64,000 nt of DNA, taken from assembly GCA_964443495.1 (NCBI GenBank), contig CAYUCS010000002.1, forward strand, positions 260,021 through 324,020, read 5' to 3'. The stretch's first letter is position 1, and each line of letters begins with the position of its first letter. The translations under genes and the position numbers were made by a program. This stretch comes from an uncultured Gammaproteobacteria bacterium. Lineage in GTDB: Bacteria > Patescibacteriota > Patescibacteriia > Patescibacteriales > GWE2-39-37. This document shows, one piece after another, positions 1 through 64,000 of the stretch. The notes beneath the pieces are model-generated. The model did not search any database. It was not told the origin of the DNA and worked only from the letters and a program-made list of their open reading frames with translations.

Positions 1-293
1 CCGTCGATCGGCGCGCCCAGCAGGTTGAACATGCGGCCCAAGGTCTCTTGTCCGACCGGAACGCTGATCGGAGCGCCGGTATCGGTCACTTCCAGATTGC
101 GCTTCAAACCGTCAGTGGCGCCCATGGCCACGGCACGTACCTTGTTGCCGCCCAGATGCTGATGAGCCTCCAAGACCAGGACTTCGTCGTTCGGCAGCTT
201 GATTTCCAAGGCGTGATAAATCTCAGGCAGCTTGTCGGCGAACTCCACGTCGACGACCGGTCCGATGATTTGGGAAATTTTTCCTTTGTTCAT
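1..293 (-). CDS. atpD: F1 ATP synthase beta subunit, N-terminal part (gene runs off the window start)
   Basis: Hand translation of the reverse strand from ATG at 293-291 gives [18 protein letters not shown]...[12 protein letters not shown]...[20 protein letters not shown], the conserved AtpD N-terminal barrel. It is absent from the ORF track because it has no stop inside the window. Confidence 0.9.
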
Positions 294-426
294 ATAGTTT
301 TCTTCCAAGAGCCCTAGATTATCACGGGGTTGAAACTCGTTCGAACTCTTGACTGTTTCGCTTATTTATATCATTAATTAATTATTCAAATCACTATTGC
401 TCATTATCAACTTTCGGAGGTATTCC

Positions 427-675
427 ATGAAAAAAGCCAAACTTTTTGTCGCGTCGCTCAGCCTCTTCCTGGTCATCGGCTCAGTTCTCTTTTTCGCTCC
501 GCTCATCGGCCACGTCCTGACGGCCCTTTCCTACGCCTTGCACTATTTCGTCCTTGCATTGGTCTGGCTCCTCTGTCAGCCCGTCCGTCTCTTCATCTGG
601 GGCAAGAGCATCGTCGTCAGCTACCGCCAACCGATACCATCATACACCTGGAAGCCTACCCGGCCGCTCACTTGA
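427..675 (+). CDS. small hydrophobic membrane protein, unknown function
   Basis: ORF 397-675. The internal ATG at 427 is preceded by GGAGG (416-420). The product MKKAKLFVASLSLFLVIGSVLFF... has 2-3 predicted TM helices. The stop lies inside a terminator hairpin. Confidence 0.55.
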   Translation: MKKAKLFVASLSLFLVIGSVLFFAPLIGHVLTALSYALHYFVLALVWLLCQPVRLFIWGKSIVVSYRQPIPSYTWKPTRPLT

Positions 676-687
676 GCGGCCTTTTTT
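662..687. terminator. hairpin shared by convergent genes (small membrane ORF and atpG)
   Basis: GGCCGCTCA-CT-TGAGCGGCC (662-681) followed by T6 on the plus strand. On the minus strand (after atpG) there is no U-tract. Confidence 0.6.
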
Positions 688-1645
688 AGTTTTCCAAGGC
701 GGCGCGGCCGGCGCTGATTTCTGCGATTTCCTGGGTGATCTTGCCCTGGCGGATCTGATTGTACATCAGCGTCAGGTCGGAAGACATCTCGCCGGCAGCA
801 TCAGTCGCGTTGCGCATGGCAATCATGCGAGCGCTGTGTTCCGAGGCGTTGGACTCGAGAATGGCATGATACAACTGCATCTCGATCAGGCGGGGGAAAA
901 TATGTTCAAGCACCTCCGGTGCGCTCGGCTCGATCTTGTACTCAACCTTGGGGGCGTTCAGCCCGAGGTCCTTGGCCAGTTCGTCGATTTCGGCGATCTG
1001 CTTTTCCAGGTCGATCTTGGAAATCGGCAGCACTTGGCGGATCTTGGTCTGCTGAACCACAGTCGAGACGTAGTCGGTATAAACGACAACTACCTTATCA
1101 TAATTCTCTGCCAAGTATTCTTCCATGACGATTTTTGATAACGGCTTGATCTGCTCGACAGTCGGAGCCAGAACCATGTCCGGGAAGGCTGCAATAATCT
1201 CGCTGCGCAATTTCTTGGCCATGCTCTCGCCCTTCTTGCCGACGGTAATGCAGTCTATCTTCAGATCGGCATCCGAAGTCTTCGATACTATCTTCCTCAT
1301 GCCCAAACGGTTGGTCTTCAGTTTTTCCGGGCTAGCGATCTCGTCGCGAAGCTTCTTGTACAGCTGCGAATTGAACGACCCGCACAAGCCGCGATTGGAG
1401 GTCACCAAAATAACCAACACCTTCCTGACTTCGCGTACGGCCAAAAACCCTTGCTGATATGTCTCGAAGGCGCGCGCCAGATTGGTCAGAACGCTCCACG
1501 CCGCATGGGCGTAAGGGCGGATACCCAAGACGCTCTGGACGGAACGGCGCATTTTGGCAGCCGAAACCATCTCCATGGCGCGGGTAATCTTCTTGGTACT
1601 ATTAATCGACTTGATTCTTCGACGGATGTCTTTTCCGGATGGCAT
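686..1645 (-). CDS. atpG: F1 ATP synthase gamma subunit
   Basis: 319 aa. MPSGKDIRRRIKSINSTKKITRAMEMVSAAKMRR... and the C-terminal ...LTLMYNQIRQGKITQEIAEI are typical gamma signatures. Operon context supports the call. Confidence 0.95.
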   Translation of the reverse strand: MPSGKDIRRRIKSINSTKKITRAMEMVSAAKMRRSVQSVLGIRPYAHAAWSVLTNLARAFETYQQGFLAVREVRKVLVILVTSNRGLCGSFNSQLYKKLRDEIASPEKLKTNRLGMRKIVSKTSDADLKIDCITVGKKGESMAKKLRSEIIAAFPDMVLAPTVEQIKPLSKIVMEEYLAENYDKVVVVYTDYVSTVVQQTKIRQVLPISKIDLEKQIAEIDELAKDLGLNAPKVEYKIEPSAPEVLEHIFPRLIEMQLYHAILESNASEHSARMIAMRNATDAAGEMSSDLTLMYNQIRQGKITQEIAEISAGRAALEN

Positions 1646-1674
1646 ATATATTTCTTACGATCGCAAATATTGAT

Positions 1675-3183
<1,509 letters not shown>

Positions 3184-3218
3184 AGACTTACTATTTTTAG
3201 ATATTTATAATCTTATTC

Positions 3219-3620
3219 TTACCCGACAATCTCCTTCTTCAACTGCCTCAGCTTAGTGGCTGTGCTGGCATCGAAGACCTGGTCTCCTGCTCGCAGGATG
3301 AAACCGGCGATAATTTCCGGGGATACGCGATGGTTCAGCTCCACCTTCTTCGCGCCAGTGACTTCCTTGGCGTAAGCCTCGAGGTCGTGCTTGGTTTCAG
3401 TATCGATTTCCTGAGCGGTTACCACCTCGACTTCGGCCAAACCCTGCCCTTCGTTCCAGAGCTTTGAGAATTCGGCCAGCACATCATCGATCTTGTTCAA
3501 CGCGTTGCTCTTACGCAGGGCGGCGATGAATTGCTCGATGATTTCTGGCAACTCCTTCTTGCTTGCCTCTGCCGTCGATTGGTACAAGGCGTTGGCGTAC
3601 TGTTTGGCGCTTGCTTTCAT
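3219..3620 (-). CDS. atpH: ATP synthase delta (OSCP) subunit, short form
   Basis: 133 aa, positioned between atpF and atpA. The C-terminal ...SPEIIAGFILRAGDQVFDASTATKLRQL is OSCP-like. It is shorter than the usual ~180 aa. Confidence 0.8.
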   Translation of the reverse strand: MKASAKQYANALYQSTAEASKKELPEIIEQFIAALRKSNALNKIDDVLAEFSKLWNEGQGLAEVEVVTAQEIDTETKHDLEAYAKEVTGAKKVELNHRVSPEIIAGFILRAGDQVFDASTATKLRQLKKEIVG

Positions 3621-3621
3621 A

Positions 3622-4119
3622 TTAATTGGCTTCCTTTACGATTTTCTTAATCAGTTCCTTATCCTCTTTCTTGGTCAGCTTTTCTGCCAGGACCTTTTCA
3701 ACCGAAAGCGTGACCAGCTCGGCCACCTCGGCACGGATAGCCTTTAAGGCCTCGCCCTTTTCGGCGCGGATCTTTTCCTTCTCCTGGTCGATGATCTGCC
3801 CGATTTCCTCCTTAGCTTTGGCAATCATCTCCTCGCGGCGCTCTTCGGCGGCCGTCCTTGCCTTCTCGGCAATGGCGGTGGCCTCTTTGCGGGCTTCGGC
3901 GATGACGGCGCGGCGCTCTTCTTCGGTAGCGACCAGCTTGGTCTCGATTTCTTTGGCCTGATCCAGGCTCTTGGCGATCTTTTCGCTGCGATCATTCAGC
4001 AGCTTCAGGGTCGGCTTGTAGGCGAACTTGTACATGACGCCCAGGATAATGAAAAAGTTGACCAGCTGGGCCAGGATCAATTTGATGTCCAAATGAAATG
4101 TGGAAACTATTTCTCCCAT
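3622..4119 (-). CDS. atpF: Fo ATP synthase subunit b
   Basis: 165 aa. One N-terminal TM helix followed by a long charged helix (AEERRE..., KEKIRAEKGEA...). Operon position supports the call. Confidence 0.9.
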   Translation of the reverse strand: MGEIVSTFHLDIKLILAQLVNFFIILGVMYKFAYKPTLKLLNDRSEKIAKSLDQAKEIETKLVATEEERRAVIAEARKEATAIAEKARTAAEERREEMIAKAKEEIGQIIDQEKEKIRAEKGEALKAIRAEVAELVTLSVEKVLAEKLTKKEDKELIKKIVKEAN

Positions 4120-4154
4120 AGAGTTGATTCAATTTGTAAATAATAAATTTAGGA

Positions 4155-4173
4155 CAGCCCGCGGACTGCGGGC
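4155..4173 (-). promoter_or_regulatory. intra-operon GC-rich hairpin between atpE and atpF
   Basis: AGCCCGC-GGACT-GCGGGCT sits in the 68-nt atpE-atpF spacer. It could stabilise or attenuate the transcript after the c-subunit gene. Confidence 0.35.
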
Positions 4174-4187
4174 TAGGTCTAAAGCTA

Positions 4188-4421
<234 letters not shown>

Positions 4422-4471
4422 TCACATCTCTCTTCGGGTGCTCCGCGGCTTATTATTAATTAATCTTGAAT

Positions 4472-5329
4472 TTAATGTTCCTCATGCGTGGCGGCAATGG
4501 ACATGAAGGCCAAAGTCAGTACCGCGAACACCAAGGCTTGCACCACGCCGACGATCATCTCCAAAAACATGAACGGCAGTGGCAGGAAGAAAGCCATCAA
4601 GCTCATCATGGTCGCCAGCAAAACTTCGCCGGCGAAGATATTGCCGAAAAGCCGAAGCGACAGCGAGGCCACCTTGGCGAACTCGCCGACCAGCTCGATC
4701 AGGCTGACGAAGATCTTGATCGGATTGACGATCAGGACCATCGGGTCCTTGCGGACCTTCTTAAGCATATCCTTGAAAGCGTTGATGTTGATGAACTTGT
4801 TGAAATGTCCCCATGCGCCGACCATGATCACGCCCATGATATGGGACATGACTACGGCGAACAAAGCGATGGCCAAGGTAAGATTCAGATCAGCGGTTCC
4901 GCCGCGCAGGAACGGCACGAAAATCCTTTCAGCACCGTGAGTTTCAACCATGCCGATCGTGCCGACGCCCGGCAGGAGACCCAGCCAATTATTGACCAAG
5001 ATAAATAAAAAGAGCGCCAACGTAATCGGTAAGAAGCGCTCAGTCTTTTTACGGCTGCCGGTAACCATATCTGCCAGATTCAAAGCCTCTTCGAGCAGGA
5101 TTTCAAAAACATTCTGCAGCCCCTTCGGCGTCTGGCGCAAACGACGCCCGACGAGCACGAAGCCGACGACCAGGACCAAAACGGTTACCCAGCTCATGAC
5201 CAACGAATTAGTAATAGTGAAGTTGCCCACATGGGCCACCGGTTCGGCGAAAATAGTCGATTCGTGGATGATTTCTCCGCCCTCTTGCGGCATTGGCTCG
5301 TTCGAATTATTGGTCGTTGCTTCAGTCAT
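4472..5329 (-). CDS. atpB: Fo ATP synthase subunit a
   Basis: 285 aa polytopic protein. It carries the conserved ...SLSLRLFGNIFAGEVLL... motif with the essential Arg. Confidence 0.93.
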   Translation of the reverse strand: MTEATTNNSNEPMPQEGGEIIHESTIFAEPVAHVGNFTITNSLVMSWVTVLVLVVGFVLVGRRLRQTPKGLQNVFEILLEEALNLADMVTGSRKKTERFLPITLALFLFILVNNWLGLLPGVGTIGMVETHGAERIFVPFLRGGTADLNLTLAIALFAVVMSHIMGVIMVGAWGHFNKFININAFKDMLKKVRKDPMVLIVNPIKIFVSLIELVGEFAKVASLSLRLFGNIFAGEVLLATMMSLMAFFLPLPFMFLEMIVGVVQALVFAVLTLAFMSIAATHEEH

Positions 5330-5335
5330 AAGTAT

Positions 5336-5602
5336 TTAATCGTGCTTATTATCTTTATTGTTCTTCTCTTCCTGCTTATCCATAGCCTTGAGGCCTTGCC
5401 TGGTAATGCCGAAGACTGACAAGGTGAAGGCGGTGATGATAAACACCACCAGAACCCAGGGCGCGGTACATAAAAGGCGGTCCAACCATTTGCCGGCCAT
5501 GATGGCGATAACTACCGGCGCGACAATCCAGCCGTTCAGTTTTAAAAATAAAATCAAGCCCGGTTGCCACCATGGAGCTTGTTGTTTGCTCGGATCGGAC
5601 AT
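5336..5602 (-). CDS. AtpZ/AtpI-like small membrane protein at the head of the atp operon
   Basis: 88 aa with two TM helices and the motif GKWLDRLLCTAPW, resembling the F0F1-ATPase gene-1 family. It lies directly upstream of atpB. Confidence 0.6.
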   Translation of the reverse strand: MSDPSKQQAPWWQPGLILFLKLNGWIVAPVVIAIMAGKWLDRLLCTAPWVLVVFIITAFTLSVFGITRQGLKAMDKQEEKNNKDNKHD

Positions 5603-5729
5603 TTTTCAAATTTTCACCTATAATTCTTACCTATTTTGCCAAAAAAGTCAATATTTTTTGCCTAAAAACAGCGAAACTGCCAAATAATTTGACAGTTCTA
5701 GCATAAAGTGGCTTTCTTATGAGAAAAAT

Positions 5730-6575
5730 CTAGAGCCCGAAGACCCTTAAGACATTCTCCGTAGTCTTGCCAAAAACCTCATCGATATCAATATTCTTGA
5801 TTTTAGCGATATGCTCGGCCACGGAAATGACTCCGGTCGGCTCGTTACGCCCGCCCTTATTCGGGGTGGGTGCAAGGTATGGGCAATCAGTTTCCAATAT
5901 TATATCGGCCAAATCGATCTCCTTAATCAAGCGGTCGAAGCTGTCAGAGTAAGTGATGACGCCGTTAAGGCCGATAACGTAACCGAGTTCGATGAATTTC
6001 TTGGCCGTCTTATATCCACCGACAAAGCTATGCACCACGCCAGCCCGTTTGACTGGATGCTTGGCTAGGATTTCCAACAAATCCGAATAAGCGTCCCAAC
6101 AATGGATCGCGAGCGGCTTGTCAGCTTCGTTAGCAATATCAATAAACCTGATTAAAACCTCCTTCTGTTTAGCTTTAAGGGCTTCGACATCATCACCCTC
6201 TTCGAAGTGATGGTAATCCAAACCGACCTCGCCGATAGCCACAACCTTCGGCTCTTTGGCCATGGCCTCATAAAGCTCATAGTCGGGCTCTTCTCCATTG
6301 GTCTTGATCTCAACCGGTGGCAGCTCATCGTCATCCTGGTAACTCAAGACCTGCGGGCGCAGGTGCAATGGGTGCACGCCGACCACCGCCCAAACGCCAT
6401 CCTCATGCGCTTTGGCCATGGCCACGGCCCGCTGACTGGTCGAAAGCTGCGAACCGACATTAATTACGCCAATTCCCGCCGCAAAAGCGCGTTCAAGCAC
6501 CGTGTCGGCATCATCCTTGTACGCGTTGAAATTCACATGAGCATGGGAGTCGACTATTTTGTAGATATTTTCCAT
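5730..6575 (-). CDS. tatD: TatD-family metal-dependent hydrolase
   Basis: IVDSHAHVNF..., ...GEVGLDYHH..., ...AIHCWDA..., ...VHSF... and ...ETDCPYLAP are TatD metal-ligand motifs. The start was chosen at ATG 6575 (MENIYK); ATG 6587 is also possible. The earlier part of ORF 5730-6614 overlaps the upstream terminator. Confidence 0.9.
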   Translation of the reverse strand: MENIYKIVDSHAHVNFNAYKDDADTVLERAFAAGIGVINVGSQLSTSQRAVAMAKAHEDGVWAVVGVHPLHLRPQVLSYQDDDELPPVEIKTNGEEPDYELYEAMAKEPKVVAIGEVGLDYHHFEEGDDVEALKAKQKEVLIRFIDIANEADKPLAIHCWDAYSDLLEILAKHPVKRAGVVHSFVGGYKTAKKFIELGYVIGLNGVITYSDSFDRLIKEIDLADIILETDCPYLAPTPNKGGRNEPTGVISVAEHIAKIKNIDIDEVFGKTTENVLRVFGL

Positions 6576-6592
6576 AAGCACCTTCATTGTAA

Positions 6593-6633
6593 AGAAAAAA
6601 AAGCGGCGAGGCAAATCAGTTGCCTCGCCGCTT
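6593..6633 (-). terminator. intrinsic terminator after the giant surface-protein gene
   Basis: A 13-bp stem AAGCGGCGAGGCA/TGCCTCGCCGCTT (6601-6613 / 6621-6633) is followed on the minus strand by a U-run (plus-strand A-run 6595-6602). Confidence 0.85.
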
Positions 6634-6647
6634 GCGATATTTACAAG

Positions 6648-9600
6648 CTAGTTCCCCATCTGCCCCACCCAGCCGAAGATGTCCTCGAAGTTCTTGAGGA
6701 TGAGCTGAAAGACGGATTCCTTCTGTTTGGGGGTGAGGATGGTATAGACCTTGCTCGTAGTCTTGTTGCCGGAAGAGTCGGTGGCGGTGATGCGGAAGGT
6801 ATAGACGGTGCCGGAGTCGAACTTGGTGACCACGGCCACGTGCTTCCTCGAATAGGTGGTCTCGAGAGCGGTCTTGTCCGGGAACTCCTTGTCGTCGGTG
6901 ACCACGCCTTTGACGTACTGGACCTGTCCGACGGTCGGCTCGTTGGTCTGCCAGGAGACGATGGTCTGGACCTTCAACTGCTTGCCCTGGGAGAGGGCGG
7001 ATTCGGTCTGGACGTTGGTGATCTGGGGCGGCAGGTCGTCCTTGGAGGTGGTGAACTGCTCGATCACTTCTTCGGCCAGGCGGTTCTTGGCGTCCTTGCT
7101 CTGGAGCCGGACTTCGTAGATGACGCCGGATTCGAGGTCCTTGGCCGTGAGCTCATGCATGGTGGTAGTGATCTTGTTCTCTTCGGTCTTAGCCTCCTCG
7201 ACCGCCAGCTTGCCCGAGCGGTAGGGGGTGACGACCAGCTTGGTGTCGGCCTCGAGGTTGGTGGACCAGCGGAAGACGGCGGTCGAGGGATCCTTGACTT
7301 CGGAACCGTAGGTCAGGACCTCGAGTCCTTCTTCCTTGGTCTTGAAGGTGAAATCCCGGGACTTGGCCTCGGGGCCCAGCTGGGCCTTCGAACGGAGCTG
7401 GTAGTGGTAGGTAGTGTTGGGTCTCAATCCGGCGATGCGGACCGAGTGGTTGGTGGAGAGGTTGTTGGCGTCGCCGACCACCTGGAGATAGCCGTTGTCG
7501 CCCTCGGCCTTGATGTAGACGCCCTCCGGGGCATAGGCCACCAGCGAGCTGGCCTCCTTGTCGGTAATCCAGGAGATGTTGGCGGTACTGGCCCCGGTGA
7601 CCACCAGCGGCTCGCCGCCGAGGATGGGGCCGGGTATGGAACCGGCCAGCTTCTCGATGGTGTCGAACTGAGTCAGGAGCGTGGTCTCGAGGGTGCCTAA
7701 AGAGACCTGGTTGGCTACCTGGCTCATGATCTCCATGGCCTTGGCGGCAGCGGCCAGGAGGATATTGGTCTTGTTCTCTTCCTTGTTCTCGGCTTGCTCG
7801 ACCAGCTTGGCAATTTCAGCGTCTGACTTGCCTTCGTCTTTCAGTTGGGCTTCGAGGGTGGGGGTGGTGAAGGTCTGGAGATTGGAAGACGCCTGGTTGC
7901 CCGAACGGTCGAAGACGGAAATCTTGTACGAATATTTGCTGTCGGGTTCCAAATTAGTAATCGCCAGGCTTGAACCGGCGCTGTAGGCTGACGAACCGAG
8001 GCTGCCCGAGAGGTCGTTGTCCTTGCCATAGTTGACGATGCCGATCGTTTCCTCGTCCGTCTTCCAATTGACCTTGGCACTGTCCGACTTCAGGTCGGTG
8101 ATGCGGATATCGCTAATCCTCGGCGCCACCTTGTCGGTCTTGTCGATGATGAGGGTGCCGCCTCCGCCCCTTGAATTGGCGGCCGCCAATTGCTGTTGCA
8201 GGCTGGCGACTTGCGATTGGAGGCTGGCGATCGTGGCCGCATCATTCGATCCGGTCGAGGAAGCGGTTGCCTGGAGCGCGGCAATCTGGGCCAGAAGGTC
8301 GTCGATCTGATCCAGGCTCGACTGATAATCCGTCGGGTCGATCGGAGCCGCGGCCGTCGTGAAAGAATACTCGCTCGACGTGGCGCCCTGGCCCAAGCCA
8401 TCAATTGAAGATACTTGGAAGTAGTAAGCAGTGGATGATGCCAGGCCGTTAAGCGTCACGGCATGCTCGGTCGTCATGGCAATGCTTGACTGGGCAAATG
8501 GGTAAATGCCGGTCGAAGTACCGTAACGGACCAGGGTGTCGGCCAGGTGGTTGGTCGAATATGTGACAAGGGCCGAGTTGCTGGTGACCGTACCTGTGGC
8601 AACCGAACTGATGACTAGGGGCTGGGCCACCGCCTGGAAATCATGATAAGTAGCCGGGGTGGCTGGGTCATAAGCAGTGTTGCCGGAAGGATCGGTTGAT
8701 TTGACTCGCAGATAATATGTGGTGCCGGCAGCCAAATTATCCAAAACGACAGAGTGGCTGGTCACGGCTTCGCTGCGCCCCACTTCCTTGAAATCGGTTT
8801 CGAACGAGACGGATGAGGTGGAATATTGGATATAGCTGGTTGACTGCTCATTAGTCGTCCAGCTGATCGAGGCCGAAGTCGGATCGGTCACGATGAAATT
8901 ACCCGGCAAAGTGATGACTGGCGCGGCGGTGTCCGGGGCGGCAGCCGTGTTCAAGCTGCTCGTGGCCGCGGCCGCGTTGCCGTTCTGATCCCTGGCCAGG
9001 ATGCTGATGGTATAGCTGGTCGAGGAAGAAAGGCCGGAGAAGTCGAAATAATGATTGGAGTTGAGCGTATCGATGGTGATCGACCAGACTTCGGCCGGAT
9101 CGGTATTGTTGGTGAGGGTTACGGTGCTGGTGGCCGCCTTGGCAGTAGCGAACTGGATGACGGCCGAATGGTCGGTGGTAGCCGAAGTGATGCCGGAGAT
9201 AGTCGGCGGCGTCAAATCCTGGGTGGTGGCGAAGGTGTAATATGCTCCCTGGTTGGAGTCGATATCATTGCTTGACTTGACCTGGAAGTAGTAAAGCTTG
9301 CCCGGATCGAGGCCGAAGAGAGTGACAACGTGATCGGTCACGAGATCAGAGCTGCCGAGCTCGACCGAACCGGCAAGGTTGGAGTTGGCGGAGAATACGA
9401 CATAGCTGTCGGCCGGCAAATCGGTCTGCCAGGCAATCTCAGCCGAGCTGTTGCCCACCGAGACCACGCGGGTCGAAGAAGCGACGATGGCCGGTCCGGC
9501 CGCGGTAGTGAACGACAGTCCGGGCAGGACACAGTCGGTCATGCCAGCGACGCCAGTAGGGCTGGTCGAGCGGGGTTGGAAATAATAGGTCGTGGCCGGC

Positions 9601-12600
9601 GACAAGCCGGTGACGGTCACCTGGTGCCGGCCGAGCGAGCCGGCATTGTCGAGCATGGTAGCCACGCCGACAACTTGGACCGGCGAGGTCGAGCCGGTAA
9701 AATCGCAGCTCTCCGTCGATTGGTAATAGACGAGCGAGTCGGAGCGGGTATCGGTATCCCAGGAGATGGCCGCCGAAGTGGTATAGGTAGTCGAGGCCAC
9801 GTTCGAAATCCTGGGCGCGACGCCGGAAGAGCCGCCGCCGCCTTCGCCGGCATTCTGCGTGCCGTCAGCGAAGCCCCACATCGGGACCGAACGATACGAG
9901 GTGTTGCCGCGGCTATCTTCAATGGAGACGATATACCAAGTATCGACTTGAGGGGTGAGACCGGTATCATCGACCGTATCGGTGAAATAGTTGACGTTCA
10001 TCGGGCTGCCGGTCGCGACTAACTCGAAGCTGGCAGCATTATTGGTCAGGCTGCGATAGATGTTGTAGTGGCTGAAACCGTTAGGCGGCGAGCTAGTCGG
10101 CTTTTTCCAAGTGATGAATAAACGATATTCGGCCGGGTTAACGAACAGATTGGAAGTATCCTGGATCATGGTCATGCGCAGGATATCCGGCAAGGTTACG
10201 GTGGTAGTTGAACGGTTGTCACGGCTGTCACGGACCTGGATATACGCCGTCGGCTGATTTCCCATATCGAAACTGGTCGTGGCCCCTAGAGCCTGGAACC
10301 CGGCATTGTCGGTAAAGCCGGCATAGGCGGACGGGTCGGTGGAAAGGCGGAACTCCATGGCCGTATCTTCGGTGATGTCGTCGAATACGATTGTCGAATT
10401 CGGCGCGTGGTCGGCCTTGACTGCGATATTGTTGATGACCGGCTTCTTGGTGTCGAGCTCGAAGGTCGTCGAGGTGGCATAGCCGTAACGGTTGACGATC
10501 TCATTGTCATCGATCTTGAGCCGTACCCTGAATTGCCCGGAATTGCGGTAAGCTTCCGGGAAATCGACAGTCGGCAGCCAAGTAAGCTCATGAGCGGTCC
10601 AGTTGCTGTTTTCGCCGATCGGATCGGTCGAGGTAGAGACGCTTTCATCAACTGAGGCTAGGCCGATGTCGCCGGTCACGGCCGTGGCCGTAGCCCAGCC
10701 AGACCCGGTGCCGATGTCGGGACAGGTGGTGGTCGAGAGGGTCTGGTCGGTGCAGTATTCCAACGAGACGGTCACCTGCCCCGGGGTGGTACCGGAATCC
10801 GTATCTCGATCGCGGACTTCGTAACGAATAGCAACGGAACCTGTGGCCGATTGGACGGGGTCGATGGCATAACGAGCCTCCGGCGGACCGTTGACCACAT
10901 AAGTCAGGCTGATGTCGTCCAGGACAGGAGAGTAGCGGCCGTCGGAAAACAGAGCCGCCCGGTATTGCATAAATTGATCGGACGTGCCCCCAGTGGCGCC
11001 ATCCTTGAATAACAACGGCATAACCTCCGTACCAGAAGCCATAGTAAACCAAGTCTGGCTCGTGCCATCAGGCCCGAGCCATGGCGTCCAGGCGCTGCCT
11101 TCGGCAGAGGTGCGGATATGAAAACGTATGTCGGTACCGCCGAGCAAGACCTCAGACCAAGAAAGCTTGGCCAGCATATTAGCCGGGGATTGGGAGTCGA
11201 AGGGGGAAGCAATGGTAAATGAAGGCTGGGGACCGGGTTCTAGGGCGGATGGATTTCCTTGGTTATAATGTGCCCCGATTTCCATCGGAGAAAGAGGGCG
11301 GTTGTAAATAGCAACTTCATCGATTTGACCATTCCAATATCGATTACTGGTTGCGCCAACCCCGCCAATCTGGACGCCAGGCGCCTTGTTGCTGATTTGA
11401 CCGGCAGTGCGTACAGTGCTTGAATCTAAAATGCCATTAACATACAATTTACCGATTTGGCCGTCATAAGTGAACGCTACGTGATACCATGCATCCAAAT
11501 TCAAAACGGATGTCGTTGAGGCGGGCTGTCCATTAAAAATGTACGTATTTGTGTCGTCCCACGCACCGAAATTCAACCTCCTACTGCTATCCACATAAAA
11601 CCACCATTCATTACCAGACAAGCGCTTACTAATAATGCCGTAAACATTCGAAGGCGTGGAATATAATTTGATCCATGCCTCAGCGCTCACTTTTGTGGGA
11701 ACCAAATCCATGTTGGTCATCAAAAAAGACGACGACGCGGTGTTGGCATAACTTGACCCCAACCAATCCAAATCCCCGACTTGATCAGCATATGACATGT
11801 TCGCCCCACCGGTTGAAGAGGCAACTGCGTTGTTTCCGAAACCTGAATAGTCAACGATTGACGCGCCGTCCGCAATCGCGCTGCCGTTCACTCCATCAAA
11901 ATGCCATAATCCGACCGGGCCGCCATTGCCGTAATATGAATAACTTATATTGACAGCGTCCAAGCTAGGCGTCTCACCTATGAAATCACTTTTAAGAAAC
12001 GCTTTATACCTCAAATATTGCGCTCCGTTATGAAGCGAATCAATCATCGAATCTTTGGCAAGATAATAAGTGGATGTAGAATTGCTCGGACCATAAAAAC
12101 CGAGTGTGCCGCTATTATTACCCCAAACTATGAAATTGTCGTAAGCAACGGTTTCATTATTGGCAAGCGAGTCCTGATCTCCCAGCAAAAGGTTTGCTTT
12201 TGCCGCATCGGTTATCTTGTCCCCATTGCCGCCTACAAATCGAGAAAAATTAATCCATCCGCTTGAAAGCGAATCGGAAATCCAGCAATTGACAGTATTG
12301 CCACTTCTCACAACCCTAAGCTTACCAACTCTTTGGGGCTGATAGCTGCTGAGAATGGTGGCAGTCGAAGTCGCGCTGCTCGTGTAATTGGAAAAGCCCG
12401 TTATTCCGTTAGTCAAAGTCACTGAACATTGCCATTGCTTTCCTCCTGCCGTCATTTGCATCATTTGAGCGTTTGAGCCGCTTGATATGGACATGCCGGT
12501 CATATCATAATCCACCTGGACATCAAAATCACCGGCAAGATCGGCGGCCATCAGAAGCGATGGATACTTAGCAGTTGCGGCCTGAGAAGTTATAAGATAG

Positions 12601-15338
12601 CGCCCGCCTGCCTGCTGCTGAGCTGTTCCGACCGGACTCGAAAGAACCCATTTCCCTGTCGGGTTTGTTGCTTCATCATAAATACTCAAGCTCGCCCCAT
12701 CGAAATTATCGGTATAATTTTCGTTATTGGAGCTAATTTGCAATTTGATCTGGTTACTACCAGCCAAACCGCTGGCCAATGTTTCATCCCAAGACAAGAA
12801 CATCGGCAATTCGTTGCTTCTTAATCCCAAATTGATCACCGGAGAAATAAACTCTCCGCCAGAAGCATAGGTCGCCGTCGGATCGCCACTATTGAAAGCG
12901 TTGACCGTATTCCAAATGGTTCCATTAGTATAAACTCTCGCGTTTGCCGTGCTGACTGCGACATAACCGTACTGATTGGCAAGTGTGATCTTGCCGGCCG
13001 AAGACATCGCCCCGGCACCACCTGAATCGAACTTATAAAAATTGGCGGAATTGAAAGAAATCCCATAAAGCTTATTATTGACATTGTCCACTGCCAGACT
13101 TGCCAAAAAAAGTGAATCTCCTAAAGCGGACCAACTAGTAGTACTCATCGCACCCGCGTCACCAGAATTGAATTTCAGAACCTCCCACCTAGTGGTATCA
13201 ACCACATACACCCTATGGTATTTGGGGTCGACGGCCACTTCGGTCGGGCCACTAAACTGGCCGACTCCGACACCAAACGAACCAAGCGTATACAGCGGGG
13301 ACGAACCGATGGGACCTGCACCTCCGGAGTCTAATTTAACGACCCTTCTATTCGAGCTATCAATAACATATACCCTATCATAATAAGAATCGACAGCTAC
13401 TCCGATTGGACTGGAAACAGTCGACGATGACATAGTCGAAGTTGACATCGGTCCGTATCCGCCAGAATCGAATTTTATAACCCGATTTCTTCCTTGCTCT
13501 GTAACATACACCTTGTCATATTTAAGATCTATTGCGATGCTTTGCGGACTCGACAACCCTCCCAGAACATAGACATTATTGCCGAAGGTCGTCCCTCCGG
13601 TACCCGAATCGAATTTAATAACCCTGTTATTACCCCTATCAACCATATACAGCTTATTGTATTTATCATCAATGAAAATTCCTCTAGGCTGATTCAGTGC
13701 CTTAGTGCCCGCGGCGCCACTTCCAATACTGTCAATAATGGACATTGTCCCGGTGGTGCTCGCATAATACATCGCGCCATAATATGTGGGTTGACCCCAA
13801 AATAAGAGATTGTGTTGTGCATCAAAAAAATTATTCCCCGGCGACCCTGTCGGCTCCGGTAGAACATCCCAGGTTGTCGAAGACATGGGTCCGTTACTCA
13901 GACCGGCATCGAATCTGACGATCCGATTATTTGAATAATCGGAGGCATAAACTTTGCCAGCTACAATATCGACAGAGACACCGCTAGGCGCGCTGAATTG
14001 CCCAACTCCGTTGCCAGCCGCTCCTATCGTATACCAGGTACTGGTTGAAAATCCCCCGGCAACGCTTACTCCGAGCTTTACTATACGATTATTGACCGAA
14101 TCGGCCACGTAAGCCAGGCTGGATGTCGCATCGATGAAAATTTGCTTCGGATCGCTAAACTGACCGATCGCCGCACCAACCGTGCCCAGCTTGCTCCAAT
14201 TGGCGGTCGACACATTCGAGGTTCTCGTGCCAGCATTAAACCTAAAAATACTATCGCATCCGTCGCTTGTTCCGTAAAGAAGATTATTGACCGTATCAAG
14301 GTACAGGCCCTTTACGTATTGAATCTGGCCCGTGCCGCAACCATAATTACTATACTCGAACAATTTCGACCCGATCGGCCCGGCGCCGCCGGAATCGTAT
14401 TTGAACAGCTTGCCAGAACTATCGCTCCAAAAATACAGAATATTGTTTTCCGTATCAACCGTCAGAGCCTGGGCATTGGCCCCAGCAAGCTGGGTAATGT
14501 TATCACCGAATTTAGTTCCGCCTTGTCCGGAATCAAACTTATAAATAGGTCCGCTGCCACCAGCGGCATAGATCTTGTTGTATTTGTTATCGACAAACAC
14601 TTGCGAGAAAGCATAGAGGTATTGCGGCACGGTTGAAATATTCGTGTTGAACGTCGTGGCAGCACTGGATCTTTTCAATGAGATAGAGGCATCACCTGAG
14701 CCGACAATTTCAACATTATTTAATAACCCTGCCGCAAAATCGCTTGCGTATGTAGCCGTCGAGGTGGCGGCGCCCGCATTCAAAGCTATTGAAGTCGTGG
14801 CTGCTAAATTGCTATCGGCCAAGAAATACCTAGCCCAATTTGCCAGGTTGGACGGAGTTGCGACTGCAACGGCATCGGCGCCATCCACCCAGCTCGACTG
14901 CATCCAGCCATAGCTGGCCGCCTTGCCCGGACTCTTGAAGCCGAAAAGGAAATTCGTTGCGATGGAGGTGATTACAGCCACAACAACCATCGTGCCGATG
15001 CCAGTCAAGGAAAAGACCCTGACCCGATTCTGCAATTGTTTAAAATAATAATACGAAAAAGGGCAGCTCCTGAGCTCCCTTTGCCTAAAAAACAGATTGA
15101 ATGAGTTTCCTGGATCGGCCAGGAGGACGATGAAGAACTTCAAGATATCGAGAGCGATCTGCCAGAACACCAGATAGATATTCAGCCTGATGACGCTGAA
15201 ATAAAAAACACTCGAAGCGTACGGCTGGTTGAGCCGTTGTTCGAGCTTTTGGGCTAATTTGAGCTCAGTCCGCTGGACCTCGCTTTGCAAGAGTTGGAAT
15301 AATTTCAGCATGAAAAAAAACATGAAAGTTTGTCGCAA
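6648..15338 (-). CDS. giant N-terminally anchored surface protein (NHL-like beta-propeller repeats, two concanavalin/LamG-like domains, ~10 Fn3-like modules, coiled-coil linkers)
   Basis: Uninterrupted 2,896-codon ORF.
- About 11 repeats with the signature NNR(I/V)(V/I)KFDSGG.GP (nt ~12880-14620).
- LamG_3-type motif WYHVAFTYDG...LYVNG...WNGQIDEVAIYNRPLS (nt ~11256-11915).
- Repeated ISW.T....V.Y...H.V.L.GL.P.T.YY modules (nt ~6650-10090).
- Start uncertain: the track start is TTG 15338, ATGs occur at 15323 and 15311, and a signal-anchor-like MVVVAVITSIATNFLF begins at 14990. Confidence 0.9.
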   Translation of the reverse strand: MRQTFMFFFMLKLFQLLQSEVQRTELKLAQKLEQRLNQPYASSVFYFSVIRLNIYLVFWQIALDILKFFIVLLADPGNSFNLFFRQRELRSCPFSYYYFKQLQNRVRVFSLTGIGTMVVVAVITSIATNFLFGFKSPGKAASYGWMQSSWVDGADAVAVATPSNLANWARYFLADSNLAATTSIALNAGAATSTATYASDFAAGLLNNVEIVGSGDASISLKRSSAATTFNTNISTVPQYLYAFSQVFVDNKYNKIYAAGGSGPIYKFDSGQGGTKFGDNITQLAGANAQALTVDTENNILYFWSDSSGKLFKYDSGGAGPIGSKLFEYSNYGCGTGQIQYVKGLYLDTVNNLLYGTSDGCDSIFRFNAGTRTSNVSTANWSKLGTVGAAIGQFSDPKQIFIDATSSLAYVADSVNNRIVKLGVSVAGGFSTSTWYTIGAAGNGVGQFSAPSGVSVDIVAGKVYASDYSNNRIVRFDAGLSNGPMSSTTWDVLPEPTGSPGNNFFDAQHNLLFWGQPTYYGAMYYASTTGTMSIIDSIGSGAAGTKALNQPRGIFIDDKYNKLYMVDRGNNRVIKFDSGTGGTTFGNNVYVLGGLSSPQSIAIDLKYDKVYVTEQGRNRVIKFDSGGYGPMSTSTMSSSTVSSPIGVAVDSYYDRVYVIDSSNRRVVKLDSGGAGPIGSSPLYTLGSFGVGVGQFSGPTEVAVDPKYHRVYVVDTTRWEVLKFNSGDAGAMSTTSWSALGDSLFLASLAVDNVNNKLYGISFNSANFYKFDSGGAGAMSSAGKITLANQYGYVAVSTANARVYTNGTIWNTVNAFNSGDPTATYASGGEFISPVINLGLRSNELPMFLSWDETLASGLAGSNQIKLQISSNNENYTDNFDGASLSIYDEATNPTGKWVLSSPVGTAQQQAGGRYLITSQAATAKYPSLLMAADLAGDFDVQVDYDMTGMSISSGSNAQMMQMTAGGKQWQCSVTLTNGITGFSNYTSSATSTATILSSYQPQRVGKLRVVRSGNTVNCWISDSLSSGWINFSRFVGGNGDKITDAAKANLLLGDQDSLANNETVAYDNFIVWGNNSGTLGFYGPSNSTSTYYLAKDSMIDSLHNGAQYLRYKAFLKSDFIGETPSLDAVNISYSYYGNGGPVGLWHFDGVNGSAIADGASIVDYSGFGNNAVASSTGGANMSYADQVGDLDWLGSSYANTASSSFLMTNMDLVPTKVSAEAWIKLYSTPSNVYGIISKRLSGNEWWFYVDSSRRLNFGAWDDTNTYIFNGQPASTTSVLNLDAWYHVAFTYDGQIGKLYVNGILDSSTVRTAGQISNKAPGVQIGGVGATSNRYWNGQIDEVAIYNRPLSPMEIGAHYNQGNPSALEPGPQPSFTIASPFDSQSPANMLAKLSWSEVLLGGTDIRFHIRTSAEGSAWTPWLGPDGTSQTWFTMASGTEVMPLLFKDGATGGTSDQFMQYRAALFSDGRYSPVLDDISLTYVVNGPPEARYAIDPVQSATGSVAIRYEVRDRDTDSGTTPGQVTVSLEYCTDQTLSTTTCPDIGTGSGWATATAVTGDIGLASVDESVSTSTDPIGENSNWTAHELTWLPTVDFPEAYRNSGQFRVRLKIDDNEIVNRYGYATSTTFELDTKKPVINNIAVKADHAPNSTIVFDDITEDTAMEFRLSTDPSAYAGFTDNAGFQALGATTSFDMGNQPTAYIQVRDSRDNRSTTTVTLPDILRMTMIQDTSNLFVNPAEYRLFITWKKPTSSPPNGFSHYNIYRSLTNNAASFELVATGSPMNVNYFTDTVDDTGLTPQVDTWYIVSIEDSRGNTSYRSVPMWGFADGTQNAGEGGGGSSGVAPRISNVASTTYTTSAAISWDTDTRSDSLVYYQSTESCDFTGSTSPVQVVGVATMLDNAGSLGRHQVTVTGLSPATTYYFQPRSTSPTGVAGMTDCVLPGLSFTTAAGPAIVASSTRVVSVGNSSAEIAWQTDLPADSYVVFSANSNLAGSVELGSSDLVTDHVVTLFGLDPGKLYYFQVKSSNDIDSNQGAYYTFATTQDLTPPTISGITSATTDHSAVIQFATAKAATSTVTLTNNTDPAEVWSITIDTLNSNHYFDFSGLSSSTSYTISILARDQNGNAAAATSSLNTAAAPDTAAPVITLPGNFIVTDPTSASISWTTNEQSTSYIQYSTSSVSFETDFKEVGRSEAVTSHSVVLDNLAAGTTYYLRVKSTDPSGNTAYDPATPATYHDFQAVAQPLVISSVATGTVTSNSALVTYSTNHLADTLVRYGTSTGIYPFAQSSIAMTTEHAVTLNGLASSTAYYFQVSSIDGLGQGATSSEYSFTTAAAPIDPTDYQSSLDQIDDLLAQIAALQATASSTGSNDAATIASLQSQVASLQQQLAAANSRGGGGTLIIDKTDKVAPRISDIRITDLKSDSAKVNWKTDEETIGIVNYGKDNDLSGSLGSSAYSAGSSLAITNLEPDSKYSYKISVFDRSGNQASSNLQTFTTPTLEAQLKDEGKSDAEIAKLVEQAENKEENKTNILLAAAAKAMEIMSQVANQVSLGTLETTLLTQFDTIEKLAGSIPGPILGGEPLVVTGASTANISWITDKEASSLVAYAPEGVYIKAEGDNGYLQVVGDANNLSTNHSVRIAGLRPNTTYHYQLRSKAQLGPEAKSRDFTFKTKEEGLEVLTYGSEVKDPSTAVFRWSTNLEADTKLVVTPYRSGKLAVEEAKTEENKITTTMHELTAKDLESGVIYEVRLQSKDAKNRLAEEVIEQFTTSKDDLPPQITNVQTESALSQGKQLKVQTIVSWQTNEPTVGQVQYVKGVVTDDKEFPDKTALETTYSRKHVAVVTKFDSGTVYTFRITATDSSGNKTTSKVYTILTPKQKESVFQLILKNFEDIFGWVGQMGN

Positions 15339-15346
15339 CTGATATG

Positions 15347-15376
15347 ATTATAACACATGATACACCCTGCGAACAA
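15347..15376 (-). promoter_or_regulatory. candidate sigma70-type promoter of the giant gene
   Basis: The minus strand reads TTGTTC-18 nt-TATAAT. The predicted start site is only a few nt before the first in-frame start codons. Confidence 0.4.
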
Positions 15377-15384
15377 ATGCGCTC

Positions 15385-15432
15385 GCAACTCATCAAAACA
15401 GCCTCCGTGCGGAGGCTGTTTTGATGAGTTGC
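15385..15432. terminator. long perfect hairpin / bidirectional terminator
   Basis: GCAACTCATCAAAACAGCCTCC-GTGC-GGAGGCTGTTTTGATGAGTTGC has a 22-bp perfect stem. The inner part, AAAACAGCCTCC..GGAGGCTGTTTT, is a classical A-run/hairpin/T-run unit. It lies downstream of tsaC. Confidence 0.75.
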
Positions 15433-15466
15433 TATGATGTTGATAACTAAACGGTTGATGAGAGTC

Positions 15467-16069
15467 TTAAGAAATGCTTATCGCTCCCTGGCGGATAATC
15501 GTAATCTGCCCGGATGTGGCATCGACAATCGTCGAACCTGACGAGAATTCAAGTTCTCCGGCATCGGCCAAGGCAGCGATCAAATCGAGCCTGTCAGCGA
15601 AATAAGCGACCACCTGATCACCGGAAAGCGCGGCTGGTTGGCCGCTCGGATTGGCCGAGGTCGAGATTATCGGCTTACCCAAGCGACGCGAGAGGCTGGT
15701 GGCAACAGGATTGCTTGATAGGCGGACGCCGACTGCTTCCCGTCCGAAAGCCTCGCGATATTCTGGCCTCACCGGCAAAATCAAAGATAGCGGGCCTGGC
15801 CAATATTTCTTAGCTAGCCGGCGCGACAGCTTGTCGAAAATGAAATACTTTTCCGCCATTGACCGACTGCCTAACAAAACTAACAGCTGATTGTTTTGAT
15901 CGCGGCCTTTGATCTGATAAATCTTTTCCACCGCCCGCTTATCAGTCGCATCGCAGCCCAGGCCGTAAACCGTTTCAGTCGGATAAGCAATGACTTCGCC
16001 CCGGGCTAAAAACTCCGTTATTTTTTTCAATTTTGCCTGCGGCCTGGTTTTGAGATCGAGAATCATCAT
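15467..16069 (-). CDS. tsaC: L-threonylcarbamoyladenylate synthase (YrdC/TsaC type)
   Basis: 200 aa with ...IAYPTETVYGLGCDA... and ...ISTSANPSGQP..., which are YrdC/Sua5 core motifs. It is single-domain in length. Confidence 0.88.
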   Translation of the reverse strand: MMILDLKTRPQAKLKKITEFLARGEVIAYPTETVYGLGCDATDKRAVEKIYQIKGRDQNNQLLVLLGSRSMAEKYFIFDKLSRRLAKKYWPGPLSLILPVRPEYREAFGREAVGVRLSSNPVATSLSRRLGKPIISTSANPSGQPAALSGDQVVAYFADRLDLIAALADAGELEFSSGSTIVDATSGQITIIRQGAISIS

Positions 16070-16587
16070 ACGTTAAGCAGGGACTTCATCACCTCCAGGA
16101 CTTGCGGGAAAACCGGCTTGACAAACAAGACGAATTTGATGAAGTAAGGCGCAACCTCCGACTTTTCCAGGGAGGAAGTTACCCAAGTACCGACGATCGG
16201 CTGGCCGGAAACGGTATAGAGCGCGAGTCCGATCAACAGGAAACCTTCGATCGTGCCGAACAAGGCGCCTGCCAAACGGTTGATAGTCTTAAGGAATGGG
16301 ATTATCGTCAAAAGATCGAAGACACGGTCCAAGAGATAGAAGCCCAAGGCGATCAAACGATTGATAATGCCGTAGAGCAAGAAAAAAACCGTCACTTTGC
16401 CCAAAACTTCATGGCCCAGAAACCAGCCTGAAGCCCAATCATACGCCGGCTGATAGAACCAGCTGGTCAGCATTATGCCGCCGATGACGGCGACAAGCGA
16501 GCCGAAAGTCCTGATCAAGCCGAAAAACAAGCCATAAAAGATGAAGCCGGCCAGGATGATCAATAATATCGCGTCGAAAATCGCCAT
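16066..16587 (-). CDS. cvpA: CvpA-family membrane protein
   Basis: 173 aa. MAIFDAILLIILAGFIFYGLFFGLIRTFGSL... matches the typical CvpA N-terminus, and there are 4 TM helices. Confidence 0.8.
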   Translation of the reverse strand: MAIFDAILLIILAGFIFYGLFFGLIRTFGSLVAVIGGIMLTSWFYQPAYDWASGWFLGHEVLGKVTVFFLLYGIINRLIALGFYLLDRVFDLLTIIPFLKTINRLAGALFGTIEGFLLIGLALYTVSGQPIVGTWVTSSLEKSEVAPYFIKFVLFVKPVFPQVLEVMKSLLNV

Positions 16588-16592
16588 CCGGA

Positions 16593-17354
16593 TTATTCTT
16601 CGCCGAGAAGAGCCCTCAGCTCAGCGATTTCCCTCTGTTGAGCCTTAATCGTATCTTTCAGCTTCTTGTTTTCAGCCAAGAGCACGCCGACGCGCTTCTC
16701 GAAATCCTTGGCTTTCTTGGCTAGGATATTATTCTCAACAGTCAGATTCCTCGGCTTTTCAACCTTCTTGCATTCGCCGCCGTACAGATACTCCGCTTTG
16801 TCAGCATTGAGCATGCACTTGTTCGAATAGGTCTTCTTGATCGGGTCGCAAGGCGCCTTGATGCACTGCACCTTCTTCTGTCCGCAAACAGGGTTATAGT
16901 CCATGGTGCAGGCGACAGATCCTTTGTCTTCCTTTTTAACCGCCGGCTCGGCCTTTTTATCAGAGCCGGATAAAGTCATCTTGACCTGATTGGAGTAAAG
17001 GCCGCATTTGCCGCCAAGATATTCGCAGACGCGGACGTAATAAACGCCGTTGCCGGAGAAGGCGGAAAGCGTATCATCAGACTTGCTAGCCTCAGCATAG
17101 TAATTATAGCGGTCACCGGAGCGGAGCGGATAAGTCGGGTCCGGATTAAGCGACCAGACGATCTTGAAACCCTTCGGTGAATTACCGTCAGTCTTCCAAG
17201 ATATCCGGTTATCGCTGCCAGCGGATAAAGAGATGGATTTGACCGTGCTGGCCGGCGCCTGCTCGGTCACATAAGTAGCCAACACTGCATTGGTGCCGGC
17301 CAAAAATGCGGCGACAAGCAGCAAGGCCAATGCTGCCAGAGATTTTTTTTGCAT
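16593..17354 (-). CDS. secreted protein with an Fn3-like domain, a Kazal-type Cys-rich domain and a C-terminal coiled coil
   Basis: Signal peptide MQKKSLAALALLLVAAFLAGTNA. Kazal-like pattern C-x5-NPVCG...TYSNKCMLNADKAEYLYGGEC. The tail LAENKKLKDTIKAQQREIAELRALL is coiled-coil-like. Confidence 0.75.
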   Translation of the reverse strand: MQKKSLAALALLLVAAFLAGTNAVLATYVTEQAPASTVKSISLSAGSDNRISWKTDGNSPKGFKIVWSLNPDPTYPLRSGDRYNYYAEASKSDDTLSAFSGNGVYYVRVCEYLGGKCGLYSNQVKMTLSGSDKKAEPAVKKEDKGSVACTMDYNPVCGQKKVQCIKAPCDPIKKTYSNKCMLNADKAEYLYGGECKKVEKPRNLTVENNILAKKAKDFEKRVGVLLAENKKLKDTIKAQQREIAELRALLGEE

Positions 17355-17371
17355 GGATTTATGCTTAGAAA

Positions 17372-18901
17372 TTAGATTCTAGGAAACAATGAATCCGGCT
17401 TAGTCACTGCCGTGCCGGCAACCAGGCCGCCGAAGCGAGCCGCCTCATGGAAATTCTTCCGTGACTCGCCCTCACAGCCCAAAGCCAGCCAGATCGACTC
17501 GGCCACCTTCGGCATGAACGGCCAAGCCAGCCAAGCGATGATGCGCAAAGTCTCGAGCCAGACGTAAAAAGCATTGCGCATAGCAGCCGTGTCCGCCTGC
17601 CCTTCCTTCAATGCCTTCCAGGGCGCCAACCCTGTAATATTCTTATCCAACAATCCGACCAGCTTTGTGATGCCGGCCAGCTCATTGGAAATCAGTACGT
17701 TCTCCATCGAGTTGCAATAGACTGAAAGCTGATATTTAACCTCCTCAATCAACTTGCCCTGCGTCTCTTCGGGATTTATCGCTTCCGGAACCTTGCCATC
17801 ATAGCCGTTCAAAGTCATGGTAACCAACCTTGAAACCAGATTGCCCAGTCCGTTGGCCAAGTCGGCATTATATTTCTCATCCAAAAATTTCCAGGTAATA
17901 TCGCCATCGTTGCCGAACGGTGTCGCGCCCATCAAGAGATAGCGCGTGCCATCGACGCCGTATTTCTTGACCAAGTCCTCCGGGGCGATGACATTGCCGA
18001 GCGATTTGGACATCTTCTGCCCGTCGGACAAGAAGAATCCGTGCACGAACAGCTGTTCAGGTACCGGCAGCCCGAGCGAAAGAAGCATGGCCGGCCAGAT
18101 AGTGGCATGAACGCGCAAGATGTCCTTGCCGAGCAACTGTACGGTAGCCGGCCAGAATTCCGGTACGACACCGGCTTCGCCGTCCCAACCCAGGCCGGTG
18201 ACGTAATTGAGCAAGGCATCGGCCCAGACATAAATCGTCTGGCTCTCATCCCATGGCACAGGAATGCCCCACTTCACCTTGGCGCGCGAAAAAGCCACGT
18301 CATTCAAGCCGTTCTGCTCGATGAAGGTGACAATCTCGTTCTTGCGCTCAAGCGGACGGATCTTGATCTCATCGCGCTTGATCTTGTCGAGCAAAACGTC
18401 CTGGTAGGAAGACATCTTGAACATGTAAGCCTCTTCGCTCATCCATTGCGGCGCCACCTTGTGATCGGGACACAAGCCGTCAACCAGATCTTTCTCGTTC
18501 TTGAACTGCTCACAACCCTGGCAATAAAGGCCCTCGTACTTGCTCTTGTAAACATCTCCCTTATCATACATATACTGCAAGGCGCGCTGGATCGCTTTCT
18601 TGTGCTCCGGCTCGGTAGTGCGGATGAACCTGTCGTTCGAGATGTCCAATTCCTCCCAAGCCAGCTTGAACTTGGCCGCCACTTCATCCACGAACTGCTG
18701 CGGTTCCTTGCCCTCCTCCTCCGCCTTCTGAGCGATCTTGGCGCCATGTTCGTCGGTGCCGGTCAGAAAAAAGGTCTTGTCGCCGACCATGCGGTGGTAG
18801 CGCGCCAAGACGTCGGCGGCGATAGTGGTGTAAGTGTGCCCCAAATGCGGCTGGGCATTGACATAGTAAATAGGTGTCGTGACGTAGAATTTCTTATTCA
18901 T
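17372..18901 (-). CDS. metG: methionine--tRNA ligase
   Basis: 509 aa with HIGH-type motif (AQPHLGHTYT), KMSKS (QKMSKSLGN) and zinc knuckles (CQGCEQF...CPDH). Confidence 0.97.
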   Translation of the reverse strand: MNKKFYVTTPIYYVNAQPHLGHTYTTIAADVLARYHRMVGDKTFFLTGTDEHGAKIAQKAEEEGKEPQQFVDEVAAKFKLAWEELDISNDRFIRTTEPEHKKAIQRALQYMYDKGDVYKSKYEGLYCQGCEQFKNEKDLVDGLCPDHKVAPQWMSEEAYMFKMSSYQDVLLDKIKRDEIKIRPLERKNEIVTFIEQNGLNDVAFSRAKVKWGIPVPWDESQTIYVWADALLNYVTGLGWDGEAGVVPEFWPATVQLLGKDILRVHATIWPAMLLSLGLPVPEQLFVHGFFLSDGQKMSKSLGNVIAPEDLVKKYGVDGTRYLLMGATPFGNDGDITWKFLDEKYNADLANGLGNLVSRLVTMTLNGYDGKVPEAINPEETQGKLIEEVKYQLSVYCNSMENVLISNELAGITKLVGLLDKNITGLAPWKALKEGQADTAAMRNAFYVWLETLRIIAWLAWPFMPKVAESIWLALGCEGESRKNFHEAARFGGLVAGTAVTKPDSLFPRI

Positions 18902-18927
18902 AAAAGATAAATCAAAATGTAAAATTA

Positions 18928-19650
18928 TTAATTATCATATCCCAACAAGCGCAGCAATTCATCTGGATAATTATTGATAATCATCTCATCGTCGAGCTTG
19001 ATCTTGTGCCTGAGCTTCTCGAGCGGCTCGTCGTCGCCCAACTCCCAGATACAGTGGGCGTCGGAATTGACAATAATCTTCTTGCCATGACGCTTCACCT
19101 CTTTCAACATCGCTGCGATGTCATCCAAGGTGTGCTCGGTCAAGCGGTGGGAACGCAGGTAAGACGTGTTTATTTCCAAAAGTACATTATGCTCACAGGC
19201 CGCCTCGGCCACTCTTTTGACGTCGAAGGCGATTTCCCTGGTGACGAAAGGATGGGTAATAATGTCGATCTTGCCGGAACTGATGGCCGAAATCATCGCC
19301 GAGGTGTTGGCGTCCGGACCGCGATCTTCATAACCCGCGTTACCATGAAAACCAGCCATGACGTAATCGAGCTTTCCCAGGATCAGGTCATCCATGTCCA
19401 GTTCGCCGCCGGCTCCGACGATGTTGGCCTCTATGCCTTTCAACAACGTCAGGCCGCCGAACATTGTCGGCAACCGCTTGATGCCTCCGAAATAATAATC
19501 ATTGGTCATGGAACTGTACAAACTCGGACCATGATCGCTGATGCCGATGATATCCATCGACAGCTCTTTGGCTTGGCCGACATACTCAGCGACCGTGCCG
19601 TAAGCATGGCCGCTGAAAATCGTATGGATATGGAGATCTACTTTCAGCAT
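18928..19650 (-). CDS. PHP-domain phosphoesterase (YcdX / histidinol-phosphatase-like)
   Basis: 240 aa. MLKVDLHIHTIFSGHA..., ...ISDHGP..., ...ITHPF... and ...NSDAH... form the PHP metal-ligand series. Confidence 0.8.
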   Translation of the reverse strand: MLKVDLHIHTIFSGHAYGTVAEYVGQAKELSMDIIGISDHGPSLYSSMTNDYYFGGIKRLPTMFGGLTLLKGIEANIVGAGGELDMDDLILGKLDYVMAGFHGNAGYEDRGPDANTSAMISAISSGKIDIITHPFVTREIAFDVKRVAEAACEHNVLLEINTSYLRSHRLTEHTLDDIAAMLKEVKRHGKKIIVNSDAHCIWELGDDEPLEKLRHKIKLDDEMIINNYPDELLRLLGYDN

Positions 19651-19652
19651 TA

Positions 19653-20462
19653 TTATTTCCCGATAATCACGACAAACTCCCCCTTCTGATCGTCCTGATT
19701 GCTTTTTATCTTCTCGATTATCTTATCTAATTCGCCGCGATAGACGGTTTCATACATCTTGGACAGCTCGCGGCAGACCACGACCGAGGTCAGCTGGATC
19801 TTTTTCTTCGTCTCGCTCTTTCTCGCTTTCTTATAAAACTTCTTCTCTTCCTCAATTTCGTAATTATCCTGGCTCCCGGCTTCATCATTTTGCTCCGCCG
19901 CTTCCTCATTCATCGTTCTCAACTCATCATTCAGGCTCTTGAGTTCCTCCAGAAACTTGATGATGCGGTGCTTCGATTCATAGACCACGACCGGATACTC
20001 GCTCTCGATGATCTTCATGATGAAGGTCTGGCGGCCTTTCTTGTGCGGCGGAAAGCCGAGGAAGACGAACTTGTCGGCCGCGACGCCGGAGATGGATAAA
20101 GCGGCCGTGACGGCTGAAGCGCCCGGCACCGACTCGACTTTGACTTCATCGTCGAACTTTTCCAAGACTGCTTGCACGAGCATGCCACCAGGATCGGAGA
20201 TGCCCGGCGTGCCGGCATCCGTGACCAGGGCCAGATTCTTGCCTTCTTCGAGCAGCGACAAGACGCGATCGACTTTATGCAGGTTCGAGTGCTGGTGGTA
20301 GGAGATGGTCGGAGTCTTGATGTCGTAATGGGACAGCAGCTTGCCGGTCACGCGGGTGTCTTCGCACAATATAAAATCAACCTCCTTGAGAATGCGGAGG
20401 GCACGGAGGGTGAGATCTTCCAGGTTACCGATTGGTGTGGCGACGATGTATAGGGTTGGCAT
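19653..20462 (-). CDS. rsmI: 16S rRNA (cytidine1402-2'-O)-methyltransferase
   Basis: MPTLYIVATPIGNLEDLTLRALRILKEVDFILCEDTR... and ...TDAGTPGISDPG are RsmI signatures. The gene carries an extra ~47-aa charged insert (see findings). Confidence 0.92.
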   Translation of the reverse strand: MPTLYIVATPIGNLEDLTLRALRILKEVDFILCEDTRVTGKLLSHYDIKTPTISYHQHSNLHKVDRVLSLLEEGKNLALVTDAGTPGISDPGGMLVQAVLEKFDDEVKVESVPGASAVTAALSISGVAADKFVFLGFPPHKKGRQTFIMKIIESEYPVVVYESKHRIIKFLEELKSLNDELRTMNEEAAEQNDEAGSQDNYEIEEEKKFYKKARKSETKKKIQLTSVVVCRELSKMYETVYRGELDKIIEKIKSNQDDQKGEFVVIIGK

Positions 20463-20470
20463 GCTTTAAT

Positions 20471-20510
20471 TCTAAATTTAAAATTTAAAATTTTAAATTA
20501 ATTTCAATTA
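20471..20510. repeat. AT-only phased A/T-tract repeat upstream of rsmI
   Basis: tctaaatttaaaatttaaaattttaaattaatttcaatta. It shares an identical 19-mer with the dprA-topA spacer at 32698-32716. Confidence 0.7.
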
Positions 20511-20538
20511 CTAATCATTAAAACGCGATTCTAATGTT

Positions 20539-22188
20539 TTACTGCGAAATATCTTCCTTGCGCTCTCTTACATACTTCCCCCACTCCTCAGCGATTTCGA
20601 CGAAGACCTTGAACGGCGCCTCGATGATGAAATCGAGAATGAAGACGAAGACATTGATCTTGGAGAAGTGCTGCGACAACCATTTGCCTACGGCAATGAC
20701 CGGGACGTAGAAGAAGTCCGTGATGAAGCCGAAAATGTTTTCTTTGGCCTCGACCACCATCAATTCGCGGACGCGCTTGCGGATGCGGATGCTGAAGAAA
20801 CTGATCAAGGCCAAGAAGAACAAGAAAATGGTGATGCTGATGAAGTTGAAGCCGACCATATCCAAAAGATAGATGACCGCGCCGAAAGTCACCAGGAAGG
20901 TCACCCCGTAAAGGAAATTGAAAAAGGCGTTGCGAAAACCGCTCCGCCTAACCGGCGGCCGCAAACGGATCGGCTCCTGGCGCGCTTTCTCGACGAAAGT
21001 CAGCTCTTCGATTCCGGCCACGATCTTGGCCGTATTGGCTTCGCCTGGCAAGCGGGTGAAGAGTATGATGAAAAACAGCAAGACCGGAGGCATTGCGACA
21101 TTGATGGCTAGGGCGCCGACGCTCGGAGTTTCCTTCAAGAGCGTGGCCAACGGTATTTCCAAGATGAAGACCAAGAACATCTTGGTCACGAACAGATAGA
21201 TGATGCTGCGGATAGCGGCTCGCCACAGCTTCGACTTGGTCTTCTTGTACCGCTTGGCGCAGATTCCTTTGATATTGCGAGGAAAGGCCTTCGGATCCTT
21301 CTTGAAATCATCATAAACGGCGACCGGATTCTCGGAGATGACTTCTTCCAGGATACTGAAATAAACAGTGTGCCGGTCGATGATACGGCTGAGCTGCGGC
21401 GCCAACGGGTGCGCGATTTGCTGGTTGATCGCCCGATAAATGGCAACCAAGCTGGCTGCCGTCTTGGCCATCACCTCTTCAGTCGGCTGCTGCCAATCCG
21501 AAACGTAATACTTCAGCAGCACATAGCTGACCATATCGCGATCGGCCTTGAGATAGCTGCGATAGATGCCGGAGAATATCTGGATCTCCTTGTCCTTGTG
21601 GTAAGGGGAGTCGTCAGGAAATTTGATATCCTTGGCCAAATTGGCATAAAGGATATTGATCGCTAGCTTAGTGATCGAATCGCGCTTAAGCTTCTCTTCG
21701 ATCTCGCAAGCGGTCAAGGAAATCAGCCAACGGTTGATTTCTTTCTTTTCTTCATAGGGCAGCTCGTCCAGCTTGGGCGCGGCCAAGCGGCGCAGAATGA
21801 TATATTTGTCGATGATGGTTCCGACCTCAGAAATCTTGCTTTCGGGCAATTTGTTGTTCGGCAGGTAGCCGGCGCGGATCATTTCCGTCAGCAAATGCGC
21901 GGCGATTTCTTTGCCGTTGCGCACCTGCTCGATGGAAATCTGGCGTCGGATGATGCGGTCGATGGCATTCTTATGCAGCAAATGCTCCTCTTTGTCATCG
22001 ACCGAGTTGCGTATTTTCTCGTAATAGAATGCCATCTTGGAGATGATGTCCGAAACTTTTATTTTCGGCTCCTCCGTTTCCCTGGATGGCTGGTTTTGGG
22101 CGCGGTAAATCTCCTGAAAAAGCTTTTTGATCTCTTCAGTCACGGTTAGCCTGGCATCTTCTTTTTTACTAAGGGTTGGGTTGAACAT
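20539..22188 (-). CDS. hypothetical protein: soluble N-terminal half plus ~5 C-terminal TM helices
   Basis: ORF 20539-22236. I prefer ATG 22188 (MFNPTLSKKED...), which lies downstream of a TTGATT-17-TACAAT promoter. I recognise no family. Confidence 0.75.
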   Translation of the reverse strand: MFNPTLSKKEDARLTVTEEIKKLFQEIYRAQNQPSRETEEPKIKVSDIISKMAFYYEKIRNSVDDKEEHLLHKNAIDRIIRRQISIEQVRNGKEIAAHLLTEMIRAGYLPNNKLPESKISEVGTIIDKYIILRRLAAPKLDELPYEEKKEINRWLISLTACEIEEKLKRDSITKLAINILYANLAKDIKFPDDSPYHKDKEIQIFSGIYRSYLKADRDMVSYVLLKYYVSDWQQPTEEVMAKTAASLVAIYRAINQQIAHPLAPQLSRIIDRHTVYFSILEEVISENPVAVYDDFKKDPKAFPRNIKGICAKRYKKTKSKLWRAAIRSIIYLFVTKMFLVFILEIPLATLLKETPSVGALAINVAMPPVLLFFIILFTRLPGEANTAKIVAGIEELTFVEKARQEPIRLRPPVRRSGFRNAFFNFLYGVTFLVTFGAVIYLLDMVGFNFISITIFLFFLALISFFSIRIRKRVRELMVVEAKENIFGFITDFFYVPVIAVGKWLSQHFSKINVFVFILDFIIEAPFKVFVEIAEEWGKYVRERKEDISQ

Positions 22189-22224
22189 AATAAAAGCTAA
22201 CGTTAATTTACCGCTATTGTGTAT

Positions 22225-22253
22225 ATTGTAACACATTTTTCGGCTAAAATCAA
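22225..22253 (-). promoter_or_regulatory. candidate sigma70-type promoter
   Basis: The minus strand reads TTGATT-17 nt-TACAAT, directly after the terminator of the upstream gene. Confidence 0.5.
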
Positions 22254-22254
22254 G

Positions 22255-22283
22255 AAAAAAGCCGGCACCAGGATAGTGCCGGC
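22255..22283 (-). terminator. intrinsic terminator
   Basis: GCCGGCAC-7 nt-GTGCCGGC followed by U6 on the minus strand. It lies downstream of ORF 22294-22767. Confidence 0.8.
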
Positions 22284-22293
22284 CGTTCGCATT

Positions 22294-22767
22294 TCAGCAA
22301 CTTGCCGAGTAAAAGGGGCGGCGGTCGTCAATCATGACATAATGGTGCGGATTGGCCGACAAGAGCTCCCTGACCTCGCCAGCCAGCTCACTGACGCAAC
22401 ATTCCCTAACAACCGCATTAAGCAGCTGGTTGAGTCGCAGGACAGCCGCTTCATTGCCCTCAAAGGCAATGGCCGAGGTCAGAAACCAGCTGTTGTAACC
22501 TCGGACATCGATGTCATGATAGCGGAATCTGATCTGGGCCTGCCGCCCGTCCACAACCAAAGAATAACAAGCGCTTGAAATATCGTCTTTGCACATGTCT
22601 ATCTCTGTTATCAGGCACTCCTGGCGTATTTCCGGACTCATCAGCATGATCAAGAAGCGCGTCTTGATCACCTCTAAAATCATGGCCAACGATCCTTCGT
22701 TATAGCGTTCAAAGTCTGGAAATTTCTTTTTAAGCCACTCGCCGTCACAATGGATGACCCGTTTCAT
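22294..22767 (-). CDS. hypothetical cytoplasmic protein
   Basis: 157-aa ORF with an ATG start, followed by its own terminator. No recognisable motif. Confidence 0.6.
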   Translation of the reverse strand: MKRVIHCDGEWLKKKFPDFERYNEGSLAMILEVIKTRFLIMLMSPEIRQECLITEIDMCKDDISSACYSLVVDGRQAQIRFRYHDIDVRGYNSWFLTSAIAFEGNEAAVLRLNQLLNAVVRECCVSELAGEVRELLSANPHHYVMIDDRRPFYSASC

Positions 22768-22828
22768 AGCCTCGACCTCCTTTTTCGATATTGTTTTTCG
22801 TAAAGGGCAAAAAGAAAATCAGTTATTG

Positions 22829-23284
22829 CTAACTGATTTTCTTGAAAGAATCGATGATTTGCTTTTTCATGGTATCGGTCCACTTGCCCGCCCAGTCGAA
22901 CGGGACCTTGTCCCAGAACATGATATAATAGCTTTTCTGCTCGTCTGAGGCGATGATCGTGAAAGCCGTTTCCGGCTGATGTTCTTTGTTGGTGACTACC
23001 CTGATGGTTATCGGCAGGGCATAGCTCGGGATCAGCTGCGGGTAGGTGGTGTCGCTAGTGGGAACGAAAATCTGCAGATCGGTATAATCGCCCTTGTTCT
23101 GTCGCTGAGTCTGGAAATACTGGAACTCCTTCGGCAAAGTCAGGCCGAAACCGAGATCCTTGGCGGTGTAAACGTAGCTGCCATCCTCGCCTTGGCTGAT
23201 CGGCACCTGCTTCTTGAAACATCCGGAAAGGATGACGGGCAGGAAAAGGATAAACAGGACTGTAAATAATTGTTTTTTGGTCAT
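22829..23284 (-). CDS. lipoprotein, unknown function
   Basis: Signal peptide with lipobox: MTKKQLFTVLFILFLPVILSGC. Confidence 0.75.
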   Translation of the reverse strand: MTKKQLFTVLFILFLPVILSGCFKKQVPISQGEDGSYVYTAKDLGFGLTLPKEFQYFQTQRQNKGDYTDLQIFVPTSDTTYPQLIPSYALPITIRVVTNKEHQPETAFTIIASDEQKSYYIMFWDKVPFDWAGKWTDTMKKQIIDSFKKIS

Positions 23285-23347
23285 AGATAACGACTATTTA
23301 ATCTTAAGTCCATATTGTAAACGCTCCTCCCTCGTTTGTAAAGTGGC

Positions 23348-23578
23348 CTATTTTATCCTGAACAGCTGGTCCAGCTCGCGCTTCAGCCACCAGAACTTGT
23401 CAGCCAGGTAGATAAAAATGATCGCCAGCAGAATAATGATGAAGCCGAAGACCAGGCGGGTGAAAAAATTGAAGAACACCACCAAGATGCCCAAAAGGAT
23501 CATCATGATGCCGGTCGAAGCCAGGGTCCAGGCGATGCTGTCGAGCTTGCGACGAAGCTTTTTGATAAAATGCGTCAT
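23348..23578 (-). CDS. small two-TM membrane protein
   Basis: 76 aa with two hydrophobic helices (WTLASTGIMMILLGILVVFF, LVFGFIIILLAIIFIYL). Confidence 0.55.
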   Translation of the reverse strand: MTHFIKKLRRKLDSIAWTLASTGIMMILLGILVVFFNFFTRLVFGFIIILLAIIFIYLADKFWWLKRELDQLFRIK

Positions 23579-23650
23579 ACTCCTTGTTGTTAATATATTT
23601 GTTTAATTATACCACCAACCGGCGCTTACTACAAAGTTTCTCCCCGAACC

Positions 23651-23677
23651 AAAAGCCCCGCACGAAGCGGGGCTTTT
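23651..23677. terminator. bidirectional intrinsic terminator
   Basis: AAAAGCCCCGC-ACGAA-GCGGGGCTTTT, downstream of the 868-aa gene. Confidence 0.85.
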
Positions 23678-23697
23678 ATCATATCATTTTCAGTTGA

Positions 23698-26304
23698 TCA
23701 ATTTCCCCAACGCTGGTCGGCATGGGCTACGATCTGGGCGGCATCGCCGAGTGTGGCCGGTTTTTTCAAATCGGCCGGCTTGTACGGCAAGCCCAGCCTC
23801 TGCGCCATGTCCGGGGCGGCGGCCAAGCCATAAGCCTGCGCTGTGGCCTTCAAGGCGTCGCCGATAGTCGCCTTGCCGGCGGCAGCTGGTGCCACCTTCT
23901 GGTCGATCGTATTATTCAGCATGTCGGCCAAAGCTTTTTTGTCCAGCTTCTGCTTGACATCGATCTCGCCTTTGGCATTGGCTTTGATTGCGCCATCATC
24001 CTTCAAATATTTAATATCCGTAAATAACGGATTAGTGTCATCGATATTCTTGGCCGGCAGCAGTCCCTTCTTGAACTTTTCCTGCTGCGACCTGGCGATG
24101 CTCTTCTCTACCTCACCCTTCATTATCTTGGCGTATTGCATGATTTCTTGAGGATTTTTCAGCTCGCCACCCTGAACCTTGTCATTGAACTCGGACAAGC
24201 GCTGTTCGAGATTGGCGGCAATGTCAGGGGTGAAATTGTAGGCCTTAATCTGATCCTTGATCTGGCTGATCAGCTTGGCCGCATCAACCGGCATGCCTTT
24301 AACCTTCTTGAGCTGCTCGATCGTGCGTTCGGCCGCCTGCGATTCGGCAATCAGGCCTAATTTGCCCTCGAGCGTCTTGGCGCGGTCGCGCTCAGGAATT
24401 AGCGGCAATACATCCCGCATAATCGATTCGATGAATTTCTGATCCTTGGCGCGCTGTCCGATCACTTCATCCAACAACTCCGGACTGAGCTGCATCAGCG
24501 AGCTCTTCATCAGGAAACCGTCCTCGCGGCCGACTTTGGAAAGCAAGCCTTGCAATTTACCGTTGTCGCTCGACACGAGCCCTTCGCCCGAAACGGCCAC
24601 ATCGGTCGCCTGCTTGATTTCAGCCATCTGGTCGACGCCCATCTTGATGCCGGCATCACGCAAAACATTGGATAGCGACAGGACAACACCCGTCACGTCA
24701 TCAAGACGCTTGCCTGCTTCCATATAATCACCCTTATCATAAGCCGCTTGCGCTTCAGCCAGCTTCTTGTTGGCATCGGCCAACAGCTGGTCTGCCCGCG
24801 CGTCACCCGGCTTGCCTTTAGGCAAGGCGGCTGCCAGATCAGCTAAATCAGCGATTACCGCTTTGAGCCTGGCGAGACCTTGCTCAACCATCGGCTTGGC
24901 GCGCTCGCCAGCCAGCTTGCGGATTATCTCATTGACCCGATCGTTTACCTTGAGGCTATCTGCTTGATCCATCAGGGCTAAGAAGGTCTCACGGTCCTTG
25001 TTTTTCAATGCCGTCTCGGCCTTGTCTCTGATGTCGGCCAATTGGACCAGCATGCCCTCCATTTCAGTGGTCGATATCCCGAATTTCTTGGCATGCTCGA
25101 TCGTCAACTCCAACGCCCTGACCCCGCGACGCAGCTGTTCCATGAAAGAATTCAATCTTTCCATCGGCAAGGACTTCTCCTTGAAATTGGCGAAGTGCTC
25201 CTCCAGGCCAAGCTTCTTCAGTTCCATCAATTTTTGGGCCGAACTAGCATAGTCTTCGTTGTCGTAAGCCGATTTTGCCTGCCTGTAAACGCTCTTGCCC
25301 TGCTCGAGCAAATCTATCGATTTTGCATCCACGGCAACTCCGCTTTCTTTTGCTTTATCCAAACCGCGCTCAGCGCGGCCCAGCGCCTCACTGATACTGT
25401 CCAACACTTCACCCAGCTTCTTCGGGTTAAGCCCCTTGAATTGCCCGCGAGCCGCCCCAGCCTCGCCAGCGGGATTCTCGTCCCTGAGTTGCTTCATGAT
25501 CTTGGCCGCGCCCTGCTTGTCGCCCTTCTTGAACAAATTGTTAGCCTGATTGATTTTGTCGAGCGCAACGCCGATTTTGGCCCTTGCCTCATCCACGTCG
25601 CCATCGGCCGGCGCTTTATCAAGTGCGGACTTCGCGTCATTCAATTGTTTTTTTACATCATTGATCAAGTCGGCACTGACCGCCTTCTGCTCGAACTGGC
25701 CGTACTTGCCTTGGATATTCAAAGACTGCAATTTCTGTAACAGCTGGGCGGCCTTCTGGTTATCTCCTCCAGCGAACGCGGCCTGCGCTTCGTCGTAGAG
25801 CTTGCGCGCTTCTTTCAAGGCACCATCAAGTGAATCAGTCTTTATCCGCCCATCCCTCATCTGTTTTGCTCCTTCTTCAGCCTGCAATAGTCCGTCCTGC
25901 ACCTTTTCAAAAGCCATGCCGATCTGTCCGATCATCGGATTCGCGCCGTCTGCTAAGGCCTTGCCCATAAACTCGGGCATCGGACCGCCCTCGGGCATTG
26001 CCGGAGGTTTGGGAAAGCTCGACATATCGAATGACGGCATTGCCGGCGGCATGGTTGGCGGTTGAGGCAGTTCGCCCAATTCCGCCCGGGTCGCCTGAGC
26101 GGCCGCTTCTGCCTGGGCCTGAGTCTGCTCCATCATCCGCTTGATCGCATCTTGGCTAGGCGCTCCGCCCTGGGTCATCAAATCAGCGCCGATACCTATG
26201 GCACCGAGCGTTCCTAAATAATCCTGGGCCAAAACCGGAGCCAATGGGGTTACCAGGCAAGCCATTAGCACGCCAGCCACCATTTTTTTGTTCTTATGGT
26301 TCAT
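23698..26304 (-). CDS. secreted 868-aa all-helical repeat protein, unknown function
   Basis: Signal peptide MNHKNKKMVAGVLMACLVTPLAPVLAQD. A Pro/Met-rich segment (PQPPTMPPAMPSF...PKPPAMPEGGPMPEF) follows. The rest is A/K/E/L/D-rich with recurring units of the type A.AAYD.GDY..A...L..L. Confidence 0.8.
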   Translation of the reverse strand: MNHKNKKMVAGVLMACLVTPLAPVLAQDYLGTLGAIGIGADLMTQGGAPSQDAIKRMMEQTQAQAEAAAQATRAELGELPQPPTMPPAMPSFDMSSFPKPPAMPEGGPMPEFMGKALADGANPMIGQIGMAFEKVQDGLLQAEEGAKQMRDGRIKTDSLDGALKEARKLYDEAQAAFAGGDNQKAAQLLQKLQSLNIQGKYGQFEQKAVSADLINDVKKQLNDAKSALDKAPADGDVDEARAKIGVALDKINQANNLFKKGDKQGAAKIMKQLRDENPAGEAGAARGQFKGLNPKKLGEVLDSISEALGRAERGLDKAKESGVAVDAKSIDLLEQGKSVYRQAKSAYDNEDYASSAQKLMELKKLGLEEHFANFKEKSLPMERLNSFMEQLRRGVRALELTIEHAKKFGISTTEMEGMLVQLADIRDKAETALKNKDRETFLALMDQADSLKVNDRVNEIIRKLAGERAKPMVEQGLARLKAVIADLADLAAALPKGKPGDARADQLLADANKKLAEAQAAYDKGDYMEAGKRLDDVTGVVLSLSNVLRDAGIKMGVDQMAEIKQATDVAVSGEGLVSSDNGKLQGLLSKVGREDGFLMKSSLMQLSPELLDEVIGQRAKDQKFIESIMRDVLPLIPERDRAKTLEGKLGLIAESQAAERTIEQLKKVKGMPVDAAKLISQIKDQIKAYNFTPDIAANLEQRLSEFNDKVQGGELKNPQEIMQYAKIMKGEVEKSIARSQQEKFKKGLLPAKNIDDTNPLFTDIKYLKDDGAIKANAKGEIDVKQKLDKKALADMLNNTIDQKVAPAAAGKATIGDALKATAQAYGLAAAPDMAQRLGLPYKPADLKKPATLGDAAQIVAHADQRWGN

Positions 26305-26395
26305 ATTGTTATATTTTCCCGCTTGTCTTGCGAGCTATTCATATTATACAAGATTAATCGCGGATAAGACAGTTTGCCGTTTTTTGGTCTAACAC

Positions 26396-26424
26396 TTGCC
26401 AAATAAATAAAAACCGGTTATAAT
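26396..26424 (+). promoter_or_regulatory. candidate sigma70-type promoter of the LCP-der-pth operon
   Basis: TTGCCA (26396-26401), a 17-nt spacer, then a perfect TATAAT (26419-26424). Confidence 0.55.
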
Positions 26425-26516
26425 CTTATCAAGATAAGGCAAACGGAAAAATAAATAAGTCCGCCTTGGGTATTTTTCTGTCTGTCTTATTTTTTATGTA
26501 ATTTTAGATAAAATAA

Positions 26517-28040
26517 ATGCACGAACAAGATGTGATCGAGGTCAAGAAGCTCGACGACATATATTTTGAAGAAGCGGCCAATGAACCTAAAGAAAAGAAA
26601 AAACGTTCGTTTTTCAAATTCTTTTTCAAATTCACGATTTTTTTCCTAATTTTCGCTGGAATCGGTCTAGCCGCTTTCTCTGGCTTCAACGCCAGGAACA
26701 ATAGCAATAACAACAATGGCAGCGTGGTTACGAACTGGCTCGACAATTTAGGTATCGTCGGCCAAATTACCCACCTGGCCGTCAGCTCCGATCGCCAGCT
26801 CAAAGGCGAAGAACGTGATCGCATCAATATCCTGCTCTTAGGCGTCGGCGGCAAGAACCACGACGGCGGCTGGCTGACCGATACGATCATGCTGGTCAGC
26901 TTCCAGCCCTCGACCAAGCGCGTTTCCATGATTTCCATCCCCCGCGACCTGACCGTCCCGGTCGAGAACATGGGCTGGCGCAAGATCAACGCTATCGGCG
27001 CCTTCGCGGAAAAAGAAAATCCCGGCTCCGGCGGCTTGGCAGCCAGCCAGGCCATCAGCGAACTTTTCAAAGTGCCGATCGACTACTACCTGCGCGTCGA
27101 TTTCCAGGGTTTTGCCAAAGTCATTGATGAACTCGGCGGCATCGACGTCCAAGTAGAAAAGCAGCTTGACGATTATATGTACCCGATCCTCGGCCAAGAG
27201 GACAACCCGAATTATTATGCCCGCTATCAGCACCTTCACGTCGAACCGGGACTGCAGCACATGGATGGCTCACTAGCGCTTAAATTCGCTCGCTCGCGCC
27301 ACGGCGTAGGCGGCGAGGGCTCGGACTTTGCCCGTGCCAAGCGCCAGCAGCTGGTAATCCAGGCTGTCAAAGACAAGCTCTTCTCTGCCAGCAATATCTT
27401 CAAGCCGACGCTGATCGGCAACCTGGTCAGCACTTACCAGGATCACGTCACCACCAATTTCCAGGTCTGGGAAATGGTCAAGATGTGGGACCTGTTCAAG
27501 AACGTGCAGAAAGAGCAGATCACCAACAAGGTCCTCGATAACAGCCCGGACGGCCTCTTGATGGACAGCCGTGGCGACGAAGGCGCTTACATCCTCGTTC
27601 CACGCTCAGGCGACTTCTCCCAGATCCAATACCTGATCGCCAACGTCTTCGCCGACGCGCCGACAGCTACTGTCGAAAAAGTGGTCAAAGAGAAGGTCAC
27701 CTTGGAAATCCGCAACGGCACCTGGATCAACGGCCTAGCGAGCAAGGTCTCGACCGACATGGAAAAATACGGCTTCGATGTCACCAGCGTCGCCAATGCC
27801 AGCATGCGCAACTACCAACGCTCGGTCATCTATGACCTGACCAATGGCGCCAAACCGCAATCGCTCGAACTGCTCAAGGAGAAGGCCGGAGCCAACCTCG
27901 GCGTCGAACTGCCATCCTGGCTCACCACCGAACTTAATCAATCAGCCAAAACCAACAAGAATTTCATCCAGCCCGACTTCGTCTTAGTCGTCGGCCAATC
28001 CGCCGATAACACCAAGAGCGGCCTAGTGAACCCGAATTAA
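26517..28040 (+). CDS. LCP-family (LytR-CpsA-Psr) cell-envelope phosphotransferase with a C-terminal LytR_C-like domain
   Basis: N-terminal TM anchor followed by ...INILLLGVGGKNHDGGWLTDTIMLVSFQPSTKRVSMISIPRDL... and ...ALKFARSRH..., which are LCP core motifs. Confidence 0.9.
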   Translation: MHEQDVIEVKKLDDIYFEEAANEPKEKKKRSFFKFFFKFTIFFLIFAGIGLAAFSGFNARNNSNNNNGSVVTNWLDNLGIVGQITHLAVSSDRQLKGEERDRINILLLGVGGKNHDGGWLTDTIMLVSFQPSTKRVSMISIPRDLTVPVENMGWRKINAIGAFAEKENPGSGGLAASQAISELFKVPIDYYLRVDFQGFAKVIDELGGIDVQVEKQLDDYMYPILGQEDNPNYYARYQHLHVEPGLQHMDGSLALKFARSRHGVGGEGSDFARAKRQQLVIQAVKDKLFSASNIFKPTLIGNLVSTYQDHVTTNFQVWEMVKMWDLFKNVQKEQITNKVLDNSPDGLLMDSRGDEGAYILVPRSGDFSQIQYLIANVFADAPTATVEKVVKEKVTLEIRNGTWINGLASKVSTDMEKYGFDVTSVANASMRNYQRSVIYDLTNGAKPQSLELLKEKAGANLGVELPSWLTTELNQSAKTNKNFIQPDFVLVVGQSADNTKSGLVNPN

Positions 28041-28041
28041 C

Positions 28042-29499
28042 ATGAACACCCCCAACCAAAATCTGCCGCAAGTCGTCATCTTCGGCCGCACCAACGTCGG
28101 CAAGTCGACGATCTTCAATTGCCTCACCGAGAAGCAGCAGGCGATCGTTTCCGATATCGCCGGCACCACCCGCGACGCCAACGCTGGCGTGGCCGAATGG
28201 CGCGGACGCCGTTTCGAACTGATCGACACCGGCGGCATCATCAATCTCGACAACTTCCTCGGCACTGCCGGCAAACGGGAGCAGACCGACATGATCCAGA
28301 AGAAGATCGAAGAACAGGCGCGCCTCCATCTGGAGCGCGCTGCTTTGATATTGTTCGTCGTCGATGCCAAAGACGGCATTTTGCCAGTCGATCGGCAGCT
28401 AGCCAACCTCCTGAAAAAGATCCTTAACGACCACACCGAACGCATCCTCCTGGTGACGAACAAAGTTGATAACTACCGCCGCCAGAAAGACCAGGTCGTC
28501 GAGTTCCATAAGCTCGCGCTGGGCGAGCCGATTTCGATGTCAGCCGCGACCGGCTCGGGCACGGGCGACCTCCTTGACCTCATCGTCGAGAGGCTGCCAG
28601 CCGAAACCGCGTCAGAAGAGCCTGAAGTCGAAGAAATCAAGGCCGTCATCATCGGCAAGCCGAATGTGGGCAAATCCAGTCTTTTGAACAGCCTCCTGGG
28701 CGAAGAACGCGTCATCGTCTCACCCATCGCCCACACCACCCGCGAACCGCAGGATACCCTGCTCATCTACAAGGACAAGACTATCCGCCTGATCGATACC
28801 GCTGGCATCAGCCGCAAAGGCCGCCAAGTCGGCTACAAGAAAAAGCATGACGGACAGCTGGAGAAAGTCGGCATTGAGAAATCCTTGAAGAGCCTCGAGA
28901 AGGCCGACATCGCCCTTCTGGTCCTTGATATCAACGACGAGATCACCCACCAGGACGCCAAGATCGTCGAAGAGATCATCGAGCGCCAGAAAAGCCTGAT
29001 TATCATCGGCAACAAATGGGACCTGATCGAAACAAAAGACGTCAAGAAACATACCCGCGAGATTTTCAGCCACCTGCCTTTCGCCCAATGGGCCCCGGTT
29101 CTCTTCCTCTCGGCCAAGACCGGAGCCAAGACCAAGCATGTCTTGGAAACCATCATCACGGTAGCCGAACAGCGCCGAAAAGAAATCAGTGCCTCCGTTC
29201 TTAACACCTTCCTGATGAAGCTGGTCAAGCTGCATCGCCCGACCCGCGGCAAAGGCACGGTCAATCCGCGCATCCGCCGCTTCGAACAATGCGGCGTCAA
29301 TCCGCCAGTCTTCGAAGTCCGCATCGGCGCTAAGGAAAATCTGGACAAATCATACACCCACTTCATCGCCAACCGCTTGCGCGAGAAGTTCGGCTTCTCC
29401 GGCACCCCGATCCGCGTCTGGATCACTAAAGGGCGCAAGATCCATGGCCGCCAAGAGCACGGACGAGGCGAGACGGATATTATGGATGAAGAGATATAG
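28042..29499 (+). CDS. der: ribosome-associated GTPase Der (EngA)
   Basis: Two GTPase domains (GRTNVGKST, DTGG / GKPNVGKSS, DTAG, NKWD) plus a KH-like C-terminus. Confidence 0.95.
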   Translation: MNTPNQNLPQVVIFGRTNVGKSTIFNCLTEKQQAIVSDIAGTTRDANAGVAEWRGRRFELIDTGGIINLDNFLGTAGKREQTDMIQKKIEEQARLHLERAALILFVVDAKDGILPVDRQLANLLKKILNDHTERILLVTNKVDNYRRQKDQVVEFHKLALGEPISMSAATGSGTGDLLDLIVERLPAETASEEPEVEEIKAVIIGKPNVGKSSLLNSLLGEERVIVSPIAHTTREPQDTLLIYKDKTIRLIDTAGISRKGRQVGYKKKHDGQLEKVGIEKSLKSLEKADIALLVLDINDEITHQDAKIVEEIIERQKSLIIIGNKWDLIETKDVKKHTREIFSHLPFAQWAPVLFLSAKTGAKTKHVLETIITVAEQRRKEISASVLNTFLMKLVKLHRPTRGKGTVNPRIRRFEQCGVNPPVFEVRIGAKENLDKSYTHFIANRLREKFGFSGTPIRVWITKGRKIHGRQEHGRGETDIMDEEI

Positions 29500-29509
29500 C
29501 AATAAAATT

Positions 29510-30037
29510 ATGAAATTGATCGTCGGCCTGGGCAACCCGGGCAAACAATACGAACTTACCCGCCACAACGTCGGCTTCTTGGCTATCGACTCGATCGCCA
29601 ACGAGTACGGCCTGACCTGGGCAAAATGGAAAGACAAGTACAGCGCCCTGGTCGCTCGTTATAACGACATCATCCTGGTCAAGCCGCAGGACTTCATGAA
29701 CGTTTCCGGCATGGCGGTCAGAAATATTTTTGATTACTACAAGATTCCGGTCAAAGAGGACCTGGCCAATATCCTGACTGTCATCCATGACGACCTCGAT
29801 GTCGATCTTGGGACCTTCAAAGTCGCAACCGCTTCGCGCGCGGCAGGACACAATGGCGTCCAGTCACTCATCGACCATCTGGGAACCAAAAAATTCACCC
29901 GCTGCCGGGTCGGCATCCGCGTCCCAACTCCTCGCAAAACACCCTCGGAAAAATTCGTCCTAGAAAAATTCAAGAAAGAAGAGCTCGTCGCCATCAAACA
30001 GCTATTTCCTGAGATAAAAAAAATCGCCCTTGGTTAG
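29510..30037 (+). CDS. pth: peptidyl-tRNA hydrolase
   Basis: MKLIVGLGNPGKQYELTRHNVGF... and ...GHNGVQS... are Pth motifs. The start was moved to ATG 29510, because the earlier part of ORF 29444-30037 overlaps der. Confidence 0.93.
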   Translation: MKLIVGLGNPGKQYELTRHNVGFLAIDSIANEYGLTWAKWKDKYSALVARYNDIILVKPQDFMNVSGMAVRNIFDYYKIPVKEDLANILTVIHDDLDVDLGTFKVATASRAAGHNGVQSLIDHLGTKKFTRCRVGIRVPTPRKTPSEKFVLEKFKKEELVAIKQLFPEIKKIALG

Positions 30038-30053
30038 ACCAAGGGCTTTTTTG
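30026..30053 (+). terminator. intrinsic terminator of the LCP-der-pth operon
   Basis: GCCCTTGGT-TAG-ACCAAGGGC followed by T6. The pth stop codon forms the loop. Confidence 0.85.
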
Positions 30054-30060
30054 TTCCGAT

Positions 30061-30240
30061 TCAAGAGCAAAGAGAGAAGAATACCGTAATGGCGAAAGCC
30101 AGGACGGAAAACCAGAAGATGCTTAGCCTTTTCCTCTTCATTTTCCTGCCAGGCACCAGGCCGGGCAGCAAATCGCAATACGACAGGATGGCCGAGGTCA
30201 TCGTGCCGAGCAGTAAGAAAATGCTCAAGGCGTCTTTCAT
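30061..30240 (-). CDS. small two-TM membrane protein
   Basis: 59 aa, MKDALSIFLLLGTMTSAILSY...FWFSVLAFAITVFF. ATG 30240 is preceded by GGAGG at 5-nt spacing. It lies directly downstream of the 5'-nucleotidase gene. Confidence 0.6.
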   Translation of the reverse strand: MKDALSIFLLLGTMTSAILSYCDLLPGLVPGRKMKRKRLSIFWFSVLAFAITVFFSLCS

Positions 30241-30260
30241 ACGTTCCTCCGATCTCACGT

Positions 30261-31181
30261 TCAATTGCCGTTAGCCACGCCGAATGGTATATGGACCAAG
30301 GGCACGCCATCGACATCGCTCAGGTGGACCAATTGGTCATCGAAATACATGTGCGGCCTGAGCTTTTCCAAAACTGCCTTCTTGGGCAGTCCGCCCAAGA
30401 AGAAAGCATAATCGACCTCGACACCCCAGGCGCGCAGCGTGGTAACGAACCGTTCATGGGCTGGTGCGCATCTGGCCGTGACGATCGCCGTCTTGATCAG
30501 GCGGCGATATGCCGGATCAGCCGATTCAGCGGCTAATTCAAGCTGCCTGATAGCCATCAGCTGACGCACCAGGCGGGCCAATGGGCCGGATTTGTGCGCA
30601 ACCGCTGCCGAATCCTCTTCCGAAGACTGGAATTCATCCAGACCGCGTTCTTTGTAAACCCGTTCTGCTGCATCGTCGATGATGACGCCGTCAAAATCGA
30701 ATGCTATCCGCAGTTCGCCATCATCTCCGTCATCCACCGCTTTGTTGCCGATAACCAGGCCGGCGCTATACCCCCTTCTCAAGGATTCGCGAACGTCCTG
30801 CTCGTTGCCGGACAAGAAAAGCGAGATGTTGAACGCCGGCAGAAAATCATAGAACTCGCCGCCAGGGAAGAAGCTCCCTCTCGTGATATCGAGTCCATAA
30901 TGCTTGATCGAGCGGAAGACTCTCAAGCCGGTTTCAGGACTGTTGTGCGAGAACAGGATGACTTCGACTGGACGTAATTCCGGAAAAATCTGATTCAGCC
31001 GCAAAAAGCGCCTGATGAACGGGAAGGCGGTTCCCGGGCCGAGCGGCTTGTCGATATTCCGTTCCTGATACAGCTTGTAAGCTGCCGCCCCTTTCTTGAC
31101 GAACACTGCGTCCGAAGCTGCCAAATCGAAGAGCGCGCTGGAAGCGATGCCGATTACGATCTTACCTTCTAGCTTTTTCAC
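30261..31181 (-). CDS. 5'-nucleotidase-family protein (PF06189-like)
   Basis: 306 aa. ...IGIASSALFDL..., ...RIAFDFDGVIIDD... and ...AIVTARCAPAHERFVTTLRAWGVEVD..FFLGG resemble the bacterial 5'-nucleotidase (HAD-like) family. GTG start at 31181 with AAGGGAG 6 nt upstream. Confidence 0.7.
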   Translation of the reverse strand: MKKLEGKIVIGIASSALFDLAASDAVFVKKGAAAYKLYQERNIDKPLGPGTAFPFIRRFLRLNQIFPELRPVEVILFSHNSPETGLRVFRSIKHYGLDITRGSFFPGGEFYDFLPAFNISLFLSGNEQDVRESLRRGYSAGLVIGNKAVDDGDDGELRIAFDFDGVIIDDAAERVYKERGLDEFQSSEEDSAAVAHKSGPLARLVRQLMAIRQLELAAESADPAYRRLIKTAIVTARCAPAHERFVTTLRAWGVEVDYAFFLGGLPKKAVLEKLRPHMYFDDQLVHLSDVDGVPLVHIPFGVANGN

Positions 31182-31242
31182 GTTTATCTCCCTTCTTCAT
31201 TTATGAATGTGCGTATTTAATTTGCCTATCGAAAATAACCAC

Positions 31243-31532
31243 AAAAAAAACAGAGTAACCGCTCTGTTTGCCCTCTGACGTGGATGATTCTGCCTAGAAG
31301 CTAAAGGATAACCCTTATTAGCCCGGTAAAATCAAAGGAGGGAAGATTTTGCCAGACGGCTCCTAGACAAAGCTATCAACGCCAAAATGAATATGATACA
31401 ATTGTTCTATCCGTCAACGTTAGCGATCAAGGCACTACTTGCCATAAGGGATATAAGCCACGCATATGGTCAAGGAGGAAAGCCATATGTCGCACCACAC
31501 CCTTAAACAAGTAGTGCTTCAACCACTAACGA
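31243..31532 (-). ncRNA. candidate structured RNA: either a long cis-regulatory leader of the 5'-nucleotidase gene or an independent sRNA
   Basis: Bounded on the minus strand by TTGACA-17-TAAGGT (31567-31539) and an intrinsic terminator (CAGAG-CGGTTA-CTCTG plus U8, 31266-31243). It contains a 10-bp stem (31508-31520 with 31429-41), nested helices, and two apical loops exposing CCUCC. There is no convincing ORF. Confidence 0.5.
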
Positions 31533-31538
31533 TACCCT

Positions 31539-31567
31539 ACCTTATCACGAAGGCTAACTATTGTCAA
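31539..31567 (-). promoter_or_regulatory. candidate promoter of the structured RNA / 5'-nucleotidase leader
   Basis: The minus strand reads TTGACA-17 nt-TAAGGT with a TG two nt upstream of the -10 (extended -10-like). Confidence 0.45.
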
Positions 31568-31598
31568 TAGCCCGCTTATTAACCTTTTTTGCACATAA

Positions 31599-32699
31599 AT
31601 GGCATCGGAATCGGTAATCTGGGCCGCCATCGGCTCTTTTTCTAAATTCGGGCCCGCCAGGCTAAGCCGGCTCGAAGCGCATTTCCGGGCAGCAGCCAGA
31701 GTTCTCGAGGCCCCAGCCAACGAGCTGGCCAATGCCGGGCTTGAACCATCCCTGGCCCAGGAATTCGTGGCCTGGCGCCATAGCCTGAATCTGGCCCAAT
31801 TCCAGGAACAACTGGAACGGGAAAAGATCAATATAATAATGCGCGCCGACCCGGAATACCCGGAATTATTGGCCGCGACTTACCAACCGCCATTCCTATT
31901 ATATAGCCGAGGATTTGCCAGTGGCAAAGAGTCGGCCCTAGCCGTAGTCGGAGCCAGAAAATTCAGCGTTTATGGGCGCCAAGCAGTCGAGCAACTGGTC
32001 GGGCAGGTTGCCAGAAATATCACCATCGTCAGCGGCTTAGCCCTGGGAATCGACGCCCTCGCCCATCAAGCCTCGCTGGAAGCTGGCGGGCGCACCGTGG
32101 CAGTGCTGGGCTCAGGCCTAGACAAGCAGAATATCTATCCCTCGAACAACCGCTACCTGGCCGACAAGATCATCGCCAACGGCGGACAGCTGCTATCCGA
32201 ATTCGCCCCAGGCACCCCGCCATTGAAACACCACTTCCCTTTGCGCAACCGCATCATTTCGGGAATCAGCCGAGCCACCCTGGTAATCGAGGCGGCCATC
32301 AAATCCGGCTCACTCATCACCGCCTACCAAGCACTTGAACAAGGTCGAGAGGTTTTTGCCGTGCCCGGCAGCATCTATTCTCCCCTGTCCGCTGGCACCA
32401 ACCAACTGATCAAACAAGGGGCCACTAGCATCACTTCGGCGGACGACATCATCTCTGCCCTTGACTTAACAGACCTAAGTCAGTATATTGAGAAGCATGC
32501 CAAGACAAAAACCCCGCCTTCGCTCGAACCGACCGAGGCGGCAATCATGTCGGCACTGGGGCAAGAGGCCAAGCATATCGAGCTAATTATAGCCGAAACC
32601 GGGCTTTCTGCTAGCCAGGCCAACGGCGCCCTGACCCTTCTTGAAATCAAGGGTTTGGCCAGGAATGTCGGCGGCATGCAATACATAAAAAAATTTTAA
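31599..32699 (+). CDS. dprA: DNA-processing protein DprA (Smf)
   Basis: ...VSGLALGIDALAHQASL..., ...RNRIISGISRATLVIEAAIKSGSLITA..ALEQGREVFAVPGSI... are the Rossmann-like DprA core. A C-terminal winged-helix-like tail follows. Confidence 0.93.
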   Translation: MASESVIWAAIGSFSKFGPARLSRLEAHFRAAARVLEAPANELANAGLEPSLAQEFVAWRHSLNLAQFQEQLEREKINIIMRADPEYPELLAATYQPPFLLYSRGFASGKESALAVVGARKFSVYGRQAVEQLVGQVARNITIVSGLALGIDALAHQASLEAGGRTVAVLGSGLDKQNIYPSNNRYLADKIIANGGQLLSEFAPGTPPLKHHFPLRNRIISGISRATLVIEAAIKSGSLITAYQALEQGREVFAVPGSIYSPLSAGTNQLIKQGATSITSADDIISALDLTDLSQYIEKHAKTKTPPSLEPTEAAIMSALGQEAKHIELIIAETGLSASQANGALTLLEIKGLARNVGGMQYIKKF

Positions 32700-32724
32700 A
32701 TTTAAAATTTTAAATTTAAAATTA
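32688..32724. repeat. AT-only phased A/T-tract repeat between dprA and topA
   Basis: aaaaaaattttaaatttaaaattttaaatttaaaatta. It contains the same 19-mer (aaatttaaaattttaaatt) as 20481-20499. Confidence 0.7.
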
Positions 32725-32783
32725 TCGGGCTCACGAACTAGATCTCGATAATTTTTCATTACTATTTTAAAACTAGCTAATTC

Positions 32784-35054
32784 ATGAACCTGATAATTGT
32801 CGAGTCACCGACCAAAGCCAAGACCATCGCCAAATTCGTCGGCCGGGGCTTCAAGGTCGAATCTTCATTCGGCCACATCCGCGACCTCCCTAAACGCGAC
32901 CTCGGTGTCGATGTCGAGAACAACTTCCAGCCGAAATATGTCATTCCGACCGCTTCGCGCAAGACCGTCACCAAGCTGAAGAAGGCGGCGGAAAAGGCTA
33001 AGAAAGTCATCCTGGCGTCGGATGAAGACCGCGAAGGAGAAGCGATCGCCTGGCACTTGGCACAAGCCCTTGGCCTGGACAAGACTCCTGAGCGGACCGA
33101 ACGGATCGTCTTCCACGAGATTACTGAAAAGGCCATCAAAGAAGCCTTGGAGCATCCGCGCACTATCGACGAAAAATTGGTGGACGCCCAGCAGGCTCGC
33201 CGCGTCCTTGACCGCTTAGTCGGCTACAAGCTTTCGCCTTTCCTTTGGAAAAAGGTAGTTAAAGGGCTGTCCGCCGGCCGCGTGCAAAGCGTGGCCGTCC
33301 GCCTAGTCGTTGAACGCGAACGGGAAATCCAGAAATTCCAAACCGAAGAATTCTGGACTATTGATGCCCTCCTCGACACTGACAAGCAGGAAAGACTTGA
33401 GGCTCGCTTGGTTAAAATTAACAACGACACTCTGGAAAAGTTTTCCATCCCCACTGAAGCTAAAGCCAACGATATAGTCACTGCCCTTGCCGGCGCCGAT
33501 TACCAAGTACTGGATATCAAGCAGAGGCAAGCCAAGCGCACCGCGCCTAAACCCTTCACGACTTCCACCCTGCAACAGACTGCCAACCGCTGGCTCGGTT
33601 TCTCTGCCAAACAGACCATGATGCTAGCTCAACAGCTTTACGAAGGTATCGACTTGGCCGGCGAAGGTCATGTCGGCTTGATCACCTACATGCGCACTGA
33701 CTCATTGAACCTGTCAGAAAAATTCCTCGGCGAAGCTAAGACCTATCTGCAGGAATCGATCGGTTCAGCTTACGCGCTCGACAAGCCGCGTACTTTCAAG
33801 ACCAAAAGCAAAGGTGCCCAAGAAGCACATGAAGCCATCCGTCCGACCGAAGCCGTCCGCACCCCGGAAAGCATCAAGGCCTCTTTGAATCCGAACCAAT
33901 ACAAACTATACAAGCTGATCTGGCAACGAAGCATCGCCAGCCAGATGCCGGATGCCCGCGTCCTCTCGACCGATATCGAAATCGAGGCCAAACACGCCGA
34001 CAAGAATGACCGCTGGCTATTCAAGTGCACCGGCCAAGTCTTGGAGTTCGACGGTTACTTGAAAATCTACCCGGAAAAAAGCACCGAAACCATCCTGCCT
34101 TCAGTCAAGCCGGAGGAAATCTTGTCTTTGGCAGAAATCAAGCCTGAACAGCACTATACCAAACCGCCCGCCCGCTACTCTGACGCCGGATTGGTCAAAG
34201 TTCTGGAACGCTATGGCATAGGCCGTCCGTCCACCTACGCCCCGACCATCGCCACGATCGAAACCAGGCATTACGTCACCCGCGACGATGGCAAGCGTTT
34301 GCAGCCGACCGACATCGCCTTTACGGTCAACGACCTTCTAGTTGAGCACTTCCCAGAAATCGTCGATTTCGAGTTTACGGCCAAGATGGAAAACGACTTC
34401 GACGACATCGCTGAAGGCAAGCGCGAATGGCAGCCGGTCATCAAGGATTTCTTCGAGCCGTTCATGGCCAACCTGGACAATAAATATAAATCAATCAATA
34501 AGGAGGACATTATGCCTGAAGAAAAGACCGAGGAAGTCTGCGACAAGTGCGGCTCCCCGATGATTATTAAGACAGGGCGCTACGGCAAGTTCCTGGCCTG
34601 CTCCAACTTCCCGGATTGCCGTAACATCAAATCCCTTAACGGCGGCGCCCCGGGCCAGCCAGGCGAAAAGACCGACAAGATCAAGGAACTCGAAGAGAAA
34701 TACAAGGATACGGTCTGTGAAAAATGCGGTTCGCCCATGGCCATCAAGACCGGCCGCTTCGGCCCGTTCCTGGCCTGCACCGGCTACCCGAAGTGCAAGA
34801 ACATCAAGGGTATCGACAACCCGGCCGCCAACACCGGCATCAAGTGCCAGGCCTGCGGCAAAGGCGAGATCGTGATGAAGCGCTCGAAACGCGGCACTTT
34901 CTATGCCTGCAACAATTACCCTGACTGCAAGACATCGTTCCCAGGCAAGCCGACCGGCGAAAAATGCCCCGACTGCGGCTCACTTCTGATCGAAGACAAG
35001 GACAGCGGCGTCAAATGCAGCCAGAAGGGCTGCGGCTACCAAGTACAGCTATAA
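32784..35054 (+). CDS. topA: DNA topoisomerase I
   Basis: 756 aa. TOPRIM start MNLIIVESPTKAKTI..., active-site region ...GLITYMRTDS..., and four C-terminal CxxC...CxxC zinc ribbons. Confidence 0.97.
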   Translation: MNLIIVESPTKAKTIAKFVGRGFKVESSFGHIRDLPKRDLGVDVENNFQPKYVIPTASRKTVTKLKKAAEKAKKVILASDEDREGEAIAWHLAQALGLDKTPERTERIVFHEITEKAIKEALEHPRTIDEKLVDAQQARRVLDRLVGYKLSPFLWKKVVKGLSAGRVQSVAVRLVVEREREIQKFQTEEFWTIDALLDTDKQERLEARLVKINNDTLEKFSIPTEAKANDIVTALAGADYQVLDIKQRQAKRTAPKPFTTSTLQQTANRWLGFSAKQTMMLAQQLYEGIDLAGEGHVGLITYMRTDSLNLSEKFLGEAKTYLQESIGSAYALDKPRTFKTKSKGAQEAHEAIRPTEAVRTPESIKASLNPNQYKLYKLIWQRSIASQMPDARVLSTDIEIEAKHADKNDRWLFKCTGQVLEFDGYLKIYPEKSTETILPSVKPEEILSLAEIKPEQHYTKPPARYSDAGLVKVLERYGIGRPSTYAPTIATIETRHYVTRDDGKRLQPTDIAFTVNDLLVEHFPEIVDFEFTAKMENDFDDIAEGKREWQPVIKDFFEPFMANLDNKYKSINKEDIMPEEKTEEVCDKCGSPMIIKTGRYGKFLACSNFPDCRNIKSLNGGAPGQPGEKTDKIKELEEKYKDTVCEKCGSPMAIKTGRFGPFLACTGYPKCKNIKGIDNPAANTGIKCQACGKGEIVMKRSKRGTFYACNNYPDCKTSFPGKPTGEKCPDCGSLLIEDKDSGVKCSQKGCGYQVQL

Positions 35055-35066
35055 TAAGGCTCACAT

Positions 35067-35099
35067 AAAAAACATCGCCCGCCACGGGCGATGTTTTTT
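35067..35099. terminator. bidirectional intrinsic terminator
   Basis: A6-CATCGCCC-5 nt loop-GGGCGATG-T6, directly after topA. Confidence 0.85.
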
Positions 35100-35130
35100 A
35101 TGTTTTCAACAACAGACCACCGAATCGAAT

Positions 35131-35154
35131 AAAAAAAGCCTACTTGCGTAGGCT
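35131..35154 (-). terminator. intrinsic terminator
   Basis: AGCCTAC-GCAA-GTAGGCT followed by U7 on the minus strand, downstream of ORF 35171-35416. Confidence 0.8.
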
Positions 35155-35170
35155 GTGCAATGCACGGCAG

Positions 35171-35416
35171 TCAGTCGGCTTTGGTTACCAGCATCTCCTT
35201 GCCGGTGAATCCGTCCGCTTGCACGGCATAAAGGTTGACCCAGTCATCCAGGACTTTGCGGATGGCAGCCCGCCTTCCTGTTTCAGGTTCGGCTGCCTGC
35301 ATTTCGGCCAAGAACTCACCGACGGCCGGGCTGCCTTCGTCCAGATCCTCGGCCAACTGAGAATGTCTCGGGAAAAGCTCCTTAACTTCTTGAATGAACG
35401 CTTCCGGGTATTCCAT
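35171..35416 (-). CDS. hypothetical acidic 81-aa protein
   Basis: ATG 35416 is preceded by GGAGG at 5-nt spacing. It has its own promoter and terminator. No recognisable motif. Confidence 0.6.
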   Translation of the reverse strand: MEYPEAFIQEVKELFPRHSQLAEDLDEGSPAVGEFLAEMQAAEPETGRRAAIRKVLDDWVNLYAVQADGFTGKEMLVTKAD

Positions 35417-35461
35417 ACGACCCTCCTTTCGGGCTTGCGTTATCAACTGTCCTGATTTGAA

Positions 35462-35490
35462 AGATTAACGCGACTAATAATAATTGTCAA
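35462..35490 (-). promoter_or_regulatory. candidate sigma70-type promoter
   Basis: The minus strand reads TTGACA-17 nt-TAATCT, upstream of ORF 35171-35416. Confidence 0.5.
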
Positions 35491-35543
35491 TAAAATAAAC
35501 GTGCTTCGCATGTGAATGCTGAGCCGTGTTTCTTGACCGATAT

Positions 35544-35575
35544 AAAAACAGCGGGCCTGCCGGCTCGCTGTTTTT
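35544..35575. terminator. bidirectional intrinsic terminator
   Basis: A5-CAGCGGGCC-TGCC-GGCTCGCTG-T5 with a 9-bp stem, downstream of ORF 35588-35884. Confidence 0.8.
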
Positions 35576-35587
35576 ATATCGAAAATG

Positions 35588-35884
35588 CTATTTTTTACGG
35601 CTTTTCTTTTCCCCGCTATATTTGATTGCGACTTCGACTAATTTCTTCATCGCCTCGCCGATCAGCAAGAGGTAAGAAGCGCTATGCTCGATCTTGTCCT
35701 TGAGCGCGTCGATGACCGTTCCGACTTTTTCAATCTTCTCATTGACGCCATGGACGACCTTAAAAGCCTCGCGCACCATCATCACCATATAGAAGATGAA
35801 CCAGCCGATCAGCACGGACAAGAGCAAAGCGCAGAAGGCTAAAGTCAGATTCAGCACGTCCTGGCTTGATTGCAAAAGATACAT
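35588..35884 (-). CDS. small membrane protein downstream of pheT
   Basis: 98 aa. One or two N-terminal TM helices (LNLTLAFCALLLSVLIGWFIFYMVMMV) followed by an amphipathic helix. Confidence 0.6.
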   Translation of the reverse strand: MYLLQSSQDVLNLTLAFCALLLSVLIGWFIFYMVMMVREAFKVVHGVNEKIEKVGTVIDALKDKIEHSASYLLLIGEAMKKLVEVAIKYSGEKKSRKK

Positions 35885-35901
35885 ACTCCTTGATTTATGT
35901 A

Positions 35902-38322
35902 TTAAAAGTCTCGAAACTTGGCATCGAAGCGCTCAGCCATCCGCTCTAGCAGCTTGGCCTGCACCTTATCGACCTCCTCGCCGGTCAGCGTGCGGTCAGC
36001 CTGATAGGTCACGTGGAAGGCCAGGCTCTTGTTCTCCTCGCCGAGCTTGCCACCCTGGAAGACATCGAACAGCTCGGCCTGCTTGATCAGCGGATTGAAT
36101 TTCAGGATTTCCTGGCTGATTTCACTATAAAGGATTTTCTCATTGACGACAAACGCCAAGTCGCGCACCAGCGGCGGAAACTTCTCGAACTCCTGGTACA
36201 GGCCGTGGCCTTGTTTCTTGGCCAGCGCTAACAGGTGTCTCAAGGAAACCTCGGCTACGACCGCAGCTTTCTTTATGCCCAGACTCTTGGCCACTTTGGC
36301 ATCAAGCTGGCCGACCCAGCCAATGACCTTGCCATTGACCGCGATATCGGCGTAACGAGACTTGTCCGACCAGTTCGGGGTGATCTCATTCGGCTGCCAG
36401 GAAATATGCAAGTTCAGCGACTCGGTCAGATACTCCAAAGCGCCTTTGACCCGCCTGAGCAGATCAGCCGCATTGTCGCTGGCCATGACTAGACCCAGCC
36501 GCTTCTCCTGGTACGGCAGCGACTCGCCCGGCTGGCCGTCCTTGTTAACCTCGCTCGGAAGATCGAGATAGATGCTGCCGATCTCGAACAAGCCGAAATC
36601 CTTATACCGCGGCTGATTGGTTTTGACCGCATCGACCAGGTTCGGCAAAAGGCTCTGGCGCATCATGGTCTGATGCGAGGCCAGCGGATTGACTAGACGC
36701 AGATGCGTGCTCGTGTCGATGAACAGCTTCTTGAGCTGCTCTTCGCCGACGAAGGAATAATTATAAACCTCGAACAAGCCGGTGCCGAATGCGAGAAGCT
36801 CGCGCACTTGACGTTCCAAGTCGCGTTCCTCGTTCTTTTCCGGGGGCAGCATGGCTACCAGCGGCATGACCGTCTTGATATTATTGAAACCGTAAATGCG
36901 GGCGACTTCTTCGGCCAAATCTTCCCGGATCGAAACATCTTTGGTGGCGCGCCAAGTCGGCACGGTCACGGCCAGCGCTTCCTTGTCTTGCTTCACGCCG
37001 AAACCGAGGCTTTCAAGGATTGATATTACCCGTTCAGCTTTGAAATCCTCGCCGATCATCGAGTTGAGCCAGGCCAGATCCAATTTGATAACGTCCAGAT
37101 CCTTTTTCTTAGCTGGGAAAACATCGACCAATTCGGTCGCGACCTTGGCACCCGGGCAGACCTTCAAAATCAATTCGGTTGCGCGCGCAATGGCTGTCTC
37201 AGCCAGATACGGATCAAGGGCCTTCTCGAAACGCATCGAGGACTCGGTACGCAAGGCCAATTTTCCTGAAGTCTTGCGGATCGAAACGAAGTCGAAATTT
37301 GCCGACTCGATCACGATATTCTTGGTATTGTCATTGATTTCGCTGTTGGCGCCGCCCATAATGCCAGCCAGGGCCACCGGCTTGGAGGAATCGGCAATGA
37401 CCAGCATCTCACTGGTCAATTCGCGCTTCTGTCCGTCAAGCGTTTCCATCGGTTCGCCATTCTTGGCACGGCGTACGACGATACGGTCAAGCTGCTCCTT
37501 ATCGAAAGCATGCAACGGCTGGCCCAGTTCGAGCATGACGTAGTTGGTGATATCGACGATATTGTTGATCGGGCGGGAACCGACCGCAATCAGCCGCTGC
37601 TGCAGCCACTCCGGCGACGGGGCGATAGTCACGTTCTCGATGCCGACCGCCATATAACGCTGGCAGAGTTGGGTGTCCTCAACCTTCGCTTCAATTGAAA
37701 ATCCCTTGGTCGGCTTGGCGAACAGTTTATGGTTCGGTTTATAATCAGTGAACTTAGTTTCAAGAAAGGCGGAAATTTCCCGGGCCATGCCCAGGTGTCC
37801 CCACAGGTCGGGACGGTTAGTCAGCGACTTGTTATCGACTTCGAGCACGACATCATCCAGCCCGAGGTATTTGGCCAACGGCTGGCCGACCTTGGCCTTG
37901 CCTTCGAGAATCAGGATGCCGGAATGGTCATCGCCCAGGCCGAGCTCATCAGGCGCGCAGAGCATGCCCTCGGAAGTCTCGCCCCGCACTTCGGCCTTCT
38001 TGATTTCCAGGCCATTAGGCAGCAAGGCGCCCACCAAAGCCACCGGAACCAGCTGGTCCGGCGCGATATTCGGCGCACCGCAGACGATGTGCAACGGCTG
38101 TTTGCCGCCGACTTCCACCTCGGCTAACTGCAGGCGGTCGGCGTTCGGGTGCTTCTTTACTTCCAGAATGCGCCCCACCACGACCTTGTCGAATTTCTCT
38201 GACTGTTTCTCGACCTTCTCGACCTCGACGGTATGCAGGCTCAAGCGAGTCGCCAGCTCTTCGGCCGTGACTCCCTTAGGAATCTTTACGTAATCTTGTA
38301 ACCAATTTAAAGATAAATACAT
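35902..38322 (-). CDS. pheT: phenylalanine--tRNA ligase beta subunit
   Basis: MYLSLNWLQDYV... is a typical PheT N-terminus, followed by tRNA-binding, B3/4, B5 and FDX-ACB-like regions. The start was set at ATG 38322. The track start at 38343 is a TTG inside the upstream heptad repeat. Confidence 0.95.
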   Translation of the reverse strand: MYLSLNWLQDYVKIPKGVTAEELATRLSLHTVEVEKVEKQSEKFDKVVVGRILEVKKHPNADRLQLAEVEVGGKQPLHIVCGAPNIAPDQLVPVALVGALLPNGLEIKKAEVRGETSEGMLCAPDELGLGDDHSGILILEGKAKVGQPLAKYLGLDDVVLEVDNKSLTNRPDLWGHLGMAREISAFLETKFTDYKPNHKLFAKPTKGFSIEAKVEDTQLCQRYMAVGIENVTIAPSPEWLQQRLIAVGSRPINNIVDITNYVMLELGQPLHAFDKEQLDRIVVRRAKNGEPMETLDGQKRELTSEMLVIADSSKPVALAGIMGGANSEINDNTKNIVIESANFDFVSIRKTSGKLALRTESSMRFEKALDPYLAETAIARATELILKVCPGAKVATELVDVFPAKKKDLDVIKLDLAWLNSMIGEDFKAERVISILESLGFGVKQDKEALAVTVPTWRATKDVSIREDLAEEVARIYGFNNIKTVMPLVAMLPPEKNEERDLERQVRELLAFGTGLFEVYNYSFVGEEQLKKLFIDTSTHLRLVNPLASHQTMMRQSLLPNLVDAVKTNQPRYKDFGLFEIGSIYLDLPSEVNKDGQPGESLPYQEKRLGLVMASDNAADLLRRVKGALEYLTESLNLHISWQPNEITPNWSDKSRYADIAVNGKVIGWVGQLDAKVAKSLGIKKAAVVAEVSLRHLLALAKKQGHGLYQEFEKFPPLVRDLAFVVNEKILYSEISQEILKFNPLIKQAELFDVFQGGKLGEENKSLAFHVTYQADRTLTGEEVDKVQAKLLERMAERFDAKFRDF

Positions 38323-38329
38323 AATAAAA

Positions 38330-38417
38330 TTTTCAATTTTCAATTTTCAATTTTCAAATTTGGGAATCCTTTGAAAATTATAGAATTGAAAATTTATTGA
38401 TCATTGATAATTGAAAA
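38330..38417. repeat. heptad repeat array in the pheS-pheT spacer: (TTTTCAA)x4 plus three inverted TTGAAAA copies
   Basis: Direct copies at 38330-38357. Inverted copies at 38371-77, 38386-92 and 38411-17. TTTTCAAA/TTTGAAAA can pair. Confidence 0.8.
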
Positions 38418-38427
38418 TCGATCGTTT

Positions 38428-39453
38428 TTAGAATTGTTCTAAAAATCTCAAATCGTTGCTTTGCAGCAAACGGATATCGCCGATGTTGTATTTCAGCATC
38501 ACCAACCTAGTCAGACCGAAGCCGAAAGCGAAACCTTGATATTCTTTAGGATCAACGCCGCCGGCCTTGAGCACGTTCGGATGGACCATGCCGGAACCGA
38601 AGACCTCGAGCCAGCCGGTCTGCTTGCACAAGCGGCACCCTTGGCCCTTGCAGATGAAGCAGGTTACCTCGCCGTTGGCGCCAGGCTCGACGAATGGATA
38701 AAACTTCGGACGCATGCGGATCTTGGTCTCCGGACCATACAAGCGCTGAGCCACCGCTTCGAGCACGCCGCGCATATTGGCCAGGCTGATGTCATTGCCC
38801 ACCATCAAGCCTTCGAGCTGATAGAAAGTATGCTCATGGCGCACATCGGTCGCCTCGGAACGGAAGCAGCGTCCAGGAATGACGACCCGCAGCGGCGCAC
38901 CGTACTTCTGCATCGCGCGCACCTGCATCGGCGAAGTCTGAGTGCGCATCACCAGGTCGTATTCGCCGTTCTTATTCTTCTTATCGACATAAAAAGTATC
39001 CTGCATGTCGCGTGCCGGATGGTGCTTCGGGATATTCAAGGCTTCGAAATTGTAATAATCGGATTCAAGCTCCGGACCATCAAGCACCATGAAGCCCATC
39101 GAAGTGAAGAGCTCTTCCAGTTCCTGAGTGACGACCGTCATCGGGTGCAGATGCCCTCTGGCCGGCTGGATGCCGGGCAAAGTCACATCGACGCTAGCCT
39201 GCTCCTTGCCGCCCTCGAGCATCTCGGCGGCCTCTTTGAACTTGGCTGCCAATTCGAGCTTGATCTCGTTAGCCAACTGGCCCAACTCCTTGCGCTCTTC
39301 GATCGCCAAATCAGGCAATTTTTTCAAAATCTCGGTCAGCTCGCCTTTGCGGCCGAGATATTTCGTTTCCAAGTCCTGAACCAAAGGCAGCTCGCGCAAT
39401 TTCTGCAGCTGTTCGGTCGCCTCCTTCTTCAATTCTAATAATTTGCTTTTCAT
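38428..39453 (-). CDS. pheS: phenylalanine--tRNA ligase alpha subunit
   Basis: 341 aa with class II motifs (...HPARDMQDTFY..., ...FRSEATDVRHEHTFYQLEG..., ...GFAFGFGLTRL). Confidence 0.97.
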   Translation of the reverse strand: MKSKLLELKKEATEQLQKLRELPLVQDLETKYLGRKGELTEILKKLPDLAIEERKELGQLANEIKLELAAKFKEAAEMLEGGKEQASVDVTLPGIQPARGHLHPMTVVTQELEELFTSMGFMVLDGPELESDYYNFEALNIPKHHPARDMQDTFYVDKKNKNGEYDLVMRTQTSPMQVRAMQKYGAPLRVVIPGRCFRSEATDVRHEHTFYQLEGLMVGNDISLANMRGVLEAVAQRLYGPETKIRMRPKFYPFVEPGANGEVTCFICKGQGCRLCKQTGWLEVFGSGMVHPNVLKAGGVDPKEYQGFAFGFGLTRLVMLKYNIGDIRLLQSNDLRFLEQF

Positions 39454-39478
39454 ATATCTATTATCTATGTAATCGATT

Positions 39479-39895
39479 TTAAGTTTGTTTGCGATAGCTG
39501 ATCAAGAAGTATTCCAGAAGCGACAGGGCGATGACCAGGAAGGCAGCATTGAGCCAGCTGAACAGGTTCTGTGACAAAAGGTATAGAGCCGCCACCATCA
39601 TCAGGGCAAAAAGGAAAGATTGGCGGAAGGCATCGTTGACCTGGCGAAAGACCAATTCATGTTTTAAGGCGATAAAGCGCACCAGGAAGCCGATGATGGC
39701 CGAAGTGCCGGTCAAAGCCAAGAAAAGCGACAGGTAAAACAACAAAAAACCGAGCCAATTAGTCGAGGTCGGATCGACCGTGACCAGGACGTAAATCCAG
39801 CCGAGCCACGAAACTGCCGAGGTGGCCGCCATCGTGCCCAAATAGCCGCGTAAAGTCATAAAAAATAATAATATTAGCCAATTAAAGACTAACAT
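39479..39895 (-). CDS. four-TM membrane protein, unknown function
   Basis: Hydrophobic ORF upstream of pheS. ATG 39895 (MLVFNWLILLFF...) is preferred over the TTG track start at 39925. The start remains uncertain. Confidence 0.6.
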   Translation of the reverse strand: MLVFNWLILLFFMTLRGYLGTMAATSAVSWLGWIYVLVTVDPTSTNWLGFLLFYLSLFLALTGTSAIIGFLVRFIALKHELVFRQVNDAFRQSFLFALMMVAALYLLSQNLFSWLNAAFLVIALSLLEYFLISYRKQT

Positions 39896-39977
39896 TACCT
39901 TACCATCTTTCTCCTTATTTTTCAAGACCAGAAACCCCTGCCAAACAAAATGCCGGCAATCGCTTGCCGGCAGGATT

Positions 39978-40190
39978 TCAGCTTTGAGTGAGCAGGAATT
40001 CGGACGTACAAGGCCCGAATATTTTGTTGAGACAAGTTCCAGGAATCGAGCCGTCGTGGCTCACGTTTTGGGCATCTTGCCGCATCTGATCAATCCCGAA
40101 TCCCAGGCTGCTGAAGAATGCTTCTTTCTCGTCTATGTAGGCGAGGACTTCTTGGACAGGAATGAGCATTTCATCAAGGGCGCGGTACAT
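39978..40190 (-). CDS. hypothetical 70-aa protein
   Basis: ATG 40190 is preceded by AAAGGAGG at 8-nt spacing. No recognisable motif. Confidence 0.5.
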   Translation of the reverse strand: MYRALDEMLIPVQEVLAYIDEKEAFFSSLGFGIDQMRQDAQNVSHDGSIPGTCLNKIFGPCTSEFLLTQS

Positions 40191-40300
40191 AACCGTCACC
40201 TCCTTTCTTTTTTAGCTACTTATTTAAACTATAGCATAATTTAATAAATATGTCAATATATATTAATTATTTTTTGGCTAAAATTAAACAATTTCTTTCA

Positions 40301-40329
40301 TTGACAAATGACCATAATAATGTTAATTT
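40301..40329 (+). promoter_or_regulatory. candidate sigma70-type promoter
   Basis: TTGACA (40301-06), 17 nt, TAATTT (40324-29), upstream of ORF 40363-40749. Confidence 0.5.
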
Positions 40330-40362
40330 TCAAGCAAATCGCACTTTACAAGGAGGTGACAC

Positions 40363-40749
40363 ATGAGCAAGCATTCTCGCCGAGCCCCGAAATTCCACAT
40401 CCTCTGCCCCGACCAGGCTATCCTCGACGACTTCCGCGGCTCCAATCGCCTCGCACTGGCCCTGGGGTGGCACACCCCGCACGTCACGACTTTCGGCAAA
40501 CAGCTGGAACAGCAGGCCTTTGAGCGTCTTTCCGAAGATGACTACATCTTCTGCTTCTTCCCACTGACCAAGTCGGACCGCATCCTCGAACGTTACGTCG
40601 AGCTAATGCTGAGCTGCCGAGACATGGGGGTGGACTGCTTCGTTTACACCTTCCATTTCGGTGCCTTCGATTCACCCGAATCGATGATCGACTGGCTGAC
40701 AACCCTGATTGTCATGCAAATAGATGACATCTACGGCCCCAAAGGATAA
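40363..40749 (+). CDS. hypothetical 128-aa protein
   Basis: ATG preceded by AAGGAGG. It has its own promoter and terminator. No recognisable motif. Confidence 0.65.
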   Translation: MSKHSRRAPKFHILCPDQAILDDFRGSNRLALALGWHTPHVTTFGKQLEQQAFERLSEDDYIFCFFPLTKSDRILERYVELMLSCRDMGVDCFVYTFHFGAFDSPESMIDWLTTLIVMQIDDIYGPKG

Positions 40750-40751
40750 AA

Positions 40752-40787
40752 GCGACATGCAATGTATTGCATGCCGCTTCTTTTTTT
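40752..40787 (+). terminator. intrinsic terminator
   Basis: GCGACATGCAAT-GT-ATTGCATGCCGC (one mismatch) followed by T7. Confidence 0.75.
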
Positions 40788-40790
40788 ACA

Positions 40791-40818
40791 AAAAAAACAA
40801 GCCGAGTTGTCTCGGCTT
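40791..40818 (-). terminator. intrinsic terminator
   Basis: AAGCCGAG-4 nt loop-CTCGGCTT followed on the minus strand by U7. It lies downstream of the HD-domain gene. Confidence 0.8.
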
Positions 40819-40839
40819 TGATTCATTGCGTGATATCAG

Positions 40840-41472
40840 CTAATCATAAAGGTTCAATTGGGCCTCGGCTGCTAAGGCAGCTTCTATGACTGCCTCTTCG
40901 CCTGGGTATTTCCGTATCAGGTTTTCCCTAAGGGAAAGACCGTTTCCGGATGACCCGTCCTTGATGGCCGTGCTACGATGCGAAGCATCGACATGATCGC
41001 AGACAGAAATGATCATCGAGATGTCGAGCACCTTCTTGATCGTTGCCGGTGACCAATCCTTGGGAAAACAGCTCATATCCAAGCCGTAGCCAGCCTTATA
41101 CATCGCGTGATGGAAACCGGCACATAAGGCAACGAAGCAGTGGACGTCCTTCAGGGCCTCGAAAGCGGCCTGCGCATGGGTCTTAATCCGTACATACTCT
41201 TCATCAGAAATATCGTGGCCATCGAACAAATCCGGTGGCAGGATGATTTTCCCGATGTCATGCATAAGGGCGGCGAAAAAGGCCGCCTTGGCATCTTGTC
41301 CCAGCAGCAGCGCCACAAACTCGACCAGCATGGCCAAGCGCTCGCTATGGCCCTTGACCGGGCCGTGATTGATCTTGGCTAAAGCCAAAAGGACCCTGGC
41401 GGTACTGTCGAGACCGCCAGCCGGTGAATAATTGGTAATCTTTTCCTGTATTTCCGCGCTTATATCCCTCAT
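40840..41472 (-). CDS. HD-domain protein with a degenerate HD-GYP-like core
   Basis: ATG 41472 is preceded by GGGGGAG. ...HSERLAMLV..., ...ALMHDIGKIILPPDLF... and ...GFHHAMYKAGYGLD resemble HD-GYP, but the GYP motif is replaced by GYG and there is no receiver domain. Confidence 0.65.
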   Translation of the reverse strand: MRDISAEIQEKITNYSPAGGLDSTARVLLALAKINHGPVKGHSERLAMLVEFVALLLGQDAKAAFFAALMHDIGKIILPPDLFDGHDISDEEYVRIKTHAQAAFEALKDVHCFVALCAGFHHAMYKAGYGLDMSCFPKDWSPATIKKVLDISMIISVCDHVDASHRSTAIKDGSSGNGLSLRENLIRKYPGEEAVIEAALAAEAQLNLYD

Positions 41473-41572
41473 GGACTCCCCCTTTTTTGCGGTTATGAAA
41501 TGTACGTCACGATATCGTAAATTACCACCAATCAAAACGTTTGGCAAGGCCCGGAAGGCGCCTTCGAAAAAT

Positions 41573-43726
41573 CTAAAGCCTGATCAATAGTCTGGCTAGC
41601 TTCAATTCGTCGTAGGAGTATTCTCCCTTCAGGTGCTCGAAGACCGGCTTCAGGCGCTCGTCGCCGCACTCGGCAAAACCTTGTTTCATGGCGATGTAAC
41701 GATGTTTGGGCAATTTGAGATATTCCAGGTCGAGCCGCTCGCCAGCATCGATCATCTTTTCGATATGATTGACCACCGTGCCTGGTTCGATGCCCTGGTT
41801 CTTGGCGATGCGCTCGAGCGGAATCTTCTTCAGGATCAGCTCTTTGGTCTTGGCATAGAACTGCGGCTGACGGATCGTCTTGACGACCGGTTCTTCCTTC
41901 TTCGCCTTGGAAGGTTTTTCCGTCGGTTTCAAGCCGCGCTCGCGGACATGACGGCGGATGACCTTGAGGAAATCGTCCGCGAATTGCTCCAACTTGCGCG
42001 CACCGACGCCGACGATCCTCGAAAAGCCCTCGTTGTCTTCCGGAAAATAGCTGGCCATTTCGCGCAGCGAAGCGTCGCCGAAGATGACGAACGGCGGCAC
42101 ATTGGCCTCTTCGGCCAAGGCCTTGCGCAAAACGCGCAGGTCGTCGAACAGCTCGGCGTCATAATCGATGCTAGCCTTCTTGCCCGCCTTGGGCGCGACG
42201 CGATCGGCCTCCGGCTTGGCTAGGACCAGCTTGTCCTCGCCGCGGAACAGGTTAGCTCCCTTCTTGGTGACCGAAAGCACCGGGTACATGCCGTCGCTCT
42301 TGGCCAGATAACCGAGCGCTAAAAGCTGGGCAATGAGCTGCACCAACTCGTGCTCCGAATAATCGTTGACGATGCCGAAAACCGACAGCTCATCGTGCTT
42401 GTTCATGAGTATCTTCTGATTCTTGCGCCCCAAAAGGACTTCGGCGATATATTTCTTGCCGAAACGGTTGTCGGTCCGGACCACGGCTGAAAGTATTTTC
42501 TGCGCGATAATAGTGGCGTCGAAGCGCTCGCGCTCGGTCGTGCAAGTATCGCAGCTGCCGCAATTGTCAGTCGGCATCTCTTCGCCGAAATAGCGCAAGA
42601 GATATTGCTTGCGGCAAGTCGCCAATTCGCAATATTCGAGGACCTGAGCCAGCTTCTCGCGCGCCCGCTCGGCCAATTTCTCGTCCTCCAGCTCGTTGAT
42701 GAAGAACTCGTGCTTGCGCGCGTCGGCATAAGTATAGAACAGGACGCACTCGCTCTGGAGCCCGTCGCGTCCGGCGCGCCCGATTTCCTGGTAGTACCCT
42801 TCCAACGTCTTGGGGAAGCTGTAATGAACCACCAGGCGCACGTCAGGTTTGTCGATACCCATGCCGAAGGCGATGGTGGCGACGATGATATTGACCTTGT
42901 CTTTGATGAATAATTCCTGAGCTAGCTTGCGGTCGTTGGCCTCAAGGCCGGCGTGATAGGCACGGGCGTTGAAGCCGTTCAGATTCAGATTGGCCGCCAC
43001 CTCCTCGGTTTCCTTGCGGGAAAAGCAGTAGATAATGACCGATTCCTTCTTGTAAGCGCCGAGCAGCGCGACCAACTTGTGAAAGGCCTGCTTCTTCTCG
43101 GTCACGCTGATTTTCAGATTCTCGCGATCAAAGCTCGAGATGAACAGGCGCGCCCGCCCGAGGTTCAGCTGGTTGACGATATCCTCGCGCACGCGGGCCG
43201 TAGCCGTGGCTGTCAGCGCGATCAGCGGCACTTGCGGGAACATTTTCTTGAGCTGGCTCAGGTTGCGGTAGTCCGGCCGGAAGTCATGGCCCCACTCGGA
43301 GATACAATGCGCTTCATCGACCGCTATCAGGCTGACGTTCAGTCCGGCCAGGAATTCCTGGAAACTCTTCAGAGCGAAGCGTTCCGGCGCGACGTAAAGG
43401 ATCTTGACCTCGTTCCGTGCGGTCGCCGCGCAGATTTCGCTGATCCGCGACGCGGTGAGCGACGAGTTGACGAATTCAGCCTTGATGCCGTTGGCCTGAA
43501 GGGCGTCCACTTGATCCTTCATCAAAGCGATCAGCGGCGAGATGACCAGCGTCAAGCCGGGAAAATGCAAGGCCGGCAGCTGGTAGCACAAGGATTTGCC
43601 ACCGCCGGTCGGCATCAAGACGAAGCTATCCTGGCCAGACAGGACGTTGTCGATGATTTCCGCCTGCAACGGCCGGAACTCGTCGTAGCCGAAATATTTT
43701 TTCAAAAGCTTTCTCATTGGTGTCAT
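41573..43726 (-). CDS. recQ: ATP-dependent DNA helicase RecQ
   Basis: 717 aa. ...FGYDEFRPLQ..., ...MPTGGGKSLCYQLP..., DEAHCISEWGHDFRP, a zinc-binding CxxxxC...CGxCDxC, and RQC plus HRDC-like regions. Confidence 0.96.
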   Translation of the reverse strand: MTPMRKLLKKYFGYDEFRPLQAEIIDNVLSGQDSFVLMPTGGGKSLCYQLPALHFPGLTLVISPLIALMKDQVDALQANGIKAEFVNSSLTASRISEICAATARNEVKILYVAPERFALKSFQEFLAGLNVSLIAVDEAHCISEWGHDFRPDYRNLSQLKKMFPQVPLIALTATATARVREDIVNQLNLGRARLFISSFDRENLKISVTEKKQAFHKLVALLGAYKKESVIIYCFSRKETEEVAANLNLNGFNARAYHAGLEANDRKLAQELFIKDKVNIIVATIAFGMGIDKPDVRLVVHYSFPKTLEGYYQEIGRAGRDGLQSECVLFYTYADARKHEFFINELEDEKLAERAREKLAQVLEYCELATCRKQYLLRYFGEEMPTDNCGSCDTCTTERERFDATIIAQKILSAVVRTDNRFGKKYIAEVLLGRKNQKILMNKHDELSVFGIVNDYSEHELVQLIAQLLALGYLAKSDGMYPVLSVTKKGANLFRGEDKLVLAKPEADRVAPKAGKKASIDYDAELFDDLRVLRKALAEEANVPPFVIFGDASLREMASYFPEDNEGFSRIVGVGARKLEQFADDFLKVIRRHVRERGLKPTEKPSKAKKEEPVVKTIRQPQFYAKTKELILKKIPLERIAKNQGIEPGTVVNHIEKMIDAGERLDLEYLKLPKHRYIAMKQGFAECGDERLKPVFEHLKGEYSYDELKLARLLIRL

Positions 43727-43756
43727 AAAAAAATAAACTCCCCTCTCTTGGAGGGG
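43727..43756 (-). terminator. intrinsic terminator between the HD_4 gene and recQ
   Basis: The minus strand reads CCCCTC-5 nt-GAGGGG followed by a U-rich tract (AGUUUAUUUUUUU). Confidence 0.6.
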
Positions 43757-43788
43757 TTGCGCGCCGCGCGGGGGTGGGTTTTTTTTAC

Positions 43789-44361
43789 CTACATCTTGCG
43801 CAAACTCTCAGCCACCGCCGCAAGGTCCTCGGCCAAAGGGTTTTCTGGCCACCGCTTAAGTATGGCTTCGATGCTCAGGAGGTAATGATTGATCGAAGCT
43901 TCTTTGGAAACACTGAACCATCCAAAGACCTCATCGCCGTAGCGCGCATGATAATTGACGATCTCCGCCGTGTTGGCCAGAATGTCGGCCGACTTAAGCA
44001 GAAGCGAATCATGCGAGAATTCCGCGATATGCTCGCGCGCCTGCCGCTTGCGCTCAGTCCAAGGCGACTGCGGATTTTCCTCGGTAACGCTCATCACCAG
44101 CTCGGCCACATGCTCGCCGAACCGTTCCACGATCATCTCCCGGTCAACCTTCTTGTGCTCCGCGCTGTCTTCGATCGTGTCGTGCAGGATGCCAGCCGCG
44201 ATTACGTCCTCATCCGCTCCGGCCAAAGACAGGATCAGTCCGACCGTCAACGGGTGGGTGATATAGGCGACGTCCTTACCTTTGCGCTTCTGTTTCTGGT
44301 AGACCTCGTGGGTCTTGACCGAGAACTTGATCGCCCGCTGGATTTTTTCCGTGTATTTCAT
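43789..44361 (-). CDS. stand-alone RelA/SpoT-type HD hydrolase domain protein (small alarmone hydrolase-like)
   Basis: ATG 44361 (MKYTEKIQRAIKFSVKTHE...). ...YITHPLTVGLIL...DEDVIAAGILHDTIEDS... matches the (p)ppGpp-hydrolase HD signature. The upstream part of ORF 43789-44481 looks non-coding. Confidence 0.75.
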   Translation of the reverse strand: MKYTEKIQRAIKFSVKTHEVYQKQKRKGKDVAYITHPLTVGLILSLAGADEDVIAAGILHDTIEDSAEHKKVDREMIVERFGEHVAELVMSVTEENPQSPWTERKRQAREHIAEFSHDSLLLKSADILANTAEIVNYHARYGDEVFGWFSVSKEASINHYLLSIEAILKRWPENPLAEDLAAVAESLRKM

Positions 44362-44488
44362 AATATTCTTGTTTAGCCGCTCCTTCCGGTGATAATAGCA
44401 TTTTACCACCAAAATGGAAGCTTGGCCAAAAAAATAAGCCAAGTTTCCTTGGCTATTTTGATAAAAGGTTTCGCGGATCAAATATGCT

Positions 44489-45694
44489 TCAAGCCAGATG
44501 CATCGAGCCGACCGGCACGCCTGCTTCGAGGAATTCGGCGATCAGGTGCTGATTGATCAAAGCCGGGCTGACGCGAACATTGCGTTTGGCGAATCGAACG
44601 CTGCCGAATCCTGGCTTGCGGCGCCAATAACCCCGGCGCCAATGCACTGGCATACCTATGTGTCCATGCACTCGCACGTGCTCGTTGACTGCCGCCAAAA
44701 ACTGCTTGTCTCTTTCCGTCAGCTTAGTGACGCATTCGACTTCGCAGATTTGCGCCTGATCAGTGATGCAGCGCAGATTCTTGACCGTCTCCCGCTCAGC
44801 CGGTTGCCAACGATTCTGTTGAGCTTCCTTAGGTTCGAGCGAATCGAGGTACAAGGCCAGGCCGGCGACGATATGCAGAGCCGATTCCATCAAGGTGTAA
44901 ACGCCCAGGCTGTAAGCATCATTCTTGGGATTATCCTGAAGGTCCAAAGCCTTGGCCGTCACGAAATCATCCGCGTGCTTGTCGATGCTGAACATGAATG
45001 CCCGGATCGGACTAGTCCTGCCGACCGAAGGGTTGAGACTCTCCATGGCGTCCATCATCTTTTCCAGCTTCCTGGTCTTGCCTTGGTCGATGTACCGTTG
45101 CATTTGCTTGCGGTCATCCTTGGATAAGCCGGAATAACCTTCGAGACGGCTGGAAAACAGCATCACGGCGATGTCCCGATCGAGCTTGGCCTGGCCTTGC
45201 TCATTAATCGTCTCGTAGATCGAAAATAAAATGCTGTCATACTCGAAGCCGAAGCTGTCGACCAGCGGCCGTTCCAATGAAATGGAAAATGAAGGGAAAG
45301 GCCACTCGATGTCGCCCCAGCGCATCTCCTCAAGCGAAGTCCACTCGAGCAGGGTTTGCAGGCTGGCAGGCAGGTGATAGACTCTCCGAGAGGAGATCGT
45401 CCAGTTGTACAAGCAGATCGGCAACAGGGCCAAGCCGCTCATCCTCTGATAGTAGTGGTCCGACAAGGCAAGGAATCTTTCGAAATCCTTGCCTTCGTCC
45501 GGAATCGCGCCATATGATCCAAGCAGTTCGCGCCGCAATTCATGGGCGTGCTCATAGGGCGGCTCCATCGCGAAGGTGGGTTTTTGTCCGTTGGCCATCA
45601 TCGTCTTGTATGTCAGGCCGCCGACATAATTTACATCTTCCCAGAGGCGCAATGCCTGTTCCAAACGTCTTGAAGCGTCGATTGTCTTTTTCAT
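44489..45694 (-). CDS. hypothetical 401-aa protein with a basic C-terminal HWRRGYWRRKPG motif
   Basis: ATG 45694 is preceded by AGGAGGG. I recognise no family. Confidence 0.7.
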   Translation of the reverse strand: MKKTIDASRRLEQALRLWEDVNYVGGLTYKTMMANGQKPTFAMEPPYEHAHELRRELLGSYGAIPDEGKDFERFLALSDHYYQRMSGLALLPICLYNWTISSRRVYHLPASLQTLLEWTSLEEMRWGDIEWPFPSFSISLERPLVDSFGFEYDSILFSIYETINEQGQAKLDRDIAVMLFSSRLEGYSGLSKDDRKQMQRYIDQGKTRKLEKMMDAMESLNPSVGRTSPIRAFMFSIDKHADDFVTAKALDLQDNPKNDAYSLGVYTLMESALHIVAGLALYLDSLEPKEAQQNRWQPAERETVKNLRCITDQAQICEVECVTKLTERDKQFLAAVNEHVRVHGHIGMPVHWRRGYWRRKPGFGSVRFAKRNVRVSPALINQHLIAEFLEAGVPVGSMHLA

Positions 45695-45838
45695 GTGCCC
45701 TCCTGGCAATATATTTGATTTGCGATTGTGTAAAGACCGATTCGCTATTATTACACAATATTGCCATATTGTCAATAGAACTTAGGCAAAAAAACAGGCA
45801 TTATGGCCTGTTTTTAGCAATTTATCTCGTTTTCTGGA

Positions 45839-46513
45839 TTATTTCTGGATATTTTTCAAGCTAGTGACGATCGGCTGGACCAAGTCGTCAGGGTTGAAAA
45901 TCTTTCGCTCTTGCTCGCAAGCTGTCCTGGCCGGGTCTTCATAATTGGCGCACTGCGGCGCACGCAAAGTGAAAACAATGGCAATCGTCCGCCCGTCCTT
46001 GATGGTCGAATAGTCGTAGCTCGTGTAAACGCTGCCGGCCGCGGCGCCCACGCTCTCCTTGACGCAATACTGCCGGCCGGCAATCGTCCGTTCCTTGGCT
46101 GCCACTTCCATCAAGCTGGTGCTTGCCCGCTCGCCTAGGCAATTGGCGGCCGTGCTGGTCACGGTCACTTTCGGCGGCCAGTCCTGAGGCTGGATATAGG
46201 CTGTCGGCAAAGATGGAGAATATTGATAAGCAATGCCCTCGATGCTGTCGATCTTGGTCACAAGACTGCTCGAAGCCGCGCCGCAGCCTTCCGGCGTGGC
46301 GCAAGTCGAGGTCGGCCCCGGACAGGCGGCGAATTCGCACTTCGGACCAGTCCGTCCGACAAATGAGCCGTCGGGACACTCCATCGCGTCCTGCGTGCAA
46401 AAGACCGGCTCAGGAATCTTGGAGGCATTGAACCAGAGCATGACGCCGGCGCCGATCAAGACGATCGCTCCGGCAGCGATCAATAAATCCAGGTTTGACC
46501 TTATTGATGGCAT
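45839..46513 (-). CDS. membrane-anchored extracellular Cys-containing protein
   Basis: N-terminal anchor LDLLIAAGAIVLIGAGVMLWF, then a CTQDAMECPDGSFVGRTGPKCEFAACPG segment. Confidence 0.65.
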   Translation of the reverse strand: MPSIRSNLDLLIAAGAIVLIGAGVMLWFNASKIPEPVFCTQDAMECPDGSFVGRTGPKCEFAACPGPTSTCATPEGCGAASSSLVTKIDSIEGIAYQYSPSLPTAYIQPQDWPPKVTVTSTAANCLGERASTSLMEVAAKERTIAGRQYCVKESVGAAAGSVYTSYDYSTIKDGRTIAIVFTLRAPQCANYEDPARTACEQERKIFNPDDLVQPIVTSLKNIQK

Positions 46514-46540
46514 AGATATGATTGAAATATTAATAATACT

Positions 46541-46855
46541 CTACGGCAGCTGGCCGACACCGGCCTGGCCCGCGAAATACAAGTAAACCAAATAAGCTAA
46601 AGCGACATTCTGGAAGATCAAAAGCGGGATCCCGACCAGAAAATACCACTTACGCGTCTTGTGGCGAAAAGCGAACATGCCGGCATAGACCCCGAGGCTG
46701 CCGAAAGCGGCCGCCATGAAAAAGAGCATTCCTTCAGAGATACGCTCTGCCCCCTGGTTGCGCGATTTGATCTTGTCGATCAGCATCGCTGAAAAAGCGA
46801 TAACGTTGAACGCCAAAAATGCTGCAATGAAATAGAGCTGCAGATCGTCGATCAT
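46541..46855 (-). CDS. DUF1294-family membrane protein
   Basis: ...IDKIKSRNQGAERISEGMLFFMAAAFGSLGVYAGMFAFRHKTRKWYF matches the DUF1294 signature. Confidence 0.75.
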   Translation of the reverse strand: MIDDLQLYFIAAFLAFNVIAFSAMLIDKIKSRNQGAERISEGMLFFMAAAFGSLGVYAGMFAFRHKTRKWYFLVGIPLLIFQNVALAYLVYLYFAGQAGVGQLP

Positions 46856-47217
46856 CTCATCATGTCAACTTTTTTAAAACCGATAGCTACTGGCAGAATG
46901 AACATCAACAAATAATAAAGGTACACATCCAGTTTGTAATACCCGTCAGCCGGATTTAACAGCACGACCATAAAGATGTAGTCAAAAACGATTGCGATCA
47001 GCACCCAGATGATTGCCAGCTTCATATAGTAAGTCAGGTTCGGCCCATCGACTTTCTTGAGCAAGACCAGGATCGTCAGCACGATGCCGATGGGTATGAT
47101 GATCCAGCCGATAGCCCAACCGGGCACGAACGGGAACAGGGCGATGCCAAGGACATAACCGGCCAACCAGAGGAGGAAACCCCAGCCGAGGCCGTCCCAC
47201 ATGAGTTGTTTAGTCAT
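46852..47217 (-). CDS. four-TM membrane protein, unknown function
   Basis: 121-aa hydrophobic ORF. Its stop overlaps the start of the DUF1294 gene by 4 nt. Confidence 0.6.
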   Translation of the reverse strand: MTKQLMWDGLGWGFLLWLAGYVLGIALFPFVPGWAIGWIIIPIGIVLTILVLLKKVDGPNLTYYMKLAIIWVLIAIVFDYIFMVVLLNPADGYYKLDVYLYYLLMFILPVAIGFKKVDMMR

Positions 47218-47321
47218 ATGTTTGCGATTATTTACTAATACTATCCCGCCGAATCATTAAAAGGAGATTAAGCCTAACCCGGTGCCCCATCGCCCTTATT
47301 ATTAATTTTACCACCAAAAAG

Positions 47322-47345
47322 AAAAAGCGTCTAAACGACGCTTTT
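47322..47345. terminator. bidirectional intrinsic terminator
   Basis: AAAAAGCGTC-TAAAC-GACGCTTTT, downstream of ORF 47366-47992. Confidence 0.75.
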
Positions 47346-47365
47346 CCACAAATTAGTTCAAATTG

Positions 47366-47992
47366 TTAGCAAGTTTCGCAGCAATCGTCATCGCAATGAT
47401 GATGGCCGCACCCGTCGCCGCAGCACTCGTCTTCTACTTCTTCATCGAACAGGAAGTCGTAATGCTCGAAATGGCGGGCCTCGATACCGCCCTTGTAGCG
47501 CGGCGTGGTAATCATCCGCTTGGCCGCCGCCACCCAGGCCTTCTCATACTCCAGGTCGTCTTCCAACGCCTTCAGGTTATTCGCTTCAGCCTGGCGCAAT
47601 TCCTCGCTCCAGCGATCAGACCAAGCCTTCTGCTTGTCCTTGCGCTTGGCCATGACCTGCTCATGCACCTTTTTCTCCAGGGCCAGCTTGTCCAGCTCCA
47701 ATTCCGACTGGCCTGCTTCTTCCTCCAGTTCCGCAATCTCGCGCTCGCGCATGGAAATCAGCTTGCACAGGATGAATTCCTGCTCTTCCTTGGCGCTCCG
47801 CGGCTCGTAATATTGCGCCTCGCACGCAGCCAAAGCACGCTGGGCCAACTCGCGCTTTTCCTCATCCTTCTCGGACTTGAGATACTGCTTGATCGTAGCC
47901 TGCGCCTCCTTGCTGCCCGACTCGACCAGCCTGTCCAACTCCGCTTCAGTCAGCGGTTTCACTTCTTTTGCGTTCTTCACGATTTTAGCCAT
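47366..47992 (-). CDS. helical/coiled-coil protein with an acidic Cys/His-rich C-terminal tail
   Basis: 208 aa rich in E, K, A and L. It ends ...EEVEDECCGDGCGHHHCDDDCCETC. Confidence 0.7.
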   Translation of the reverse strand: MAKIVKNAKEVKPLTEAELDRLVESGSKEAQATIKQYLKSEKDEEKRELAQRALAACEAQYYEPRSAKEEQEFILCKLISMREREIAELEEEAGQSELELDKLALEKKVHEQVMAKRKDKQKAWSDRWSEELRQAEANNLKALEDDLEYEKAWVAAAKRMITTPRYKGGIEARHFEHYDFLFDEEVEDECCGDGCGHHHCDDDCCETC

Positions 47993-48048
47993 TTGATTAT
48001 TTTACAATTAATAATTATCGTCCAACCCACACATAATACGACAATCGA

Positions 48049-48894
48049 TCAAAAAACGCCAGCCGTCGCTTCCGGATAGCCAATTTCTGTCCGCAGATAA
48101 TCCAGCCGCTTCTTTTGCCGCGCCTTAACGTCCTCCTGGTTGCGCTCCGGATGGCTGATGAGGTGCGGATCGAGCAGCAAAAGCCGCTCCTCGTCCCCAA
48201 CTTTGACGATCGACAGATTGCGCGGGCCGAGCAGATCGACCATCTCGCCCGTTTCTACCGTCTTGGCGTCGGTGATACGGATAAAATTGAACATCTCGGC
48301 CCTGAGCCGGGGATTTTTTTCCAAAAGCTTAGGCAGATTCTCCCGCATCATCACCCGGAAAATATCGCGGATATCCTTGCCGTAATACTTCTGCAGCGTG
48401 GCAATGCCCGGCTTGCCGTTGCGCGGGCTTTCCATGATCAGTGACAGCTCCTCGGGCACGAGATCAGGCATCTCCTTGAACCACTCCTTCACTTTTTCAT
48501 ACTCATCCTTGATTTCCTTGGCCCGAGCGACCAATTGATCAGTACTGCCGTTGTCCATGTGGTTCATCTTCAAGACCATTGAAGGCGCGCCCTCGACTTT
48601 CGATTCCAAAAGATAGACGTCATTCTCGCCGCCGCGTCCGATCGTGCCCTCTTTGAATTCATACTTTTCCGGATTAATCGGCAGATGCTCGGTCTCGTAT
48701 TTATACTTCGGCTCGAAGGGAAACAGGTTGCGTACAAGACTCAACATGGCGACTGTACGGTCGAACTTGCTCTCGGCCTCACCGAAAAGCGTCGCCAAAT
48801 GCTCCGTCGCCTTGCGGCTCTTGATCTGCTCATCAACGAAAGCAGTCTCCGTCGCCCGCGAAAATTGTTTTTGATAGTGTTCAAAACTGCGCAT
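48049..48894 (-). CDS. hypothetical protein with a protein-kinase-like motif pattern
   Basis: Gly-rich loop GTIGRGGENDVYLL, then ...MVLKM..., ...DLLGPRNLSI... and ...LLLLDPH. The spacing is consistent with an atypical kinase fold. ATG 48894 is preferred to the TTG track start at 48909. Confidence 0.55.
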   Translation of the reverse strand: MRSFEHYQKQFSRATETAFVDEQIKSRKATEHLATLFGEAESKFDRTVAMLSLVRNLFPFEPKYKYETEHLPINPEKYEFKEGTIGRGGENDVYLLESKVEGAPSMVLKMNHMDNGSTDQLVARAKEIKDEYEKVKEWFKEMPDLVPEELSLIMESPRNGKPGIATLQKYYGKDIRDIFRVMMRENLPKLLEKNPRLRAEMFNFIRITDAKTVETGEMVDLLGPRNLSIVKVGDEERLLLLDPHLISHPERNQEDVKARQKKRLDYLRTEIGYPEATAGVF

Positions 48895-48928
48895 GTATTC
48901 TACATTCAACTCTCTTAGTTAAAATCGG

Positions 48929-49393
48929 CTATTCCAGGACCTTGATCATCAGAAGGCAAGGATTGTCCTCGCCCCAGATGTCGAGTTCGCAGAGCGGCAA
49001 GAAACCGACCCGTCGGTAGAACCGCCTAGTCTGGTCATACTGCTCATCCGGCCGGCGTTCGCTCAAGGTCTTCACTAGGAGATATCTCTTACCTTGCGCG
49101 GCCAATTCACGCTCAGCGAAGGCCAAAAGCTCACGTCCGGCGCCTTGCCGATGGAACTCACGCTTGATGCCCATGACATAGATTTCGCTCACGAATTCGT
49201 TAACCTCTTCGATACAGATGAAGCCGATCGGTTCGCCAGCCTGCTCCGCGATTACGAAAAGCTTCTCCCCGACCTTCTCGATATACTCGGTCACAGCCGA
49301 CTCCACCTCGAACCACTCGCGCAAATCACGCAAGACATCTTCGCAAATCAGGCTCTTCTGATTCTTGTCCTCAACGATTCTTATTTCAGCCAT
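48929..49393 (-). CDS. GNAT-family N-acetyltransferase
   Basis: ...VMGIKREFHRQGAGRELLAFAE... is acetyl-CoA motif A. ATG 49393; the TTG track start at 49417 is rejected. Confidence 0.85.
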   Translation of the reverse strand: MAEIRIVEDKNQKSLICEDVLRDLREWFEVESAVTEYIEKVGEKLFVIAEQAGEPIGFICIEEVNEFVSEIYVMGIKREFHRQGAGRELLAFAERELAAQGKRYLLVKTLSERRPDEQYDQTRRFYRRVGFLPLCELDIWGEDNPCLLMIKVLE

Positions 49394-49394
49394 A

Positions 49395-49667
49395 TTATTG
49401 TTTATGATATTTGCCAATCCACCACCTCTTCACCGCCGGTAAAGACTGCACCGACAAAAGATAGCCCACCACTGGCACCGAGGCATTGAGATAAAAAGCA
49501 GACGAGCCGATCAACCACATCACCACCGAAGCGATAACATAAGTGATGGCCGCGATACTCAAAATACGGAACAAGCTTGTCTCCCAAGCCTTATCCGCCT
49601 CCACTCGCCCATTCCGCTCCCGAATCACGCGAAGCTCCTCCTCAATTTTTAAAATTCTTTCTTCCAT
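49395..49667 (-). CDS. small membrane protein (N-terminal helix plus two TM helices)
   Basis: 90 aa. Its stop lies 1 nt before the GNAT start codon, suggesting tight coupling. Confidence 0.6.
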   Translation of the reverse strand: MEERILKIEEELRVIRERNGRVEADKAWETSLFRILSIAAITYVIASVVMWLIGSSAFYLNASVPVVGYLLSVQSLPAVKRWWIGKYHKQ

Positions 49668-49751
49668 AAAATTAATTTTCTATTGCCACGCATTAGTGAA
49701 TGCAATTAGAACTTGCCTCATGAAAAGTGAATAATATATCCAAATTCTCAT

Positions 49752-50411
49752 CTATATGTCTTTTGTTTTTGAGGCATAAACGATGGTATTCGAGTCCAAC
49801 AGTTCATCCAGGCCTTCGAACTCATCATGGATACGCACAATTAACTCATTCTTTTCCAGCGATTGCAGAATGTTTTGGTGCATCCCCTCAACAAGATCTC
49901 CCAGTTTTTTAATACTGATTATCGCGTCATTGAACTTGCCGCCGCCATTTTTTCTAGCCAAGTCCGATACGTCGATCAATTGATCACCGATGCCGACCGA
50001 AAACAGCCATGGTATTTGAGTCTTGTCGTCAGGGATATAGTACAAATTAAATTTATGCAGAAACGAATTTCGCAGCTGACGCAATATCTCGATATCCTCT
50101 TGTGATAAATCCGTAAACGTTTCCAAGGCGGCGCGGAAATCCTTGATGTTTTCATCGAGCGGCTTACTTCCCAAGCGAAACATTCCCCCGATGTGGTCAA
50201 TCAAAATCATATACATGCAGGCGCCCGACCAATCACCCGCATGATCCAAGCTTATCAGCAAACCATGTTCGTCTCGACCGGTTATTTGCCTGGCATGTTT
50301 AAATGTGGCGTAATAACTTGATTTATAATGCCGCCCATCTTCATCGTACTCATCCAGCAAATATCTTCGAATTTTTAATTTGTCCTCAGGCGTCTCAATT
50401 AATTGCTTCAT
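49752..50411 (-). CDS. hypothetical protein with an Rx4H motif (possible HEPN-like RNase)
   Basis: 219 aa with ...EILRQLRNSFLHKFNLY... (R114-x4-H119). G+C is intermediate between island and core by eye. It is the last gene of the same-strand defence cluster. Confidence 0.7.
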   Translation of the reverse strand: MKQLIETPEDKLKIRRYLLDEYDEDGRHYKSSYYATFKHARQITGRDEHGLLISLDHAGDWSGACMYMILIDHIGGMFRLGSKPLDENIKDFRAALETFTDLSQEDIEILRQLRNSFLHKFNLYYIPDDKTQIPWLFSVGIGDQLIDVSDLARKNGGGKFNDAIISIKKLGDLVEGMHQNILQSLEKNELIVRIHDEFEGLDELLDSNTIVYASKTKDI

Positions 50412-50497
50412 TGTATTAAAGTAGCTGAGGACTGTGGTGATAGAGAGCAGCCACTGACCAGTGCAGTTAATATTAATAATGCAAGAAAATTTTTCAT
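50408..50497 (-). CDS. 29-codon ORF encoding only a lipoprotein signal peptide (gene remnant or micro-lipoprotein)
   Basis: Hand translation gives MKNFLALLILTALVSGCSLSPQSSATLIQ*. Its TGA overlaps the ATG of the next gene (ATGA). Composition is core-like and no SD is visible. Confidence 0.3.
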   Translation of the reverse strand: MKNFLALLILTALVSGCSLSPQSSATLIQ

Positions 50498-50527
50498 AAA
50501 TTTATTAATGTTTCCAGCACCAGATAT

Positions 50528-51025
50528 CTATCTTCGACTAAATTCTAGCAATTCCCATTCGGCGATGCTTCGCTTTTCACTAATCAGCTTAATCTTTTCA
50601 ATAGTATTTATATACACATTCTTATTCATTTTCGTCCATCTTGTCGTGAAATCATTCAAGCGATTCAATATTATGCTATCAATTGGGCAGTGTGGTGGCT
50701 CAACTATCAAATCGATACTCCACAAATATTTTAAATACAAATTTAAAATCTTCTGAACAGTTCCGAATGAGATGAACTCATCCAATAAAATATCTTTATG
50801 TGCTAACTCAAGTGATGATTTTAGTTCATCCAGATGCATAAGATGATTACTCTCAGAAACCATTTTCTTATAGGCTTCCGCTTTTATATTTAATAACAGC
50901 TCTAAGCTTTTTCTGAATTTAATTTTATTTGCCACGTTAACGTTCTCACCATAAATTTTATTATGCTGAAATGCACCCATTATTGTTAAAATAAATACTT
51001 CATGTTTTATAAAATCAATTTTCAT
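50528..51025 (-). CDS. hypothetical 165-aa helical protein, translationally coupled to the upstream nuclease-like gene
   Basis: ATG 51025 overlaps the upstream stop (ATGA). I recognise no family. It contains ...FGTVQKILNLYLKYLWSIDLIVEPPHCPIDSIIL... Confidence 0.75.
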   Translation of the reverse strand: MKIDFIKHEVFILTIMGAFQHNKIYGENVNVANKIKFRKSLELLLNIKAEAYKKMVSESNHLMHLDELKSSLELAHKDILLDEFISFGTVQKILNLYLKYLWSIDLIVEPPHCPIDSIILNRLNDFTTRWTKMNKNVYINTIEKIKLISEKRSIAEWELLEFSRR

Positions 51026-51577
51026 ACAATTTCTTTATTCAACTTTACATATCCAGCTTTATCTAAATATTCGCTGACATAATAATGCTGATCGCGAATA
51101 TCAAACACTTCTTTTGTCTTAGGATTTACCCAAAAATAATAACTATACCTTTTTCCGTGAATCATTTTATATTTCTTGGTTAGCTCCTGAAGTTTTACCG
51201 TTGGAATAACTATGGAGTGTGGACTCAATGTTCTTCTGCCGATTTTGACATCTTCTTCAATGACGTAAATTAAAAAAATAAAATACTCAGCTGTCGCATC
51301 AAATATAGTCTTTTCTTCGAGATAAAACAAACCGACATTCCCATGTTTATATTTGCGGAGTTCGTTTTTATTTGGCTCAAAAGCCTTACTGCCCTTCACC
51401 TGAATTGTTACGGCTTTTTTTTGTGTCAACATTCATTAACACTAAATCAACCCCCTTCATTTGAGCATTCATTGGCATTAGCACCTCAAGATTTTTATTG
51501 GTTTGATCTCTAAGAATGCCCGAAACGACTGCCTCATCTGTGTTTAGTGACCAAAAATTTTTATATGCTACGCCCAT
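51022..51577 (-). pseudogene. PD-(D/E)XK nuclease-like gene split by a 1-nt frameshift in an A8 tract
   Basis: ORFs 51386-51577 and 51022-51432 overlap in different frames. Removing one A from the run at 51415-51422 fuses them into a ~184-aa protein reading ...KGVDLVLMNVDTKKAVTIQVKGSK..., i.e. a D-x14-Q-x-K restriction-endonuclease-type motif that straddles the shift. Confidence 0.65.
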
Positions 51578-51601
51578 AATATAAATTATAAAATATTCAC
51601 A

Positions 51602-52270
51602 TTACAGAACCATCTGATTTCTATTTTCTTTCAACCATTGTTCTCTTTTGACATAATCAGGCAAAACCGTCTTAACTTTATTCCAAAATTTTGATGAATG
51701 ATTTTTCTCATTTATATGCGCAAGCTCATGCACCACCACATAATCAATTACATTTAACGGCGCCATGATTAATTTCCAGGTAAAATTTAATGACCCACTT
51801 GGCCCACAAGACCCCCATCTGCTTTTGGCATCATTAATTTTAATTGATTTATATTTCCAGCCTGTATTTTTACTATAAAAATCAACTCGCTCCGATATTT
51901 TTTTTAAAGCCATCTTTTTATACCATTCAGTCATTTTTTCGTGCGCCAAATTTAAGTTATTTTTTGGAAAAAATAAATATTCGGAAAGACTTATTGCGTC
52001 ACAATTCCGTATTTTCAATTTATATAATTTGCCGAGATACAAAAACCCCTCTCCGTTTACAAACTCCTTCTTTCTTAGTACTACGCCATTTTTATTTACA
52101 GCTAACTTCTTTTGATTAATCCAAAATCGACGTTTGAAAACTAGCTCTTTGATATATTCCAATGTCGTCCCCATGGGTGCACGCACCACCAAGGAGGCAT
52201 CGGCAGCCACAACCAGCGCGATGGTCTTTCTTTTGGAACGAATAATTTTGTCAATATTTATTTCCTTCAT
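51602..52270 (-). CDS. DUF45/YgjP-type (M48-like) zinc metallopeptidase, commonly linked to type I R-M
   Basis: ...DYVVVHELAHINEKNHSSKFWNKV is the HExxH motif of the DUF45/SprT-like family. It lies directly after hsdR. Confidence 0.85.
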   Translation of the reverse strand: MKEINIDKIIRSKRKTIALVVAADASLVVRAPMGTTLEYIKELVFKRRFWINQKKLAVNKNGVVLRKKEFVNGEGFLYLGKLYKLKIRNCDAISLSEYLFFPKNNLNLAHEKMTEWYKKMALKKISERVDFYSKNTGWKYKSIKINDAKSRWGSCGPSGSLNFTWKLIMAPLNVIDYVVVHELAHINEKNHSSKFWNKVKTVLPDYVKREQWLKENRNQMVL

Positions 52271-52273
52271 GTA

Positions 52274-55200
52274 TTACTTATAAAGATGAAAAGCGAGCTC
52301 CATGAGTTTTTGTGATATTTCGCTCTTTTTGCTGGCGATTGTTTTATTACCATTAAACGCCGTCAAAAGATTAAAAGCTATAAATGTCTTCAATCTTTTC
52401 TGAGATCCAACACTCTGCCAAAAACCAACCTCCTGCAGAGAATCTTTTAATTGATTTAAAATATCTTTGGTGGTTTGTATTAATAAATCCCTCTGCTCAT
52501 CTGTCAATCCTTCTAAATCTTTAACACCAAAAACTTCTTTTTTTAGAAGTGCTAGAAATGGCATCTCTTTCGCTCGATCAAAGCCATAATTTTCCTCACC
52601 TTCACGACCTTGTCTAATTTCTTCAAGCAAAGCCTCCAACTCCTTAGCCATTAGCTCCCAATTATCCCTATACTCGCGCAATAGCTTCTCTAATTTTTCA
52701 CTGAATCTTTCATACATTTCCGGATCTTCTTCAATATGTTCTTCAATATGTTCCGCAATTCCATTCTTTAGTTCTTCTGCTTTTGCTCGATCAGTTTTTT
52801 CTTCTTTAATTTTTAATTGAAATTTTTCCGAGAATATTGGCAGAGGTGGAATCTTTGAATCAATTCCTTGAGAAATTAAAAACTCATCAATAATACCTCG
52901 AATCTTTGTACTGGCATCTTTAATATTTAATCTTTCGTCACGATACTTATTTTTTGCCGCTACGCTAACAAAACCAAAGCGCTTCATGTCCTTCACGAAC
53001 GACAAAGCCACCGGATTGGGCAGAACCTTATCCATCGCGCTGTTGAAATTTCGCCATAAAATTACAAAATCATTCCGCACCTCTTCATCGCCAAGCACAT
53101 TTACGCAAGCATCCAGATCGTTTATGTCAGCTATGTCAAATTTCTTAAAAAAATCATTCAACAACGATTTTGCATGTTTCAATTCATCAATGTCCTTGGA
53201 ATTGTCTTTTACGGCGCTTAATATTTCGTCAACATCTTCTTTGTCAATAAAGCTTGAAAGTGCTTCGCGCAAATGTTTGGCAACTCCAACATAATCAATT
53301 ATAAAACCACATTGTTTATTGTGATCAATTCGATTAACGCGAGCGATTGTTTGCAGAAGATTGTGCTCTTTTATTACATTATCCAAATACATTACCTGCT
53401 CGATGGGCGCATCAAAACCGGTCAATAGCATACTCTGCACAATAATAATTCCGACGTCGCCAGCAACTCCATCTTCGGTCACCTTATCAAACGGTAATTT
53501 GAAACTGCTAATAATCTCATCGTGTTTGGCGCTATCGGTATATTCAGCCAATTCTGGTCTATCATTATGAACTCCAGAAATTATTATCTCGGCTCGCAGC
53601 TTTTTTAATCGCTCGAAATCAATTCCAATTTTACTATCATATTGCGATTGCAATTCCTTAGTCCATTCAGCAATAAGCTGTTCATTTTTAAGCAACTCAT
53701 CAAAGGCTTTTTTATACCGCACCGCAGCCACGCGCGAAACTGCAACCACCTGAGCCTTGAATCCATTGGGAAAAATATGAGTCAAATAATGCTTGAGCAT
53801 GTCTTTCGCCTTTTCTTGGATCGTTTCTTCAGCCTCAAGATAGGCACGCCAAGTATAGCGGCCGAGAATATCGTGCCGAGTTTCATCATTCACCTTGCTA
53901 AACACTTCTTCAAACTTAGCATTCATAGCCTCTTGATCAGTCACTCCAGCACTGTGAGTTCTGCCTTCATATATAATTTCAACCGTTACACCGTCGTCTA
54001 CTGCCTGCCGAATAGTGTACTTATCGATATAACTTCCAAAAGTTTGTTCGGTTTTCTTAATAGGAGTCCCTGTGAAGGCAATTTTTACAGCATTCGGTAA
54101 AGACTGTGCTAGATTGGCCCCAAGCAGGCTGTATTGCGTCCTATGTCCTTCATCAATCAGCACTAAAATCTTTTCTGACTGATTGGCAAAATTAAAATAT
54201 GCCGGATCAAATGCTCCAACACTATCGTCTTGAAACTTATGAATCATTACCATCACAATATCCGGCGTATTATTATTGAGATACTCTCTTGAACGTGCGA
54301 TATTATTCGCAATTTTAACTTCATAGCCAATAGTCTTTGCCGTGTCACCGAGTTGTTTTTGCAAATCTTTACGATCGGTAATAAAAACTACTTTATAGCC
54401 AGTCAAACCATCCATACGGTTCATTTTGCGCACCACCATCATCATTGTAAGAGACTTACCAGAACCCTGGGTGTGCCAAACAATTCCGCCCTTCTCCAAT
54501 GGAGACTTGCCGGACTTTAATTTTTCTACGATTTTACAAACTGTACGATATTGCTGATAACGCGGAACCACTTTAATAAGTTTTCCCTTGTCGCTTTCTT
54601 GAAACAATATAAACGACTGAATAATATCCAAGAGATTTTGTCGCGTAAGCATGCCCTCAACCAGCACCTGCTGACTATTAACTGATTCCCCGCCCTCGGT
54701 TTCAATTTCTGTAAGTTTAGCAGGATACGGATCTTTCCATTCAATAAAATGCTCAAATTCTCCTGTAATACTGGAATACTTCGCAGTTTGGCGGCAAGTT
54801 GAAATTACAAATTGGTTATACCAAAATAGCTTTTCATTGCCCTCTTTACTTTCACCGCGGCGACATTGATAACGCAAAAGCTGTTCAATGCTTTCGCCGA
54901 TCGGGTCGGAAACAGATGCTGATTTGCATTCGACCACGCCCACCGGCAAACCATTGATAAATAAAACAATGTCAGGAATAATATGCTTTTCGGTCCCAGG
55001 AATATTTACCTTAAATTGCGAAACTGCTAAAAATAAATTATTGTCCGGATTTTTAAAATCGATAAATCGCACAGTTTCGTTTCTGCTGCCCGTTTTTCTA
55101 TTTTCTGCTGAAGTATTTTCTAGAAGTTTTTCCAATATTTCTTTATTTGCTTCCAGGAGTGAATTTTTTGACGGGACCATCAACTCTCGAATAATCTCCG

Positions 55201-55423
55201 GCAGCTGACTTTCCTCCAACCAAGGATTAATCTTTAACAACGCCTCACGAAATTGTTTTTCTATAATCACTTCACTAAAGCTTGCGCGATATGTCACGGC
55301 TGGATCATATTTGCCAACCTCTTCAGCGCGCAATATTGTCCAACCCAATCGCTCAAGCTGACGCAAAAACGGCTCTTCGACGTTCATCTTTTCGTTGATT
55401 TGTAATTGAGTTGGAATTTTCAT
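52274..55423 (-). CDS. hsdR: type I restriction enzyme R subunit
   Basis: 1,049 aa. HsdR-type N-terminal nuclease region (...IPDIVLFINGLPVGVVECK...). SF2 motifs VWHTQGSGKSLTM and LIDEGHRTQY, followed by the helicase C-terminal half. Confidence 0.95.
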   Translation of the reverse strand: MKIPTQLQINEKMNVEEPFLRQLERLGWTILRAEEVGKYDPAVTYRASFSEVIIEKQFREALLKINPWLEESQLPEIIRELMVPSKNSLLEANKEILEKLLENTSAENRKTGSRNETVRFIDFKNPDNNLFLAVSQFKVNIPGTEKHIIPDIVLFINGLPVGVVECKSASVSDPIGESIEQLLRYQCRRGESKEGNEKLFWYNQFVISTCRQTAKYSSITGEFEHFIEWKDPYPAKLTEIETEGGESVNSQQVLVEGMLTRQNLLDIIQSFILFQESDKGKLIKVVPRYQQYRTVCKIVEKLKSGKSPLEKGGIVWHTQGSGKSLTMMMVVRKMNRMDGLTGYKVVFITDRKDLQKQLGDTAKTIGYEVKIANNIARSREYLNNNTPDIVMVMIHKFQDDSVGAFDPAYFNFANQSEKILVLIDEGHRTQYSLLGANLAQSLPNAVKIAFTGTPIKKTEQTFGSYIDKYTIRQAVDDGVTVEIIYEGRTHSAGVTDQEAMNAKFEEVFSKVNDETRHDILGRYTWRAYLEAEETIQEKAKDMLKHYLTHIFPNGFKAQVVAVSRVAAVRYKKAFDELLKNEQLIAEWTKELQSQYDSKIGIDFERLKKLRAEIIISGVHNDRPELAEYTDSAKHDEIISSFKLPFDKVTEDGVAGDVGIIIVQSMLLTGFDAPIEQVMYLDNVIKEHNLLQTIARVNRIDHNKQCGFIIDYVGVAKHLREALSSFIDKEDVDEILSAVKDNSKDIDELKHAKSLLNDFFKKFDIADINDLDACVNVLGDEEVRNDFVILWRNFNSAMDKVLPNPVALSFVKDMKRFGFVSVAAKNKYRDERLNIKDASTKIRGIIDEFLISQGIDSKIPPLPIFSEKFQLKIKEEKTDRAKAEELKNGIAEHIEEHIEEDPEMYERFSEKLEKLLREYRDNWELMAKELEALLEEIRQGREGEENYGFDRAKEMPFLALLKKEVFGVKDLEGLTDEQRDLLIQTTKDILNQLKDSLQEVGFWQSVGSQKRLKTFIAFNLLTAFNGNKTIASKKSEISQKLMELAFHLYK

Positions 55424-55424
55424 A

Positions 55425-56705
55425 TTAATTTGTCATTAAGCTATTAACACGCATTGTGCCAGTGAGTAAATCCTCCATCAACCCACGCTTCAAGGAGAGA
55501 AGTTTTTGTTTATAAATAATTTCTTTTTTGATAGACACAGTACTAAAATTCAACAATTCGATTATTCTTTCTTGTTCATTCAGTGGTGGCTTTATAATTT
55601 GAAATTCTTTCAGTGAGCTCATATTAACTGCTGGCTGAGCCGTAGTCGTAATTATTAAAAATAACCTTCCATTTTTATAATAATATTTTAATAAAGTATC
55701 TAAAAAAATATTTGAACAATTTTTCCCAACACTAATTTTTAGACAATTTCCCGCCAAAATACCAACCTCATGATTTTCTGGCAGAATAGAACAAGTTCCA
55801 CATTGCGCCCCAATCTTTGCCATTACAATATCCCCAGGAACAACTTTACTTCTAATTTCTGCAAAAAACTTTTGTTTATCTACATAAAGATATTTTTCTG
55901 CATAAAACTCACCCGATGTAACAAAACCACTTTGTATAATTGGAATTCCAGATGTCTTATAGTGCTCAGTTTTTAAATTACTCCCGAATGGCCCATCAAC
56001 GATTGCAAACTTTTCATTGTTAGTAATTTCCATTATTGTTTTCACCTCCCATTCATCCGGAATTCGCATTTCTTGGTTGCCGATTTTGACGGTTTTGAAT
56101 TTGTGAGTTTTTTCACTACGGATATTGCCTTGCTCGTCTATTCCATAACGAAAAAGATCTTGCATCAGTCCTTGTTTGATCCTCTTGTTTTTCTCAATAA
56201 TCGCATCGGTTTTTTCTATAGCATTATCCAGAGTCGTTAAGATCTCCGCGATCTTTTGTTGTTCTTCGATTTTAATTGGGAAAACAGTATTATAATCAAA
56301 AATGTCTCGATCATCACAACTCGGATAGGTTGTCCCCGTCTCTCTGGTCCCTAAATAATTAACAAACTTCTGTCTAGACAAAGCATAGTATAAATAATTA
56401 TCATCACCACATGCTCTCAAAACTGAAAATGCAGGACTTACATACAAACTATCTTTGACTTTAATAATTGCGCCTCTTGTCGGCCTAACCTTTGAAATCA
56501 AAACATCCCCACAATCAACGGCCAGACAAACACCCGGTGCAGGCTTGTCTTTTGTTTTATAATTCTTTGATATTACATCAATATCACCAATCTCCAAATA
56601 AGGACTTGAATTTTTTGGAAATCTCTTGGCGATTGGATTAGCGAAACACGACAGACTACCCTCTTGCCAACCTTCTGGTATTTTATTTTTAGCTTCAACA
56701 ACCAT
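55425..56705 (-). CDS. hsdS: type I restriction-modification specificity subunit
   Basis: 426 aa. Two target-recognition halves are separated by conserved helices (...KQGLMQDLFRYG... and ...LKRGLMEDLLTG...). Confidence 0.9.
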   Translation of the reverse strand: MVVEAKNKIPEGWQEGSLSCFANPIAKRFPKNSSPYLEIGDIDVISKNYKTKDKPAPGVCLAVDCGDVLISKVRPTRGAIIKVKDSLYVSPAFSVLRACGDDNYLYYALSRQKFVNYLGTRETGTTYPSCDDRDIFDYNTVFPIKIEEQQKIAEILTTLDNAIEKTDAIIEKNKRIKQGLMQDLFRYGIDEQGNIRSEKTHKFKTVKIGNQEMRIPDEWEVKTIMEITNNEKFAIVDGPFGSNLKTEHYKTSGIPIIQSGFVTSGEFYAEKYLYVDKQKFFAEIRSKVVPGDIVMAKIGAQCGTCSILPENHEVGILAGNCLKISVGKNCSNIFLDTLLKYYYKNGRLFLIITTTAQPAVNMSSLKEFQIIKPPLNEQERIIELLNFSTVSIKKEIIYKQKLLSLKRGLMEDLLTGTMRVNSLMTN

Positions 56706-56707
56706 GG

Positions 56708-59209
56708 TTATTTCAAATAGCTAAGTTTCTTAAGATATTCATTTAGCTCAGCCACTGCCTGGTCTCGCTCGTCTGTAATTTTAGTTAGCGGAACCTGATA
56801 TTTATCCCAAAGTTTTTCAAAAATTGAAACAATCTTTTTCTTCTCAGCATTCAAATATCTTTCCATTTCCGCCTTAATGCCATCAAACAACTTTTTTAAT
56901 ATTAATTCCTTGGCCTCCTCTTCGGTAAAAGAAAGTTTTTTAGCCTCAATTTTTTGCACTAGCGCTTTTTCTTGATCTTTTAATTTCTTCTTAGCTTCTT
57001 TTACGCCTTTTTCTTTGACTTCAATATCTTTGATATTTTTTTCAAACTCTTTAGCTTCTTTGAGCGAGGCGGGGGTAGCAGTATCTTTAAGATTTTTTAT
57101 TTGCGCCTTAAGATATGCCTTTACATTCTTGACCGACTTTTCTTCTTCCTCACCCTCCTCATCCGCTTCCATTTCGACAGTTTCTAAAACATCGACAAGC
57201 TCTCCGTCTAATTCTGCGATTTTACTTTCAGCATCTTCCGCACCCTTCATCTCACTCACAAAAAACGCCTGTTTGATATAATCATCGGGAATCAAGGAAG
57301 GACTCCAGCCAACAGCTACTATTGTCTTGAGGTCATATTTAATTGCCTCCCACCAATTTACAAAAATCCCAGCCTCTTGAAAGTCATCCAGCACATCGAT
57401 TTTGGCAAATTGATGTTTAAATTTTTCTATAAACTCGCGACGAAACTCCGCCACACCATTGTGTTCTGGAAATTTTTCAATTTCAGTCCTGGCCTCTTGC
57501 CACCAAGCCAAAAGTGATTTGTTCATTTGTTCATCAACAGCCAAAATTTCCTTGTGGCTCTCAAAGTGTTCGCGAATTGCAATTTTTTCCTGCAAATTTT
57601 CAAAAAATGATAAATACTCAGCATCTTTATCTATCAAGCAATCTTTATCTTTTACCCCATATTTAGTAAATTGCTTTTGATACAAAGCCACTTCACGACG
57701 AGGGATACCTCCGGTCAAATGAGCTCGAACATCTTCAATTTCTGGCTCTGGAGAATTATCAATATAGCGACGAATATTAAGATTAAATTCGTTATCCTCA
57801 ATTTCCTTAATATCAACCAATCGAGAATATTTTGCAATTTCTGTTTTATGATCAAATACAAAGCTAATTTTTTCAATATCTTCTGGACGCAAAAAGTTCT
57901 GATTACGACCTTCACCAAATTCAACATCAGCGTTTATGAATAGTATTTTATCCTTAAGCTCCTTGTCTTTATTTTTATTAATCACCAAAACGCAGGCTGG
58001 GATGCCTGTGCCATAAAAAAGGTGCTGTGGCAAGCCGATAATTGCCTCTACTATATTATCACGCACAATTGCCTCACGAATTGACCTTTCGGCACCACCG
58101 CGAAAAAGAACACCATGCGGCATAACTGTTGCCATCATTCCATCATCTTTAAGCGAGGAAATCATGTGTTGCACAAACATTAAATCCGCCTTCTTCCCGG
58201 TTTCTGGCGCCCAACCGTAACGAAAGCGTTGCGTATATTTCATGTTTTGCCGGCTGTAATTTTGTGAAAATGGTGGATTGGCAATAACTCTATCGAACTT
58301 TTGAATATAGCCATCTACTTCAAATTGCGGATGCTCCAAAGTGTCGTCATTTTCAATTTTAGCATCTTTAATGTTGTGTAGAATCATGTTCATCTTACAA
58401 ATCGCCCAAACCGTTCCATTGTTATCTTGACCATAAAGCGATATGCCGCGCCGGCCATTCGCACCAACCTTGTCGAGCAGACCTTGATCTTCAAGATGTT
58501 GTTTTGATTGAATAAGCATACCTCCGGAACCGCATGTAGGATCATAAACTTCCATGCCAGAATCAGGCTTAATTAATCGTACTAATGTTTTAACCACTTG
58601 AGATGGAGTATAAAACTCCCCGCCCTTCTTGCCCGCACTGTCGGCAAAATCTTTAATTAGATACTCATAAGCCGCGCCAAGCAAGTCGGGAAATTCAAAA
58701 TCATCATTAGTCAAGCGATATTTATTAAAGTGAGCAATCAATTCTGTGAGCTGAGAATCCTTGAGTTTGGTTTTTCCTTTTTTAGCATTAAAATCGATAT
58801 TTTTTAAAACACCATCCAAAACCTCATTGTGTTCTTCAAGTGCCTCCAATGACTTATTTAGAACATTACCAACATTCTCTTTGACGTTTAATATCCCAGA
58901 AAACATTTCGCCATCCCCTAATTCAATTTCTTTATTCAATTCCCATCGCGATCTTTTTGGAACAAAAAAACTGTCACCATACAAAACTGGGTCTTCGATT
59001 TGCTTCTCTAATTGATCTCCCTTAATTCCCGCTTTTTCTAGCTTCAATTTAACCTCCTGTTGATGAACCACAAATTGATCTGAAACTCGCTTCAAAAATA
59101 GCATGCCAAAAATATATTCCTTATACTCTGAAGCATCCATTTTACCCCTCAGAATATCCGCCGCATGAAATAAATGAGTTTCAAGTTGTGATAAAGTTAT
59201 TTTTTGCAT
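56708..59209 (-). CDS. hsdM: type I restriction-modification methyltransferase subunit with a ~340-aa C-terminal extension
   Basis: HsdM N-domain, then [21 protein letters not shown] and IANPPFS. At 833 aa it is much longer than typical HsdM, and the tail is helical, acidic and coiled-coil. Confidence 0.93.
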
Positions 59210-59211
59210 AT

Positions 59212-60138
59212 TTATTTCTTCTCAAGCTTAAAATTTATCCTATACGTGTAAAAGTCTATGTTTGTTGTTACTGCAAGAGCGCGATGAATCTTTACATCAT
59301 CCTCAAAGCCGATAATTACCCCCTTAACAATTTGCATTGACTCTGCCAGCTCTTCTTTTACATAGCCCATATACCTTTGAATCTGACCAACTACCACATC
59401 ACTCACCCTGCCTTTTTTCAATTCAACAACAAGTATCTCTTTTTTATCTTTGCTCACCGCCAAGATATCAATTGGGCCAGTGTCGCTCGGATATTGCTGA
59501 CCAACCATATCACCATTCTCAGTATATATGTCATAATTTTTGCCAAGCTCGGTGTTCTGCCAATTTTTCACCAAGAAATCTTCAAGATGCTTTTCTAGCA
59601 CAAACTCATTTGCATCTTCAATTGTTTCATCAGTTGTAAAAATTTTCGCTGGCTGATCACCTGAAATTAGATTTTCAATTTCTTCGGCATAATTCGATAT
59701 TTTACTAACTGTTCCAATAGAACCCGTTGCATTCTTTAGCGACTCGCTCAACACATCTCTTGAGATATCTTTTTGATACCAACGCACAGCACGCCTGTGC
59801 GGCAAAATCAAACCGGCGCGAAAATCATAATCACCTATAACCTCACCCACATGATAATTGCCAAAGCCATCTGGGCACAAAATGATATCGCCAATGTTAA
59901 TCCCTTTAGCTATTGTCCAAAGCATTCCGCAAGCCAGCCCAGCCGAAATTCTATTTTTACCGGGATTGTCTTGTATATACAATGGAATAAATTCTTTATT
60001 AAAATCTCGCCAATTATCAGCTAATTTATTCGACAAATTCACATTTTCAAACCATCCAGCGCCAATAAAGCCTTCTTTATGTGCCTGTTCTGAATAAACG
60101 CTTCTTTGGCCAAGCATGATTCTATAATAATTCTTCAT
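59212..60138 (-). CDS. two-domain nuclease candidate: unknown N-terminal beta-rich domain plus a C-terminal NucS/DUF91-like PD-(D/E)XK domain
   Basis: The C-terminus reads [12 protein letters not shown]...[40 protein letters not shown], with a D...E-L-K motif and a typical helix. It is the first gene of the R-M operon. Confidence 0.75.
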
Positions 60139-60191
60139 ATTTTAGACAAATTTATATATAAACCAGACATGCGGTGTGCATATCTATTTAA

Positions 60192-60220
60192 ATTATACCC
60201 CGAATATTACCCAAGAGCAA
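60192..60220 (-). promoter_or_regulatory. candidate promoter of the defence operon
   Basis: The minus strand reads TTGCTC-17 nt-TATAAT, about 55 nt upstream of ATG 60138. Confidence 0.5.
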
Positions 60221-60259
60221 TCTATGACATATGAAGATATTTGCTAAATTAAGCAAAAC

Positions 60260-60290
60260 AAAACAACCAATCGCAATGATTGGTTGTTTT
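60260..60290. terminator. bidirectional terminator hairpin
   Basis: AAA-ACAACCAATC-GCAAT-GATTGGTTGT-TTT with T-rich sequence on both sides. It insulates the R-M promoter from upstream transcription. Confidence 0.7.
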
Positions 60291-60658
60291 ATTTTCATCT
60301 GATTCGTGCTTAGATACTTGGCCTATTTTCACCCCTTCGGGTCTATTTACACAGAATCTAACGCGCACACTGTAAAGGAATAGAACTTCGGACAACAACG
60401 CAACAAAATACTAAAAAGATGCTCACCTTTGCCGAAAATCGGAAATCTAATAAAAGCTACTAGCACCAATTGCTTATGCACAAAATTTTTTTTATTTAAT
60501 TATTTCCATAATTAAATATCATATCGTTATCCTTAATTTTACTAGAAACTTAGCCAAAAATCAACCTTTTAAATTACTTAATTTTAGCCATAAAACACAA
60601 AATACTGCCGTGTGGCAGCATTCCTTAATAACAATTTCCCAATCCCACTTCGATTAGC

Positions 60659-60694
60659 TTTGTTACTAGTATATTACAATATACTAGTAACAAA
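60659..60694. repeat. perfect 17-bp inverted repeat with a 2-nt spacer
   Basis: TTTGTTACTAGTATATT-AC-AATATACTAGTAACAAA. Confidence 0.9.
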
Positions 60695-60763
60695 TATCAA
60701 ACTTTTTTTAGCTAATTTAAAACGTTTTTTGTAATGTTTTCTTGTTACGTTTTTTATAATTAC

Positions 60764-60943
60764 TTATTTTCCCCAATAACATTTTGGACACTCCCAATAC
60801 TCAACACCTTCAACCTCAAAAAAATAATGGCCATTGCGATAACTTTTGTCATTATACAAAATAACTGTAATATCCTTGCCGCAAATGGCGCATTTGCGGG
60901 CAATCTTTTCTTTAATTTGTTTATTAATCATTTCTACTTGCAT
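60764..60943 (-). CDS. possible 59-aa zinc-ribbon protein
   Basis: Hand translation gives MQVEMINKQIKEKIARKCAICGKDITVILYNDKSYRNGHYFFEVEGVEYWECPKCYWGK*, with CxxC...CxxC. It is just below the 60-aa track cutoff. No clear SD. Confidence 0.4.
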   Translation of the reverse strand: MQVEMINKQIKEKIARKCAICGKDITVILYNDKSYRNGHYFFEVEGVEYWECPKCYWGK

Positions 60944-60987
60944 AAATTAATCATATTACGATCTTTAAATTCGTCCAACAGTTTTCG

Positions 60988-61140
60988 TTACAACACATGG
61001 CCCAGAAACCCAATGTTCAGATTCTTCGTGCCGCTGCGCAGCAGGATGGCCAAGAGCTCATAATCCCTCAATTTGTCCGGGCCATACTTGGCCAGCCGCT
61101 CCCGCGGCCGTTCACATGCCGGCAGATTTTTAATTTGCAT
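60988..61140 (-). pseudogene. radC: 5' fragment of radC (first ~40 codons conserved, then premature stop)
   Basis: AAAGGAGG lies 4 nt before ATG 61140. [40 protein letters not shown] matches the RadC N-terminus. The reading frame ends after 50 codons exactly where the AT-rich island begins, and the JAB domain (HNHPSG) is absent. Confidence 0.75.
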
Positions 61141-61275
61141 ATTGCCTCCTTTAATTATTCTTATTTTATTTTACCCCTAATCGACCTCATCGTAAAATCG
61201 TTGACTGAACCCTAAACCAAAACCTAGACAGGGCCATCACCAAACTCGAACGGATCAATTGGCAACCCGTACTAC

Positions 61276-61303
61276 AAAAGCCCATCTCTGGATGGGCTTT
61301 TTT
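61276..61303. terminator. bidirectional intrinsic terminator
   Basis: AAGCCCATC-TCTG-GATGGGCTT followed by T6 on the plus strand and UUUUGU on the minus strand. It lies downstream of the methyltransferase gene. Confidence 0.75.
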
Positions 61304-61326
61304 GCTGCAAAAATTTCTCAATGATT

Positions 61327-61965
61327 TTATTTTTTCACCCTCCCGACAAAACGGATCAGGCTGCTTATTTTTTCTTTGTGTCCACCGCCTTTATTATCGA
61401 TCACGATCGGTTCAAACAATGCACGAGTAACGTCTTCGAGATATTTGACAGAAAAATATCTCTTGAAAATTCCGTCCGGCGATTGATAATAATCTTTCTC
61501 CACTTCTTTGAAGTCCGGATCCGATATCTCAGGATCTTCGACAGTATTGAACATGCAGGCCAATACTCCTTGCGGCTTCAGAACGCGATTTATTTCCCGG
61601 AAAATTTCCCTGGTTTTTTCATCAGTGAAATAATGCAAAGCCAGGTGCGAATAGACCACGTCGAAACTATTGTCAGAAAATGGCAGTCTGTCAGCTAGGT
61701 CAAGCTCGATGAAATCCAGCTTGAGCCCTTCCTCTTCGGCATTTTTTCGAGACAGTTCCAACGCCAAATCACTGAAATCGGTCGAGATTACCTCGAAGCC
61801 AGCCCTGGCAAAGAATCTTGAATCCTGCCCCTGCCCGGCACCGAGATCAAGGAGCTTGCCCTGTTTAGGCAAATAGTCGATGGCAAATCGGGCAAACATC
61901 GTAGGCTCATTAATCCAGCCTATCGTCGAATATCTTTGATGCTTAGCCCGCCAGAAATCTTTCAT
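61327..61965 (-). CDS. class I SAM-dependent methyltransferase
   Basis: ...KLLDLGAGQGQDSRFFARAGFEVISTDFS... is SAM motif I plus the acidic post-I residue. ATG 61965 overlaps the upstream stop (ATGA), so the TTG track start at 61983 is rejected. Confidence 0.88.
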   Translation of the reverse strand: MKDFWRAKHQRYSTIGWINEPTMFARFAIDYLPKQGKLLDLGAGQGQDSRFFARAGFEVISTDFSDLALELSRKNAEEEGLKLDFIELDLADRLPFSDNSFDVVYSHLALHYFTDEKTREIFREINRVLKPQGVLACMFNTVEDPEISDPDFKEVEKDYYQSPDGIFKRYFSVKYLEDVTRALFEPIVIDNKGGGHKEKISSLIRFVGRVKK

Positions 61966-62732
61966 AAATATTTCACTATCCAATTAGAAATTATTTCTTT
62001 TATCTCCTTAAGGTGTTCTTCGTCTCTAAAGGTGTGCTCCGCGCCTTTGATAACGTGCAGCTCTTTCTTTCCTGGTAGCACATCATACAACGCCTGCTGG
62101 TGCTTCAGTGGCGTGCGATCATCATTCTCGCCAACGATCAGTAGCACTGGCATGACCAACTTGCCGGCGTTTTCTAGCAAATCATATTTGAGCCGGTCTT
62201 CGTAAAACGCCCATTTCAATCTTTTGGTTGTTCCGGGTTTTGAAAGGCTCGGTTTGACGAGGTAGCCGGTCTCTTTCCAATTTTTCAACTCCTCCTCGGT
62301 ATAGACATCTGCGATGAACTTGTTCGAGACGACGGTCGAGATCGGTGCCAGGGCCTTCACTCTTTCCGGGTGCTGTTCAGCGAACAAGGCCGTGCAGATG
62401 CCACCCAAGCTGTGCCCTTCGAGCCAGAACGGCTCTTGATACCACGGCTGCGTTGTTGCCCAAGCAACCACGTCTTCCAAATCCTCGTAATAATTGGTGA
62501 TGGTGGCATCCTCGTAGTTGCCATCGCTTTCACCGAAAGTGTTGGCCGTGTCGAATCGCACCACGGTAAAACTTTTTTCTCGATATGCAGCGGCGAAAGT
62601 CTCGATGTGCGGCTGCTCTTTGAAGCCGCCAAGGCCATGCATGATAAAGGCCAACCCGACGGCATCGGACTGCTCTTCCAAGATGACAGAAAGGTTCTGT
62701 CCTTTTCTGTTTTTTATCTTAAGTTTTTCCAT
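61962..62732 (-). CDS. alpha/beta-fold hydrolase
   Basis: 256 aa. Nucleophile elbow GHSLGG and a late ...GENDDRT...GAEHTF consistent with the Asp and His of the triad. Confidence 0.85.
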   Translation of the reverse strand: MEKLKIKNRKGQNLSVILEEQSDAVGLAFIMHGLGGFKEQPHIETFAAAYREKSFTVVRFDTANTFGESDGNYEDATITNYYEDLEDVVAWATTQPWYQEPFWLEGHSLGGICTALFAEQHPERVKALAPISTVVSNKFIADVYTEEELKNWKETGYLVKPSLSKPGTTKRLKWAFYEDRLKYDLLENAGKLVMPVLLIVGENDDRTPLKHQQALYDVLPGKKELHVIKGAEHTFRDEEHLKEIKEIISNWIVKYL

Positions 62733-63899
62733 TTAATTCTTTTCGCCCAAGCCCTTAAGTATCAGGTCCTTTTTCTCACCTTCCTGATCGTTGACGATCA
62801 TGGCGAAGGAGCGGAGCTTGGTCAGGTTGATGACGGCCTCGGCTAGGGCCGGTCTTTCTTTATAAAAATCCTTGAGTTCGGCTTCGATGCCGCTAATGAA
62901 AGCCTCGGCCTGCTGGGCGCTGTCGAGGTTTTCAACGGCCGCCTGCATGGCGTGGCCCAAATCGTAAACCAAAGACAGTTCCTTGTTCTGCGTCTTGCCC
63001 GCCAGCTGCCAATCGGAGAGCGTGGCGCGTCCGTCCTTGGAATAGCGCACAGTGTCAAAGTTGATATTGCCGTGCACCAAACTGTACTCATCATCCTCCA
63101 GCTGGCAATCATCAATCACTTCGCGATACTGTTCCATCCTGGCAGCCAGGCGCCCGGCCAAGGCCTTGTCGCCCAAATCCTCGAGCACACCCTGCGAATT
63201 TTCCATGTAGCCGTCAAAGTGATCGAAATAATCCTCAAATACTTTCTGTTCCATCTCCAACTTGGTCTCGATGCCGTTTTCCGCCATTATCTCGTTGACC
63301 ATGTCGGTGGCGCGTAATCTTTTCTGCATCTCCAAAAGCGTCGCCGCCAAGGCGCGTCCCTCGGCCTCGCCGTATTCCTCCTGCTCTTTTTCTTGCTCGG
63401 CCACCCGCTTCAACAGGAACATCGGCCCAGATTTCGGGTCGCGATTGCCTTTGACCGTCTCATCAGCCGAAACGGATACGCCGCCCATGAACTTGGCCAG
63501 CTTTTCATTGACCAAGATCTCGCGATTGAGCCAACGCTCCGCTTCTTCTTGCGGCGTCAGGTCCCAGTTATCGTAATTCTTTTCACGGTCCGGCTGATAT
63601 TTATCATCGACTTGGGCCACCGAACGCAGCGCCAACTGTTCGCCAGCCAACTCCACTTCCAAATCCAAGAATTTATAATCTTCATTATTGTTTCTGATGC
63701 CTTTGATTTCTTTGACGGCCGCTTTTTCGGTCGTCAGGCCAGCCTTGCCAGCCAAATCAAGACCGATCCGGCTGAAAATCGCTTTGGTGCGCTCCCAAAG
63801 CGCAGCTTTGAAACCTTCCAGCTTGTCGCCCGGTCGAGCGATTTTTTCCGCAGCCGGAACCGGCGGTTTGGCAAAACCAGGAAAATCTTCAATTGACAT
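62733..63899 (-). CDS. hypothetical protein with an APH/choline-kinase-like C-terminal region
   Basis: 388 aa. ...YSLVHGNINFDTVRY...ATLSDWQLAG... resembles the phosphotransferase catalytic and Mg loops (H-G-D-x4-N / D-W-E), but with HGN in place of HGD. Confidence 0.65.
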   Translation of the reverse strand: MSIEDFPGFAKPPVPAAEKIARPGDKLEGFKAALWERTKAIFSRIGLDLAGKAGLTTEKAAVKEIKGIRNNNEDYKFLDLEVELAGEQLALRSVAQVDDKYQPDREKNYDNWDLTPQEEAERWLNREILVNEKLAKFMGGVSVSADETVKGNRDPKSGPMFLLKRVAEQEKEQEEYGEAEGRALAATLLEMQKRLRATDMVNEIMAENGIETKLEMEQKVFEDYFDHFDGYMENSQGVLEDLGDKALAGRLAARMEQYREVIDDCQLEDDEYSLVHGNINFDTVRYSKDGRATLSDWQLAGKTQNKELSLVYDLGHAMQAAVENLDSAQQAEAFISGIEAELKDFYKERPALAEAVINLTKLRSFAMIVNDQEGEKKDLILKGLGEKN

Positions 63900-64000
63900 A
63901 GAATATTTTTAATAAATAATCCTTGCTTAAGGCTATGTCTATTTTACACCTTTATTATCCTGTATGCCACTGGGCAGGGGTCGGGGCAATATCGAGTGCA

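What the first reader, a model, noticed from the sequence alone, without database searches (positions are those of the whole stretch)
31243..31567. About 290-nt structured RNA with two CCUCC apical loops, sited between a promoter and a terminator upstream of the 5'-nucleotidase gene
The 417-nt gap between the divergent 5'-nucleotidase and dprA genes holds three elements on the minus strand:
- a TTGACA-17-TAAGGT promoter,
- a highly paired region,
- a canonical terminator (CAGAG-CGGTTA-CTCTG plus U8) ending 62 nt before the GTG start.

The paired region has these features:
- CGTTAG pairs with CTAACG.
- A 10-bp GCACTACTTG/CAAGTAGTGC helix is present.
- TAAGGG pairs with CCCTTA.
- CATATGG pairs with CCATATG, closing a 13-nt loop CUUUCCUCCUUGA.
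- A second hairpin, AAAAUC/GAUUUU, closes the loop UUCCCUCCUUU.

Promoter, long structured leader, terminator, RBS and gene in that order is the architecture of a transcription-attenuation riboswitch or leader. Both apical loops are complementary to Shine-Dalgarno sequences, including the AAGGGAG of the downstream gene. The element could therefore also act as an SD-sequestering sRNA.

I could not match it to any riboswitch or housekeeping RNA consensus I know (purine, ykkC, ZTP, c-di-GMP, T-box, 6S, SRP, tmRNA, RNase P).
Basis: partly seen in the sequence, partly recalled or inferred. Interest (0 to 1): 0.6.

Follow-up and report, generated by a model that had tools for sequence, protein, structure and literature searches.

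The report
Falkowbacteria small RNA with CCUCC loops
This is a real, strongly structured non-coding RNA gene of about 290 nt, conserved across the uncultivated Candidatus Falkowbacteria and absent from Rfam; it is not a riboswitch for the neighbouring 5'-nucleotidase gene and is most likely a stand-alone regulatory RNA whose CCUCC loops copy the ribosome's Shine-Dalgarno-binding sequence.

Summary
The fold is far better than chance (z = -6.45). Rfam 15 has no match.

The window comes from a Candidatus Falkowbacteria genome (CPR/Patescibacteria). Relatives were sampled through neighbouring proteins. Their conserved layout is lytR-der-pth-[RNA, opposite strand]-dprA-topA. Most lack the 5'-nucleotidase gene, which is a clade-specific insertion, so the riboswitch/leader reading fails.

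The RNA has two modules:
- D1 is a 114-nt hairpin with apical loop UUUCCUCCUUG.
- D2 is a three-way junction with loop CCCUCCU.

About 40 homologues show strong covariation: 97% and 92% of cells are paired, against 35-50% when the partners are slid. A near-consensus promoter (TTGACA-17-TGnTAnnnT) and terminators are conserved on the minus strand.

The modules occur fused, as tandem genes with their own signals, or singly (D1-only and D2-only lineages). That pattern suggests redundant sibling sRNAs.

The best mechanism is inferred, not shown: the exposed loops pair with Shine-Dalgarno sites and repress the minority of SD-led mRNAs. Only 8 of 39 neighbouring genes have an SD.

Verdict: a new RNA family of a known functional kind. 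Function is untested.

The parts
31539..31567 (-). Promoter P1: -35 TTGACA (31567-31562), 17-nt spacer ending in TGA, -10 TAAGGT (31544-31539). Predicted start near 31532.
   Evidence: Read from the sequence. TTGAC[A/G/T]-17-(TGn)TAnnnT is present in 36 of 41 homologous loci, which is every locus whose upstream 110 nt is intact. The promoter spacer diverges while the RNA does not. No transcript data are available.
31418..31531 (-). Domain D1: a 114-nt irregular hairpin. It has a basal stem (CGUUAGUGGUUGA/UUGAUCGCUAACG), the conserved helices UACUUG/CAAGUA (31513-31508 with 31441-31436) and AAGGG/CCCUU (31504-31500 with 31450-31446), and an apical stem.
   Evidence: The covariance model R1 scores 103 bits on the minus strand and 26 on the plus strand, with a single copy in the window. 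Of 32 consensus pairs, 20 have compensatory changes; 97.1% of cells are paired against 38-49% when slid; 0 of 500 shuffles reach the observed values.
31470..31482 (-). D1 apical loop CUUUCCUCCUUGA. The CCUCCUU core is identical to the core of the 16S rRNA 3' tail.
   Evidence: UUUCCUCCUUG is invariant in the lineages sampled through proteins only (window, L005, L006, L012, L014, L016). Predicted unpaired probability of the core is 1.00. Duplex with AAGGAGG is -10.3 kcal/mol, against -10.1 for a generic anti-SD tail.
31388..31417 (-). Linker between D1 and D2, carrying a promoter-like TTGACG (31417-31412), 16-nt spacer and CATATT (31395-31390). There is no U-run after D1 in this genome.
   Evidence: The promoter scan reports it. 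The homologous linker of the low-GC relatives has a U-run after D1 followed by TTGACA-17-TAACAT in 17 loci. Linker length varies from 0 to 218 nt and tolerates insertions. The closest relatives L001, L002 and L004 lack the -35, so an internal promoter in this clade is doubtful.
31273..31387 (-). Domain D2: a long outer stem (including CUAGGAG 31366-31360 paired with CUUCUAG 31300-31294) enclosing a hairpin with the CCCUCC loop and a small variable hairpin (31317-31302).
   Evidence: Of 32 consensus pairs, 25 have compensatory changes; 92.2% of cells are paired against 35-50% when slid; 0 of 500 shuffles reach the observed values. The small hairpin is deleted in L002. D2 alone sits under a P1-type promoter in L066.
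31334..31344 (-). D2 apical loop UUCCCUCCUUU, closed by AAAAUC/GAUUUU.
   Evidence: CCUCCU is invariant in all 28 aligned D2 sequences, which were not selected on this motif. Unpaired probability is 1.00.
31243..31269 (-). Intrinsic terminator: stem AAACAGAG/CUCUGUUU with loop CGGUUA (31269-31248), and U8 (31250-31243).
   Evidence: Found by the terminator scan. A hairpin plus U-run of unrelated sequence follows D2 in most relatives.
30261..31181 (-). 5'-nucleotidase gene (PF06189). This is a clade-specific cargo gene downstream of the RNA and is not part of the conserved unit.
   Evidence: Pfam E = 7.6e-112. It is absent from the locus in L004, L005, L006, L012, L014, L016, L066 and L067. Only two close homologues exist.

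Best explanation
The interval encodes a stand-alone non-coding RNA conserved across Candidatus Falkowbacteria. It is driven by a near-consensus sigma-70-type extended -10 promoter and ended by an intrinsic terminator.

It has two structurally independent and probably paralogous modules, D1 and D2. Each is a long irregular hairpin that displays an open pyrimidine loop with the core CCUCC(U). That core is the same sequence the 16S rRNA 3' tail uses to bind Shine-Dalgarno sites.

In this genome the two modules are transcribed as one RNA of about 290 nt. In other lineages they are separate tandem genes, or only one of them is kept.

Inferred mechanism: the exposed loops pair in trans with the SD region (AAGGAGG-like) of mRNAs and block 30S binding. 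Most genes sampled around this locus in Falkowbacteria have no SD, so the RNA would act selectively on the minority of SD-led genes. These include the horizontally acquired genes that tend to land just downstream of it.

Shown: the gene, its strand, its structure, its conservation, its independence from the 5'-nucleotidase gene, and its modularity.

Inferred: expression, trans action, SD pairing and the identity of the targets.
For: Gene and strand:
- The RNA body is almost invariant in three genomes whose flanking proteins are 76-84% identical, while the promoter spacer and the post-terminator DNA diverge.
- The promoter and terminators are conserved on the minus strand.
- Many G-U pairs fit only the minus strand. 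The CM scores 81-130 bits on the sense strand against 21-49 on the antisense strand.

Structure:
- The fold has z = -6.45.
- Covariation is strong in both domains.

Independence from the downstream gene:
- The synteny lytR-der-pth-[RNA]-dprA-topA holds without the 5'-nucleotidase. The next gene downstream is usually the convergent pth.

Modularity and redundancy:
- D1-only loci exist (L021, L023, L058, L065).
- A D2-only locus under a P1-type promoter exists (L066).
- Fused forms with a 0-13-nt linker exist (L012, L022, L036), as do tandem forms with a U-run plus a second promoter.
- The D1 model hits D2 full-length at 24-29.5 bits.

Loops:
- CCUCC is invariant in lineages sampled independently of the RNA sequence.
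- The loops are predicted to be unpaired.
- They pair with AAGGAGG about as well as a 16S tail does.

Context:
- Only 8 of 39 called genes in relatives have an SD-like motif.

Precedent:
- sRNAs with anti-SD motifs in hairpin loops silence mRNAs by occluding the RBS. Examples are alpha-r14/NfeR1 (PMC10746234), the cuckoo RNAs (PMC4615179), and the S. aureus Rsa RNAs and RNAIII (PMC2790875).
Against: - There is no expression, 5'/3'-end or interaction data, because the organisms are uncultivated.
- A 7-nt CCUCCUU seed would pair with any strong SD. No target with extended or conserved complementarity was found in the neighbouring genes.
- Base-pairing sRNAs usually conserve only the seed. Here some helices are also sequence-invariant (UACUUG/CAAGUA, AAGGG/CCCU, CUAGG/CUAG), and the whole RNA is near-identical across genomes with 76-84% protein identity. 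That points to an additional constraint such as a protein partner or tertiary structure.
- The metagenome homologues were retrieved with a pattern that required TACTTR, AAGGG and TTTCCTCCTT. Invariance of those bases in that subset is therefore by construction.
- The SD count rests on 39 genes called by others.
Confidence: 0.45

Rival explanations
1. Protein-binding or decoy RNA. The RNA is the scaffold of an RNP, or it titrates a factor that recognises the CCUCC-containing 3' tail of 16S rRNA (a ribosome-maturation, modification, hibernation or nuclease factor). This would be analogous in logic to 6S RNA or CsrB rather than to a base-pairing sRNA.
For: - Conservation extends well beyond the loops. 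Sequence-invariant helices and internal loops are seen in protein-sampled lineages.
- The full RNA is near-identical across genomes with 76-84% protein identity.
- A very strong constitutive-looking promoter is present in every lineage.
- There are two copies of a 16S-tail-like sequence.
Against: - No candidate partner gene is linked to the locus. The neighbours are der, pth, dprA and topA.
- D1-only and D2-only lineages exist although the two domains share little beyond the loop and the basal stem. This fits a seed-based function more easily than a specific protein-binding architecture.
- There is no similarity to 6S, CsrB or Y RNA models.
Confidence: 0.25
2. Cis-acting leader. The RNA, or at least D2, acts on the gene immediately downstream when one is present. 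Its CCUCC loop would sequester that gene's SD, or its terminator would attenuate read-through.
For: - Different genes have been inserted directly after the RNA on its own strand in at least seven lineages.
- Several of them have strong SDs: 5'-nucleotidase, HAD hydrolase, a 105-aa family and a cupin-like ORF.
- No obvious terminator separates D2 from the gene in L045, L020/L056, L055 and L060.
Against: - Most lineages have no downstream gene on that strand. A terminator is followed by the convergent pth.
- In the window a strong terminator (8-bp stem, U8) precedes the gene. I identified no competing antiterminator, but I ran no systematic search for alternative folds.
- L001 and L002 have an extra ~150 nt between the terminator and the gene.
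- L014 and L034 cargo genes lack an SD.
- The RNA matches no riboswitch model.
Confidence: 0.08
3. Regulator of its neighbours by promoter competition or antisense effects. P1 lies back-to-back with the dprA start region, so firing of P1 could occlude the dprA promoter. Alternatively, a read-through pth-dprA transcript would be fully complementary to the RNA.
For: - The dprA ATG (31599) is only 32 nt from the P1 -35 hexamer.
- No separate plus-strand promoter was found upstream of dprA.
- The pth-RNA-dprA arrangement holds in 10 of the 11 lineages sampled through flanking proteins; the eleventh (L068) is cut 175 nt upstream of dprA and shows no P1.
Against: - Promoter competition or interference needs no conserved 290-nt structure with covarying helices and invariant loops.
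- pth has its own terminator in relatives, for example L004.
- No promoter on the opposite strand is conserved.
Confidence: 0.07
4. The plus strand is the expressed one. On that strand the loops read AAGGAGG and could serve as ribosome-binding sites for micro-ORFs, or as GGA-loop binding sites for a CsrA-type protein.
For: In the window, the plus strand reads AAGGAGGAAAGCCAT-ATG at the D1 loop. The plus strand also folds better than chance (z = -4.98).
Against: - A start codon 4-10 nt after AGGAGG occurs in only 6 of 39 D1 and 12 of 36 D2 homologues. Most of the resulting ORFs are 3-11 codons long.
- G-U pairs become A-C mismatches on the plus strand.
- The CM scores are 60-80 bits lower on the plus strand.
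- The promoter and terminators are on the minus strand.
Confidence: 0.02

Closest known systems
alpha-r14 / NfeR1 and the 'cuckoo' RNA family of Alphaproteobacteria
   Same: These have two to four adjacent hairpins, each displaying the same ultraconserved anti-SD motif in its loop. The stems covary. The motifs are functionally redundant and silence mRNAs by occluding the RBS (PMC10746234, PMC4615179). The number of hairpins also varies between members, as the number of modules does here.
   Different: - Their loop motif is CCUCCUCCC; here the loops are UUUCCUCCUUG and CCCUCCU.
- Their hairpins are short and sequence-variable. Here each module is about 115 nt with sequence-invariant internal helices, and D2 has a three-way junction.
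- The phylum differs (CPR).
- There is no Rfam match.
S. aureus Rsa sRNAs (RsaE/RoxS) and RNAIII with unpaired UCCC motifs
   Same: C-rich unpaired motifs in hairpin loops bind SD sequences and block initiation-complex formation, without Hfq. Several copies occur per RNA, and the RNAs carry a 5' hairpin and a 3' terminator (PMC2790875).
   Different: There is no sequence or model similarity. The loop here reproduces the 16S tail core CCUCCUU rather than UCCC. The host genomes are largely SD-less.
Tandem sibling sRNAs such as AbcR1/AbcR2 (from PMC10746234 and general knowledge)
   Same: Two related sRNA genes lie in tandem, each with its own promoter and terminator, and carry similar anti-SD seeds. 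The low-GC Falkowbacteria have this layout: P1-D1-U-run followed by TTGACA-17-TAACAT-D2-terminator.
   Different: Here the two genes are fused into one transcript in some clades, including the window, and either one can be lost. D1 and D2 resemble each other only weakly.
Streptococcal csRNAs (CiaR-dependent sRNAs that repress comC). This comparison is recalled from memory and was not tested against the literature here.
   Same: They are small RNAs with anti-SD sequences that act on competence genes. The RNA here always lies next to the competence gene dprA.
   Different: csRNAs are about 90-150 nt and carry the anti-SD/anti-AUG sequence between two stem-loops. The Rfam csRNA model gives no match. 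dprA here has no SD to pair with.
Transcription-attenuation riboswitches and leaders
   Same: The order promoter, long structured RNA, terminator, RBS and gene is present in this one genome.
   Different: The downstream gene is not conserved with the RNA. No aptamer model matches. I did not identify a terminator/antiterminator alternative, though I did not search for one systematically.

Membership tests
Riboswitch / transcription-attenuation leader of the 5'-nucleotidase gene | The element stays upstream of the regulated gene, or of functionally related genes, in relatives. | tested here: not met
   The RNA is present in 8 protein-sampled lineages without the 5'-nucleotidase. The downstream neighbour is usually the convergent pth.
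Riboswitch / transcription-attenuation leader of the 5'-nucleotidase gene | It matches a known aptamer or leader model. | tested here: not met
   There are 0 Rfam hits at gathering score over the whole window. The only hit at E <= 10 in 31100-31700 is a chance miRNA match.
Riboswitch / transcription-attenuation leader of the 5'-nucleotidase gene | Mutually exclusive terminator and antiterminator folds exist. | tested here: inconclusive
   The terminator is a separate hairpin 3 nt after D2 in the MFE and centroid folds. No conserved alternative pairing was identified, but no systematic search was run.
alpha-r14 / cuckoo RNA family | Each hairpin loop carries CCUCCUCCC. | tested here: not met
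   The loops are CUUUCCUCCUUGA and UUCCCUCCUUU. CCUCCUCCC is absent from the window RNA and from the aligned homologues.
alpha-r14 / cuckoo RNA family | There are two to four adjacent hairpins with variable stems and a shared loop motif. | tested here: met
   Two modules share a CCUCC loop core and have covarying stems. One-module variants also exist. This supports 'works like', not membership.
Trans-acting anti-SD sRNA (functional class) | It is an independent transcription unit with its own promoter and terminator. | tested here: met
   P1 and the terminators are conserved. This is sequence evidence only, without transcript data.
Trans-acting anti-SD sRNA (functional class) | The seed is unpaired, conserved and complementary to the SD. 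| tested here: met
   CCUCC is invariant. Unpaired probability is about 1.0, and the duplex with AAGGAGG is about -10 kcal/mol.
Trans-acting anti-SD sRNA (functional class) | Pairing with target mRNAs and repression of translation are demonstrated. | not testable with these tools
   This needs toeprinting, reporter assays or RNA-RNA interactome data.
6S RNA | It is a single long hairpin of about 180 nt with a large central bubble that mimics an open promoter. | tested here: not met
   Covariation supports two separate hairpin domains, and either can occur alone. No 6S model matches.
Housekeeping RNAs (tmRNA, RNase P RNA, SRP RNA, tRNA) | It matches the family model. | tested here: not met
   ARAGORN finds no tRNA or tmRNA in the window. 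Rfam finds nothing.
Small-protein gene (either strand) | An ORF with a conserved start and frame is present. | tested here: not met
   Plus-strand starts are not conserved. Indels of 1-2 nt and compensatory stem changes run through both domains.

The most novel reading that the evidence does not exclude
The RNA is not an ordinary target-specific sRNA. It would be an abundant, lineage-wide mimic of the 16S rRNA 3' tail, with two CCUCCUU loops on rigid conserved scaffolds. In a phylum whose core genes largely lack Shine-Dalgarno sites, it would globally compete with ribosomes for SD-led mRNAs, many of them recently acquired foreign genes. Alternatively it would titrate a factor that recognises the anti-SD tail. 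In effect this would be a dedicated RNA layer separating SD-dependent from SD-independent translation in a CPR lineage.
Probability: 0.15. Interest if true: 0.8.

Novelty: new member of a known kind. Interest (0 to 1): 0.5.

Why it matters
Non-coding RNAs of the Candidate Phyla Radiation are almost undescribed, because the organisms are uncultivated and their genomes are small. My two literature searches found no paper on CPR small RNAs.

This is a well-supported new RNA family with clear covariation, defined ends and a single conserved locus across a candidate phylum. Its modular evolution is instructive: the two modules are fused, tandem, or present singly.

If the anti-SD reading is right, it gives a testable handle on how translation initiation is partitioned in a lineage where only about one gene in five around this locus has an SD. 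It also bears on how newly acquired SD-led genes are kept in check. Practically, the two alignments and the D1 model can be used to annotate Patescibacteria genomes and to stop gene callers placing spurious small ORFs on this locus, as happened in L014 and L015.

Tried and rejected
RNA family searches:
- Rfam over the whole window at gathering score gave nothing. The region at E <= 10 gave only a chance miRNA hit.
- ARAGORN found no tRNA or tmRNA.

Collection scans:
- The first genome-collection scan used AAGGGN{10,32}TTCCTCCTTN{12,36}CCCTNNNNGCAAG, which was too strict because it fixed a 4-nt bulge. It gave 4 hits, of which only L009 is real. L008, L010 and L011 are chance matches, L011 lying in what reads as coding sequence.
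- The first metagenome scan, with both conserved helices fixed, gave 0 hits. Later loci showed that those helices covary (TACTTA/TAAGTA) or vary (TCCT).
- The second metagenome scan gave 47 loci. Seven are false positives (L026, L028, L039, L037, L038, L049, L051), judged by reading the sequences, by duplication and by the absence of CM hits.
- The phage and viral collections gave no match.

Hypotheses rejected or left open:
- Target prediction in the window with my own ORF and start calls was too noisy to use.
- Neighbouring SD-led genes show only the 7-nt core complementarity.
- A 6S-like single-hairpin fold, a small-ORF reading on either strand, and membership of alpha-r14/cuckoo were each tested and rejected (see the membership table).
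- An internal promoter in the window (TTGACG-16-CATATT) is left open. It is supported by homology to the low-GC relatives, but its -35 is absent from the three closest relatives.
- L068 could not be scored. The contig begins 175 nt upstream of dprA, and those 175 nt do not hold P1.
Full report
**Observation.**
- The gap between the 5'-nucleotidase gene (30261-31181, minus; PF06189, E = 7.6e-112) and dprA (31599-32699, plus) is 417 nt.
- TTGACA lies at 31567-31562. A 17-nt spacer ending in TGA and TAAGGT at 31544-31539 follow.
- The helices CGTTAG/CTAACG, GCACTACTTG/CAAGTAGTGC and TAAGGG/CCCTTA are present.
- CATATGG/CCATATG closes the loop CUUUCCUCCUUGA (31482-31470). AAAAUC/GAUUUU closes UUCCCUCCUUU (31344-31334).
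- The terminator stem is at 31269-31248, with U8 at 31250-31243.

The 306-nt minus strand folds at -114 kcal/mol against -82 +/- 5 for dinucleotide shuffles (z = -6.45). The plus strand folds less well (z = -4.98). Rfam 15 gives nothing at gathering score anywhere in the window, and only a chance miRNA hit at E <= 10 in the region. ARAGORN finds nothing.

**Origin of the window.** The window's TopA and Der fall in 90% clusters whose named members come from a Candidatus Falkowbacteria MAG. Pth proteins next to homologues of the RNA are, wherever a name exists, also from Falkowbacteria.

**The RNA is not tied to the 5'-nucleotidase gene.**
- That protein has only two close homologues (83% and 76% identity). 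Identity then drops to 59% or less, in Proteobacteria and Bacteroidales.
- The two close homologues lie in the same arrangement (L001, L002).
- In the three-way alignment the RNA body is almost invariant from the predicted start to the terminator U-run. The promoter spacer and everything after the terminator diverge. L001 and L002 carry an extra ~150-nt inverted-repeat element before the gene.
- Sampling relatives through DprA instead shows the conserved order lytR-der-pth-[300-480-nt gap]-dprA-topA.
- The gap holds the same RNA on the strand opposite to its neighbours. Most of these loci lack the 5'-nucleotidase.
- In most loci the RNA's terminator is followed directly by the 3' end of the convergent pth.

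A cis-regulatory leader of the 5'-nucleotidase is therefore not what is conserved.

**Collecting homologues.**
- A strict pattern scan of the species-representative genomes returned one true hit, L009, from a Falkowbacteria MAG. That pattern fixed a bulge length which later proved variable.
- A metagenome scan with TACTTRNNNAAGGGN{10,28}TTTCCTCCTT returned 47 loci. Seven are chance matches, judged by reading, by duplication, or by having no covariance-model hit.
- Bases fixed by that pattern are invariant in this subset by construction. For conservation of the loop and the helices I therefore rely on lineages sampled only through flanking proteins: window, L002, L004, L005, L006, L012, L014, L016, L066 and L067.

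**Structure.** The RNA has two domains.
- D1 (31531-31418) is a 114-nt irregular hairpin.
  - It has a covarying basal stem and the helices UACUUG/CAAGUA and AAGGG/CCCU(U), with an asymmetric internal loop between them.
  - Above these lie a variable middle helix, a covarying apical stem and the loop UUUCCUCCUUG.
- D2 (31387-31273) has an outer stem of about 25 bp that includes CUAGGAG/CUUCUAG. It encloses a hairpin with the loop (C/U)CCUCCU and a small variable hairpin, which is deleted in L002.

Covariation was measured on two alignments.

| Measure | D1 (31 distinct sequences) | D2 (28 distinct sequences) |
|---|---|---|
| Consensus pairs with compensatory changes | 20 of 32 | 25 of 32 |
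| Cells paired | 97.1% | 92.2% |
| Cells paired when 3' partners are slid | 38-49% | 35-50% |
| Covariation score (slid versions) | 0.418 (<= 0.115) | 0.499 (<= 0.171) |
| Shuffles reaching the observed values | 0 of 500 | 0 of 500 |

- UACUUG/CAAGUA itself covaries to UACUUA/UAAGUA in the L012 clade.
- A covariance model of D1 finds one copy in the window (103 bits on the minus strand, 26 on the plus) and one per homologous locus (81-130 bits sense, 21-49 antisense).
- Frequent G-U pairs, the promoter and the terminators all point to the minus strand.

**Transcription signals.**
- Every locus with an intact upstream region has TTGAC[A/G/T], exactly 17 nt ending in TGn, then TAnnnT (36 of 41 rows). 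This is a near-consensus extended -10 promoter.
- In the window clade the predicted start abuts the D1 stem. In the low-GC genomes a 20-35-nt AU-rich leader precedes it.
- In the low-GC majority, D1 ends in a U-run (CGCUAUUUUUU). It is followed in 17 loci by TTGACA-17-TAACAT and then D2 with its own terminator. This is the layout of two tandem genes.
- The L012, L022 and L036 clade has a 0-13-nt linker with neither U-run nor promoter, so the two domains are fused.
- The window clade has a 31-nt linker without a U-run. D1 and D2 should therefore be one RNA of about 290 nt from P1. The window has TTGACG-16-CATATT in the linker, but its three closest relatives lack that -35.
- Linkers tolerate insertions of 100-200 nt (L014, L024, L044).

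**Modularity.**
- Four loci have D1 only, followed directly by a U-run (L021, L058, L065) or by a separate terminator hairpin (L023), and then pth. One of them is a named Falkowbacteria MAG.
- One DprA-sampled lineage, L066, has D2 only, placed directly under a P1-type promoter (TTGACA-17-TGTTAATAT).
- The D1 model matches D2 regions full-length on the same strand at 24-29.5 bits (E = 2e-4 to 0.02) in eight loci. The basal stems of both domains begin AUAG(Y)(R)UUYAG in the low-GC genomes.
- The two modules therefore look like diverged duplicates that can replace each other. What they share is the open CCUCC loop on a long hairpin.

**Mechanism (inferred).**
- The CCUCCUU core is the sequence of the 16S rRNA 3' tail.
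- Both loops are predicted to be unpaired. Their duplexes with AAGGAGG (-10.3 and -9.9 kcal/mol) equal that of a generic anti-SD tail (-10.1).
- sRNAs that show anti-SD motifs in hairpin loops and block initiation are well documented:
  - alpha-r14/NfeR1, with three redundant CCUCCUCCC loops (PMC10746234);
  - the cuckoo family, with 2-4 such hairpins (PMC4615179);
  - the S. aureus Rsa RNAs and RNAIII, with UCCC loops (PMC2790875).
- I therefore propose trans-acting SD occlusion.
- In the gene calls attached to the related loci, only 8 of 39 genes have an SD-like motif. der, pth, dprA, topA and lytR have none. An anti-SD RNA would thus touch a minority of genes.
- Among the SD-led genes are several inserted just downstream of the RNA.
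- No step of this mechanism has been shown. I give it 0.45. That the locus is an independent, structured ncRNA gene I put above 0.9.

**Rivals.**
- *Protein-binding or decoy RNA (0.25).* Conservation of helix sequence and near-identity of the whole RNA among genomes with 76-84% protein identity exceed what a seed-only sRNA needs. Against it, single-module lineages exist and no partner gene is linked.
- *Cis action on downstream cargo genes (0.08).* This may occur as a secondary effect where no terminator intervenes (L045, L020/L056, L055, L060). It cannot be the conserved role.
- *Promoter competition or antisense effects on dprA (0.07).* This would not require the structure.
- *Plus-strand micro-ORFs or GGA loops (0.02).* A suitably spaced start codon occurs in only 6 of 39 D1 and 12 of 36 D2 homologues. 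The strand evidence is also against it.

**Novelty and verdict.**
- The RNA matches no Rfam family. It is not a member of alpha-r14/cuckoo, because the CCUCCUCCC motif is absent. It is not 6S, tmRNA, RNase P or SRP RNA.
- My two literature searches found nothing on CPR small RNAs.
- It is a new RNA family belonging, most probably, to the known class of anti-SD-loop sRNAs.
- Its unusual features are its size, the conserved scaffolds, the fused/tandem/single modular evolution, and a host lineage that appears to use few SD sites.
- Interest is moderate (0.5): a solid new ncRNA in an under-explored phylum with a testable hypothesis, but no functional evidence.

Noticed in passing
window 30261-31181; L001, L002; compare L004, L006, L012, L016: The 5'-nucleotidase gene (PF06189) is a clade-specific insertion between the RNA and pth. 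Outside two close relatives, its best homologues are only 59% identical or less and come from Proteobacteria and Bacteroidales, which suggests horizontal acquisition.
   Followed up: partly
L045, L034, L020/L050/L056, L029, L014/L015, L055, L060, L067 (between the RNA 3' end and pth): The spot just downstream of the RNA is a recurrent landing site for unrelated genes on the RNA's strand. These are a HAD_2 hydrolase, a response-regulator receiver, an unannotated ~105-aa family (L029's ORF looks related, by eye), a 123-aa ORF, a split cupin-like ORF, a 51-aa ORF, and a 104-aa ORF in L067. Several have strong SDs, and in four of these loci no obvious terminator separates them from D2.
   Followed up: partly
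L001, L006, L012, L014, L016 (39 called genes); window dprA start 31599: Only 8 of 39 called genes have an SD-like motif at -18 to -3. der, pth, dprA, topA and lytR have AU-rich upstream regions without an SD. These Falkowbacteria therefore appear to use SD-independent initiation for most of the genes sampled here.
   Followed up: partly
L001 about 3330-3470 and L002 about 2830-2930 (locus coordinates); absent from the window: An element of about 150 nt with a 20-bp inverted repeat (CCCCTGGCAATCATTTTTGC ... GCAAAAATGATTGCCAGGGG) lies between the RNA terminator and the 5'-nucleotidase gene. In L001 its loop holds a further palindrome, CCTGCCTGCCGGCAGGCAGG. It may be a MITE-like insertion or a second structured element.
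   Followed up: no
L024, L044, L014 versus L015 (linker between D1 and D2): Insertions of 100-200 nt have landed in the linker. In L024 the insertion is flanked by inverted repeats (GGGTCTGTCGCCGAAT... / ...ATTCGGCGACAGACCC), and the same repeat appears upstream of D1 in L027. This suggests a small mobile element active in these genomes.
   Followed up: no
window 31562-31601: The dprA ATG lies only 32 nt from the -35 hexamer of the RNA promoter, and the scan found no plus-strand promoter. The dprA promoter must overlap P1 or lie inside the RNA gene.
   Followed up: partly
L014 3711-3971 (+) and L015 3755-3925 (-): Public gene calls place small hypothetical ORFs (86 and 56 aa) on top of the RNA gene. 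These are probably annotation artefacts.
   Followed up: no
window 6648-15338 (-): There is a very long ORF, about 2,900 codons from the first candidate start. It was not examined further.
   Followed up: no
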